NCBI RefSeq assembly: GCF_037042905.1
Contig: NC_087250.1
Span: 10,604,001 to 10,668,000, forward strand
DNA from: Lytechinus pictus
Taxonomy: Eukaryota
DNA: 64,000 nucleotides
Direction: 5' to 3'
The translations under genes were made by a program, and so were the position numbers. Position 1 is the stretch's first letter; each line of letters opens with the position of its first letter. The notes beneath the pieces are model-generated. The model was not told where the DNA came from and made no database searches. It worked only from the letters and a program-made list of their open reading frames with translations. This document shows positions 1-64,000 of this stretch, in pieces.

Positions 1-50
1 GAATGTTTTAAAAGAGAATAATGTCATTTTTTGGATGTATATGACTACAT

Positions 51-354
51 GATAATAATAATTGTAATAGTAATAATGCAGTTCAAGTATAGCGCATATC
101 AAATTATGTCATAACGTCCCTATGCGCTTCCAGAGGACTTGGATATTATTACCCTGGCTTTAGCCCCGCAGCCTTTTACAGCGCGTTGGCATTTCAAGGA
201 ATGAATTCCTGCCGGGTACCCATTCATCTCACCTGGGTTGAGTGCACAATGTGGATAAATTCCTTGCTGGAGGGAATTACACCATGCCTGGGATTCGAAC
301 CCACGACCCCCTGTTTCAAAGTCAGAAGATTATTCCACTGGGCCACAACGCTCC
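51..354 (-). mobile_element. tRNA-derived SINE
   Basis: Minus strand begins GGAGCGTTGTGGCCCAGTGG (A box) ... GGTTCGAATCCC (B box); core GGGTACCCATTCA(T/C)CTCACCTGGG shared with copies at 25170 and 35213; (ATT)n-like tail. Confidence 0.85.
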
Positions 355-477
355 ACATTGGCATTCATTATTTTTATTTTCGCAGTAGACATGCCCTTCT
401 AGCTTATGGAAGTTACAACGACCTATCAAGTCATGTAACGACTATATTTTACGACTATATATGTGAAGAGGGGGGGG

Positions 478-740
478 GGGCGTCGTGGTCTAGGGCTTAC
501 GTCTCTTGTCTTTCAATCAGAGGGACGCGGGTTCAAATGCCAGCTATTGCATGTTTTCTTCAGCAATAAATTTACCCCAATTGTGGTGCACTCAGCTAAC
601 CCAAGTGAGTTGAATGGGTACCCAGTATATTATTTCCTTGAATGCACTAAGTGGAGGAAGACAGCTCGAGCTAAAGCCGGAGTAATAATATTAACAATGC
701 GCCTCAGAATTCATTACTTTCAGATAAATGGTGCTATATC
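478..740 (+). mobile_element. tRNA-derived SINE, diverged, oriented opposite to the 51-354 copy
   Basis: GTCGTGGTCTAGGG...GGGTTCAAATGCC head; core GTGCACTCAGCTAACCCAAGTGAGTTGAATGGGTACCC. Confidence 0.75.
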
Positions 741-789
741 GTTTGGAGTAATGGTCATTCTTGGCTGCACACTTGAACTACCCGGGCCC

Positions 790-1062
790 GGCCGTCTTAC
801 AAAGAGTTGCGATCACTGATCTCTCCTCTACAGGAGAGATCAGTGGTTGCGATTGATCCGATCAACCACAACTATGGAAAGCCAGCAGCGTCAACATCTA
901 AAATACGTGTTGAAAATATTTTCCAGATATAATGTATATTTATACATTAATTGTTCTGTTGAAAATTCAGTGTACAAAGGATATTGTGCAAATTTCCTGC
1001 AGTAAAAATTATGACATTGATGAATTTCCATACAGCTGTTGATCGGATCAATCGTAACTCTT
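790..1062. mobile_element. MITE, same family as 13637-13906 (PIF/Harbinger-like)
   Basis: GGCCGTCTTACAAAGAGTTGCGATTGATCCGATCAA left end and GATCGGATCAATCGTAACTCTT right end match the 13637-13906 element. Confidence 0.7.
814..845. mobile_element. 32-bp palindromic micro-insertion with 8-bp TSD
   Basis: CACTGATCTCTCCT-CTAC-AGGAGAGATCAGTG flanked by GTTGCGAT at 806-813 and 846-853. Confidence 0.8.
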
Positions 1063-1225
1063 GGACCTTGGCAGTATGAGGAACCCTAGGTAGACCATTG
1101 ATGCTGCTGAGTAGGGCCATCCTCCCGTTTTCATTTGTCAACTTCACTTTACAATTCGTGGAGAGCCATGCAACTCATAATTACGAAATCTGTAAAACTT
1201 TAACATTTTGCTATTTTATACACAG

Positions 1226-1396
1226 GATTGGAAAATCTTGAAAGGCCGTGCATTTCCTTCATGCCATGTAGCTTTATTACATCGCGTAATAATGACGTCA
1301 TCGAATTAATCCCGAAGATTTCAAGCAAAATGATGACAGACAATGCCTTTAACAGAAATCTTGAGGAAACTACGATGTTAATGTGTTCTTTGCCAG
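1226..1396 (+). CDS. Putative internal exon (phase 1-1) of the EGF-FReD gene
   Basis: CACAG acceptor at 1221-1225, G|GTATGA donor after 1396, open frame (LENLERPCISFMPC...MLMCSLP) phase-compatible with the EGF exon; no recognised domain. Confidence 0.4.
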
Positions 1397-2248
1397 GTAT
1401 GAAAATAAAGTTACTTGAGTGTGATAAAAGTGAGTGAGAGAGAAACAAAGAGGGGGGGGGATCAAGAAAGTTGCTATAATTATTATAATAATAAACATGA
1501 ATTTGTATAGCGCAGTTTTTATATGAATTTATTCGGCTGCACTTGTTCAGAATTCTTTTTACTGAACTCTACATTGCTCATTTATATTTCACAAATTATA
1601 TGCGCAGTTGATAACAAATCAATGAAATAATGGAAAATCGATGTGCAGTTTTTGTTTACCTTTGTACTGCTTCACTCCCTTCTCACGGTGACGATCATAG
1701 GACCAAAGAAGACTAGCATGAAGAGAATGTTATTCAGATGACAATTACAGTCACCTGTTAGTGAATTCGTTATCTAAGCGATGAATGTCCACCTCTTCAT
1801 AGGTCCATGGTTTAACAGTAGGAAGACCGGGCTTACTCGACCATTGGCTCATTAGCATAATTATATTCTTTGTTAGGTTTCCGTCACTGATCTATAACAT
1901 GAGAGTGGATTCATATTCACACATGACTGACATGAGCTTCTGCGCAAATCGTTTCTGATGTGCCTCAATATTTATTGTTTGTAATCCGTCTTGCATGAAC
2001 GATTTGCTAAGCTGTTGATGTTAAATCAAAGACGAGATCCTACTCTTACCAGGCATATATCATATTTGTAGTTAAAACGTACTTAATGATTGTGAAATCT
2101 AAGAAAATGGCTTTCCCGTTTGTTTGAATGCACTGTTGACTTAAATTTTTTATCTTTATCATGTCCTGATGAAGCCCTATCAGTGAAAATTCGATTGATT
2201 TTTTTTCTCTACGGTTGTTTCATTCACTTTATATATATATATATAAAT

Positions 2249-2287
<39 letters not shown>

Positions 2288-2288
<1 letters not shown>

Positions 2289-2407
2289 TCCAAAGGGAAG
2301 ATAGCTCTGGGGAACCATGATTTAAGGTACGCCTACCATTGTTCTCTTCATTCATTTCTTTCACAAAATATTTAAATACTAGAGTTGCCAAAACTGTTGT
2401 ACATGTA

Positions 2408-2410
<3 letters not shown>
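2288..2410 (+). repeat. Fragment of the 408-bp tRNA-like unit, inside (TA)n
   Basis: Matches 45572-45697 (GATAGCTCTGGGGAACC...TACGCCTACCATTGTTCTCTTCAT...GAGTTGCCAAA); TA microsatellite on both sides. Confidence 0.85.
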
Positions 2411-2447
<37 letters not shown>

Positions 2448-2471
2448 AAATATTCATAATATCTCCTACAG

Positions 2472-2546
2472 CCTGCCTGAGTAACCCTTGTCAGAATGGA
2501 GAAACTTGTGTGGAAACCATGGTCGGTTATCAATGCGAATCACCGG
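2472..2546 (+). CDS. EGF-like exon of the EGF-FReD gene
   Basis: CCTACAG acceptor; translates CLSNPCQNGETCVETMVGYQCESP; G|GTGAAT donor; 75 nt, phase 1-1. Confidence 0.8.
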
Positions 2547-3151
2547 GTGAATATCTATTTTCTTATTCCATGCATTCGAGTTCTTAATTATCGTACAGTT
2601 AATTTTCATTCCTATCATTGAAAACAGAAATTGATAACTTGGATAGTATATCGTGTATGGTCTTTAACTTCCTATGCATGTAGACATTTGAGTGGGAAGT
2701 TGATGAATAAACGATGAATATAATGGTGATAGTGATATTGTAATTTATATATCGCCTTTTCATGTTGATACAAAGCGCATGATGCAAGAACATATGAAAT
2801 TGATTTTATATACATGAGTTTTCACATGCTTTTTTTATAGGGCAATTGATGCCCATTGTTTTTTTCTGATCAAGTGAAACTTAACTCCGAATGGAGCTAG
2901 GAGTTACATCTGTTTCGGGTCAAAGTGACTGGTTTCCGAGCTACTTCGACTTGGAAGCGAATGATTTTTACCTGATGACACAACATTCTGAGTCAAATTC
3001 ATTCCGTCTGAGTCATGTTAACTCGGATTAGCTTTGAGTCCCAATTGGAATCATTCCAAGTAGAATTTCACTCTGTAGAACCAAGAGTGCATTGTTTCGT
3101 AAATTTAAGGAGTAGAAGGAGGGGAGGGGTTATATTACATGTATACCGCCC

Positions 3152-3888
3152 AACCTGTCTATTTCAGTGACCTGTCTATAGTGACCACTAAATCTGATTT
3201 CCATGGAAGCAGATTGTTTGTAAAAGAACCTTGGGCCGTTTCTTAAAGCTGTTCGGAAGTTAAGAGTGACTTTACGATCGCGACTGTTGATCTTTTGTTG
3301 TGATAAATTATATTCACCATTAAACATGATAAATGTTCATTGGTGATTATCTTGCGTGTAAGAAAGGTTCATCAGTCGTTCCTAAAGTCGCTCTTAACTT
3401 ACAAACAGCTTTATGAAACTCCAAACTGTCTATAACGGCCAGCTGTCTACGTTTTTTGCCTCCTGAGGTGGTCAATATAGAGTACCAAAGTGTGACGCCA
3501 TCAGTTTTCCCTTTTTTTAATTTCAACGTTTTGATATCATATAATGGTAGAGCATGATGAAAAAAACTCACTACCAAAATTAGGTGGGAATCAGTCCATG
3601 GGGCCTGAGAAATGACCTCATGAATACATAATTAGCCCCATTGTCCAAAGTCAATATATTATTGGTCTGGTTCTAAATGTTGGAAACCAGGCCAATAATA
3701 CACTAACTTCAGTGGGGCTAATAATGTATTCATGAGGTCATTTCTCAGGCCCCTATGGCCCGATCCCACCAAATTTTGGTAGTGGGGGTTTTCATCATGC
3801 GCTACCAAAATATGGTATAAAAAACACTGTAATGCTATAATTTTTTTGTGACGTCATCACTTCGGTACTCTATTGGCAGGTTTCACTG
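3152..3888. mobile_element. Nested MITE cluster (host plus inserts at ~3233-3422 and 3477-3873)
   Basis: Inner TIR ATAGAGTACC(A/G)AAGTG at 3477 and 3873; second palindromic insert AAAGCTGTT..TAAGAG(T/C)GACTTTA; host ends GGCAGGTTTCACTG. Confidence 0.55.
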
Positions 3889-3934
3889 TCATTATTATCA
3901 TTGACATTAGTCTTACCCAAATTTTTCTCCCCAG

Positions 3935-4083
3935 TGTGCTATTCTGATTGTCGTGCTGCGTATGACGCTGGTCACCGCGAGGATGGTGTCTATCAGATCT
4001 GTTTTATCACATCAGACGGTGTTCACAAAGGACCCTACAGTGTATGGTGCCGCTATGATGAAGCATTTCAAATTGGATGGCTG
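3935..4083 (+). CDS. Fibrinogen-related domain (FReD) exon, N-terminal part
   Basis: TCTCCCCAG acceptor; CYSDCRAAYDAGHREDGVYQI...PYSVWCRYDEAFQIGWL fits FReD DC..GVY..VxC..GW pattern; GT donor at 4084, phase 0. Confidence 0.85.
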
Positions 4084-4605
4084 GTACCGTCCTCATTCAT
4101 TATACACTAACAATACAATTTGTTGTCATACATGCATGCTTTTGTTTGTTTTTAATCTTCTCCACTACTTTCTTCATCTTTCTGGCCAAATCCTCTCTCT
4201 GTAATTTCTTTATATATCTCCTTTTAATTACATTTTCCATTACTCACCTTTTCTCTGTCTGTCTCCCTATGCCGTCTTTATCCTTCCCCATCTTCTCGTT
4301 TCTTATACTTTTCATTCATGCATGTACAATGTGCCTCATTTAGTGGTTATAATTTGCGTACTTAATATTTATAATGTCCAATACAATGTATGATTTTTTA
4401 AATAATTTTCAACAATTTATATCCCTGTATTATAATAAGAAGTACTAGTAATTGTATTCAATTTATATAATATCATGTTTGTACTGAAGTATTACACGTA
4501 TTCTTGTTATTGTAAATTGTACACATGTTTTTATTCAGCCTTTGGCTGCGAGGCATGTTTTAATAAACCATTGTTGAATTGAATTGAATTGAAGTTTTTG
4601 CATCC

Positions 4606-4909
4606 ACTACGCAGACGCTTTCTGAAATGTAAAAAACTCTACTGATAAATGCCCGTCAAATTACAATGAACAGCTTAAAGGGCATTGTCGAATATCGGTG
4701 AACCTGTGCAGCAGATTGTCCTAAGATTCGGAGCAGACAAAAAGAAATTGCAAATGTGTTGTTTGTCCCATGGACCTACTACTCCTCTAGGTCCATGTTT
4801 GTCCAGGACGACACTGCTGTTTTGATTTACCGGTTTTCGACAAAGGCAACTTTGACATTAAGGCCTTTTGACAATAGATTCTCAACGGTCCAGAAAGCGT
4901 CCGTGTAGT
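4606..4909. mobile_element. Palindromic MITE
   Basis: TIR ACTACGCAGACGCTTTCTG / CAGAAAGCGTCCGTGTAGT. Confidence 0.6.
4769..4797. mobile_element. 29-bp palindromic micro-insertion with 7-8 bp TSD
   Basis: CATGGACCTA-CTACTCCTC-TAGGTCCATG flanked by TTTGTCC at 4762-4768 and 4798-4804. Confidence 0.7.
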
Positions 4910-5145
4910 TGTTGTTTGAGTGTATGTGACTATAGTAACACACGTCACAACTGAAACTGTAAATGATTCACCTATATTGTCAAATTACAAGAATGTGTGA
5001 GCTTAAGTGTGATGGTGTGTGTGTGGGTGGGGTGTGAGGGTGTGTGTGTGTGTGTGTAAGTATATCACAATGTTTTCGTATTAAAAGACTTTCTGATACC
5101 TATTCATTTCTTTTCTTTTATACGATCGACATCCATTTAATTCAG

Positions 5146-5401
5146 GTCATTCAGAGGCGCTATGACGGGAGCATAAACTTTGAACGGCCGTGGGATGATT
5201 ACAAGCACGGCTTTGGTAATATCTCGACGGAGTTCCGGCTCGGGAACGACCTCGTCCACGACCTGACAAGTAGGAGGTCCTACCTTCTCCGCATAAACAT
5301 GTGGAGTGTGGACGGTTCATATATGCACGTGAGATACAGCCCTTTCCGAGTCGAAGACGAGGGTAGTGGTTACCAACTCCACCTTTGTCGACATGTATAT
5401 G
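5146..5401 (+). CDS. FReD exon, central part
   Basis: TTCAG acceptor; VIQRRYDGSINFERPWDDYKHGFGNISTEFRLGND...FRVEDEGSGYQL, classic FReD signature; G|GTACGT donor, phase 1. Confidence 0.92.
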
Positions 5402-6225
5402 GTACGTGATGTCCGCAGGTTTATTCTGGTTTTATTTTATTGATATTATCACATCACTTTTCGCAGGCTTGTCTCATTCCATCGGGTCTTCGCGTCGCAG
5501 CTAGTAATCGCGCAACCCGACCATTCGAGGAATCGAGGAAGACCAAACGGAATGACACAAACCCTTTTCGCACTATCAATACACATTTTTTGTAATGTGT
5601 AATGGTTGTTATCCTCACTATTGTGATTATTAATATTAGTAATAGTATTAGAAGTATTGTTATGATCTATTATGGGGTCATTCCATGCCAATTCACCCAA
5701 TGAATGTGCAATTTTGCACCCGACCCTCTCAGAATTCGTTGTAATTTGGTACACATAAAATTCACCATAGCCCACGCACAAAACAAAAAAAAAATGTCCA
5801 ATCGGTCCGTCGGTTCTCGTGCTACGGCCCACCCTTTTCTCATTGTTTTGACAAAAATGGGCGTGACCTTCAACTTTCAATGGCCATTGGGCCGTAACGT
5901 GTTGACCAATTTTCACGAAACTGGTACCATTCAAAAGGAAATTCAGAGAAGAAGAATTCAACACATGCGTCAAATAATGTATTGGAGGGGTTTATAAGGT
6001 CATGACTTTTGACCTTTACTTTGACCTTGAGTTTGACCCCCGGACCAATGATATTTTATTTCTTCACATTTGAAAACTCTTCCAAAGATACCAATTATCT
6101 GATCTGAAATTTCACTCTAGTCCCACATACTGATATTCATGTTAGTAAAGTGTTTACCAGTCCCATGATATATGATTTCTTCCCATTTTAAGTTACAGTT
6201 CGCAAACAGATGAAAATATTTTTTT

Positions 6226-7425
6226 TTTGATGACGTGTATGAGTGTACGAGAGACGTGCATGCAAAACCTGTTGCGAGGGTACGTTTTCTCCACGCTGTC
6301 ACTGAATACTTCGATCACGAAATGAAAGAAAACCCAGAAGTTTATCGAAATTTTGGATTTTCAGATTGATGATTTTGAAGATGAAGAGAATGATAATGAA
6401 GTTTCTAGCTCTAGTGACGTGGATGGAGGTAAATTAGGGGAATTACGTCTGTGATGATGAGTCGGACAATTCAACCTGCATGCCAATTCGCTATCAACTC
6501 ATGCAGCTGCTATTGCTAGCTGCACGTAGGCCTACCGCGGGCCAAAATAAATCCATGAAAATTCCAGCCTGACTGTACTTACAAATAAGTGAATATATCC
6601 GAATCTGAAGGCAAATCAACTCAACGAATAGAAGCAGACGATATTCACCGACGATAAACTTCACGTGGTTGGGATAAATATTGTCACTCGTTTTGTTAGA
6701 TATAATTTCTACCTCATTATTTTGACAAAATTACGAAGCTCGGGTAATTATTTATCTATATTAAAATATAGTAACACCTCGTATTATTTTTAAATTACGA
6801 TAAAACTTTTTTGAAGCAAAAAGTTGAGGTAAATTAAAGTTAGATGTAAAAGATCACCCCCAACATGTGTAGCTCGTATGTGATTGTAAACAAACCATCC
6901 AAAATGCCGATTGTGAGCTGTGCAACACGTGCATCTACTCTCTCAGCCAAGGCGAGCAAGCAATGTGTTTGTGAAGGTTTGTTTACAATCACATATATCA
7001 TTATTTTCCTTCTTTAGAGCCTTGACAGAGGGAAGAGACTCTGTATGGCTGGTCAGGCTGGAATTTTCATGGATTTATTTAGGCCCGCGGTAGGCCTACG
7101 TGCAACTAGCAATAGCAGCTGCATGAGTTGGTAGCGAATCGGCATGCAAGTTGAATTGTCCGACTCATCATCATAAACGTAATTCCCCTAATTTACCTCC
7201 ATCCACGTCACTAGAGCCAGAAACTTATCATCATTCTCTTCATCTTCAAAATCATCAATTTGAAAATCCAAAATCTAGATAAACTTCTGGGTTTCCTTTC
7301 ATTTCGTGATCGAAGTATTCAGTGAGTGTGGAGAAAACGTACCCTCGCAACAGGTTTTGCATGCAAGTGGAGCTTGACGTGGGAGAGGCAATCACGTCTC
7401 TCGTACACTCATACACGTCATCAAA
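6226..7425. repeat. Long inverted repeat (arms ~6226-6573 and ~7052-7425) in a FReD intron
   Basis: Arms are near-identical reverse complements; the right arm has a short extra segment; inner IR TGTGATTGTAAACAAACC/GGTTTGTTTACAATCACA in the spacer. Confidence 0.85.
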
Positions 7426-7929
7426 TTCGAGTCAATTCAGAGACCGATGGGAGGCGTATTTTGGAGAGACATTTTAGCGCTTTTTAATTGGCGATTTCCA
7501 CCTTATGTAATACTTTCGTTATTTTTGAATGACAAAAATGATAATCCCCACATCATGACCTTTCCACTGATATATAATAAGGCCATATTCATAATCAATA
7601 TATTTCTTCTTTAACCAATAGTCTAATGGGTATTGTTTATACGTTCATCATTTGCGTTAAACGGGGTCGCCTGGGAGGGTTTTCTGTAATGGAAAAAGTT
7701 TTCAAGAAAAGAAGTAAGAAAGAAAGAGAAAAGGAAATAAAGAGGGTGAAATGTACCATTTTCCGATGAATACGTGTCTATTTGAAATCTATGGCTATTC
7801 AATTTTTCAAGGTCTTTGCTATTGCCACATATGCCTTTTGTAACACCTAAAAGTATTGGCTCGTTGTGCTACTGGTCATTATATAGCCTAGAAAAAGTGA
7901 AGAGGAATGAGTATAATGGTACGAGATTT

Positions 7930-8382
7930 GCGCATACATTCGTAATTCCGAAACTTCGTTATTCCGAAGGTTCGGATATTTTGAAGGTTCGTTATTCCGA
8001 TGATTCATATTTCCGAAGGTTCGCTAGTCGGAAAACGAAATGAGGTTCGTAATTCCGAAGGTTCGTTAGTCCGAAAACAAAATGATTAACGAACCTTATT
8101 TTGTTTTCGGACTAAAGAACCTTCGGAACAACGAACTTTATTTCGTTTTCGGATTAAGAAACCTTCGGAACATCGAATCTTATTTCGTTTTCGGATTATC
8201 GAACCTTCGGAATAACGAGCCTTCGGAATAACGCCACAAATGTTCGGATTAACGAACCCTTTTATGTTTTTGAATTAACGAACATCGAGGTATAGGTAAT
8301 TTACGTGTTTCGGAATTACGAACCTAGCTTTAGAATAAAGCTCCTTCGGAATTACGAACCTCCGGAATTATGAAGGGTAACC
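7930..8382. mobile_element. Foldback-type MITE built from short GAAGGTTCGTAATTCC-like units
   Basis: Units forward in the left half and reversed in the right half; direct repeat CGAGATTT(G) at 7922 and 8383 (8-9 bp TSD). Confidence 0.7.
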
Positions 8383-8606
8383 CGAGATTTGGCCACGTCA
8401 TACTCATGCCAAAAAATCGTATACTTTTTTTAAATGAAGGTTGATAAAAAAAAAATTGTGGTTGGCTTATATAAGATATCGGTTAAATTTTGTCCCCATA
8501 ACTGCAATGTCACTTAAAATTTCGCCCTTTGTTGCCTCCTTTCACCCCCATCCAATCTGATGAAATCAAACCTTTGGTTTCTTTTTACGTAATTTGCTTG
8601 AATTAG

Positions 8607-8842
8607 AGAGTAGCCTCGAACTGCAAGATAGAGCTAAGTTCAGCACGATCGACCGGGACAATGATCAGTTACCGGGAAATGACACTTCATGCGCTCGACT
8701 GAAAGGGGCTGGATGGTACGCGGATTGCGGCAACGTCAGTTTCAACATGAGACGAACGGAGAACGGAACGATTGGGGAATGGCTGTTGGATGGAACGGTG
8801 ATAAGGTTGGGAAGCTTTGAATTTGCCATGAGACCAGTTTGA
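8607..8842 (+). CDS. Terminal FReD exon
   Basis: TTAG acceptor ending at 8606 keeps phase 1; KFSTIDRDND...SCA...GWYADC...AMRPV* matches FReD C-terminus. Confidence 0.88.
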
Positions 8843-9117
8843 ATTGATGACAATAGGCGGCGCTGCACCATCCCGAGTTTGCTCAATCTCGAGATTTTAG
8901 CCTGATTGGCCCTCTTCTATGAGCCGCCGATTGTACCAATATTATATAGAACAATTATTTGTTATATAATAATTATTTATTAAATAGTAACTATTATTGA
9001 TATATAATTTACATTTTATTTGTAAATAATTACTATCATATAAAATAACATTTCTAATTAGTTATATATAATTCCCAGTAATACTTCATTATTTGTAAAT
9101 AATAATAGTTCGACATT

Positions 9118-9390
9118 CCATTATTTATAAATAATGATTATTTGTTTTTCATTATTTATAAATAATGTTTATTTGTTTTTCATTATTTATAAATAATGAT
9201 TATTTGTTTTTCATTATTTATAAATAATGATTATTTGTTTTTCATTATTTATAAATAATGATTATTTGTTTTTCATTATTTATAAATATTGTTTATTTTT
9301 TCATTATTTATAAATAATGATTATTTGTTTTTCATTATTTATAAATAATGATTATTTGTTTTTCATTATTCATAAATAATGATTAATTGT
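9118..9390. repeat. 31-bp AT-rich minisatellite (~8-9 units) containing an 18-bp palindrome
   Basis: Unit CATTATTTATAAATAATG-ATTATTTGTTTTT; period 31 (9150, 9181, ...). Confidence 0.9.
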
Positions 9391-10265
9391 TATTTTGTTG
9401 CCCTCTACGTTCGTTGGCTTAGATTAGATGATATCACCAGGTTGCACGGGCCTAATCACAAGTGGCAGGCCATAGATATTCATTCGAGGCAACCCATTGC
9501 TCAATTTTTAAATTTGATCTTGCTGATTGACAAAAATGAATTAATATGATTGACAATCTAACACTGATTCTAGGGAGGGTACCTACTGAACTTCTTTTTT
9601 CCAAATTGGAAAGATATATCACCACTATGGAACTAAATTTTTACTGGCGGAAGAATTAGGGTCATGTTACTCTCTCAAGTGATGATTTCGATCCCGTCAG
9701 GTGTAGTCTTCACAAATGCAAATTTTTGAAATGAGCCGGTTAAGGTACCTCTTTCTGGTCAGATATGGAATGTCAGACATTTATCCTATCCACTGGTAGT
9801 AAACATTCAACCCTCGAATTCCCTCCTTATTTTTAATGAATTCTTTTTAGGTGCCACTTTAACACACGAGTCTATGGGGATTGAATTAGGCCTGTGATAC
9901 CACCAGCAAACACGTAATTGTGATTGATTTATGTAGCATCGGTAACAAACTAACGGCACTACAAGGTTGTGAAAATAACCCAAAGGGTAGTATTAGAAGC
10001 ATTTGTGAAATGTTCTGAAACATTGCTAAAAGCTCTTATTTTGTTATGAATAACGCACATTGACCCCACTGTAGTTTCATAGAGAGCCACAATGATCAGC
10101 AACACAAAATCATTTTATCATCTCACCTTTTTCATATCTACTTTAGATGTAAGCTGAACTTGGCCATGGGTGTATTCCTATATTATTGAAGTTTTTATCT
10201 TTCACTTCAAAATGTTGCTGTTTCATCAAATCTATCACCCAGTCACATATTGATGCTTCAGTGAC

Positions 10266-10335
<70 letters not shown>

Positions 10336-10342
10336 GTGTAAA

Positions 10343-10554
10343 GTTTAAACGCAAGTCAAAAAATCAATCGCAAGTCCCAAATGCGCGCTGTTGATTGGTT
10401 TAAAATCAAGTTGCGCGTGATTGTTTTGAGTTGCGATCGATTGCAACTCTTTCTGCAACGGGCCCCAGGGCCCCGTCTTACAAAGAGTTACGATTGATCG
10501 AATCAATCGCAACTATGGACGGGCAGCAAAGTCAAAATATAAAATGCATCTTTA
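10343..10554 (-). repeat. Inverted local copy of 13821-14033, between (TA)n tracts
   Basis: Reverse complement of the two-MITE junction GACGGGGCC-CTG-GGGCCCGTTGC including diagnostic flanks. Confidence 0.85.
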
Positions 10555-10845
10555 ATTTATATATATATATATATATATAAGCAGATATGTTGCAAGCTAC
10601 AACTCACATTCCTACTAGAGGTAATTGATTTATTTTCTTCATGTTTTTTTTGCTATTGTACATTGTTTTCTAATTCGACTGTAAAATTGAAAAAAGGTGA
10701 TACCACAATAAGAGACCCGTACCTACCTAGCAGTGATTGGGAGGGTCCATACTAGCTCCCTTTGGTGTCAAACCCTTTCCGTGGCTAGGGTTGAATGAAC
10801 TCTTATCATGGTGCTCCTATGGGATTCCGCTCCCAGTCTGATAAA

Positions 10846-11200
10846 ATAATAATAATAATCCGCTTTTTTATATAGCGCTTAATCCATCAGAACGACGTGT
10901 CTAAGCGCTTTACAGATATATTATTACCCCGGTCATCGGATTTAATTAGTCATTCCCGCACTCAATGTGTGCACATCCTCCACTCCCTGGGGAGTATTCC
11001 AGTCAGTCGCCTGTGAGGCGCACACAGTACTGGACGAGCTACAATGACTTTCACATCCTACCGGGTACCCATTTAGCACCTGGGTCGAGAGTGGCAAAGT
11101 GTGGATTAACGCCTTGCCAAAGGACGCCAGACCGCGGTGGGATTCGAACACACGACCCTCTGTTTACAAGGCGAGAGTCGGAACCACTACACCACGGCAC
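10846..11200 (-). mobile_element. tRNA-derived SINE (second subfamily)
   Basis: Minus strand GTGCCGTGGTGTAGTGGTT...GTTCGAATCCCACC head, CCGGGTACCCATTT core, (ATT)n tail. Confidence 0.8.
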
Positions 11201-11433
11201 GTCAGGCGGCATTCAAGAAAAAAAAAGTTTAAAAGAGGGTGACGTAGGTCTTGAAGAAACCTTTGAAAGTTTTCAAATTCACAAGCCATGGCGAAATGAC
11301 ACGTCTCTAACAAGGAAACGTTCTCAAGTAACGACATTTGTCACCGCATGGATCCATTTTACCAATAGACATATTAGATTAAAATGAATATATATTCCAT
11401 TGCCGGTTTGCCTGGAGAAACTTGTAGCGTTAG

Positions 11434-13130
11434 CACTGGCGTAAATCCGTGTTGAGGGGTGGGGGGATGACTGAAATATTTTGGAATTTTTTTGTTATCA
11501 TGTTTTTAGATATGCAAGGAATTGTAATTGATATGTCCACAGTTGCTTACCGTAGGTCACGGCATTGTGGGGGCACCAGCAAAATTTTCGAATCACTGAG
11601 TGAGCGCGTGAAGCGCGCTCGGTTGCTAGTTATTCTGACCTAATAGAGACATTTTAAGGACAATGTCATTGAACGGATATGTATCTCACTGATCAAATAA
11701 TGCGAGCGCGAAGCGCGAGCTGAATTTTTCATATTTACACCTAAAAAGGGACATTATAATCAAATTTGTGTAATCATGATAGGTACCTGTCTCGCTAAAC
11801 AATGCGAGCGCGAAGCGCGAGCTGAAATTTTCGTACATTTTGACCCCAAACAGCGAGATTTTAAGGAAAATATTTTAGGAATCCATTAAGAGTATGCATA
11901 TCTCACCATAGTCATCTAATGCAAGTGCCAAGCGCTTGCTGATTTTATTAGAATTACATCTGAACACATGAAACACTTTTTGTACTCATTGCAATCATGA
12001 TTATCATACGCATCTCACTAATCAAATATTGCGAGCGTGAAGCGCGAGCTGAAAATTTAGATAATTTAGATAATTCAGACCTGAAGTGGGGCATTCTAAG
12101 GTTTCTTTGTAGGAATTAACTAGGACTATACGTATTCGCGCGAGCTGAAAATTTTTGATATTCAGATCAGAAGAAGGGACATTTCAAGGACTGATTTTAG
12201 GAATTCATGAAGAGCAGACATATCTCTCTAATCCACTAATGCGAACGTAATCACGGAAGGAAATGTTTTTATATATACGAAGACCTTAACATGGGGCAAT
12301 CACCTTTTTAATCATGTAAAAGAAGCTTATGTCACTACATAAAACAATGATAACTCAAGTGCTAGGAAATATATTTAGTTTATATTGACTTGAAAACGGG
12401 ATGTTTTAGTACAACAGGATTATATATCTCGTTGAACAGACAATGCGAGCACCAGGAACTATGAAGACGTAGGCCCTGGGCAAATTATGTTTCATGAAGT
12501 TATGATAAAAATGTTTCTTATGTAATGTAACATAACATAATTATAATATAACATTATAATGAATAATATATTTTTCTTTCCCACTACGTTTCTCTTCCTT
12601 TCTCCCTCTTTTCTATTTTTCCCCATTTCCCCGTTTTTGTTTTGGTCAGCCGATGGGGGGGGGGGGGGGGGGGGAGCATGTGCCCCCCCCGTAGTTACGC
12701 CACTGTATGTCCATATGGCAAATACCTCTCCAATATTATTATATTTTTACCCCATGATGGTTTAATTGTTTTATTAGAGATTACATTCAAGAACTTTTGA
12801 CATTCCATCTTAATCCCTTCCCAAAGACCCCAACATTGATGAATTGGAAGAAACGGGGGTTTCTCTTCAATGTTATAATAAGGACATAAGTATTTCGTTT
12901 GGAAATGGTGAACTGGCTCTTTATTTGCATTTTATGATTCAATAATATTGTTTTATTTGTTAAGCGGTATTTTAGGAAGAATTTTCACCAATAAAACAAT
13001 TATCTCTTGTGATTTTTTTATATTTCTTTCGTAAAAAAGTGGGGGGATGTTTGTACAGGCCATTCCCCCCTCCTCGAAAAGTGGGGGGGGGGGGATATAT
13101 TCCCCTATCCCCCCGGGATTTACGCCAGTG
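11434..13130. mobile_element. Non-autonomous hAT-like element carrying a GCGAGCGCGAAGCGCGAGC array
   Basis: 15-bp TIR CACTGGCGTAAATCC/GGATTTACGCCAGTG; TSD AGCGTTAG/AGCGTGAG; single empty site AGCGTGAG at 39385-39392 in copy B. Confidence 0.85.
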
Positions 13131-13636
13131 AGCGTGAGGTACATCGGTAAGGGTATAGAAAGAAAAACTGTCTGGAAACTCATGAAAATGATAATTGTTA
13201 ATCGAGCATTCCCATGACTACTGAAAGTCGCTTCCACAAACACAGCACTTTACGAAAGTGCTTCAAGTCATTTTCAAAGGAAACATTTTAATTGAAATAG
13301 TGGGCGTATTGAAATGTAGCATTACGATATACCAATTCGATGCAAAAAAAAAGGAAAAAAAAATCAAGTGATTTCAGTAACAGATCGCAGTCAGGTGAAT
13401 TAATATTTGGAATGTTTTACCTAACTTATTGATTTTACTCGCTTGAGATAAAACAAAGTGATTATAACAATAAACAATACAACTCAGTATGTATTGGAGT
13501 GAATCTAAGAGTAGGCGGGAATGACGATCTCGAGAATCCTGTGAAATTATCCGTGCTACCAACTGAAACTTCAGTTTTGTGGATGCTGTATTTTAACGAT
13601 AGAATATGGATTTTCCGCAACAGCTAAGCAGATCTG

Positions 13637-14056
13637 GGCCCCGTTGTACAAAGTATTACGATTGATCCGATCAATCGTTACTTTATGGAAATCCATCAGT
13701 GTCATAATTTTTCTACAGGAAATTTGCAAAATGTCCTTTGTTATCAAAGGAGAACACCCCAAATTGTCAAGAAATCAATGAATTTTTGGATATACATTCA
13801 TCTCGAGATAAAAAAAAAAGTAAAGATGCATTTTATATTTTGACTTTGCTGCCCGTCCATAGTTGCTATTGATTGGATCAATCGTAACTCTTTGTAAGAC
13901 GGGGCCCTGGGGCCCGTTGCAGAAAGAGTTGCAATCAATCGCAACTCCAAAAAATTACGCGCAACTTGATTTTAAACCAATCAACAGCGCGCATTTGGGA
14001 CTGGCGATTGATTTTTTTGACTTGCGTTTAAACGCAACTCTTTCAGCAACAAACCC
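13637..14056. mobile_element. Two adjacent PIF/Harbinger-like MITEs (13637-13906 and 13910-14056)
   Basis: CTG at 13634-36, 13907-09 and 14057-59; GGCCCCGT../GGGCCCGTTGC.. TIRs; empty site GCAGATCTGTTCT at ~40416-40428. Confidence 0.8.
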
Positions 14057-14211
14057 CTGTTCTAACATTAATGGCAGTGTGCACATGTATTCAAGATCAA
14101 GAGAAAAATGAAACAAACGAAACACAGCAACAAAGAGGAAGAAAAATAGAGACGCATTACCAAGAAAAAGAGGAAAGAAAAACGAAGTCGCGGATGCAGG
14201 ATGTACATTTA

Positions 14212-14450
14212 CACTGTAAAAACTGTGGTGTTAAAACTGACACCAGTGGGTGTTAATAGAGGACCACACCCTCTGGTATTAAAATTACACCCTAGAGATT
14301 GAATATAACACCAAAGAGTGTACATGTAACAACCAAAGGTGTTGCAATAACACCTATGGGTGCTAAACTAACACTGTCAATTTAACACCGGTGTAAAATC
14401 ACTGGTGTGGTCCTCTATGTACACCGGTTAACACCGCAGTTTTTGCTGTG
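14212..14450. mobile_element. MITE with CAC...GTG ends and 2-bp TSD
   Basis: CACTGTAAAAACTGTGGTGTTAA / TTAACACCGCAGTTTTTGCTGTG, TA on both sides; absent at ~40578-40581; truncated copy ~40911-41087. Confidence 0.75.
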
Positions 14451-15779
14451 TATGAGAATCAGAATATCAAAATGAAACGTGAGAAGACTGAACGGAATGG
14501 GAAAAAAATAAATATAGAAATATATAAAATATAGTTTCTTTTTAGTTTGGCTATATAAGTATTGATGTTTTGGCAAAAATGGTAGAGTGCAATTTGAAGG
14601 GGAAAAACCAGTACAAAAGAGAAAATGAACGAAATATTCCTTGTTCACTCATATCAAAATCATAAGAACTAAGAGTGATAAATACATATCTTAAGCTAGA
14701 TCTGACAATAGCGATACAAAATATAAAACCCAATGGTGATGTAGACAAATCAATAGAAATCTGAACGGCAAAGTCCTATTATCAAGAATTTATGTTTCAA
14801 CAAAATCAATTTGTATTTGCTTCAACAGTTATTCGTCCTCTCAACAAATGGGAAATATTATTGATTTTATTTTCTCAATGCCAACAAACGAAATAAAAAT
14901 CCAGAAAAGAGTTTTGAGGAAGAAATCGATATCCCGAAGATTAAAATCAAGATTTGGTCAGGTGTGATAATGCTATTCACTGAATCCGGGCTTTATTCTC
15001 CGTTTGAAATTTGTGACACTAGCCCCGTTCAGACTTGCGGGTATTTTACAAAGATTTTGGTTACATGCCGACTTGCACTACTACGACATTTCCTCCGACT
15101 GGGCTTCTCCAACCAGATTAGCTTACGTCTAGGTCTTGATAAGATATTTGGAATTTTAATCAATGCAAAAGAAAATTTTCATCCGAGAAATAATCCGCGT
15201 ATGAACGAGGCTACTGTAATAAAATCGTTTATATGGGAAATGCCTAATGATCTCGTTCACGAGTGGCTCCACGAGGCAGTGGGGAGGGGGGGGGGGGGAG
15301 GGAGAGGGGAGGGGGTGGCGACTGCCCTCTATGATTCTTCAAGTAATGATAAAGGGTAAATGGGGGGGGGGGGCATGTGTGTTTTCCTTATCTGTTTTCA
15401 CCTTTATTGTATTATGAAAACATCTTTTTTACAATCTAAGCAAAAGGGGACTGCAATCGGCAAGTCTAGCAGTTAAGCAGCCTCCTCGCCCAACCTGCCT
15501 ATTGTACTTAATGAACTTTGAATTTTTTGATTAAGCTTAATGTTTTACAGCGTACAATTAATATCATACGTAACTTGAATTATATTTATTTGTTGGATAT
15601 GGACATAAAATGAAACGTCCTGAATGAAAAAAAAAGGGGGGGGGGGAATAATAATATATAGAGTATAGAGGTTTTGACTGCATGTGTATCTCTATAGTAG
15701 GAAAAAAAAACGAAGGTCATCTTCAGCTCATCTCCGGTCCCCAATTAAAACACCCTGGATATATATATGAACTTGTGTT

Positions 15780-15837
<58 letters not shown>

Positions 15838-16315
15838 CATATATATCTATGTATTGTGAAAGGAAAGGGTCTTGAGGAAGTAATTGACATCCCCCTAAAA
15901 TTAAATAAAGATTTGGTTAGGTGTGATAATGCTATTCGCTGAATCCGGGCATTATTCTCTGTTTGACCTTTCCACCCTTTCACACAATAAAACAAAAATC
16001 GTAATTTGAATGACGATTCCAGTTAAAAATAAGGCTAATGACGCTTTTTAGTACGTGTGAAACCAAACTAGAATCACGCTAATCACAATCACGAATTTGA
16101 ATTCTACTTCGGAGGTGAATTCCAGTTAAGTTTCACTCAAATTACGGTACGAATTATTATCCTAACAATGATGATTCAAGATTCACGTGTGAGAAGGCCC
16201 CTTGTGACACTAGCACCGTTCAGACTTGCGGGTGTTTTACAAAGATTTAATTATGACCCTGGATATATATATATATATATATATAAGTATATAAATATAT
16301 ATATATATATATACA

Positions 16316-16443
16316 TCCGACAAAGGAAATCATAATTGGTATAGTGTCGAAAAGCTGTCTATCTGACGGTCAATCGGTCGGGGTCGCCCTAGCCACTAAC
16401 CCGTCGCTGTGGTGTAGTGGTTAAGGCACCGGCGCTCAAAGCT
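16316..16443 (+). repeat. Truncated tRNA-like unit (upstream flank plus 5' half of the cloverleaf), inside (TA)n
   Basis: CCGACAAAGGAAAT...CCCTAGCCACTAACCC-GTCGCTGTGGTGTAGTGGTTAAGGCACCGGCGCTCAAAGCT. Confidence 0.85.
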
Positions 16444-17289
16444 ATATGTATATATATATAAACATAAACATATATATATGTATATATATATATATATATA
16501 TATGTATACATTTTTTTACTAGATGTTTCTAATTAATTCCCCTATATTTTCTTCAAACAATACTTCGCTATTATCGTTGATCTACTACATTGCATTGTAT
16601 TGTATTTATCATCTTTTCATAATGTTAACTAGATAATTCATTTACAAATTATTATATTTGTATATTGCACTCTAAAAAAGGTTTTCCATATTACGTAAAA
16701 TAGGTGTATGCAGGTTGGTTCGGGAAAAAGACATTGAATATTTTGTAAATTCAATGTTGCATTGAAATTTATCTTAATTTCAACATACATTTTGCAAAAT
16801 ACCCAGCATACATGTATTTTCCTTTTGTACCCAATATTGGGTAAAATCTTGCTCAATGTTTTAGAGTGTGGTTTAGATCCTGATAAAGGGCATGTGCCCA
16901 AAAGCCTGACGAATACTGGTTTCTGATTTTGTTTCGGCCCTCTCTATACTCTTGATCTCAAATATATATAATCAACAAAATAATTGAAGGAAGGCCGAAG
17001 AAAACTTTCACTTTTACTAGTTTTATTTAATTTAAGATTCACTCTTATCAATTTAATCTTCAGAAAGCCTTTCAGAAAGACTTTCTGAAGATTAAATCGA
17101 TAAGAGTGAATTTTTCTTCGGCTTTTCCTCAATTATTTTGTTGATTATTTTCTATCCTTGACGGAGAACGTTGTTCGTTCTTGGAAGACAATGATTATTT
17201 TCTGTTCAGTTGTATTTTGCTTTTTCCGACATCGAATAGGTAAAATATTTAAAAAGTCATAAGAAAAAAAAAAGTGTTATTCTTTAGAA

Positions 17290-17633
17290 GTGGTGCAGTA
17301 AATCAATAGTAATTACGGAATTGACCGGAAAAAGCTTCGAGAGTGGTTCTAAAGAAAAGCTTATTCGCAGAGGAAATTTTCATCGACTGATGAATGAGTG
17401 TGTGGGTAGGTTGGTGTGTCGTGTGTGTGCGGGTTCCATTGTGAGTCGGAAAAGAGTAAAGCAACAAGCAGTGGAGAATTATATATATGGTCGGAATATT
17501 CTATGATAGTCACTTTTGGGTCATGGATTTGCATGAATTCGGAGACTCTTTCTGACTGTGGAAGTGCAAAACAGGCAAGCATTTCATCAACTCTTCCTTC
17601 CTCCATAAAGGTTGACGAAAGAATTGAGTAAGT
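17290..17633 (+). other. Candidate non-coding 5' exon of GPCR copy A
   Basis: Well conserved with 52549-52881; both copies end in GTAAGT, after which similarity drops locally; both GPCR ATGs are preceded by a TTTTTTGCAG acceptor. Start boundary is approximate. Confidence 0.4.
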
Positions 17634-18590
17634 ATTATATGTATTATTCTGTCTCCCTCCATTCTGTATTTGTATAATAATATCAATTTAGTGATTGACA
17701 GGGAGGGGGAGGGCAGGGGAGGGGGAGGAAGGGGGATGGGGACAGTGAGAAAGAGATAGAGAGCGAGAGAGAGACAACATATTTGTTGAAATTCTTTATA
17801 AAAGAAGTGCTATCCTTTTAAACAAAAAACAAAACAACACACACGCACACAAAAGCCTGCTATTTTTTTAACCCGGATTTTCTTTGGTTGAGAAAAATAA
17901 AGTTCCACACTCGACGCTAATAGATTTCGAAAAAGAAAAAAGCTTTTCTAGTAATCATCCATAATTAATATTGAACTATTTTGATAACTTATACATAAAC
18001 ACAAATGATTTATATTTTGTTCTCTTCTGACAAAAATTAATGTTAACATTATATCTTCCGAAGATTACGTTCTTAATTCTTATTAGAGATGACATATTTT
18101 TAAGAAATCATTTTGTTGCGAGTACCTAAAGCATTATAGTTAAATGCGTTTATGCAATTCTATTATTTGTATGAGCTGAATTGAAAATATTTTGTTATTC
18201 TGATGTAAATAGGCAAAACCAGGAATCAACGTCAAAATCATTTAGAATAATAATGAATGAGCCAGGACTTCTAAATTTTATTCATTTTCACTTAATTGTT
18301 TATTCAATAGACATGTATCGCATTAAAAAAAGTGAATTACACATGCATTACATGGTATTGCAACATACATGGTTAAAGAAATACAGATATGTAAAATTTG
18401 CACAGTAAATTATCGATAAAGATGAATACATAATAGAAGAATGCATACAATTAATTGATAAAATTATTCCTAATAAAACCCCTAAAACACGATAAAATAA
18501 TGGTAATTTAAAAGAAAAATCACAATCGCCAAGGATGTAGATTAAACGTTAAATAATTTTCAATTTATTTCAGTTAAGATTTGTAATATA

Positions 18591-19410
18591 CAGTGCGTCC
18601 CAGAACAAAACGAAACCGACATTTAGCGATGATTTATCATAACTTAATCATAAATAAAATAGACAAATGACCTACCAATGTAAAGCTTAGAATCTCCTCT
18701 TTCATCTGGTATTACTTAGATTATTCCTCATTCACGCATGATTGAGCAAAAACAATTTGAAGAAAGGATGCCAAAAACTCATTTGGTGGGGGGTATCTGA
18801 ATTTCAAAAAGAAAATCACATGACTAAAAAGTTCAATATCTTCTCTTTTCTTTGATACCTAAATCACAGAAAATGGTCAAGTAGTAAAAAAGTTATGGTC
18901 CCTCGAAACAATGCTTGTATTTCCATAATTTTATTAAATAAACGTGTTTTCACCGGTTTCCCACTGAAGCTATCGCACGGTAACAAAAGACTTAATGCAT
19001 GGCTGAGCGTCAACAAAACGGAGTGTCGAGTGAGTTTGAACGCCAGCCTGTAAAATCTCTTCATTTTATGAAATTATTGAAATTCAAGCTTTATTTCAAA
19101 TAACCAGACCTTTGTTTTTTCTTGACCATTTTCTGTAATTGAGGTATCAAATTAAAGAGCAGATATTGAACTTTTTAAAAATGTGGTTTTCTTTCTAAAA
19201 CCCAGATACGGCCCGCCAAGTGACTTTTTGGTATCCCTTTTTCAAATTGTTTTTGCTCACTCATGCGTGAATGAGAAATAAACTAAATAATTTCAGATGA
19301 AAGAGGAGATTCTAAGCTTTAAAATGGTAGGTCATTTGTTTATTGTATTTGCGATTAAGTTATGATAAATCATCGATAAATCTCGGTTTCGTTTTTTGTG
19401 GGACGCACTG
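18591..19410. mobile_element. Tc1/mariner-type long-TIR MITE
   Basis: TA-CAGTGCGTCCCA...TGGGACGCACTG-TA; nearly fully palindromic; second copy 43898-45405. Confidence 0.9.
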
Positions 19411-20737
19411 TATATTAAGCATACGTACAAGATTAGGGAGGGCACTGCTTTTAAATCTGCTTGTCTTGCATTTGAATTTATTATATTTGTTTGCATTTCA
19501 AAGAAAATTATAATTTCTTTGATGAGGTAACCTGCAAGACTGACATAAATAATTTTTTTCAAAAGAAATAGCAAAATCTTGAGTAAGTTTCTCTATTCGG
19601 GAAAATATATATCCGGAAAAAAAAAATCCAAGCTGTGCATGTTTATGAGACCCTATGACAGCACACTATATAGATATACATTGATTACAATATACAAAGG
19701 ATTTAGATTAGACAGCACTGCATGATATATTGGTTGGTTTAATGTTCTGTAAGTAAAAGAAGGGGCGATGTTTTGTTACCCTACGAAATATCGTTAAAAT
19801 GGCCGTTACAACTACATGAATATACAATCATAGAAACTTTTCAACTTTTGATCACCTTTTCTACTCCAATTCAATTGGTTTAAAATTGATTATTTATTTA
19901 AAATAATTTTGTGTAATAGTATTGATATTGTAATTTTAAATTAATATTTTCAAGTGCCGAATAAATAATGATTAAAATTAATATATAAATGAAAATATGC
20001 TAATTATAGCATCAATAATTATAATTACTAAATCGCAACGTTATTTAAATTATGTTCAATATACCCTGTCTGGCCCCCTCAATATTGTTGTCTCATAACG
20101 CTACCGCAAATATCTCTTAGTAAAATTTCCTTTTTTTTGATAAAGGAAATTATTTTAAATTTAGATATTCATTGCTTTCAAATCCTTCGAGTCGACTAAA
20201 TTCATTAAAACCTATCTCTAGCCTTGCTAAATCCCCCGAAAGTAAAAGACACTATTCCATTTCTTTACCAGATTGTATGTGCTCCCAAAATGTTAAGGAT
20301 GTAAATTAAACCACTGGTGGATCCAGCGGGAGGGGGGGCAAAGCTGGCCAGTGCCCCCCCCCTTTTGAGAGGCACAATTAAAATTTGTAATGTAAAAATG
20401 CCGTTAAAACATAAGTGTGCCCCGCTTTAGAAAGTGAAGACCCTTTTTTTTTGCTTGTCAACTTTTTCCTCGGGAAAATGCACCCCTTTTGGAAAATCCT
20501 GGATCCGCCCCTAAACAAAAACATACTTTTTATTAGATAAGATAACCGATTTGACCGATCAAAAGTTATTTCGATCGGATTTTCGGTCAAAATAAAATAT
20601 CCATTGCATATTTATGTCTTGTTTATATAGACCTCATTTCCAATACGCTTTGTCAGTAACTTTCTAACATCAAATGACTAAATCTGTAAAACCAATTTTG
20701 AAAAATCCCGAAAGAGGCACTAGATGCTGCATCCAAT

Positions 20738-22170
20738 ATCTAACGGACCCCCACTCCCCCCAAAAAATGCCAAATTGAAATTCAACGGGCGAAAACACAT
20801 TAATGACCTGAACAAGATGCGTATATAGTAAATAATTACTGCTAGCGCGAGCAGAAATATCAAATCTACGTTCTGGCTTGATAAGGACTGTTTGCAGTTA
20901 GCCACGGAGACGACACATTTCAAAAATTAAATAATGCGAGCGCGAAGCGCGAGCTTAAATTTTTCGAAATTCCAACCTGGAAAACCATGAACAAGATAGG
21001 CATATAAATATACAATTGATGCGAGCAGGAAGCGCGAGGGGAAATATTGAGATTTTCATGTTTTGTAAATCAAGAAAAGGATGGGTAATATGGAATCTTC
21101 CAATATCAATAATGTGAGCGCGAAGCACGAGCAGAAAACATTTGATATTCTGATCTGAAACTGTATAATTTGAACACGTTTTAAATAAAGAAAAAGCTGG
21201 GTATCCTCGTATGTAGATTTAGACCTAGAAACTGGGCATTCTGAATACATTTTTTTAATGAATATCAATAATGCGAGCGCGCATTCAATCTCTAACGGAC
21301 CAAAAAAAAAATGCCAAATTGAAATTCAATGGGCGGAAACACATTAATGACCTGAACAAGATGCGTATGTAACAGATAATTATTGCCAGCGCGAGCAGAA
21401 ATAATAAATGTACGTTCTGGCTTGGTAAGAACTGTTTGCAGTTAGCAACGGAGACGACACATTTCAACAATCAAACAATACGAGCGCGAAGCGCGAGCTG
21501 AAAATTTTCGACATTCCGACCTGAAAAACCATGAACAGGATAGGCATGTAACAATTTCATCGATGCAAGCACAAAGCGCGAGGGGAAAAATTGAGATTTT
21601 CATGTCAAGGAAAGGATGGGTAATACGGAATCTTCCAATATCATTAATGTGAGCGCGATGCAAGAGCAGAAAACATTTGATATTCTGATCTGAAACTGGA
21701 TAATTAAAGCACGTTTTAAATAAAGAAGAAGTTGGGTATCTTAATAAACATGCGTGCTCGTATGTAGATTTAGATCTAGAATCTGGGCATTCTAAATATT
21801 TTTTTTTAATGAAAATCAATAATGCGAGCGGGCGCTGGAAGTATTTGATATTCCGATCTGAAATTTTAAGAACTATTCCGAGCACTTTGTATGAAAATTC
21901 TTAAGTGGATATGGATCGCACTTACTAAATGATGCGCGAGCTGAATTTTTTTTATCATTTTGACTTAGGACAGGAAACTTCCAAGGACATTTTATCATTT
22001 GAAAATGATGACTATCTTGCTATTCCTCTTCTTAAGCGCGAGATGAAAATTGTCGATATTCCATTCTGATAAAGGGACAACTTGATTATTAAGAATTCAT
22101 GAAAATGTTATTATATATCAGCCCATTGAGCAAGATATGTACCTCACATCAATGCGAGCACGAAGCGTAC
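20738..22170 (+). repeat. GCGAGCGCGAAGCGCGAGC-type array, with an internal ~550-bp direct duplication
   Basis: Motif at 20936-20954, 21480-21498 and variants; 20738-21282 repeated at ~21289-21830; paralogous to 55270-56885. Confidence 0.8.
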
Positions 22171-22756
22171 AAGATGTCTTCTCCTCAGACCCTCACCTTA
22201 TTCTATTCACTCGTCTTCCTCCTCTTATTATTCCTCTTCTTTTTTTCTCTTTTCTTTCTCCTTCTTTTTTCTTTTCCCCCCCTTATTTTTCATTATTTTG
22301 CTCCTTCCACCAAAAAAGTGTGTGTGTGTTCGGGGGGACACAATATCAAATATACCCATAAGTGTGTTTTTGTGTGTGTGTGGGGGGGGGGGGGGTGGGG
22401 GGTGGGGGGACACAATATCCAATGTCCCCAAAAGTGTGTGTGTGTGGGGGGGGGGGTTGGGGGGACACAATATCAAATGTCCCCAAAAGTGTGTGTGTAT
22501 GTGTGTGTGGGGGGGGGGGGACGTGTCCCTCTGTCCCACCTCGGATTTCGTCCAAGGTCATTAGATTAAGGTTTTCACCAAATAAATCTTGGCGAGCTCA
22601 TATTTCACCCAGTGAAATCACTTTGAAGATGCTAATAGTAAATTCTCAAAACATCTATGTAAAAAGTGAACGCTCTTTTTCACCAAATGAAATTAATTTG
22701 GAGATGTTTATAGTCAACCATCTTTGTACCATGTAAACTCTCCCTTTTTTGCAGAC

Positions 22757-24081
22757 ATGGCGTGCATGGCTCTTGGGCAGCTGCCCCTGTTCCTGATGCT
22801 AGTTGCTGGGCTAGATGCGGGATTGGCTGAAAACACTTCTGCTTAGACGTCCTCACAGAATTCGTCTGAGCAAGAATGGACCTTTCAACTGACCACGAGT
22901 TTCTTTCAAGATGTTCCAAACCTGACCACAACGTCGACCGTGACAGAGATGGTCAATGTCACTGCTCTTGTCTCTGATGAAAACTTAGATGGTGGATTTT
23001 CCACTTGGGGCGATGAGGTTCAGACTGTAAAAACGGAGGAGAGAAGCGCATCCGGTTATGCTGAATCGTCCACGGAAAGTTTGGATATCGAGACATCCGA
23101 TTCAGTCCCATGGAGATGGCACTATCCAACCTGGTCATGGTGGCAGTTGGTCCAACTAACGTCTTCCGTACTTGGTGTTGTCGGCCAAATGCTTGTCATG
23201 CTGGTTATTTGGCAACGCCGGGCCATGAACCGTTCTGCTGATACACTAATCGGAGCTCTAGCGGTTGCGGACTTCCTGACCTCTATTCTGATTTTGCCAT
23301 TGCCGGTGGCAGTTAGTGTGCCATCCACACTCCTTGGAGAAATCTATTGCAGGTTTGTATTCAATGGTTTTTTCATGTGGTTGGCAGTCGGAGCCTCCAT
23401 CCATACCCTTGCTTTGATATCAGTAGAGCGTTTAATAGCCATCATGTATCCCATTCTTTTCAACCGTTACTCCAGCAGAGAGAAGGCATCTGTTGCCGTT
23501 GCAGTTGTATGGCTGGAGTTGATGATTACGACTCTTAACCTAATTTTGACTTGCAGCGTAGAGGGCGTCAGTCATACCTGTGTGTTATCCTTTTCACCGT
23601 CACTTGGTAAGTTCTTCGGCGTTTATACGTTCCTTGTGTATTTTATAATCCCTGCTACGGTAATGCTTGTAGCACAGGCGGTGACTGCGGTCATTCTTCA
23701 CCGAAAATCGAAACAGTTCAACGAAGGCAAAGCCCTTCAGAACAGGTCTAAGAGCTTATTGACTGCCAGAAAACGGGTCATCCAGATGCTATTCGTGGTC
23801 GTCCTGATTTTCATCGTATGCTGGGGTCCAAACAATGTTGCGTACTTTCTCTTTAACTTTGGGTTTATCAGCAGGAGGTTTGCCTTCAGCAACAAAATCG
23901 CATTCTTACATTGCTTGCCTTCTACAACTCATGTCTGAATCCCATCGTGTATACGGTTCGGCATCCGGAGTTCCGACAAGCTATCTGCGGTTTGTTTTCG
24001 GGCTCAAAAGTTCAAGGAGGGGCGTTATTTGAGTACAAAACTGAGCGAAAGGTTCCGCCGACAGGACAAAAGGTCGCTTGA
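22757..24081 (+). pseudogene. Class A GPCR pseudogene (paralogue of 57372-58664)
   Basis: Colinear with the intact copy; W30 codon is TAG (22844-22846); 1-bp deletion at ~23894 shifts frame before TM7; compensated -1/+1 indels in the signal peptide. Confidence 0.88.
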
Positions 24082-24435
24082 GATTAATGACAGAAGAAAA
24101 GGGCGTCGCGACCATATTTACAACACACATGTAGAGTAATCAAAATAAAAGTATCTTCATAAAACATGTAAAAGGTTCTGTTTTAGACATAGTGTAGGGT
24201 GTAAACATCTTCAAGAAAAAAAGTATGCTGTGAAACGTTAAACGTTAGTAGGAGTTTCTGCAATTTTTATTCTGAAATCAATAGTGAATGAAAATGTTCA
24301 CATAATAAAAAAGGTATAAATGAATGCATTTAAAACGTGACAGTCATAGAGATAAATAATACAGACAGAGATCGATAATTACATTATACACAAAGTGTGT
24401 GTTTTATATGTACATGTAGTAAGTTGAGTAAATAC

Positions 24436-24853
24436 GGTTTATTTCGAATTCGTCTAATGCCAATTCGTCAAATTGCCAACCCATCGACTATCATTTGGTC
24501 TACCATCAGTTCATCCACTCACCACATGGTCTACTTCTATTTAGTTTACTGCCATTTCGTCTAATAACCAGTTGGTCCAATAGCTATTTAGTCCATATAC
24601 TATTTGGTCCAATTAGACTAAGTGTTAAATTGTGCAAAATTAATGAAAATAAAATGGATATTAGACCAACCGGTTATGAGATGAAACGCTCATAGACGAA
24701 ATGGTGATTAGACGAAGTGATGACTGGACCAAATGGTTAATGGACCAAACGATTGTTAGACGAAATGTTGATGGACGGAATGGCATTAGACTAAATGAAC
24801 GTAGACCATGTTGTGAGTGGACGAGTTGGCAGTAGACGATTTGACAATTTACC
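24436..24853. mobile_element. MITE built from TAGACGAA/GGACCAA units, GG...CC ends (Merlin- or MULE-like)
   Basis: GGTTTATTTC...CAATTTACC with TAAA(A)TAC flanking repeat; paralogous copy 59012-59421. Confidence 0.7.
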
Positions 24854-25169
24854 TAAAATACAGGGGCAAGCTATTATGAGCAAGAAACTGCAGAAAGCAA
24901 CAATAGCAGTCAGGAGAATTCGATTGGAAGTAAACGTAACTTCGGGAATTACTGATTTTAATATCTACAAAACATAATTGGATATGTTCATCGCACCATG
25001 TGATTTACAATCACACCTGTGCACCAGTAGGAATAAACCTGAATTTGGATATCTGTCGCCTTTAAAGTATCGTAGATTAGTGGGTCAGAGACACAAGTAC
25101 ACCTTACACGATCATGTATCATTTTCAAAATATTTTATTTGAGATTTTATTTTTCAAAATAAATCATGA

Positions 25170-25468
25170 TATAATAATAATAATAATATGTCCATTTATA
25201 TAGCGCAGTTACTATGTGCATATACTCAACTGCGCTTTGATACCTGGTATCATATTATTACCCCAGCTGTAGCTGAGCCGCCATATTAATAGGCGCTCAA
25301 AAGCGTTCAAGGAAAAATCCTACCGGGTACCCATTCACCTCACCTGGGTCGAGTGCAGCACAATGTGGATAAATTTCTTGCCGAAGGAAATTACGTCATG
25401 GCTGGGATTCGAACCCATGACCCTCTGTTTCAAAGTCCGGAGACTAATCCACTGGGCCACAACGCTCC
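25170..25468 (-). mobile_element. tRNA-derived SINE, specific to copy A
   Basis: A/B boxes, core and (ATT)n tail; absent at the paralogous site ~59710. Confidence 0.85.
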
Positions 25469-26919
25469 ACATTACATTAACAATTCCCTACAAGGGTGAA
25501 ATCAGTCATTCGACTTTTTTTTTAATATGAAATGTGATATTAAAACAGTGAAAATTCCATCAACATACATTTCATGTGAATTAAAATTAATCAATGTGTG
25601 CGAGTAAAAAGATTAAATTTCAAAGATTTTAGGAAAGGTCGACGTAGCAATCTTTAAATATATATAGCCTTATTATAGAGCGCTTTCTATATTCAATATT
25701 AAAAATCAGGCTCTAAATTAGATTTAAATTATTTCTTTTGAAATGTAACTTAATATGGTGATTAATCAATAACACTCTCTCTATAAAGCTGAATTTCAAA
25801 ATTCGGATTTAAATTGAATAAAAAATATTAATTTCTAAAACTATGTTAATATGGTAAATAGTTTGCATTCAAATTTCTGCAGTAGTACGCCATTTCAGAG
25901 AATATAGGTTAAAGAATACATTTTCAAATTAGATATCAATACCTTTACTTTAATTCAATTGAATTAAATATAAAGTAAAGTTTCACGTGAGCCTTTTGTT
26001 ATGTATTGTAAGAACATGGGATTTATAATTACAATCAACCAAAGCTTTTATAAATCAATTCAATGTTCACTAATATTAGATTCTTAGAAAATAAAGTGTA
26101 GATTAGATGACTCGAAATAATACATTTCTTTCGTATATTTGTTATTATTATTATTTATTTATTTGTTTGTTTGGCGCCAACAGTGCCCGGAGTATAAAAG
26201 CGAACCGAATCACTGCGGTGCACATGTCTCTAATACCGATATAACTGATTAGAGTCGATATCTACTGTATATGCGAAGGTATCTATAGCACAATATATTG
26301 ACTGCTTGGTTGTGTAATATGAAATTCTATGACTCATTCAATTGAATTATGTTTCGCTTCGGACCATTATTTTTCCTATACAAGAATACTATTTCAGTGG
26401 AAAGAAATGTGACGATACACACCCTATAGTTCTATATTAAAGCTTATATTAAACCTACCTTTATTTTGGGTAAGTCCCTCACAAGTGAATGCCACTAACC
26501 CTATTCATTTCTAGATTATATGAATATGTGTGCCTTAAAACGGTTGCCATGTGAAAGATATAAAAACGAAAATGCGTTTTCTCACTTTGTATGTCCTGTC
26601 CAAACACACACACCTTGTTTGATTATTGTGGTAATTGTATGTAAGTGTATGATTATTTTTTCATTCAATTCATTTCGAGCCAATGAATGGTTCATACAAC
26701 ATGGGTGAACTCTAATCGTAAGCTTAAAAAAACCGTGTGTTATTATATAGGCTTGATAAGGAGTTTTATAGCAAGTAGATCAAATAATGTCCCACCCGAA
26801 TACAAAATAATCAAATAAATGAAATGAATAGTCAATAAAAAATGATTAAGAAGGTAAATGATAATAGATGAAAAATAATAAATATAAGATATACTGATTC
26901 AGGTGCTTGCAGCTTTTTG

Positions 26920-27071
26920 AGGAATTATTTCCTGCCATTCACCTTACCTGGGTTGAGAACAGCATATTGTGCATAGATTCGTGCTGAAGGGAATTACGCC
27001 ATGGGTTGGATTCGAACCCACGACCCTCTGTTAAAAAAGTCCAGAGACTAATCCACTGGGCCACAGCGCTC
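26920..27071 (-). mobile_element. SINE 5' part (shared with 61148-61298)
   Basis: CACCTTACCTGGGTTGAG...GGATTCGAACCC...CACTGGGCCACA. Confidence 0.75.
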
Positions 27072-27416
27072 CACAGCAGTGCCGTTGTGGGAATAAAGAA
27101 AGGAATTACTTCCACTGATCCCGTTTTATACCTCTGCAGGTTCAAGGACCTCTTTGTACAGCTACTTATATTTCCCGTACATTTGATTTTTATATACCAC
27201 AGTGTTTAGTAATTATGTGAAGAGAAATAATATGTAGAAATACACTATTTGATGTAATTGATGATTAAATGTATATGTGCGTGATTATCATAAAAATGTT
27301 TTTATTTTCTTTCATTATTTCATATACTGTATTGTTTTACACTTTAACATAAACATCGGAAGTTTCCAAGAGGAAACCCTGAAAATGTTATTTAATAAGC
27401 ATCATTAGATGATTTC

Positions 27417-27621
27417 CAAGGGCGTAGACTGGGGAGTGCACGTGCACCCTCCCGCTGAGGCAGAGGAGTTCCGACACTGGCAGGCAAAACGAAATTTGTA
27501 CCCCTTCTTCTGCTTTCAACAGCGGATTTTCCAAACTTTGGTCCCACCTCCCCAAGATGTGCGCCCCCCTCCATATCACTTTAGGTCCTCCTCCCCATGC
27601 TTAAACCAGCCTACGCCCTTG
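27417..27621. mobile_element. Short TIR element (shared with ~61640-61840)
   Basis: CAAGGGCGTAGACTGG / CCAGCCTACGCCCTTG; no clear TSD. Confidence 0.55.
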
Positions 27622-27663
27622 ATTCCTAATAAGTAACGTAGTTATTATTTTCTCTCCATAGCC

Positions 27664-28024
27664 GGCAAATTGCCAATACGTCCACTGCCAACTCGTCCAT
27701 TCACCACATGATCTAGCTTCATTTAGTCTAATGCCATTCCGTCCATCAAGATCTCGTCTACCAACCATTTGGTCCAATCATCACTCCGTCTAATCACCAG
27801 TTCGTCTATTACCATTTCGTTTAATAACCAGTTGGTCTAACACCCATTTCCTTTTCATTAATTTTGCACAATTAACACTTTAGTTTAATTAGACCAAGTG
27901 GCATATGGACTAAATGGCTATTGGACCAACTGGTCAGGGACCTGGGAACGATTTTTTCAGTGGGGGTGCTGAAATCTCTCCTCAGAGGTGGGGGGGGACA
28001 GACACAATTGAGTTTAACATTATT

Positions 28025-28059
<35 letters not shown>

Positions 28060-30291
28060 AAAATATACAATCACTTCTTGGCTTTCTTCTTATAAAAGAA
28101 CATAAATATATAATTAGATAATTCGAGCGCGAAGCGCGAGCTATTTTTTGTGGAAATTTCATGTATTTTGTCCTGAAAATTGAACATTTTGAGCAATGTT
28201 TGTGGTCCAAGATGCGTATGTAACAAATAATAATTGTGAGCGCGAGCAGATATTTTTTTTATATACGCTCTGGCCTGATCGAAAGGGACGTGTTATAGGA
28301 CTGTTTTACAGTTACCCATGAAGACGATACATATATCAACAATCAAATAATGCGAGCGCGAAGCGCGAGCTGAAAAATTTAACATTCCGACCTAAATACT
28401 GGACATTCTAAGCACGTTTTTTAATTATGAGCAGGATAGGTATATTTACAATTGATGCGAGCGCGAAGCGCGAGCGGAAACAAAATTGAGATTTCAGACC
28501 CAAAAAACGAGAGATTCTAAGTACTTTTCTAATCATGATGAGTATAGGTATAAAACTATACAATTGATGCAAGCGCGAAGCGCGAGCGGAAATAAAAATG
28601 AGATTTCAAACCTAAAAACGAGACATCAGTGTACTTTTCTAATCATGAACAGGATAGGTATATAACTATACAATTGATGCGAGCGCAAAGCGCGAGCGGA
28701 AACAAAATTGAGATTTCAGACCTGAAATGTAAATCAAGAAAATGATGGGTAATTGGATATATTCTTAAATTAATAATGTGAGCGCGAAGCACGAGCAGAA
28801 CAATTTTTATATTCTGATCTGAAACTCCACACTGAATGTAAAATGGTTTGAACAGATAAAGAATACTCAGACGAACATAAGAATAAAGATTTGATCAAAA
28901 TCAGACAAGGAATCACAGTTATTGAATTTTTAAGATTAGCATTATTCCCCACTTGTTCTTTTGTATTTTATTATATAAAATTAGGTTTATTCAATATTTT
29001 CCTTTCAAGAACCAAAACAGTTGAATTGACAACTGATTTAGTCCATTAGATATTCTTTGCTGCAACTTATTCCATTATAAGGGAGACATATATCATTCAT
29101 TCTGGTATGAAAAAATGAAACAATTTTGATTCCACAAGGAACAGCTAGGATAGTGGGGATGTGACAGCATTGATCAGCCCACCTATTAAATATTCATGAC
29201 GACATGCATATCACCATTTTCATAAAATATTGCTAAACTTTAGAATTAAATAACTTAAGTAATCCTTATCAGATTTTGATAAAATGTATTTATTTTGATA
29301 AAATGTATTTGATATAAATATTTTCGGCCCGGAGTACACCCCCCCCCCCAAATCAAGCTGCGTATCTGAATAAAACATGCGTGCGCGTGTTTAGAGTTAG
29401 ACCTAGTATCTGGGCATTCTAAATACATTTTTTTATGATAAAAATAAATAATGCGAGCGCGAAGCGCGAGCAGAAAACATTTGATATTCCGATCTGAAAG
29501 AGGGTGAATTTAAACACTATTTCAAGTAATGTGTCGGAAAATTCTGAAGGGGGGGGGGTCTACAAAACGTCGTTCATTTTCATTACATTTCTGTCATTTA
29601 TCATACCTACCACTAGATTTCTAGGAGGTGCGCTGCCTATATATATGGAAAATAACACACGCAGCACCCCCAAATTTTGGGGGTGCTTCACCCCGAACAC
29701 CCCCGATTCCCAGCCCGTAAGGCCATGGGGCAGGGCGAAAAAGACTGTGAAATTTGATTTCTATTACTTGTAATTTTTGTATACAATACACGGGCGGTCG
29801 GGCGCGCGCTCACTAAATTGATTCGACATAAAACCTGGAAGTTTCAAGTCCAACCACCCCAGTGTGTATCACGTATTGCGCGCGACTACGTTTGTATCGG
29901 AGTGCTGCCCCGCCAGAGCTTGATTGAGTCGCGTTATATAGGAGGGATGTTATTGGAATATGTGAAAGACTATGTAAATGATTTGCGATTGTCTGATGTG
30001 ATAATTATGTACATTATAACATATTAAAACAAATACAGGGGGAACCTAATTTCGTGGGGGTGCTGCCTATGAAAAATAATACACGCAGCACCCCCAGGAT
30101 AATTTCTGGGGGTGCTTCAGCACCCCCAGCACCCCCGCTTCTCAGGTCCCTGCAACTGGTTATTAGACAGAATGGCATTAGACTAAATGAAAGTAGACCA
30201 TGTGGTGAGTGGACAAACTGAGGGTAGACCAAATAATAGTAGACGAGTTGGCAATCGGACGAATTGGCATTAGACGAATTGGAAATAAACC
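27664..30291. mobile_element. Host MITE of the 24436 family (reverse orientation), split by a nested element
   Basis: GGCAAATTGCC...GGAAATAAACC ends; TSD CCATAGCC/CCATAGTC. Confidence 0.75.
27935..30152. mobile_element. Non-autonomous hAT-like element carrying a GCGAGCGCGAAGCGCGAGC array
   Basis: TIR CAGGGACCTG(G/A)GAA; perfect 8-bp TSD CAACTGGT at 27927-27934 and 30153-30160. Confidence 0.88.
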
Positions 30292-32042
30292 CCATAGTCT
30301 TACGGTAGGGGGTTTTCACTCGGAGATGTACGGAGGATTCAGGATCAGAGTAAATATATTGTCAATGCCCGTCATGACAAAGAACTACAAAGAAGTCTTT
30401 GTCAAAATGTTGTGAACCGAATAGAAGTTTACTCCTTGATTCTGAACGAAAGACATATTATTTGCAATTTATCGTCAGCTCTGGAACTTTCGAGAAAACT
30501 GCTGTTTCAATTTTCGATAAAGACATCCCAGCTGTTTGTTTTGTCATTTGACGGGCATTTGGCATTCACCCAGTTCTTGAATCCTCCGTTACGTGTGGTT
30601 GCTGAACAAAAACTCCTTACCGCTTATTATAGTGTCCGTACATGCCATATGGACGCTTCTGACGTAAGCCTTCATTATCGCAACATTTGAGTTACCGATT
30701 AGCTTAAAAATATCAGGAGATTCTTGTCTGGCCTGAAGGCTTGTTATTATATTGATTGCATTAGCTGCAAGATAAGAATTTATTGATTACATTTTTTGAT
30801 ATTTTGAAAAAGTTGAACGATTCCTTTCAATAAATACCTGACTCAGCATTATCTTTTCTATCAACGTGAAGCTCATACCCACTACCCTCGTCTTCGACTC
30901 GGAAACTGCGGTACTTGAAGTACATAGTCAATCCGCCTTCACTGCCTATATCTATGTGTAGACGATAGTCTCTCAACTTGTAATAACGTGGATGATTTCG
31001 TTGCCGAGCCAGAATTCCTTTGAAAGGTTACTGAAGCCATGCTTGAAATCATTCCACGATCGTTCAAAGTCAACACGCCCATCGTACGGCATTTGTATTA
31101 TCTTTACATAATGGATATCAACCGTAAAATCAAAATAAAATAAACACACATGTCCAGACAAATAAAACGAGGTCTTTTGAAAATATCATGTTACATCATT
31201 ATGTCACAAGGCTATATAACTTAAGTTATGCTTATTCAAAGTGATGCCTGAATCTCAATAATTTTATAAAATGAAGACTTTCCTTTCGAACATACTCAAC
31301 ATTCCGTATTATTTATGATCACCTATATACATAAAGTCATTTGTGTTAATCGAGCAATATCTACGGTACGGAGTCCATGAAAACCCTTTAATTTATTCCT
31401 TGAGTATTTGCTCTGGTTGAGTAATAAAAATGCACTTTTTTGCCAATCTTTCGACAAGTGATATTTTTATTCATTCAGATACCGCCCGACAAGTGACTTT
31501 GGTGTTTTTTTTAATTCAAACTGCTTTTACTCATTACTGCGTGAAACTGAATCCAATCTCATAATAGAGGTTTTGTGAAAGTTAACCAATGTCCCTCATG
31601 ACAAAAAACAAGCTAGAAGTTTTCAGCGAAAATTTGAAAAATCAAAACCTCAGTTTAGTCCTTGACTTTGGACAAACGACATATTTGCAATATTTCGTCA
31701 GCTCCGAAACTCGGAACGAAACTGTTGTTCCAGTTCACCTATTTTCGACAAAGCCCTCCCAGCTGTCTATTTTCATTTGAAGGGCATTTCCAATACTTCT
31801 ACTGCGTTCTCGGATCCGTCCTATGTCGCGAAGCGGAAACTCACCACACTGCAAAATATCTGGTGTTGATTTAACACCAGCCTGGAATCGATATCCACAC
31901 CAGAGAAGTGTTAAACAACACCAGTTTCGCTTTGGTCTAACACCAGATGGGTGTTTATACAACTCTGTTATTATTAAAACAACATCGGTTTGATTCCAAA
32001 CTGGTGTTGTTTCAATACTTCTCTGGTGTGGATATATATATA

Positions 32043-34081
32043 CACAACAAAAAAAGTAAGTCCCCCCTTAAACAAACATCAATAATTTCCGAACAAATGC
32101 GAGTTTTTAATATATTTTTACATGAGCGTGTAGGTAATTTTATAGGCTACCCTCTGAGTAAATGTTATGGACGTATTTTACGTCATGCTTCAGTGAGCAC
32201 CGTCAGAAGGCAAAAATGTAACTTTCCAAAAGTCACAAGCCAAATATCATGACTTTGATTCCATTTTTATTGGAACTAATTCCACATTCTCATCATGAAA
32301 AATAGTCAGAAGGCTTGTAAAAGGTACTTTCTAAAAGACGATACAACTTTTCTGGCTAAATTTCACGGTTGAATGAACACAAGTCCAAATTTGCTATAAT
32401 TGGATTTTTTACACATTTCTATCAATAAAAATGATAGAATATGATGACAGTTATTTTTGGGAAGAGTATCTTCAACAATATTCATTGTTTCACGGTTCAA
32501 TGAACATTTATTGAAAACAAAAGATACGATTTTCAAATATCATAGGCAAGTATTGTTTCATTTTGGTAACTGAAAATGATCTTTTCTCAACTTTTTCGTT
32601 ATGTTCATGACCAATTAACATGCTTCAATGATTCAAAGGCGTTTAATTAAACATTCACACTTGAATGAACATGTGGAATGTGATAAGCTCTTTTTTACGT
32701 TATTGGAAAAAATGCAATTTGTAACTATGGATATCTATCACAAACCTCCTTGCATGGTTCATTTGATTTGATTTTTATGAAAATCCCGATGTTTAATGCA
32801 TCAGTGAGCACACAATATTCGAAAATTATGCAAATGAGAAGAAAGTTCAAGGCCCTGGCCCCACTCTGTGCCGTATCAAATGGTTATTTTGGTGTGCGCA
32901 CATTTTGGATAATGTTACACTGAAGCCATGTGCGAAGTTTCATGAAATAACTGTTGGCAGAAGTAACAAAAACCGTCCATGAAACAAACCCTCATTTCAT
33001 ATTTGTTAAAATGTTGACTTCCTCTCTCATAGACTTGTGTACATTATGGGTGCATATGTTTAAGAATAAGTAACCCACTATTCAATGTGGTGGAACTTTT
33101 TTTCAAGGCTGTCTTTAGAAATGTCATTTTGCAGTAATGTTTATCAACCTATGGGCAGGTTTCTGTGCAAAAATGAAATCGATTTGTTTATTTATGGATG
33201 AGTGAGCACACATCAAAGTGGGAAATTGGGTATTTTCAATGTCACAGACCCATTTTAAATGGTAATAAAGTGAATATTGGGGGCAAATTCGGTTTCAAAT
33301 GAGACTTTAATTGCTTTTGTTTTTATCATCCATCATTTCTATCACCATACACTTTCCGAAGTTTTAAAATTTTCATGGTTGAGCGAGCACATTCGAAAAC
33401 CTAGGAATGAATACTCTTTATACTGCATAAATGTATTTTTTCTTACAAATTCTCATGATCAGTTTAATTTATGGACAAATCAGTGGTGGATCTAGAATTT
33501 TAAAATGGGGGAGGGGCCTATAATCGGGGGAGCCACCAACATTTTCAAATTTTAACATGATCTAACAAGTTGTAGAGGATACTACCATAAACCCCTTTGG
33601 TGATACGTCACTATACGGGGGCCGCGGAACGGTTTTCAAAGTGGGGGGGGGGGGGGGGGGCTGACCATGCAAAAAATCACAATCGTATGGTCATTTTTAC
33701 ATTTTTGTACATGCTTTTGGAAAAAAGTAGGGGGTGAGCCCCCCCCCCCCCTGCGGCCCCTGCATTATTGTGCTCACTCAACCATGAACATACGATATCA
33801 AAATTGTGTGTTGAGTGGCTAAATGATGGATAGTAAAACAGCATTAACACCATAAAATTCACCTAAAAACAACTTTTGCCCAGCTTTGTATTTGCACAAT
33901 CTGAAAAACGACTCTTGTGACTTTCAAAAATGGTCATTTTTAATTCAATCTTCAATTACTCATGCATGACTCAACCGATCAATCTCATTTTTCCCTAGAG
34001 GTTGCTCAATGAGTGTAGAAAACCACCTACGAAATATCATATCTCAAAATAATTTAGGGGGGACTTACTTTTTTTGTTGTG
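32043..34081. mobile_element. 2-kb non-autonomous TIR element with TA TSD (Tc1/mariner-like)
   Basis: CACAACAAAAAAAGTAAGTCCCCCCT / AGGGGGGACTTACTTTTTTTGTTGTG; near-identical copy 61899-63950; nested in a CAC-type MITE (~31847-34128). Confidence 0.9.
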
Positions 34082-34307
34082 TATAGATTCCGGGCTGGTG
34101 TTAGATCAACACCGGAGTTCTTGCAGCGTATAACATGAAAAGAAGAGGGGTTTTGGCAGCACACAATACACATACAATCCGTTGAGCTCTATTTTCTCTG
34201 ACATGTTAGGAGTTAAGGAAAGAAGACATACCATCCAGTCATGAGCATCGTGGCTGCAGAATATACTGTACGGTGCTTTGTGAACGCCGTCCGATGTGAT
34301 GAAACAG

Positions 34308-34748
34308 GGTCCCGTAACACGAGGTTAGCGATGAATCGTACGCTTGATTCTTACGATTGATCGGACATTATAGTCAATGGCCCATATTCTGAAGTCGGGT
34401 TTAACTTAAACTCAGGTTTAAAGTTGTGGTTTAAGTATGGGAAGCCAAAAGTATCATTTTTTAATTAAGTTTTATGTTTCTTATGTTTACTGTGATCTTT
34501 CCTGATTCATTGATGGTGAAGACAATAATCTTTTTATACTTCCTAGACAATTATGAATGATTTGAGAGCCAAATGAGCTGAAATATTACATCTCTACTGT
34601 GAGTGATTTATGTAACAATTGGCTGACCATACTTAAACCACAACTTTAAACCTGAGTTTAAGTTAAACCTGACTTCAGAATACGGGCCATAGGAATCAAT
34701 CGTAGAAAAAGGTTCTATGATGATTGCTAAGCTTTGTGTTATGGGCCC
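34308..34748. mobile_element. PIF/Harbinger-like MITE inserted in a FReD exon, with a nested MITE at 34379-34688
   Basis: TIR GG(T/G)CCC(G/A)TAACAC; CAG TSD at 34305-07 and 34749-51; inner long TIR GGCCC(A/G)TATTCTGAAGTC. Confidence 0.85.
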
Positions 34749-34884
34749 CAGATCTGATAAATATCATCCTCGAGGTGACCAGCGTAATACGCAGCCTGAC
34801 AGTCAGAATGACACGCTTGGAAGGAAACATGGGTAAGCATAGGCTAATCCTAATGGTAGTAATTATACGTATGAAAAAGGAAGA

Positions 34885-35640
34885 TGTGATGACGATGATG
34901 ATGATGATGGTAATGATAATGATGATATTGATGATAATGATACTGATGATGATGGTGTTGATGATGATGATGATGGTCACGGTTAATGATGAAGACGATG
35001 ATAATGGTGAAGGAGTGATCATGAAGAAGATGGTAATGATGATATGATGACGATGATAATAATGCTGGTCATGATTGGTGACGATTGTAATGGTGATGTA
35101 TTGATGATGATGATGATGAAGAAGATGATGATGATGAAGATGAATAACAATAATGTAGGTATATTTGTCCAGGGAAGCCACTTCAGTTCTGAAAACTGTT
35201 CTCCCAGCGTACCCTGCTATTATCAAAGCCCCGGCCTTAGCTGGGCTGCCTAGGTGCTCAAGCATTTAAGGAATTTCTTCCTAACGGGTACCCATTCACC
35301 TCACCTGGGTTGAGTGCAGCACGATGTGGATACATTTCTTGCTGAAGGAAATTACGCCATGGCTGGGATTTGAACCCACAACCCTCTGATTCTAAGTCAG
35401 AAGACTCATCCACTGGGCCACAACGCTCTATGAAGATGGTACTGATGATATGATGATGACGACGATAATGATGATGCAATGATGATGTTGAAGTTTTAAT
35501 GAAGTTGATGATGTAATGATGGTGATGATGATATAATGATGATGGTAGATGATAATGATAATGGTAATGATAATCATGATGATGACGACGATAATGATGA
35601 TGTTGAAGTTTTAATGAAGATGATGATGGTGGTGATCGTG
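34885..35640. repeat. Degenerate (ATG)n microsatellite interrupted by a SINE (~35213-35428, minus strand)
   Basis: GAT/ATG runs; SINE core GGGTACCCATTCACCTCACCTGGGTTGAGTGCA and A/B-box head. Confidence 0.85.
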
Positions 35641-35959
35641 ATGAGAATTTCTCGCATGGAGATTTTGATAACAACGTATATGTTAAACATTTATTTTTCG
35701 AAAAGCCTTCAAAACTACGTTTCGAGTTATCTAGGAGATATCGTAAGGTAAATCTTTATTCATACAAGCAGTAGCTCTGAGGCAGTCCATCAGATGACAA
35801 CATATCTTCGTACTTACCGAGCACTGACTTTACCCAGATTAAAAAATGAAATGAAAAAAAGAGGAAAACAAATCAGGAAAATGAAATCAGTTATCTGAAT
35901 TAATACCTTCGCTTAATTTAAGCGAAGCACTATGCGATTCTTTATTCATCGAACTGGAA

Positions 35960-38676
35960 CAGTGCTCAGGGAAACATATCATTGTAGGAAATTGCATAGA
36001 GCCCCATCGTTGGACATTAATTCATTTATTAAGGAGTTTGATAGCCTTTTGATCAGTCTTTCCACGGAAAATAAAAGGGTATTTTTGACGGGCGACTTAA
36101 ATATAGATATTTTAAAACACTACTCAAATTCTCAAAGTAAGAACTTTGTGAACTGTCTTTTCAGTTATTTTTTTCTCTCTTTAATTCACAGGCCCACAAA
36201 AATTACTAAGACAAGTGCCACCCTTTTAGATAATTTTCTGACAAATCAATTTGGCTTAGATACTAAAGGTGCAGTGATATACTCTGACGTGTCAGATCAC
36301 TTACCAATATTTCATATAACTTACATGAATGTTAGTAAAATTAAATCGACAAATTATACCGTACTCCGTAGGTCTTCTACAACACAAAACATTGCGAAAT
36401 TTAAAAGCGAAATCTAAAATTCAAATTGGGATGAAATTTTTAATATGCAGGATGCTAATCAATCATATGACATATTCATAACCAAATTTACTACATTGTA
36501 TAATAACAATTTTCCATTAAAAACACCTAGTAAGAAAATTAAACTGAAATGCTGGATTACCGATATGGTTTGCTTCAATCTATTCGACATAAAACAATCT
36601 ATATAAGAAAAATTATCCATAAACCAACAGTTGGAAACGAACTTAAATACAAAGATTCTCTTAAACAAGTTAACTGTTTGAAACGGCAGGCTATAAACAT
36701 TATTATAAATCTTAATTTGAAGAATATAAAAATAATATAAATCGTACGTGGCAAATGATCAAATCAATATTCAATAAAAGAAAAAAAATCAACCTCCAAC
36801 ACTATAGTTTGTGATAAAAGTAGATCGTCAGACCCGTTCCAAATAACGAATACTTTTAATATTTTCTTCGTTGAAATAGGTCAAAATTTAGCTAATATCA
36901 CTCTTCAAAATAATACAGATTTCAGAACTTATCTATCTGAACCAAATTCAAAATCTTTGTTTTTAAATCCGGTCAGCCAACGTGAAATATGTAACATTGT
37001 CATGCGTTTCGATAACAATAAAGCCCCGGGTCTTGATGAATGCTCACTTAGATTGTTAAACTTGTAATCGAATTAATCAGCGAACCTTTATGTCATATAT
37101 TCAATCTATCCTTTAACCTCTGGGATATTTTCTAAAATATTTGAAAATATTATTTATAATAATTTTCTTGAAAATAACAAGAGTCTTTTTGAATCTCAAT
37201 ACGGACTTCGTGGTGACCACTCAACAGAACTAGCTATTCTCGAATTAACAAATACCATAATTGGCTCCTTTGAGCACGACTCATTCGCAATAGGGATATT
37301 TATTAACTAGTCAAAGGCGTTTGACACAATTATAAGGGTCATTACTTGGCCCACTTTTGTTTATTTTATTTATTAATGACATTTATCTTTCGTCAAATCT
37401 ACTTTCCTTTATCATGTACGCCGACGATACCAATATTGTTTATTTTGATAGAAATCTTTATCACTTGTGTGAAACTGTAAATACTGAACAAACAAATGTT
37501 TGTAAATGGTTTTGTGCAAACAAGCTTACCATTAACTATAAAAAATGCAATTACATTATATTCCGTAACTCCACAAGGCGTATTGATCTTAATCATGTCG
37601 TGGTGAAACTTAACAACCAAATTATTCCCAGAGTTGAAAATACTAGGTTTCTTGGCGTTATCATTAATAGTAATTTAACATGGATACATCACAGAAATGA
37701 AATTTAGAACAAAGTTGCAAAAAATATTGTAATAATACATGGCCTAAGGTTTTACTTGTCTAAAACTGTATTGCGTACATTATATTGCTCTTTAATCTTG
37801 CCATATTTTTATGACTGTAATTTGGTCTGGGCGAACACATACCAAACCCATCTTAAGAAATTATGTTCCCTTCAAAATGAAATTGTACGTATTATTTCTC
37901 CATATGACAAGATACCACTAGCAAATACTAAAAATGTGTTTCATTCCCTAAAATTGTTGAAATTAGACGACATCAATAAACTTCAACAGTGTCATTTTCT
38001 CTACAGGTGTTTAAATTATCAAATTCCACAAAAATTCCGTGATTTGTTTACGCATGTTTCCAACATACATTATTGTGATACCCGCTCAAATAATCAAATA
38101 TTCATTCCCAAACATAGAACAATAGTCTTCCAACACAACACTCGTTATACTGGCCCCAAAATATGGAACGAAATTCAGGATTACATAAAAAAATCTCTAT
38201 CGCCAACTAGCTTTAAGTATAAAATGAAGAAAACAAAAATGCTTCTGTCATTTCATATAATTATGAATATTTTTCACCTTACGTTTCCTTTTGACTCTAA
38301 GTTAACATGATAATATGAACCATGGACAATTGTTGTTGCGGCATTTATATTTTGCCCCCCCCCACTGATACATTTGTTGAGCATTCTATTTTATACAGTA
38401 ATTCATGCCCGCTTCCTTGCTCACGTATCCCTCTCTCGTTCCCTTTCCTTCTCTTCTTTTCTCTGCCCTTTCCTTTGTATTGTCTATTGTATTGTATTTT
38501 TTACTATAGGCGTATCCCGCCACAAGCCTCGGCTTTTAGGGTATACGCCTTCTTCTTTAAACCAAACATGTACATATTTATATTCTTCATAACAATTAGA
38601 TTTTTGTATGAATTAATGTTTATGAAAAATGTTTTGAAATGGAAGAAAATAAATGTTTATTTGAATTGAATTGAAT
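35960..38676 (+). mobile_element. Decayed non-LTR retrotransposon (CR1/L2-group LINE), ORF2 remnants
   Basis: APE motifs LTGDLNID, PTKIT..SATLLDNF, SDHLPIF; RT motifs KAPGLD, SKAFDT, YADDT; many stops and frameshifts; (TTGAA)n tail at ~38661-38675. Confidence 0.92.
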
Positions 38677-39807
38677 GTTTTGTCCATGACTGTTTTCAAT
38701 TCATCATAACTAGTTGTGATATCTTTCTTTATTGCTCAGCTGACGATTACTGATGTGCAATAACCTCAAGGTCTTGTTGGTTAAACATTAAACCGAATGG
38801 ACACAATTTGTACATATGTGACTATAGTATCATTTCTTTATTTATAAGCTCTTGCAAAATATAAAGAATAGCATTATTCAGGAAGTATTAAAGTATGTTG
38901 AAGGTATTAAACCTGTCATGAAATATTGTGTTCCCTTATATTTGTCTGAACAATAATTTATTTTTACTTTCTAAAATAAAAATAAAAAGGAGATACCTAA
39001 AGATACCTTTAGGAGCTATCATCATATCACGCATCGACGTGTGAGTTAGACTTGCATTGTCATAACACTATGGATGAAATTGATTATGTGTCTTCTCTTT
39101 TAATCATACCAGATTTATAAAGTCGGATTCATATATACCTCAGTCACATTTGCTCTACGGCGGTTCGACGTCAGGGCGGCAATAAAAAAATGAGGAAAGA
39201 AAGGGTGACATAGGTCTTGAGGTAACCTTTGAAAGTTTCAAATTCACAAGCCATGGAGAAATGAAACATCTCTATTCAATTAACGACATTTGTACTTATC
39301 ACTGCATGGTTCCATTTTACCAAAAGACATTGTAGATAAAAATGCATATGTATTTCATTGTCGGGTTTATCTGGGGGAACTTGTAGCGTGAGGTGCATCC
39401 GTAAGGTATAGAAAAAAAAATCTTTGCAAAATCATGAAAATGATAATTGTTAATGGAGTATTACCATGACTACCGAAAGTCGCTTCCTCAAACACAGCAC
39501 TTTACGAAAATGGTGCAAGTCATTTTTAAAGGAAACATACCAATTCGATGCAAAAAAAAAAGAATCGAAAAAAAAATGAAGCAATTTCAGTAACAGATCG
39601 CAGTCAGGTGAAATAGAATATGGAATGTTTTACCTAACTTATTGATTTTACTCGCTTGAGATACAAAAAAAGTGATTATAACAATGAATAATACTCAGTA
39701 TGTATTGGAGTGAATCTGAGAGTGGGCGGGAATGACGTTTTCGAGAATCCTGTAAAATTATTTGTGCTACAAACTGAAACTTCAGTTTTGTGGATGTTGT
39801 AATTTAA

Positions 39808-40379
39808 AGGTCAAGTCCACCCCAAATAATTGTTGATTTGAATTCATAGAGAAAAATCAAACAAACATAAAGTTGCAAATTTCATCGAAATCGGATGTAA
39901 AATAAGAAAGTTATGACATTTTTAAGTTTCGCTTATATATTCACAAAACAGTTAAATGCACAACTCAGCGATATACAAATGAAAGAGTCGATGATGTCCA
40001 TCACTCACTTTTTCTTTTGTTTTTTTATTGTTTGAATAATAAAATATTTCAATTTTTACAAATTTGACAATAAGGACCAACTTAACTTAACCATAAACTG
40101 TTAAAATAATGGTAATTCCACATGTTCAGGGAGAAATAAAACTTTGTTTCACTTGACAAGGAGGAGAAAATGAGAGATATAATGAGTGGGTGACGTCATC
40201 AGTCTGTCATTTTGCATACCGACCAGGATGTGCATATAACTGTTTTGTGAAATTAAACGAAACTTTAAAATGTCATAAGTTTCTTATTTTATATCCGATT
40301 TTGATGAAATTTTCAGTGTTTTGCTCATTGTATTTTCTCCTTTTTTCAAATCAACTTTTTGTTGGGGTGGACTTGTCCT
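39808..40379. mobile_element. MITE with TTAA TSD (Kolobok-like)
   Basis: TTAA-AGGTCAAGTCCACCCC...GGGGTGGACTTGTCCT-TTAA; empty TTAA site at ~13593 in copy A. Confidence 0.85.
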
Positions 40380-41939
40380 TTAACGGTATAATATGGATTT
40401 TCCGCAACAGCTAAGCAGATCTGTTCTAATATTCATGGCAGTGTTGTATTCAAGGTCAAGAAAAGAAAGAATCAGAAGAAAGAAACCACAACAAAGAGGA
40501 ATAAAATGAGTGAATATATAGATGCGCATACAAAGAAAAAGAGGAAGAAAAAGAAATCGCGGATGCAGGATGTAACATATATGAGAATCAGAATATCAAA
40601 ATGAAACGTGGGAAGACTGAACGATGTAGAGAGGAATAAGAAGAATAAATATAGAAAAATAGAAAAATGTGGTTTTCTTTAAGTTTGGCCATATAAGTAT
40701 TGATGTCTTGGCAAAAATCGTAAAGAGTGCACTTTGAAGGGAAAAACCAGCACAATAGAGAAAACGAACGAAATATCCCTTGTTCACTCATATAAAAAAA
40801 TCATAAAGAACCAGGAGTGATTTATACATATCTTAAGCTAGATCTGACAATCGCGATGAAAAATGTAAAACCCAATGGAGATGTAGACAAATCAATAGAA
40901 ATGTTAAAAATGGTGTTAAAATTACAACCTAGAGATTGAATATACCACCAAAGAGTGTACATGTAACAACCAAAGGTGTTGCAATAACACCTATGGGTGC
41001 TAAACTAACACTGTCAATTTAACACCGGTGTAAAATCACTGGTGTGGTCCTCTATGTACACCGGTTAACACCGCAGATTTTGCTGTGTATGAGAATCAGA
41101 ATATCAAAATGAAACGTGAGAAGACTGAACGGAATGGGAAAAAAATAAGTATAGAAATATATAAAATATAGTTTCTTTTTAGTTTGGCTATATAAGTATT
41201 GATATTTGGCAAAAATGGTAGAGTGCAATTTCAAGGGGAAAAACCAGTACAAAAGAGAAAATGAACGAAATATTCCTTGTTCACTCATATCAAAATCATA
41301 AAGAACTAAGAGTGATAAATACATATCTTAAGCTAGATCTGACAATGGCGATGAAAAATGTAAAACCCAATGGAGATGTAGACAAATCAATAGAAATCTG
41401 AACGGCAAAGTCCTATTATCAAGAATTTATGTTTCAACAAAATCAATTTGTATTTGCTTGAACAGTTATTCGTCCTCTCAACAAATGGGAAATATTATTG
41501 ATTTTTATTTTCTCAATGCCAACAAACGAAATAAAAATCCAGAAAAGAGTTTTGAGGAAGAAATCGATATCCCGAAGATTAAAATCAAGATTTGGTCAGG
41601 TGTGATAATGCTATTCACTGAATCTGGGCTTTATTCTCCGTTTGAAATTTGTGACACTAGCCCCGTTCAGACTTGCGGGTGTTTGACAAAGATTTTGCTT
41701 ACATGCCGACTTGCACTACTCCGACATTTCCTACGACCGACTGGGCTTCTCCAACCAAATTAGCTTACGTCTAGGTCTTGATAATAAAAATGTATTTGGA
41801 ATTTTAATCAATGCAAAAGAAAATTTTTATCCGAGGAATAATCCGCGTATGAACGAGGCTACTGTAATAAAATTATTTCTTTGGTAAATACCTCTGGTCT
41901 CGTTCACGAGTGGCTCCACGAGGCAGGGGGGGGGGGGGA

Positions 41940-42195
41940 GGGGAAGGGATAGCGACTGCCCTCTATGATTCTTCAAGTAATGATAAAGGGTAAATGGGGA
42001 GGGGGGAGTTGTGTGTTTCCCTTTTCGGAGGGGGGGGGGGGGTGGCGAGTGCCCTCTATGATTATTCAAGTAATGATAAAGGGTAAATGGGGGGGGGGGG
42101 GGGAGTTGTGTGTTTCCCTTTTCGGAGGGGGGGGGGGGTGGCGAGTGCCCTCTATGATTATTCAAGTAATGATAAAGGGTAAATTGGGGGGATGA
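41940..42195. repeat. ~95-bp G-rich tandem repeat (about 2.5-3 units; single unit in copy A)
   Basis: GCGA(C/G)TGCCCTCTATGATT..CAAGTAATGATAAAGGGTAAA-Gn at 41952, 42045 and 42141. Confidence 0.85.
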
Positions 42196-42242
42196 GTGTT
42201 TTCCTTTTCTGTTTTCACATTTAATGTATTATGAAAACATCT

Positions 42243-42590
42243 ATTATTATTATTATTATTATTTGTTTGGCGTCACCTGTGCCTGGGAGGCGAAAAGCGA
42301 ACTGAATCACTATGACCCGCAGGTCTCTCCTCCCGATATAACTGATTGGGGGAATGCAGGTGGACCACTACACCGGGGTTTCCCCCTACTCTTATACGAA
42401 TAGTGCAGTGGGTTCTTAACGTGCAAAGGTGATGACTCTCCTTTACACGGGGCCTACATTTAACGCGTCCTATCCGAGGGACGGAGTGTTTTCCATTGTA
42501 ATATAGCCTGCTTCTATGAAACATGGGAGAGACGTTTACACACAACGCACTGACTTCAGTCATCCGCCCGGGTGGACTCGAACCCACGAT
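42243..42590 (-). mobile_element. 5'-truncated SINE with V-domain-like core, specific to copy B
   Basis: Minus strand starts at a B box GGTTCGAGTCC; core TCGGATAGGACGCGTTAAA...AAGAGTAGGGGAAACCCCGGTGT; (AAT)n tail; absent at ~15425. Confidence 0.7.
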
Positions 42591-42827
42591 CTTTTTTACA
42601 ATCTTATCAAAAGGGGACTGCAATCGGCAAGTCTAGCAGTTAAGCAGCCTCCTCGCCCAACCTGCCTATTGTACTTCATAAACTAATTTAATTTTTTGAT
42701 TAAGCTTAATGTTTTACAGCGCACAATTAATATCATACGTCACTTGAATTGTATTTATTTGTTGGATATGGAAACGAAATTAAACGTACTGAATGAAAAA
42801 AGGGGGAAAATAAATATATAGAGTATA

Positions 42828-43777
42828 CAGCGCGTCCCAAAAAAATGTCCCTCTTATATGGGGCTAAATTACTTCAAAAAATAAAAATTATTCTCAATGA
42901 AATGTATTTAACTAGGAAGCTCATCTCATGTTCTAACTTCTATACATATTTCATTGGTTTCGCTTCAGTGGTTTTGAATACACAGTCTATTATGTAAAAG
43001 TGGTGCTTTTCAGCCCATTCCAAGTTTGCATGCATGCAGCACTACTGTGTGTTCTACACTTTCTAGCATATCAACCCCCCTTTGACCATTCTGACCAAGG
43101 AATTCCTTGATCTGACCAGGGAAATCTCCATGATCTAACCAGGCTCATCAAATCACAACTTTGAGCATGTTTAGAAGGGCAAAAACAATATTTGACAGCT
43201 CATTTCATGTTTGAAAATGGGAGATGCACAATGATTAAGACAACGGCTCATGTCTGTTTCATGCCTAATTCATGCCTAATACTGCATTTTTTTTATTAAT
43301 GTTTTTTTTTAGTTAATAAGCTACTGTGGTATTTTTCTCTGGTAAAGTTCCTTTTTCGCAAAGGGTGTTTAACTTGCGGATTCCCCTTTATTTTTGAGCT
43401 TATTTTACTCATCCATCATTCACATTTTTTTTTGAAATATTTCTTGCCCTTCTGAACATGCCTAAGTTTATAATTTGATGAGCCTGGATATGATTAGGGA
43501 AATGTCCCTGCTCAGATCCTGGATGTAAAAATGGGGGTTAACATGCCATAGACAATGCAGATATGCATCAATGCTGCAAACTTGGAATGGGCTAAAATGC
43601 ACCACTGTTACGTAACAGAGTGTGTGTTCAAAACCGCTGAAGCGAGACCAATGAAATTTTCATAGAAGTTAGATCATGAAATGAGCTTTCTACTCATGAA
43701 CATTTATTTGAGAATACTACCACATTTTAGAATTAATTAAGTCCTATGTCAGAGGGACATTTTTTTGGGACGCGCTG
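42828..43777. mobile_element. Tc1/mariner-type MITE
   Basis: TA-CAGCGCGTCCCAAAAAAATGTCCC...GGGACATTTTTTTGGGACGCGCTG-TA; empty TA site at ~15666. Confidence 0.9.
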
Positions 43778-43897
43778 TAGAGGTTTTGACTGCATGTGTA
43801 TCTCGATAGTAGGAAAAAAACGTAGGTCATCTTCAGCTCATCTCCAGTCCCCAATTTAAACACCCTGTATATATACATGTATATATATAATTATATA

Positions 43898-45402
43898 CAG
43901 TGCGTCCAAGAAAAAAACGAAACCGAGATTTATCGATGATTTATCATAACTTAATCACAAATACAATAGACAAGTGACCTACCATTGTAAAGCTTAGAAT
44001 CTTCTCTTTCATCTGAAATTATTTAGATTATTCCTCATTCTCGCATGAGTGAGCAAGAACAATTTGAAGAAAGGATACAAAAACTCATTTGGCGGGGGTA
44101 TCTGAATTTCAAAAAGAAAATCACATTACTAAAAGTTCAATATCTGCTCTTTTATTTGATACCTTAATCACAGAAAATGGTCAAGAAGTAAAAAAGTTCT
44201 GTTCCCTCGAAACAATGCTTGTATTTCCATAATTTCATGAAATAATCGTGTTTTCACCGGTTTCCCACAGAAGCTATCGCACGCTTAAAGGCCCCTCACA
44301 CCTAACCGAATTGCCGTAAATATGCGTTGCGATGGCTGGCGAAAGGCATTTTTAAAGAAATCGCTTTCAATGGTAACTGATGGTAAATCATATTTACCCA
44401 TCGTGTTTGGGTTCGTAACCTTCTGCAATTATTCAAATTCGCGTGGAAATTTTGAACATGTTTAGAATTTCCTGACGAAATGAGAAATCGTTGGTCATCT
44501 GTTTGAATTCGCATCTCTTATTTAGTCTCCGGTAATCGTTAGTTTATCGTTCGTGTTTTATTGTCGCGCATAGTCCCTCACCGGGCCTTTGCCGAAGTGG
44601 ACCGATCTCGAAAGAACCCGTAACGAAGCAACACGATGACACAACGAACAAGATTGCCCGATCTATTCCCTCGTCTTCGTTTCTAATCGCACGCTATATC
44701 AAACCATTGCTCACTGTTCGTTCGTCTTATTGGGTTATATCAATCATTCGCTCGCCTTCGGCCGCAATTTTCTTAAAGAGGTGAGGCGAAAAATCGATAT
44801 CCTTCGCATGTCATATTTATCCTTAGCTTACCGTTTGTTGATAAAATTTGACAATAGTTGCTGATCGTTTGATTTGACTGAAATTTTATTTGAATTCGTT
44901 GAATTCGCGAGCATTTCGTTCATTTTTCCCATTCGTCACCCTTCGTCCGCCTACATTCGGTCAGGTGTGAGGGGGCTTTAACAAAAGACTTAATGCTTGG
45001 CTAATCGTCAACAAAACGGAGTGTCGAGTGACTCGGAACGCTAGCCTGTAAAACCTCTTCATTTTATGAAATTATTGAAATTCAAGTTTTATTTCAAATA
45101 AGCAGAACTTTGTTATTTCTTGACCATTTTCTGTAATTGAGGTATCAAATTAAATAACATATATTGAATTTTTTTAAAATGTAGTTTTCTTTTTGAAACC
45201 CTGATACAGCCCGCCAAGTGACTTTAAGTATCCCCTCTTCAAATTAATTTTGCTCACTCATGCGTGAATAAGAAATAATTAAGAAATTCAGATGATAAAG
45301 GAGATTCTAAGCTTTACAATGGTAGGTCACTTGTCTATTGTATTTGTGATTAAGTTATGATAAATCATCGATAAATCTCGGTTTCGTTTTTCCTGGGAAG
45401 CA

Positions 45403-45405
<3 letters not shown>
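43898..45405. mobile_element. Tc1/mariner-type long-TIR MITE (family of 18591-19410) with a nested insert
   Basis: TA-CAGTGCGTCC...GGGAAGCACTG-TA. Confidence 0.88.
44289..44978. mobile_element. PIF/Harbinger-like MITE
   Basis: TIR GCCCCTCACACCT(A/G)ACCGAAT; TAA TSD; absent from the 18591 copy. Confidence 0.8.
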
Positions 45406-45470
<65 letters not shown>

Positions 45471-45474
45471 TTAT

Positions 45475-45515
<41 letters not shown>

Positions 45516-45554
45516 AACACACACACATATATATATGATATATATATATATATA

Positions 45555-46058
45555 TTCGGCATCACCAATTTTTCCAAAAAGGGTAGATAGCTCTGGGGAA
45601 CCTTGATTTAAGCTACGCCTACCATTGTTCTCTTCATCCATTTCTTTCACACAATATTTAAATAAAAGAGTTGCCAAAGCTGTAGTACATGTATAACTTC
45701 ACACATTTGTATACTTTCTCCCATACGTACTGCATCAAAGCAATAGCTTTGATCCAGCTGAGGCATGGCGGCTTGTCATTGTTCAAAACCCACCTTCACC
45801 CGACAAAGGAAATTACAATTGGTATGGTGTCGAAAATCTGTCTATCTGACGGTCAATCGGATCGGGGTCGCCCTAGCCACTAACCCGTCTCTGTGGTCTA
45901 GTGGTTAAGGCACCGGCGTTCAAAGCTGGGGGCCCGGGTTCGATTCCCGGCAGAGACATTTTTTCGGCATCACCAATTTTTCCAAAAAGGGTAGATAGCT
46001 CTGGGGAACCTTGATTTAAGCTACGCCTACCATTGTTCTCTTCATCCATTTCTATCAC

Positions 46059-46064
<6 letters not shown>
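45555..46064 (+). repeat. About 1.25 head-to-tail copies of a 408-bp unit containing a tRNA-like gene
   Basis: 45555-45656 repeated at 45963-46064 (period 408); flanked by (TA)n. Confidence 0.9.
45887..45958 (+). tRNA. tRNA-like cloverleaf with TCA anticodon (possible opal suppressor, or repeat-borne pseudo-tRNA)
   Basis: Acceptor GTCTCTG/CAGAGAC (7 bp), D stem GTCT/AGGC, anticodon stem CCGGC/GCTGG with loop GTTCAAA, 4-nt variable loop, T stem CCGGG/CCCGG with TTCGATT loop; T6 follows at 45959-45964. Confidence 0.6.
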
Positions 46065-46100
<36 letters not shown>

Positions 46101-46123
<23 letters not shown>

Positions 46124-49100
46124 TCCCTTATTTCACGAAGTGACGGATGAGCGCGCAACTTTTAAAAAGTTAGTTTTGAGTAAATCGCGTTCAAAGGTTT
46201 AGACCTCAATCTCAACGTCTTCTACGTATGCAGGGTGAATAAATGTCATATCTTCGTATTGGGCATATTCTGGACAATATTCAAGTCCAATCATTTGCAT
46301 TTTACTTAAATATTTAAGAAGATAATGAGCTGTAAGCAGAACCATATTTTCGTGAAAAAAATATATTACGGTACGCGCTTAGATTTATTTTCACGAAGTG
46401 ACGGATAGTGCTCCGCGCGCATAACCGTCACTTCGTGAAAATCCGAAATTCAAGGACGCGCTTCAATTTTGTTTTTACGAAGTGACGGGAAGAAGCTTCG
46501 CCTTAGTCCCACGTATAGCCTTGTCGATGCAATTCGATAAATAGGGTCTAGATATACATAATTTCTTTATTTGCTATTGTAAGAAAAATCAATTCCAAAT
46601 GTCAGATCAATTAGGCCTACATTTACTTCTTTTAATAAAAAAAATCACTTTAAATACTTTGATTTCATTTTTCAAGTAATAACAGGAAGACCAATTAACA
46701 CACGTGTTATACTTATGCCTATTTCATTTCAATATTATCTTCATTTTTGAGAGATGAACTCTGATATAAGGAAAATTCCTAACAGGATATTAATAAAATG
46801 ACTACAAGAGATACAACACATTTCGTCTTTGTAATTCTATGTTTGAGAAAGGACTATTAAGCACTGACTCCGTTGGAGTAGATAATGCGACATTACAAAT
46901 ATTTGTCAGTTTACTAACCTCCCTACCCCCCTGAAAATATGAAATCCCAATGTAGTTTTTCTTAAATGTTGTTTATAATGTTAAAGGTATTCTCTGTTAA
47001 GGCCGAGTTAGCTATTCAAAATTATTCTTTGAGACTTAATTACCTCGAAAATGGTACAAAACTAAATGTGGAACTAACTTGTCAAAACGGCAACAAGAAT
47101 TGGTAAATTATGACTGATTGTCACCCCCCCCCAACAACAAAAAATGAGAAGAATAAGAATTTGTCAAAATAAAGCGAGCAAATTTCGAGTACAACCACTC
47201 TTGCTCCCTTTCTTTCTCTCTCTACTCAAGTTTTCCCTTATCAAAATAGTCATGTATTCTCTCCTGAACATCATATTAAAATACCTTTATCATGCAAAAT
47301 AAGAGTTATGACTTGTCATAAATCATTGAAAATACTAACTATATAAAATAAATTCCACAAAGTTAGCAATGTAAATAAATTTAGAAGAACTCTTTTAATT
47401 TTATAACATATGAAACCATAGCAGCAAGTGACAAATAGACAAGTAAAATATATTTTTTTTTCATGTCAATCATTATGATAATGGTTATGCTTAATAAATT
47501 CATTAAAATATCGATTCCATACAATGTTAACAATGGAAATATATTTTTAATTCAATAATATATCAGACCATAATCGCTAGTGACAAACACAACGACATTC
47601 ATAATTATTATAATGAATCTAATATTGCACTGTGAAATGCATAAGAAGTGAATTATCAGGTACACATTGACAGAATTTTGTCATTTTATATGCTTAACAC
47701 AATTAGCAATCCTAGTCTGTGAATGCCACATTTTGAAATACAGAATTGCTAACTAGTACCAAATTCAATAAGTTACTCTACATTCAAAACATTCCAATGT
47801 CAAATGAATAAATTTTCCATCACAAGAATACTGGAATATAATCAATGCTAGTGGTGCAGGAAAGTTGTATTCTCTATGTCTATTTGTATTGACATACACA
47901 TATTCAAGTAAAATGGTATATTTCTTTTCCATCAAAATAGAAGTAACATAATCACTATTACTTATTACATTCACTGCACTTTTTTTTAAGAATGTCATAA
48001 TTAAATCCTTCGACACAGTTGCCTTGAGAGTTATTTCATCTTTTTACACACTGTCAAGTACTAAAAAGTCTACCAAAGGAAACATGTAAACCTTTGAATA
48101 AACAAGTATCAACTAATGAAACTCAAACATGGAAATATAATTTTAAATCAATTATTTAACTTCATATCAAACAGGATCATTTATTAACAAATTTATAATC
48201 AAAATCCCGAACGACAGCGTCAAAAGCAACAAAAAAATGCAGTAATAAAAATACGAATGACTAAGTAGATTTGTATTTTTTCCATCATTCTCAAGTTATT
48301 GGCTAAATACACTCATCAATACATTTTCCAATCAAACACTTGTTTTTTTAATAGCAAATTATGGCCCGAGTCCAAAAACAGAAAGATACAGTAAAATACA
48401 CCTTAGTTCCAACTCTGAAAACTTTACAATAAATTGTCACGATTTTAGCAAGTAACATCTTTGAATTAGTGGGATCATGTAGAAATGAGTTAAATTCTTA
48501 CTACAAATATACAGAAAAAACATGTGCTGCAATCTATCTTTAACCTCAAGCTAATGTAAAATGTCTGCTAAAAATAATCATGTATTATTTCTTTCCTGAA
48601 TATCATTCATTAGAAAATTTTAGAATAAAATGATGACACATCAACTGTAAAACTGCATAAACCAGGTGTGAATAAAAGATAAAGAGCTGAAAATGCTGAA
48701 GAGTTTTAGGGGATGAAATTGAATGAGCTCTCAAACTATTGTACACAAAAAGGGATATCAAGCTGAAAATAAAAAACAAAAATAGCAGAAATCAGCTTAA
48801 GAATTCTCACACCCCTGATAGACCAAAAAAAATTACCTCATGGAAGGGGGGGGGGGTCTGTATTAACACATCTGGCTTTTGAAAATGAATTCATGAAAAC
48901 TTAATATGATTTTCACCCTTACTAGTAATATATCCTGTAACAATCGAGTTTCACAATGCATGTCAGTCTAAATTGTATGGTTATGTTATTATAAGAAAGT
49001 ATGAAGTATTAATACAATACATTTAAGAACAATAAAGATAGTAACATTCTGTTTTACAAAAATGTAGACATATGCAGGATTTTTTTTTTTAGATGGCACC

Positions 49101-51540
49101 AAGCAAAATGAAAACATGCCAAACAAAATGAATAAAGAAGGGTAATTCTTCTGCATCCATATGCGGACGATGTGTATTTATAAGCAATTTAAACATGTGG
49201 TAAGGATAGCAGATAAATGACTATTCTGAACTTTATATTTGACTGTATATATAAAACATATTTGAAGGAGTTCATAATTATATCACTGTAAGAGCACAGA
49301 CTAGTTCAAGCAACATGGTTTCTTTATATAATACACTGCTCTAAAACTAAACTTATGTTGAAGTCAAAATCACAAGAAAGTTAAAACTGGCATCAGTTAC
49401 CCAGCTGGAAACTAAAGAAAAAGTTAAGTGAGAGCCTTAAAAGGCCATGAGGCAGAGCCAATTCCTTCATACTTTTCACAAGTGTAGACAGAGTTTCATC
49501 ATCAGAATCGCAGTCAGAGTTCTCAGAAGATGTTTCTAGTTTGGTTACTTCAACAATTCCAAACCAGGGCACACTGTTAAAATCCAGTCACTACCAATTC
49601 AACTGTCATGTCACCAAATCAGATCACATCTGCGGTGCTCAGGGAATTATCAATGACCCACCTGACAAGCATGTTGGCTCCTGGATCCAACCTAAGTATG
49701 TAGAATGAAATAATATACAAATCAACTGTTTGTTTTCAAAGTTTTTTGTCAATCCAATATCGAATTTGTAGAATTGATAGCAGACTCAATATTTTAAATT
49801 GCCCTTTCCAAACAAAACCTGCCCAGTCAGTATGGTACTACAAGATTATTAAGAATATATTTTATATACTCTATTTACCACTGATATTTACAGCAAATAT
49901 TCCAATTAAATGTTTCCAATTTATAACAAAGTTTCAGCTGAAAATATGATTACATGTCAAATTTCAATGCTCTAGGGCAGTACACAATGCACTTGTCAAA
50001 ATGGAAATAATGTTCTTTTACAACTTAGAAATACACTTGTATCTGCTAAATGCTAACATATTCCCAAATTAATATTTTCTGGTTATTATAACTTTGAGTC
50101 AATATATTTTTATAACTACATTATTTACTAGATTTGCAATTGAAATTAATTTTGGTAATGAGTGCAAATGAATGGATGGCTGATACTGACAGGATGTCAT
50201 GTTGGATTATAACACTATGAAAATTCTCACCTTGAATTGTATTGTTAAATAGCGAGTGTACTGGTTCCAGGACTTCTCTCATTTGTTCTCTGAAACATTG
50301 CTTACTGTATATACTGCATCTGAAAAGAAATGAAAATATCTTCATCATGATTATGATCAGAACCGAGGTGCAGTTTATTTATGTAGATTCTTTCATTTTC
50401 TGTAAAATGTCATAGAGATAAGGGCGAGGGAGTGGCCAACAAACAACAAATTATAAAGCTCTATCTACATTAGATGTAGACTGACTCTTGACTCGAGATG
50501 ATTTATTTAAAACAGAAATCTCCAGTAATCCTCATTTTAACTAAGGACTCAACTTATTTGCACAAATGGGTTGGCCACTAACTTAACTGAATTAATTCAT
50601 GATCTCAGCATTCTCACTGTCATTTATAGAAATCCCCCCCATCCCCTGGGGAGGGGGGTATCTTTCCATTACATATGTTTGAAAGTACTACTGAATTTAG
50701 ATGATGAGTTAACTAACACTACAGTAAAGAAGACAATATAATCTATGTATTTATTTCAGATTTTTTTGGTGGAAATTTATTGCAAATACTAGGCACTTGT
50801 GAAGACAAGTTAGAACATAACGAGTTAACATTGGACTCTTTTGGAGTCCAATGGCAATGCAATTCGTGTAAATTAATCTAGATCTAGGCCCAAAATAATG
50901 CCCCTGTAGATTTTTTAACCAAATCCTCAGCCTTCATTAAATCTATTTAGTCTTGATTAATGTTGGGAAAATATTCTTACCCTTTTAGTTTGACTAAACT
51001 TAACATTCAAGTTGAATTGAGGACAAAAAAATGACACGCAATACTCCATTCAATTTTCACTGACACGAAAATGAATATGTGGGGCAATGTATGGAAAGAT
51101 TGGACGTTAATTTAAGGATTTTTGCGATCAGAGACGTTTAAAAGGGTTGAAATTACTCGAAATGACTTAAAGAGCTGCATTAAATTTATTTCCTTTCCTA
51201 CATTTACAAAAAAACTCACCATTTCATGGTCTTCGGCTGTTCCAGACTGTAAAAATTTGCCTTCCGTCACTTCGTGAAAAAACTCTTGAGTGATGAAGCG
51301 TATTCGTTTATTTTCACGAATTGACGGCTGCTTATCCGTCACTTCGTAAAAACAAGAAATCCTTAATCTGGGTATTTTCGTGTGTGCACTGTTGTCATAG
51401 CAACGTAATTAGAAATTTTTGTGATCTGAAACTTGTTGAGGTTCGAGATATGAATTAAAGATCTCCAAAAATGCAAAAAACTCAAAATTGAAAAAAATGC
51501 GATTTTTCTCGTATCCGTCACTTCGTGAAAACAGGGACGA
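46101..51540. mobile_element. 5.4-kb TIR element inserted in (TA)n, superfamily unassigned, no intact ORF
   Basis: TIR TCGTCCCT(TA/GT)TTTCACGAAGTGACGGAT; subterminal TTTCACGAAGTGACGG repeats in both orientations; absent from copy A. Confidence 0.85.
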
Positions 51541-51583
51541 TATATATATATATATATATATAATATATATATCTATATATATA

Positions 51584-51736
51584 TCCGACAAAGGAAATCA
51601 TAATCGGTATAGTGTCGAAAATCTGTCTTTCTGACGGTCAATCGGATCGGGGTCGCCCTAGCCACTAACCCGTCCCTGTGGTGTAGTGGTTAAGGCACCG
51701 GCGCTCAAAGCTGGGGGGGGGGGGGGCGGGTTCGAT
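51584..51736 (+). repeat. Truncated tRNA-like unit inside (TA)n (paralogous to 16316-16443)
   Basis: Upstream flank plus GTCCCTGTGGTGTAGTGGTTAAGGCACCGGCGCTCAAAGCT-Gn-CGGGTTCGAT. Confidence 0.85.
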
Positions 51737-52548
51737 ATATATATATATATTGTGAAAGAACTAAAATATATAATATATATATATATGTATACATATTTTA
51801 ACTAAATGTTTCTAATTAATTCCCCTATACTTTCTTCAAACAATACATCGCTATATCGTGGACCTACTACATTGCATTGTATTGTATTTATCATCTTTTC
51901 ATAATGTTAACTATATAATTTTTCTTACAAATTATCATATTTGTATATTGCACACTAAAAAAGGTTTCCCATATTGGGTAAAATAGGAATATACATGTTG
52001 GTTCGCGGAAAAAGACATCAAATATTTTGTAAATTCAATGTTGCATTGAAATTTACCTTAATTTCAACATGCATTTTTGCAAAATACCCAGCAAACATGC
52101 ATTTTCCCTTTGTACCCAATACTGGGTAAGATTTTACTTTTAATATTTTTAGAGTGTGGTTTAGATCCTAATAAAGGGCATGTGCCCGAAAGCCTGACGA
52201 ATACTGGTTTCTGATCTTGCTTCGACCCTCTCTATACTCTTGATCTCAAATATATATAATCAACAAAATAATTGAAGGAAGGCCGAAGAAAACTTTTACT
52301 TTTACTAGTTTTATTTAATCTTCAGAAAGTCTTTCTGAAAGACTTTCTGAAGATTAAATTGATAAGAGTGAATTTTCTCTGGCTTTTCCTCAATGATTTT
52401 GTTGATTATTTTCCTTCCTTGACGGAGAACGTTGACCGTTCTTGGAAGACAATGATTATTTTCTGTTCAGTTGTATTTTGCTTTTTCCGACGTCGAATAA
52501 ATAAAAAAAAGTTTGTAGGTCATAAGAAAAGAAAAAGTGATATTCTTT

Positions 52549-52881
52549 AGAAGTGGTGCAGTAAATCAATAGTAATAACGGAATCGACCGGAAAAAGCTT
52601 CGAGATTGGTTCTAAAGAAAAGCTTATTCGCAGAGGAAATATTCATCGACTGATCGATGAGTGTGTGGGTAGGTGTGTGTGTGTGTGCGGCTTCCATTGT
52701 GAGTCGCAAAAGAGTAAAGCAACAGGCAGTGGAGAATTATATAAATGGTTGGAATATTCTATGACAGTCACTTTTGCGTTTTGAATTTGGAGACTCTTTC
52801 TGACTGTCGAAGTGCAAAACAGGCAAGCTTTTCATCAACTCTTTCTTCCTTGATTAAAGTCGACGAAAGAACCAAGTAAGT
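52549..52881 (+). other. Candidate non-coding 5' exon of GPCR copy B
   Basis: Conserved with 17290-17633; GTAAGT donor at 52876-52881; acceptor TTTTTTGCAG ending 2 nt before ATG 57372. Start boundary is approximate. Confidence 0.4.
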
Positions 52882-53550
52882 ATAATTATATTACTTCCCT
52901 CCACTTAATAGTAGGGTTTATCCCGAAGATCTCTGAAATCATAATGATAGTATTAACGTACTGACTAAGGGAAGGGGGTGTGGCTAGGAAAAGAGAGAGT
53001 AACAATTTATTTCTTTTGTAGAATTGTTTTGAAAAAGCATCTGCGGTAAGAAGCGAAATCCTTTTAAACAAAAACAAAACAAAACACACACGCACAAAAA
53101 CTGCTATTTTTCCTTTTTCGATAAAACCTGGATTTTTGGGTTAAGTAATGTCCTTCACACAACGCTTATAGATTTTTGATAATTATTCATAATTAATATT
53201 AAAATAGTTCGATGATAACTTAAACATAAATAATTTATATTTTCTCTTATGACAAAATGTTAACATTATATCGTCCGAAAATTATGCAATGATTTCTTAT
53301 TAGAGATGATATGTTTTTAAGAAATCATAATTTTGTTGCGAGTACCGAAAGCACTATAGTGAAATGCGTTTTTACAAATCGATTATTTGTATGAGTTGAA
53401 TTGAATTATTCATTTTTTGTGTGAATTAATTTACTTGGCAAAATTAGTAATCAACGTCAAAGTCATTTAGAATCATAATTAATGCGATAGGACCTCTAAC
53501 ATCCAAGTTATGCATGTTTACGAGGCCCTATGACAGCACACTAAAATATA

Positions 53551-54499
53551 CAGCGCGTCCCCCAAAAATGTCCCTCCGATTTCTGGCTAAATTACTTCCA
53601 ACAATCTCATGTTCTAACTTCTATAAAAATTTTATTGGTCTCGCTTCAGTGGTTTTGAATCCACAGTCTATTATGTAAAAGTGGTGCTTTTCAGCCCATT
53701 CCAAGTTTGCATGGATGCAGCACTGCTGTGTGTTCTGCACTTTTTAGCATATCAACCCCCTTTTACCATTCTGACCAAGGAATTCCCTGATCTGACCAGG
53801 GAAATGTCCATGATCTAACCAGGCTCATTAAATCACAACCTTGAGCATGTTCAGAAGGGCAAAACAAGACAGTTCATTTCATGTTTGATAACGGGAGATG
53901 CACAATCATTGAGACAACGGGTCATGTCTGTTTAATGCCTAAAAGTTATTCCAACAATACTGCATTTTTGTTTTCATTACTCCTTTTTAGTAAATAAAGC
54001 TACTGAGGTCAAGTTAATTCAATGTAATTTTTCAAAGAAAAAACGTCATGTTTTCTCTGGTAAAGTTCCTTTTCACAAAGGGTGATTAAGTTGTGGATTG
54101 CCCTTTACTTTTCAACTTATTTTACTCATCCATCATTCCCATTTTCTTTCAAGTTGGTGCACTGATTTCCCTTATCAACAAACCTAATTTTTATTAATGT
54201 TTCTTGTCCTTCTGAACATGCCTAAGTTTATGATTTGATGAGCCTGGATATGATTAGGAAAATGTCCCTGCTCATATCCTGAATGTAATAATGGGGGTTA
54301 ACATGCCAAAGACATTGCACAAATGCTGCAAACATGGAATGGGCTAAAATGCACCACTGTTACGTAACAGAACGTGTATTCAAAACCGCCGAAGCGCGAC
54401 CAATGAAATGTTAATAGTAGTTAGATCATTAAATGAGCTTTCTACTCATGAACATTTATATGAGAATACTACTACATTTTTTTTGGGGGGGTGGCGCTG
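53551..54499. mobile_element. Tc1/mariner-type MITE (family of 42828-43777)
   Basis: TA-CAGCGCGTCCCCCAAAAATGTCCC...GCGCTG-TA; interior matches the 42828 copy; absent from copy A at ~19668. Confidence 0.85.
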
Positions 54500-55269
54500 T
54501 ATACAGATATATATATATTAATAACAATATACAGGGAATTAAGATTCGACAGCAATGCATAATCATATTGGTTGGTTTAATGTTCTGTACCTAAAAGAAA
54601 GGGCGATGTTTTGTTACCCTACGAAACTTTGTTAATATGATCAATCTAATCAACTTCATGAATATAAAATCATTTTCACTTTTTGATCACCTTTTCTATT
54701 GTATTTCAATTGATTTAAAATTTATTATTTATTTAAAATAATTTTGTGTGTGTAATATTGAGGTTGTAATTTGAAATTAATTTTTTGAAGTGCCGAATGT
54801 ATAATAATTATATATATAGATGAAAATATGCTAATTACACAACAATTATAATTACAAAATCGCATCTTAATAGAAATTATGTTCAGTATAAGATGTCCGG
54901 CCCCCTCAAAATTGTCTCATTATGCTACCGAAAAAATATCTTCCTAAAATTCCTTTTTAAAATCTAAATATTGTTTTCAAATCCTCCGAGTCGAAATTAT
55001 TTTCTAAACTTCTAAAATCACTTTTGTTACCTTCTTTTATTTACGTTTTATTTCTCTCTTTCCTTTAAGCCGTGTCTCGTTCTGTTGTCATTTTCTTTAT
55101 AAATATATATGTATATAAATATACATATATATATTACTCTGAAACCGTCACGATGTGTTTCATGTTGTAATCTCATGGTCTCACTTCAGTCTCATCACTG
55201 GAAATTCAAAAGGAATTAAACATTTTGAGCAAAGTTTGTGATCCTGAATAAGATGCGCATGTGATAAAT

Positions 55270-56885
55270 GATTACTGTTAGCGCGAGCAGAAATATTTAA
55301 TGTACGTTCTGCCTTGATAGGGCTTTGCAGTTAGCCAAGGAGACGATACATATTTCAACGATGAAATTATGCGAGCGCAAAGCGCGAGCTGAAAATTTTT
55401 GACATTCCGACCTGAAAAACCATGAACAGGATAGGTATTTAACTCTACAATTGGTGCGAGCACGAAGCGCGAGCGGTAAATATTGAGATGTTCATGTTTT
55501 GTAAATCAAGAAAATGATGGGTATTATGGAATCTTCCTATATCAACAATGTGAGTGTGAAGCACGAGCAGAAAACATTTGATATTTTGATCTGAAACTGG
55601 ATAATTTAAGCACGTTAAAAAAAAAACAAGCTGAGTATCTTATTAAACATCCATGCGCGTATTTAGATTTAGTCCTAGAATCTGGGCAATCTAAATACAT
55701 TTTTTATTATGAAAATCAATAATACGAGCGCGAATAACGCGCTGAAAGTATTTTATATTCCGATCTGAAAAAGGGTGAATTTTAAGAACTATTTCAACTA
55801 TTTCTTTGTAGGAAAATTCTAAAGTGGATAAGGATCGCACTTACTAAATGATGTGAGCGCGAAGCGCTAGCTGATATTTTGATAGCATTTGACCTAGGAC
55901 CTGAACATTCTAATGACATTTTATCATTCAAAATCTTCCTATTCCTCTTCTAAAGCGCGAGATGAAAATTGTCGATATTCCATTCTGAAAAAGGGACAAT
56001 TTGATTATTAGGAATTCATGAAAGTATTGCCATCTTATTTATCTAATAACCCGAATGAGAGCGCAAAATTTGTCGATATTAAGGCCAGAAAAGAAGATAT
56101 TTTAAGCACTTTTGTAATTATGAATAGAATGCATGGATTAATATATTTTCAACAAAAATAATGCTAATCGCAAGCCGTAGTTTTTGTTAAACTGTCATTA
56201 AAAGGGGAATTTTAAGTAGTGTGTTAAAATTAAAATAGGTATACATAACTCACCAATAATAATGCGAACGCGCAGTGCGAGCTAATACGTTTTGACAATC
56301 AGACCTGAAAAGATATATTTTGAGAACTTTCATAATAATAATAATAATAATAATAATGATAATAATAATGATAATAATAATAACAATAATAATAATGATG
56401 ATGGTAATAATAATGATAATAATAACAATAATAACAATATGCATTTATATAGCGCTAAAACTATTTCGATATATTCTATTGCGCTGCAATTAAGAGCTCC
56501 CCAGATGCTGTAGATATTATTGGAATAGATCGGTTTTTAATTCTAATTTGAAATTATGTAAATTTGTTAAATTCCTAATGTCGAGGGGAAGTTTGTTCCA
56601 TATTAGTGGGACTGATCGGGATTTCGATTTCGAGAGATCTGAGATATACGGAATACACGAAGAAAATAGGTACTTGACAAATTGAATAATGCTAGCGCAC
56701 AGTGCAAGCTGAAAATGTTGATATTCAGAACACCAAAAAAAAATCAATTTGTAAATCAAACAAAATAGTGACGGATCGACGTCCGATTTCTTTTGTAATG
56801 ACTTCAAAACTTTATATTTTAAGCTCCATATCAGCCCACTGAGCAAGATATGTCTCTCACAGCAATGCGAGCACGAAGCATGCAA
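55270..56885 (+). repeat. GCGAGCGCGAAGCGCGAGC-type array upstream of the GPCR (contains (AAT)n at 56332-56438)
   Basis: Motif variants at ~55371, 55456, 55549, 55724, 55853, 56263, 56690 and 56866. Confidence 0.8.
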
Positions 56886-57371
56886 ATCTTCTTTTCTGAC
56901 CCTCACCTTGTTTTATTCACTCGTCTTCCTCCTCTTATTAATCCTTTTCCCCCTCCTCTCTTTTTCCTTCTCTTTTCTTTCTTCCCCCTTATTTTTTTAT
57001 GCTCCTTCCACAAAAACGTGTGTGTGTATGTGTGTGTGTGTGTGTGGGGGGGGGGGCACAATATCAAATGTCCCAGAGAGTGTGGGGGACACTATATCAA
57101 ATGTCCCCAAAAGTGTGTGTGTATGTGTGGGGGGGGGGGGCGTCCCCTGTCCCACCTCGGATTTCGTCCAAGGTCATTAGATTAAGGTTTTCACCTAATA
57201 ATTCTTGGCGAGCTCATATTTCACCCAGTGAAATCATTTTGAAGATGCTAATAGTAAATTCTCAAAACATCTACGTAAAATGTGAACGCTCTTTTTCACC
57301 AAATGAATTCAGTTTGGAGATGTTATTAGTCAACCATCTTTGTACCATGTAAAATCTCCTTTTTTGCAGAC

Positions 57372-58664
57372 ATGGCGTGCATGGCTCTTGGAGCAGCTGC
57401 CCTGTTCCTGATGCTAGTTGCTGGGCTAGATGCGGGATTGGCTGAAAACACTTCTGCTTGGACGTCCTCACAGAATTCGTCTGAGCAAGAGTGGAACTTT
57501 GAACTGACCACGAGTTTCTTGCAAGATGTTCCAAACCTGACCACAACGTCTACCTTGACAGAGATGGTGAATGTCACTATTGTCTCTGATGAAAACTTAG
57601 ATGCTGGATTTTTCACTCGGGGCGATAAGGTTCAGACTGTCACGTTGGAGAGTATCGTATCCGCTTATGATGAATCATCTGATTCAGTCCCATGGAGATG
57701 GCACTACCCAACCTGGTCATGGTGGCAGTTGGTCCAACTAACGTCTTCCGTACTTGGTGTTGTCGGCCAAATGCTTGTCATGCTGGTTATTTGGCAACGC
57801 CGGGCCATGAACCGTTCTGCTGATACCCTAATCGGAGCTCTAGCGGTTGCGGACTTCTTGACCTCTATTCTGATTTTGCCATTGCCGGTGGCAGTTAGTG
57901 TGCCATCCACACTCCTTGGAGAAATTTATTGCAGATTTATATTCAATGGTTTTTTCATGTGGTTGGCAGTCGGAGCCTCCATCCATACCCTTGCTTTGAT
58001 ATCAGTAGAGCGTTTAATAGCCGTCATGTATCCCATTCTTTTCAACCGTTACTCCAGCAGAGAGAAGGCATCTGTTGCTGCTGCAGTTGTATGGCTGGAG
58101 TTGATGGTTGTGACTCTTAACCTAATTTTGACTTGCAGCGTAGAGGGCGTCAGTCATACCTGTGTGTTATCCTTTCCACCGTCACTTGGTAAGTTCTTAG
58201 GCGTTAAAACGTTCCTTGCGTATTTTTTAATCCCTGCTATGGTAATGCTTCTAGCCCAGGCGGTGACTGCGGTCATTCTTCACCGAAAATCGAAACAGTT
58301 CAACGAAGGCAAAGCCCTTCAGAACAGGTCTAAGAGCCTCTTGACTGCTAGAAAACGGGTCGTCCAGATGCTATTCGTGGTCGTCCTGATTTTCATCGTA
58401 TGCTGGGGTCCAATCAATGTTGCTTACTTTCTCTTCAACTTTGGGTTTATCAGCAGGAGCTTTGCCTTCGGCAGCATAAATCGCATTCTTACATTGCTTG
58501 CCTTCTACAACTCTTGTCTGAATCCAATCGTGTATACGGTTCGGCATCCAGAGTTCCGACAAGCTATCCGTGGTTTGTTTTCGGGCTCAAAAGTTCAAGG
58601 AGGGGCGTTATTTGAGTACAAAACTGAGCGAAAGGTTCCGTCGACAGGACAAAAGGTCGCTTGA
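57372..58664 (+). CDS. Rhodopsin-family (class A) GPCR, uninterrupted CDS, peptide-receptor-like orphan
   Basis: 430-aa ORF; hydrophobic N-terminal signal-like segment; 7 hydrophobic segments with LAVAD, C3.25, SVERL, FLIP, FIVCWGP, NSCLNPIVY and helix-8 EFRQA. Confidence 0.95.
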   Translation: MACMALGAAALFLMLVAGLDAGLAENTSAWTSSQNSSEQEWNFELTTSFLQDVPNLTTTSTLTEMVNVTIVSDENLDAGFFTRGDKVQTVTLESIVSAYDESSDSVPWRWHYPTWSWWQLVQLTSSVLGVVGQMLVMLVIWQRRAMNRSADTLIGALAVADFLTSILILPLPVAVSVPSTLLGEIYCRFIFNGFFMWLAVGASIHTLALISVERLIAVMYPILFNRYSSREKASVAAAVVWLELMVVTLNLILTCSVEGVSHTCVLSFPPSLGKFLGVKTFLAYFLIPAMVMLLAQAVTAVILHRKSKQFNEGKALQNRSKSLLTARKRVVQMLFVVVLIFIVCWGPINVAYFLFNFGFISRSFAFGSINRILTLLAFYNSCLNPIVYTVRHPEFRQAIRGLFSGSKVQGGALFEYKTERKVPSTGQKVA

Positions 58665-59011
58665 GATTTATGACAGAACAAAAGGGCGTCGCGACCATAT
58701 TTACAACATACACGTAGAGCAATCAAAATAAAAGTATCTTCATAAAACATGTAAAAGGTTCTGTTCTAGACATAGTGTAGAATGTAAACATCTTCAAGAA
58801 ATAAAGTATTCTGTGAAATGTTAAATTTTTTAGTAGGAGTTTTTGCAATTTTATTCTGAAATCAATGAAAATGTTCACATGATAACCAAGATATAAATGA
58901 ATACATTTAAAACGTGACAATCATAGAGATAAATAATACAGACAAAGATAATTACATTATACACAAAGCGTGTGTTATAATTATATACATGTAGTACGTT
59001 GAGTAAAATAT

Positions 59012-59421
59012 GGTTTATTTCCAATTCGTCTAATGCCAAGTCGTCCGATTGCCGACTCATCAACTATCATTTGGTCTACCATCAGTTCGTCTACTCACCA
59101 CATTGTCTACTTCCATTTAGTCTAATGCCATTCCGTCTAATAACCAGTTGGTCCGATACCTATTTGGTCCATATACCATTTTGTCCAATTGGACTAAGTG
59201 TTAAAAGTGAATGAAAATGAAGTGGATATTGGACCAACCGGTTATGAGACGAAATGGTCATAGACGAAATGGCGATTAGACGAAGTGATGACTGTACCAA
59301 ATGGTTAATGGACCAAATGATTGTTAGACGAAATGTTGATGGACAGAATGGCATTAGACTAAATAAACGTAGACCATGTCGTGAGTGGACGAGTTGGCAG
59401 TAGACGAATTGGCAATTTACC
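59012..59421. mobile_element. MITE paralogous to 24436-24853
   Basis: GGTTTATTTCC...GGCAATTTACC; TSD TAAAATAT/TAAAATAC. Confidence 0.75.
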
Positions 59422-61898
59422 TAAAATACAGGGGCAAGCTATTATAAGAAAGAAAATTCTGGAAGCAACAACAGCAGTCAGGAAAATTCGGGAATTACAG
59501 ATTTTAATATCTACAAAACAAACTTGGATATGTTCATCGCAACATGTGATTTATCAGCACTCTGCACCAGTTGGAATTAACCTGAATTCGGATAGCTGTG
59601 CCCTTTAAAGTATCGTAGATTAGTGGTTCAGTGACAAAAGTACACCTAACACGTCCATGTATCATTTTCAGAATATTTTATTTGAGATTTTATTTTTAAA
59701 AATAAATGATACTCTTATGTTTACAATAACCTACAAAGGTGAAACCAGTCATTCCACTTTTTTCAGTAACAAATGTGATATTAAACCAGTGCGAATTCGA
59801 TCAAAATACATTTTATGTGAATTAAAATTAATCAGTGTGTGCGAGTAAAATGATGAAATTTTAAAGATTATAGTAAGGTCGACGTAGCAATCTTTAAATA
59901 TATCTAGTCTTATTATAAAGCGCTTTCTATAGTCAATATAAAAAAATCAGGCTCCAAAATAATTTAAATTATAATCAATAACGCTCTCTCTATAAAGCTG
60001 AATGTCAAAATTCGGATTTATAAATTGAATAAAAAATATTTCAAAATCTATATCAATATTGTAAATAGTTTGCATTCAAATTTATGTTGTAGGACGCCAT
60101 TTCAGTGAATAGAATGCAAGGTTAAAGAATACATTTACAAATTAGATATCATGACCTTTACTTTAAATTTAATTGAATCAAATTTAAAGTAAAGTTTCAA
60201 GTGAGCCTTTTGTTATGATGTATTTTAAGGGGATTTATAATTACACGGGATTTATAATTACAATCAACGAAGGCTTTTATAAATCAATTCAATGTTCACT
60301 AATATTAGATTCTTAGAAAATAAAGTGCAGATTAGATGACTCGAAAGTATACATTTCTTTTGTATATTTGTTATCATTATTATTTATTTATTTGTTTGTT
60401 TGGCGCCAACAGTGCCTGGGAGTATAAAGGCGAACCGTATCACTGCGATGCACATGTCTCTAATACCGATATAACTAATTAGAGTCGAAATTATTGTAAA
60501 TGCGAAGGTATCTATAGCACAATATATTGACTGCTTGGTTGTGTAATATTAAATTCTACGACTCGTTCAATTGAATTATGTTTCGCTTGCGCCCATTATT
60601 TTCCCTATACAAAAATACTATTCCAGTGGAAAGAAATGTGACGATACACACCATATAGTTATATATCAAAGCCTATATTAAACCTACCTCTAGTTTGGGT
60701 GTATTCCTCACAAGTGAATGCCACCAACCATGTTAATTTCTAGATTATATGAATATGCGTGTCTTAAAACGGTTGCCTTGTGAAAGATATAAAAATGAAA
60801 ATGCGTTTTCCCCATTATCTATGTCCTGTCCAAACACACACACCCTGTTTGATTATTGTGATAATTGTATGTAAGCTTATGATTGTTTTTTTTATTCAAT
60901 TCATTTCGAGCCAGTGAATGATTCATACAATATAGATGAACTCTAATCGTAAGCTTTAAAAAATGTGTGTTATTATCTAGGCTTCATAAGGAGCTTTATA
61001 GCAAGTAGAACAAATAATGTCCCACCCAAATACAAAATAATCAAATAAATGAAATGTATTGTCAATAAAAAATGATGAAGAAAGTAAATAATAGATACAA
61101 AATAATAAATATGAAATACACCGATTGTGGTGCTTGCAGCTTTTTCAGGAATTATTTCCTGCCATTCACCTTACCTGGGTTGAGAACAGCATATCGTGCA
61201 TAAATTTCAGGCTGAAGGAAATTACGCCATGGTTTGGATTCGAACCCACGCCCCTCTGATAAAAAGTCCAGAGACTACTCCACTGGGCCACAACGCTCCT
61301 CAGCAGTGCCGTTGTGAGAATAAAGAAAGGAATTACTCCCGCTGATCCTTTTTTATACATCTGCTGGTTCGAGGACCTCTTTGTACAGCTATTAATATTT
61401 CCCGTACATTTGATTTGTATATACCAGTGTTATAGTAATTATGTGAAAAGAAATAATGCAGAAATCCACTATTTGATGTAATGGATGATTAAATGTATAT
61501 GTGCGTGAATATCATAAAAATGTTTTTATCTTCTTTCATTATTTCATATAATGTATTGCTTTACACTGTAACGTAAACATCGGAAGTTTCCAAGAGGAAA
61601 ACCTGAAAATGTTATTCACTAGCATCATTACATGATTTCCAAGGGCGTAGACTGGGGAGTGCACGTGCACCCTCCCGCTGAGGCAGAGTAGCTCCGACAC
61701 TGGCAAGCAAAACGAAATTTGTAACACTTCTGCTTTCAGCAGCAGATTTTCCAAACTCTAGTCCCACCTCCCCAAGATGTGCCCCCCCTCCATACCACTT
61801 TAGTTCCTCCTCCCCATGCTTAAACCAGCCTACGCCCTTGATCACTAATAAGAGGCTGTTCTCACTACGTTCCTAAAACTAGTTTACTGGAAACTATA

Positions 61899-63950
61899 CA
61901 CAACAAAAAAAGTAAGTCCCCCCTTAAACAAACATCAATAATTTCCGAACCAATGCGAGTTTTTATAATATTTTTACATGAGCGTGTAGGTAATTTTATA
62001 GGCTACCCTCTGAGTAAATGTTATGGACGTATTTTACGTCATGCTTCAGTGAGCACCGTCAGAAGGCAAAAATGTAACTTTTCAAAAGTCACAAGCCAAA
62101 TATCATGACTTTGATTCCATTTTTATTGGAAATAATTCCACATTTTCATCATGAAAAATAGTCAGGCTTGTAAAAGGTACTTTCTAAAAGACGATACAAC
62201 TTTTCTGGCTAAATTCCACGGTTGAATGAACACAAGTCCAAATTTGCTATAATTGGATTTTTTACACATTTCTATCAATAAAATGATAGAATATGATGAC
62301 AGTTATTTTTGGGAAGAGTATCTTCAACAATATTCATTGTTTCACGGTTCAATGAACATTTATTGAAAACAAAAGATACGATTTTCAAATATCATAGGCA
62401 AGTATTGTTTCATTTTGGTAACTGAAGATGATCTTTTCTCAATTTTTTCGTTATGTTCATGACCAATTAACATGCTTCAATGATTCAAAGGCGTTTAATT
62501 AAACATTCACGCTTGAATGAACATGTGGAATGTGATAAGCTCTTTTTTACGTTATTGGAAAAAATGCAATTTGTAACTATGGATATCTATCACAAACCTC
62601 CTTGCATGGTTCATTTGATTTGATTTTTATGAAAATCCCGATGTTTAATGCATCAGTGAGCACACAATATTCGAAAATTATGCAAATGAGAAGAAAGTTC
62701 AAGGCCCTGGCCCCACTCTGTGCCGTATCAAATGGTTATTTTGGTGTGCGCACATTTTGGATAGTGTTACACTGAAGCCATGTGCGAAGTTTCATGAAAT
62801 AACTGTTGGCAGAAGTAACAAAAACCGTCCATGAAACAAACCCTCATTTCATATTTGTTAAAATGTTGACTTCCTCTCTCATAGACTTGTGTTCATTATG
62901 GGTGCATATGTTTAAGAATAAGTAACCCCCTATTCAATGTGGTGGAACTTTTTTTCAAGGCTGTCTTTAGCAATGTCATTTGGCAATTATGTTTATCAAC
63001 CTATGGGCAGAATTCTGTGCAAAAATAAAATTGATTTGTTTATTTATGGATGAGTGAGCACTCATCAAAGTGGGAAATTGGGTATTTTCAATGTCACAGA
63101 CCCATTTTAAATGGTAATAAAGTGAATATTGGGGGCAAATTCGGTTTCAAATGTGACTTTAAATGCTGTTGTTTTTATCATCCATCATTTTTATCACCAC
63201 ACACTTTCCGAAGTTTTAAAATTTTCATGGTTGAGCGAGCACATTCGAAAACCTAGGAATGAATACTCTTTATACTGCATAAATGTATTTTTTCTTACAA
63301 ATTATCATGATCAGTTTAATTTATGGACAAATCAGTGGTGGATCCAGAATTTTAAAATGGGGGAGGGGCCTATAATCGTGGGAGCCACCAACATTTTCAA
63401 ATTTTAACATGATCTAACAAATTGTAGAGTATACTACCATAAACCCCTTTGATGATACGTCACTATACAGGGGCAGCGGAACGGTTTTCAAAGTGGGGGG
63501 GGGGGGGGGGCTGACCATGCAAAAAATCACAATCGTATGGTCATTTTTACATTTTTGTACATGCTTTTGGAAAAAAGTGGGGGGGCTGAGCCCCCGCGGC
63601 CCCTGCATTATTGTGCTCACTCAACCATGAACATACGATATCAAAATTGTGTGTGGAGTGGCTAAATGGTGGATAGTAAAACAGCATTAACACCATAAAT
63701 TTCACCTAAAAACAACTTTTGCCCAGCTTTGTATTTGCACAATCTCAAAAACGACTCTTGTGACTTTCAAAAATTGTCATTTTTAATTCAATCTTTAATT
63801 ACTCATGCATGACTCAACTGATCAATCTCATTTTCCCCCAGAGGTTGCTTAATGAGTGTAGAAAATCACCTACGAAATATCATATCTCAAAATAATTCCG
63901 TTCAAAAGTTACAGCAATTTGATTTAGGGGGGACTTACTTTTTTGTTGTG
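61899..63950. mobile_element. 2-kb non-autonomous TIR element (second copy), nested in a small palindromic MITE (~61854-63993)
   Basis: Same TIR and TA TSD as 32043-34081; host TIR G(G/A)C(T/C)GTTCTCACTACG. Confidence 0.9.
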
Positions 63951-64000
63951 TATAGTTTAGTGGAAACTAGTTTAACGCGTAGTGAGAACGGTCAAAGCGG

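What the first reader, a model, noticed from the sequence alone, without database searches (positions are those of the whole stretch)
45555..46064. Complete cloverleaf with a TCA (opal) anticodon in a 408-bp unit found only inside (TA)n tracts
Seen: 45887-45958 folds as a full 72-nt cloverleaf with a perfect 7-bp acceptor stem, good A and B boxes, a 7-nt anticodon loop GTTCAAA (TCA at 45920-22, T33, A37) and a T6 run directly after. It lies in a head-to-tail 408-bp unit with conserved upstream as well as downstream flank. Other pieces of the unit (2288-2410, 16316-16443, 51584-51736) start and end at different points and are all bracketed by (TA)n; the two partial heads also keep TCA, though with C33, and are paralogues of one insertion. 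Known: SINEs begin at the tRNA head and usually lose the acceptor stem; tRNA-Sec has a long variable arm and 9/4 geometry, which this lacks; the D and T arms resemble tRNA-Glu. Inference: a tandemly arrayed or microsatellite-associated mobile tRNA-like gene that could be Pol III-transcribed and might read UGA. G32 is atypical, so function is uncertain.
Basis: partly seen in the sequence, partly recalled or inferred. Interest (0 to 1): 0.75.

Follow-up and report, generated by a model that had tools for sequence, protein, structure and literature searches.

The report
tRNA-bearing satellite retroelement in (TA)n tracts
The stop-codon-reading "tRNA gene" is real in shape, but it is one module of a 408-base repeat present over a thousand times in this sea-urchin genome, which most likely spreads into (TA)n tracts by borrowing the copying machinery of Penelope-like jumping genes rather than serving as a working tRNA.

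Summary
Bases 45887-45958 form a full cloverleaf with anticodon TCA (ARAGORN; Rfam tRNA 60.9 bits, as good as this genome's real tRNA-Glu genes at 59.4-59.5). It sits in a 408-bp unit present as 1.25 head-to-tail copies between (TA)n tracts.

The unit is not a private gene. The exact 36-nt TCA anticodon arm occurs 1,663 times in the 811-Mb genome, both in long 406-bp satellite arrays (at least 30 kb on contig C28, at least 17 kb on C2) and in dispersed short arrays.

The dispersed arrays share one anatomy:
- The 3' end is fixed at one of two TTCACACA motifs (unit position about 104 or 155), next to (TA)n.
- The 5' ends are variable.
- The copies are tandem.
- In half of an unbiased sample, an inverted 5'-truncated arm is attached. 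Its outer end is always the other terminus (18 of 18).

A young autonomous Penelope-like element (PLE) in the same genome shows the same features, including short and long (+57 nt) 3' ends.

Best reading (about 0.6): a tRNA-Glu-derived, ribozyme-less, PLE-mobilised tandem retroelement that also forms satellite DNA. A working opal suppressor is unlikely (about 0.04) and was not testable here.

The parts
45406..45554 (.). 5' flanking compound microsatellite, (TA)n with an internal (CA)n run: the target tract.
   Evidence: Read; tract list.
45555..45962 (+). One full 408-bp unit of the repeat family. It differs from the consensus of the dispersed copies at 2 positions.
45887..45958 (+). tRNA-like module (unit positions 333-404), derived from tRNA-Glu. 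A box TGGTCTAGTGG at 45894-45904, B box GGTTCGATTCC at 45937-45947, anticodon TCA at 45920-45922.
   Evidence: ARAGORN; Rfam 60.9 bits; comparison with tRNA-Glu-CTC genes. Box names are recalled consensus motifs read off the sequence.
45959..45964 (+). T6 run directly after the discriminator base: a Pol III terminator-like signal that spans the unit boundary.
   Evidence: Read. Present in nearly all of the 67 tRNA-region matches (57 cover the whole module) compared.
45963..46066 (+). Second, partial unit (unit positions 1 to about 104), ending at the 'short' terminus ...TATCACACAATAT.
   Evidence: L001. The same terminus followed by (TA)n occurs 91 times in the genome.
46063..46120 (.). 3' (TA)n tract that abuts the short terminus.
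2292..2410 (+). Older fragment of the unit (positions 24-142, 92% identical) between two (TA)n tracts.
16314..16443 (+). Older fragment (positions 243-373, 93% identical) with a partial tRNA head (C33, TCA) between (TA)n tracts.
51585..51736 (+). Paralogue of the 16314 fragment (positions 246 to about 395, 94% identical) with the same C33/TCA head and the same downstream flank.

Best explanation
The 408-bp unit is a non-coding, non-autonomous retroelement that also exists as a 406-bp satellite DNA. Each unit carries one tRNA-Glu-derived cloverleaf, whose remodelled anticodon arm happens to read TCA.

Inferred mechanism:
1. Multi-unit (or circular) transcripts of the repeat are copied by the reverse transcriptase and GIY-YIG nickase of a Penelope-like element (PLE).
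2. The nicked (TA)n target primes on AU-rich sites just after either of two TTCACACA motifs in the RNA. This fixes the 3' end at unit position about 104 or about 155.
3. Reverse transcription runs for a variable distance through one or more units, which gives the 5' truncation and the tandem copies.
4. In about half of events the second target strand primes a second cDNA. This gives an inverted 5'-truncated arm whose outer end is the other terminus.

The tRNA module is most likely kept because it serves the element, as a Pol III/TFIIIC-binding promoter or as a structured processing signal. It is not a decoding tRNA.

Shown:
- The cloverleaf, the copy numbers and the satellite arrays.
- The insertion anatomy.
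- The same anatomy in an autonomous PLE of this genome.
- The absence of a hammerhead ribozyme.

Inferred:
- The RNA intermediate.
- The identity of the enzyme donor.
- The role of the tRNA module.
For: (1) High-copy selfish repeat.
- 1,429 first-look candidates; 157 matches at 90-100% identity.
- 1,663 exact TCA anticodon arms.
- Long arrays: C28 995.4-1026 kb and beyond, continuous for at least 30 kb, with 406-bp monomers about 95% identical to the window unit; C2 8.866-8.884 Mb.

(2) Fixed 3' end, variable 5' end.
- In 24 distinct loci taken by similarity, 23 arrays end at unit position about 104 or 141-159 next to (TA)n or (CA)n(TA)n. Their 5' starts are scattered over the unit.
- There are 91 exact short-terminus + (TA)n junctions, spread over contigs C1-C21.

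(3) Length-unbiased sample of 20 of those 91 junctions.
- 10 are simple 5'-truncated copies, from 66 bp to about 1.6 units.
- 10 carry an inverted 5'-truncated arm.
- In 10 of 10, the inverted arm's outer end lies at position 149-159 and never at 104.
- With the 8 head-to-head composites of the first sample, 18 of 18 pair one short with one long terminus.

(4) An autonomous PLE in the same genome (RVT_1 plus C-terminal GIY-YIG, CX4CxxC linker, reading frame of at least 598 aa; 7 of the 10 fetched loci hold copies 97-99.7% identical to the reference).
- It ends in (TA)n and has a 565-bp 3' tandem.
- It forms head-to-head 5'-truncated arms (L052, L053/L054).
- It has two alternative 3' ends: short ...CTCATTAT|(AT)n (3 copies), and long, +57 nt, ending ...CATCACAC|TATA (5 copies, one of them from the 82%-identical relative L049).
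- One arm of each kind is found in the single head-to-head locus seen whole.

(5) Published description.
- Craig et al. 2021 (PMC8557442, passages read) describe exactly this set for PLEs: strong 5' truncation, partial tandems, an adjacent inverted 5'-truncated copy, a 30-40-bp tail at one end, and a (TA)n insertion bias that hides target-site duplications.

(6) Subfamily difference.
- The dispersed subfamily has TTCACACA at both termini. The C28 satellite subfamily has neither (TTT---ACAATAT and CTTTACACA).

(7) Other organisms.
- Contigs of a run of a second organism label show the same two termini followed by (TA)n.
- The tandem junction is seen in all 4 runs laid.
Against: - No autonomous element that shares sequence with the unit was found. 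BLAST of the unit against 10 PLE loci gave only 11-18-nt matches.
- The 3'-end alignment is marginal: Smith-Waterman 31, against shuffles at 22 +/- 4.3; 42 of 1000 shuffles reach it.
- No other abundant family ends in R-TTCACAC...(TA)n: 15 hits against 6 in the control.
- No RNA intermediate is shown. The only certain RNA run (a marine metatranscriptome) has 3 low-depth contigs, which could be DNA carry-over.
- No target-site duplication can be read, so target-primed reverse transcription is inferred from anatomy only.
- Units within one insertion are only slightly more alike than units from different loci (median 4 versus 6 differences). This neither supports nor excludes rolling-circle copying of one monomer.
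- The head-to-head pairing in the autonomous PLE rests on one complete locus.
- Only 44 of several hundred dispersed loci were examined.
Confidence: 0.6

Rival explanations
1. DNA-level spread of a satellite. (TA)n tracts break (cruciform or fragile sites) and are repaired by copying from other (TA)n-flanked copies of the satellite (synthesis-dependent strand annealing or break-induced replication), or by capture of extrachromosomal satellite DNA. No reverse transcriptase is involved.
For: - Long satellite arrays exist that could feed such a process.
- Junctions show 1-4 nt of TA-type microhomology, and no target-site duplication is visible.
- Copying inward from a shared (TA)n would also give one fixed and one variable end.
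- Several unrelated repeats also abut (TA)n in these loci.
Against: - Random choice of donors should give homotypic as well as heterotypic end pairs. Instead, 18 of 18 head-to-head composites pair a short with a long terminus.
- The same short/long pairing and tail are seen in a protein-coding PLE, which moves through RNA (PMC8557442).
- Sequence on the far side of donor (TA)n tracts is not co-amplified with the unit.
- The dispersed copies form their own subfamily with TTCACACA at both termini, distinct from the satellite arrays.
Confidence: 0.17
2. An ordinary tRNA-derived SINE moved by a LINE. The tandem copies and the satellite arrays would have arisen later by unequal crossing-over.
For: - A tRNA-derived head with intact A and B boxes.
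- 5' truncation and 5' inversions also occur with LINE machinery (twin priming; recalled).
- SINE-derived satellites are known (PMC10702118 and PMC11121367; titles and abstract starts seen).
Against: - Copies do not start at the tRNA head: 5' starts are scattered and no cluster at unit position 333 stands out (read by eye, not tabulated).
- Multi-unit insertions include about 170 nt from upstream of the tRNA.
- A T6 terminator directly follows the tRNA, so a Pol III transcript would lack the element's 3' end.
- There is no poly(A) or LINE-like tail, and no target-site duplication.
- The heterotypic short/long termini are not a LINE feature.
- No LINE partner was sought systematically.
Confidence: 0.07
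3. A working opal-suppressor (UGA-reading) tRNA gene family, transcribed by Pol III, processed and charged. It is compatible with the repeat also being mobile.
For: - The covariance-model score equals that of genuine tRNA-Glu genes (60.9 versus 59.4-59.5 bits).
- Acceptor stem is perfect 7/7; T33, A37, T54-T55-C56, A and B boxes and T6 are all present.
- The TCA arm is identical in 1,663 copies and unchanged in contigs of 4 runs from 3 organism labels and one marine metatranscriptome.
- The tRNA part holds 0 of the 12 positions at which the C28-satellite and dispersed consensus sequences differ, and 1 of 22 differences between the old-copy consensus and the window unit, though it makes up 17.6% of the unit.
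- The two recurrent stem variants (A to G) keep pairing as G-U.
Against: - The uniformity is what a recent burst of a repeat gives; the whole unit is 97-99% identical between copies.
- Diverged relatives carry TCC (L031, L038) or C33 (window 16314 and 51585), so the anticodon loop has drifted.
- G32 is atypical.
- A Glu-derived body with a UCA anticodon and a replaced acceptor stem lacks the usual identity elements (established knowledge, not tested).
- More than a thousand active suppressor genes should be harmful.
- The conservation excess is not significant taken alone (P about 0.1 and 0.08).
- No small-RNA data could be examined.
Confidence: 0.04
4. A satellite carried inside a Helitron or Helentron (rolling-circle DNA transposon), which inserts at AT or TT sites.
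For: - Helentron-type elements carry short tandem arrays and microsatellites (DINE-1 paper PMC4067079; title and abstract start seen).
- The element is associated with AT dinucleotides.
Against: - The array ends read ...TTCACACA(A/T)T, not 5'-TC...CTRR-3' with a subterminal hairpin (motif recalled; ends read).
- No shared left or right arm sequence flanks the arrays. The flanks are unrelated from locus to locus, or belong to other repeats.
- A variable 5' end combined with an inverted partner is not a Helitron pattern.
Confidence: 0.03

Closest known systems
Insertion units of endonuclease-positive Penelope-like elements (Naiad, Neptune and related; Craig, Yushenova, Rodriguez and Arkhipova 2021, PMC8557442, passages read)
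   Same: - Strong 5' truncation.
- Head-to-tail partial tandems.
- An inverted 5'-truncated copy at the 5' side.
- An extra tail at only one end.
- Insertion bias for (TA)n that hides target-site duplications.
- No canonical hammerhead ribozyme (as in Naiads).
All of these were seen here in the 408-bp family and in this genome's own PLE.
   Different: - The 408-bp unit encodes no protein.
- It shares no clear sequence with the PLE copies examined.
- It carries a full tRNA-like cloverleaf.
- It also builds arrays tens of kilobases long.
- The tail is 51 nt here; the paper gives 30-40 bp.
Metazoan non-LTR retrozymes (tandem 150-300-bp repeats with type I hammerhead ribozymes, thought to be mobilised by PLEs; review PMC7761336, passages read; preprint 10.64898/2026.07.22.740005, abstract and passages read)
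   Same: - Non-coding tandem repeats of a few hundred bp.
- Dispersed monomers and short multimers, together with long arrays.
- PLEs are the suspected mobilising machinery.
- Can be regarded as a kind of SINE.
   Different: - The defining hammerhead ribozyme is absent: no Rfam match up to E = 10, and no CUGANGA core on either strand.
- A tRNA-like module stands in the unit instead.
- Circular RNA was not tested.
- No similarity to a PLE pseudo-LTR was found.
SINE-derived or tRNA-derived satellite DNAs (for example SINE-derived satellites in scaled reptiles, PMC10702118; PcH-Sat from a Nin-SINE, PMC11121367; only titles and abstract starts seen)
   Same: - A tRNA-derived Pol III-type module inside a tandemly repeated monomer.
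- Long arrays and dispersed copies coexist.
   Different: - Here the tRNA part is not decayed; it scores like a real tRNA.
- The monomer contains about 330 nt that is not tRNA-derived.
- The dispersed copies have PLE-type rather than LINE-type anatomy.
'Possible suppressor' or false SeC tRNA predictions (anticodon TCA) in standard-code eukaryote genomes, usually repeat-derived (recalled; compare earlier scan note e1-671750)
   Same: - Normal-sized cloverleaf with a TCA anticodon.
- Lacks tRNA-Sec geometry.
- Repeat-associated.
   Different: - Exceptionally high score.
- More than 1,600 identical copies.
- Embedded in a defined 408-bp mobile unit.
Schistosoma Sm-alpha and newt satellite 2 (SINE-like or satellite repeats with Pol III-type promoter elements plus a hammerhead ribozyme; recalled, not read here)
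   Same: Tandem or dispersed short repeats that combine a small-RNA-type promoter with a structured RNA module.
   Different: Those carry a ribozyme. This unit carries a complete tRNA fold and no ribozyme.

Membership tests
Functional tRNA / tRNA-Sec / opal suppressor | Cloverleaf that passes a tRNA covariance model | tested here: met
   RF00005, 60.9 bits, full length 1-71. Real tRNA-Glu-CTC genes of this genome score 59.4-59.5.
Functional tRNA / tRNA-Sec / opal suppressor | tRNA-Sec geometry (9/4 or 8/5 acceptor/T, long variable arm) | tested here: not met
   7-bp acceptor stem, 5-bp T stem and 4-nt variable loop in the Rfam alignment. ARAGORN's 'SeC' label follows the anticodon only.
Functional tRNA / tRNA-Sec / opal suppressor | Processed, CCA-added, aminoacylated RNA that decodes UGA | not testable with these tools
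   Only assembled contigs of public runs were available, which show no ends or small RNAs.
Functional tRNA / tRNA-Sec / opal suppressor | Anticodon kept under selection across relatives | tested here: inconclusive
   - TCA is found in 1,663 exact copies.
- No variant at the anticodon in the 4 runs laid.
- Diverged copies carry TCC (L031, L038) or C33.
- The copies are too young to show covariation.
LINE-dependent tRNA-derived SINE | tRNA-derived head with internal A and B boxes | tested here: met
   The D and T arms match tRNA-Glu-CTC genes: 81-83% identity over 57-59 nt.
LINE-dependent tRNA-derived SINE | Element begins at the tRNA 5' end (Pol III start) | tested here: not met
   5' starts are scattered over the unit. 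Multi-unit copies include unit positions 160-332, upstream of the tRNA.
LINE-dependent tRNA-derived SINE | LINE-related 3' tail or poly(A), flanked by target-site duplications | tested here: not met
   The termini are TTCACACA + (TA)n. No target-site duplication is seen at the loci whose 5' flank lacks (TA)n: L022, L010, L061. A LINE partner was not searched for.
PLE-type insertion unit (PLE-dependent non-autonomous element) | 5' truncation with head-to-tail partial tandems | tested here: met
   Arrays of 0.15 to 4.25 units with variable 5' starts.
PLE-type insertion unit (PLE-dependent non-autonomous element) | Adjacent inverted 5'-truncated copy | tested here: met
   10 of 20 loci in the junction-based sample, and at least 8 of 24 in the similarity-based sample.
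PLE-type insertion unit (PLE-dependent non-autonomous element) | Short extension (tail) at only one end of the unit | tested here: met
   18 of 18 head-to-head composites pair a terminus at about 104 with one at 141-159, about 51 nt longer. The same genome's autonomous PLE has short and +57-nt ends.
PLE-type insertion unit (PLE-dependent non-autonomous element) | Microsatellite, here (TA)n, insertion bias | tested here: met
   - 23 of 24 arrays in the similarity-based sample abut (TA)n at the 3' end.
- 91 exact terminus + (TA)n junctions.
- (TA)>=8 tracts cover 0.7% of the window.
PLE-type insertion unit (PLE-dependent non-autonomous element) | Sequence shared with an autonomous PLE (3' end or pseudo-LTR) | tested here: inconclusive
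   - No BLAST match longer than 18 nt to 10 PLE loci.
- 3'-end alignment is marginal: 42 of 1000 shuffles score as well.
- Only 150 of 468 GIY-YIG candidates were scored, and other PLE families were not examined.
Metazoan non-LTR retrozyme | Type I hammerhead ribozyme in every repeat | tested here: not met
   No ribozyme family found in the Rfam scan up to E = 10 over 45540-46075. No CTGANGA on either strand of a unit dimer.
Metazoan non-LTR retrozyme | Expressed as circular RNA | not testable with these tools
   No raw RNA reads were available.
Satellite DNA | Long uninterrupted head-to-tail arrays of one monomer | tested here: met
   - C28: at least 30 kb continuous (996-1026 kb), plus 6-7-kb blocks at 770 and 950 kb. 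Period 406 bp; interrupted only by transposon insertions.
- C2: 8.866-8.884 Mb, period 406 bp.
Helitron / Helentron | 5'-TC ... CTRR-3' termini with a 3' hairpin; constant arms around the tandem core | tested here: not met
   The ends and flanks read show neither. The motif definition is recalled.

The most novel reading that the evidence does not exclude
The family is a ribozyme-less counterpart of animal retrozymes. In it, a host-type tRNA fold replaces the hammerhead ribozyme.
- TFIIIC/Pol III and the tRNA-processing enzymes RNase P and RNase Z would act on the cloverleaf to transcribe tandem transcripts and cut them into unit-length RNAs.
- A Penelope-like reverse transcriptase would then copy these RNAs into (TA)n tracts.
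- The released 72-nt RNA, made from more than 1,600 loci, would be an abundant UCA-anticodon tRNA-like molecule. If charged at all, it would give low-level UGA read-through.

Hints, none of them decisive:
- The module scores as well as real tRNAs.
- It carries 0 of 12 differences between the satellite and dispersed consensus sequences, and 1 of 22 between the old-copy consensus and the window unit.
- In a hand tally, 10 of 46 arms longer than 110 nt have their 5' end within 50 nt downstream of the tRNA (12% expected).
Probability: 0.12. Interest if true: 0.8.

Novelty: new variant of a known kind. Interest (0 to 1): 0.5.

Why it matters
PLEs are the least understood major class of retrotransposons. 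Nobody knows how they make tandem and inverted copies, the one-sided tail, or their microsatellite bias.

This 408-bp, high-copy, very young passenger family offers hundreds of small, fully readable insertion events with a strict rule: one short and one long terminus per head-to-head pair. That makes the integration mechanism testable by sequence census and by a simple mobilisation assay.

The family also links three things that are usually treated apart: a tRNA-derived Pol III module, a satellite DNA, and PLE-type retrotransposition. It shows that retrozyme-like tandem passengers need not carry a ribozyme.

For genome annotation, it explains why tRNA finders will report well over a thousand high-scoring 'SeC/suppressor' tRNA genes in this and related sea urchins. 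These should not be read as a change of genetic code.

Tried and rejected
- Hammerhead or other ribozyme in the unit: none. The Rfam scan of three PLE loci also found none, so this is no discriminator.
- tRNA-Sec: rejected on geometry.
- Partner search by shared terminus (pattern for R-TTCACAC...(TA)n): 15 hits against 6 in the control, so no other abundant family. Bases T or C before the motif were not tested.
- Unit against PLE loci by BLAST: only 11-18-nt matches. Smith-Waterman on the 3' ends was marginal; a first attempt failed through a slicing error in my script.
- Rolling-circle test: within-insertion unit pairs (n=13) differ by a median of 4, between-locus pairs (n=649) by 6. Not decisive.
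- Expression:
  - Public runs were available only as contigs.
  - Two runs guessed to be RNA show very uneven summed depth over the unit, but they may be DNA.
  - The one certain RNA run has 3 contigs at depth about 4, one of which crosses the T6 run into the next unit.
  - None of this shows transcription.
- Target-site duplications: looked for at 5' junctions outside (TA)n (L022, L010, L061). None seen.
- 5'-end clustering at the tRNA start (unit position 333): no cluster stands out by eye (not tabulated).
- Earlier scan notes: nothing for this place or this sequence.
- Literature searches: none of the titles and abstract starts listed describes a tRNA-bearing PLE-dependent tandem element or this sea-urchin satellite. 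Subscription journals and Repbase/Dfam entries were not searchable, so it may already be catalogued there.
- Larger samples of junction loci could not be fetched.
Full report
**What is in the window**

ARAGORN finds a single tRNA in the 64-kb window, at 45887-45958 on the plus strand, with anticodon tca. Rfam's tRNA model matches the same 72 nt from first to last model position at 60.9 bits.

The alignment shows these features:
- A 7/7 acceptor stem, a four-pair D stem, the anticodon stem CCGGC/GCTGG, and the loop GTTCAAA (G32, T33, TCA, A37).
- A 4-nt variable loop and a canonical T arm.
- A T6 run directly after the discriminator base.

The stretch 45550-45664 recurs at 45958-46072 (96% identity, spacing 408). 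The locus is therefore 1.25 head-to-tail copies of a 408-bp unit, lying between a 149-bp (TA)n/(CA)n tract and a 58-bp (TA)n tract.

Three older pieces of the unit (92-94% identical) lie at 2292-2410, 16314-16443 and 51585-51717, each against (TA)n. The last two are paralogues and read C33 + TCA.

**How common it is**

The window lies in an 811-Mb, 368-contig assembly. Earlier notes of this scan call it a sea urchin; I did not check that independently.
- The unit has 1,429 first-look candidates and 157 listed matches at 90-100% identity.
- The exact 36-nt anticodon arm with TCA occurs 1,663 times, against 0 for the reversed control.
- Among 67 tRNA-region matches (57 covering the whole module) in 30 best-hit loci, nearly all are identical to the window's copy. 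The two recurrent variants are A-to-G changes that keep the acceptor pairs as G-U.

**It is also a satellite**

A pattern search for the D and T arms with a different base after the T stem picked up hits on contig C28 at multiples of 1,218 bp. Sixty kilobases fetched from C28 show head-to-tail 406-bp monomers about 95% identical to the window unit.
- They are continuous from 995.4 kb to beyond 1,026 kb.
- Further blocks lie at about 770 kb and 950 kb.
- The arrays are interrupted only by transposon insertions with their own inverted ends.
- A second array with a 406-bp period lies on C2 at 8.866-8.884 Mb.

So 'found only inside (TA)n' does not hold genome-wide.

**Origin of the tRNA module**

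The same pattern search found this genome's tRNA-Glu-CTC genes, in clusters on C16 and C17.
- The family's internal 57-59 nt are 81-83% identical to them.
- They share the D loop, the 5' half of the anticodon stem (CGGCG), the xGGC variable loop and the whole T arm.
- The acceptor stem is entirely different but still perfectly paired.
- One extra base in the D region shifts the anticodon arm by one position.
- Diverged family members carry GTTCCAA (TCC; L031, L038) or GCTCAAA (C33; window fragments).

TCA is therefore the state of the currently successful subfamily, not an ancient constant. The module scores as well as the real Glu genes (60.9 versus 59.4-59.5 bits), which is unusual for a repeat-borne tRNA relic.

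Consensus differences avoid the tRNA module, which makes up 17.6% of the unit. It holds 0 of the 12 positions where the dispersed and C28 consensus sequences differ. It holds 1 of the 22 positions where the consensus of five older copies differs from the window unit. This is suggestive but not significant (P about 0.1 and 0.08).

**Anatomy of the dispersed copies**

I used two samples.
- **Sample 1** is the 30 loci returned. Six overlap others, which leaves 24 distinct loci. L003 and L008 share both flanks.
- **Sample 2** is unbiased for length. Of the 91 exact 'short terminus + (TA)n' junctions found on contigs C1-C21, I took the first 24 in list order. I dropped 4 that were already's list, which leaves 20 loci.

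Findings:
1. **The 3' end is fixed.**
   - It lies just after one of two TTCACACA motifs. The short form is ...TTTCACAC(A)ATAT at unit position about 104. The long form is ...AACTTCACACA(TTT) at about 151-159, and rarely at 141-149.
   - Either form is followed by (TA)n or (CA)n(TA)n.
   - BLAST ends at '110' or '159' include chance extension into the tract.
   - In sample 1, 23 of 24 arrays end this way.
2. **The 5' end is variable.** Starts are scattered over the unit, and insertions run from 66 bp to 4.25 units.
3. **The 5' flank is usually (TA)n, but not always.** It is absent at L004, L010, L013 and L022 in sample 1, and at L060, L061, L073 and L074 in sample 2.
4. **Half of the insertions carry an inverted arm.**
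   - In sample 2, 10 of 20 insertions carry an inverted, independently 5'-truncated arm on the 5' side.
   - This count includes L073, whose partner L010 is separated from it by a nested transposon, and the complex L064.
   - In 10 of 10, the inverted arm's outer end lies at 149-159.
5. **Head-to-head composites always pair unlike ends.** In sample 1, all 8 head-to-head composites with both outer ends preserved pair one short and one long terminus (L005, L006, L007, L009, L012, L015, L023, L024). Together with sample 2, that is 18 of 18 heterotypic pairs.
   - I left out L029, where two arms face each other tail to tail, both long; this is a different arrangement.
   - I also left out L016, whose right end is lost.
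6. **No target-site duplication is visible** where the 5' flank is not (TA)n.
7. **The satellite subfamily lacks both terminal motifs.** The C28 monomers read TTT---ACAATAT and CTTTACACA at these sites.
8. **The termini recur in another organism.** Contigs of a run from a second organism label end at the same two places followed by (TA)n. The unit-to-unit junction is present in all four runs laid.

**The matching machinery**

This combination is the published hallmark of endonuclease-positive PLEs. Passages of Craig et al. 2021 (PMC8557442) describe:
- An inverted 5'-truncated copy adjacent at the 5' end.
- A 30-40-bp tail at one end of the unit.
- A (TA)n bias, in Naiads, strong enough to hide target-site duplications. 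The CX2-5CxxC linker is proposed to mediate such a bias in Neptune-type elements.

A search of this genome with Pfam GIY-YIG gave 16 matches.
- The best loci encode a reverse transcriptase followed by a C-terminal GIY-YIG domain: RVT_1 at residues 80-270 and GIY-YIG at 501-590.
- A CEAKKCCIC linker precedes the nuclease domain.
- Seven of the ten fetched loci hold copies 97-99.7% identical to the L057 reference; L049 is an 82% relative and L051 shows no DNA match. The element is young.
- It has a 565-bp tandem in its 3' part and ends in (TA)n.
- It forms head-to-head 5'-truncated arms (L052, L053/L054).
- It has two alternative 3' ends. The short end is ...CTCATTAT|(AT)n (L053 minus arm, L057, L058). 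The long end has 57 more nucleotides and finishes ...CATCACAC|TATA (L049, L052, L054, L055, L056).
- In the one head-to-head locus seen whole (L053/L054), one arm is short and the other long.

The 408-bp family thus copies the behaviour of a bona fide retroelement of the same genome down to the one-sided tail. Both long ends finish in CACAC followed by TATA.

**Mechanism proposed**

This section is inferred.
1. The PLE nickase opens a (TA)n tract.
2. The 3' end of the tract anneals to an AU-rich site just after a TTCACACA motif in a multi-unit or circular transcript of the repeat.
3. Reverse transcription proceeds towards the RNA 5' end for a variable distance.
4. In about half of events, the other strand of the palindromic target primes a second cDNA from the other terminus.
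5. The two cDNAs are joined head to head.

A T6 run directly follows the tRNA, and insertions include sequence upstream of it. The template therefore cannot be a normally terminated Pol III transcript of the tRNA module. It must be a read-through or Pol II transcript, or a circle. I could not decide between a linear multimer and a rolling circle.

The unit has no hammerhead ribozyme, so it is not a retrozyme by definition, though it works like one. The role of the tRNA fold is open. It could be a Pol III/TFIIIC site, an RNase P/Z cutting signal or an RT stop. In a hand tally, 10 of 46 arms longer than 110 nt have their 5' end within 50 nt downstream of the tRNA (12% expected).

**What weakens the reading**
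- No autonomous element shares sequence with the unit.
- No RNA intermediate is shown. The runs were contigs only, and the one certain RNA run has three low-depth contigs.
- Only 44 dispersed loci were read.
- The PLE's heterotypic pairing rests on one locus.
- A DNA-level process at fragile (TA)n tracts remains possible. However, it does not explain the strict pairing of short and long termini.

**The suppressor idea**

Nothing excludes transcription of the 72-nt RNA. Several points make a working opal suppressor improbable:
- The module rides on a selfish repeat.
- Its uniformity is that of the whole unit.
- Relatives have other anticodon loops.
- G32 is atypical.
- A Glu-type body with a new acceptor stem and a UCA anticodon lacks the usual identity elements (established knowledge, not tested).

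The question needs tRNA-seq and a read-through reporter.

**Novelty**
- PLE insertion anatomy, retrozymes and SINE-derived satellites are all known.
- A ribozyme-less, tRNA-bearing, satellite-forming passenger with PLE anatomy was not described in any title or abstract start listed by my seven literature searches. Repbase, Dfam and subscription journals could not be searched.
- I rate it a new variant of a known kind, of moderate interest. Its main value is as a compact natural system for working out how PLEs integrate, and as a warning for tRNA annotation in sea urchins.

Noticed in passing
L049-L058 (for example L057 = G000:C19:10761169-10764438; L053/L054 = C8:37399303-37403523): A young autonomous Penelope-like element (RT plus C-terminal GIY-YIG; 7 of 10 fetched loci 97-99.7% identical to the reference). 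It has a 565-bp 3' tandem, (TA)n at its ends, head-to-head arms, and two alternative 3' ends that differ by a 57-nt tail.
   Followed up: partly
window 45366-45405; also the flanks of L061, L064 and L068: The left side of the (TA)n tract is the end of another repeat that reads, outward from the TA, CAGTGC(T/G)TCCCA...AAACGA.ACCGAGATTTATCGATGA. This looks like a Tc1/mariner-type inverted-repeat terminus at a TA target (resemblance recalled). The same end neighbours 408-bp arrays in at least three other loci.
   Followed up: no
window 46121-46150 and, inverted, 51516-51540: A repeat end CGTCCCT..TTTCACGAAGTGACGG abuts (TA)n in both places. It is a further family that uses or borders (TA)n tracts.
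   Followed up: no
L030 right flank; L055 and L058 right flanks; L065 left flank: The same sequence (TTCGAGATCAAGTGTATGGAGAGGGCCGTAGCAAGG...) follows the (TA)n tract next to a 408-bp array and next to two copies of the autonomous PLE. (TA)n tracts therefore seem to be shared nests for several element families.
   Followed up: no
window 10333-10347: Directly after a 66-bp (TA)n tract stands AATGTGTAAAGTT. This matches the reverse complement of the family's long terminus at 13 of 14 bases, and may be a tiny inverted arm left by an insertion attempt.
   Followed up: no
L010 + L073 (G000:C3:59743290-59747073): One head-to-head composite of the family is split by a 2.2-kb element with inverted ends CATGGACCTATGAAGAG... 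and an apparent 7-bp duplication: a nested DNA-transposon insertion.
   Followed up: no
L044 7414 / L048 9415 (G000:C28, about 957.4-995.4 kb), and L043 6048-9902: The long satellite array on C28 is interrupted by a roughly 38-kb insert with inverted ends ACAGTAAATCTTTTCAAAATGAA..., and by a roughly 3.9-kb insert with ends CACGTATGTTCA....
   Followed up: no
G000:C17:25857113-25881054 and C16:19.56-20.10 Mb: Dense clusters of identical tRNA-Glu-CTC genes: at least 18 copies within 24 kb on C17.
   Followed up: no
window 45555-45962, as laid: In two runs guessed to be RNA, the summed contig depth varies 10- to 50-fold along the unit. Peaks lie over unit positions about 29-84, 197-238 and the tRNA; a trough lies over about 99-182. 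In the DNA run of another organism the depth varies about 6-fold (96-561). This is unexplained. It could reflect expression, related families, or library type.
   Followed up: no
samples: 5' starts of arms longer than 110 nt fall within unit positions 1-50 (just downstream of the tRNA and T6) in 10 of 46 cases, against 12% expected. This is a weak trend that might reflect an RNA 5' end or an RT stop at the tRNA.
   Followed up: partly
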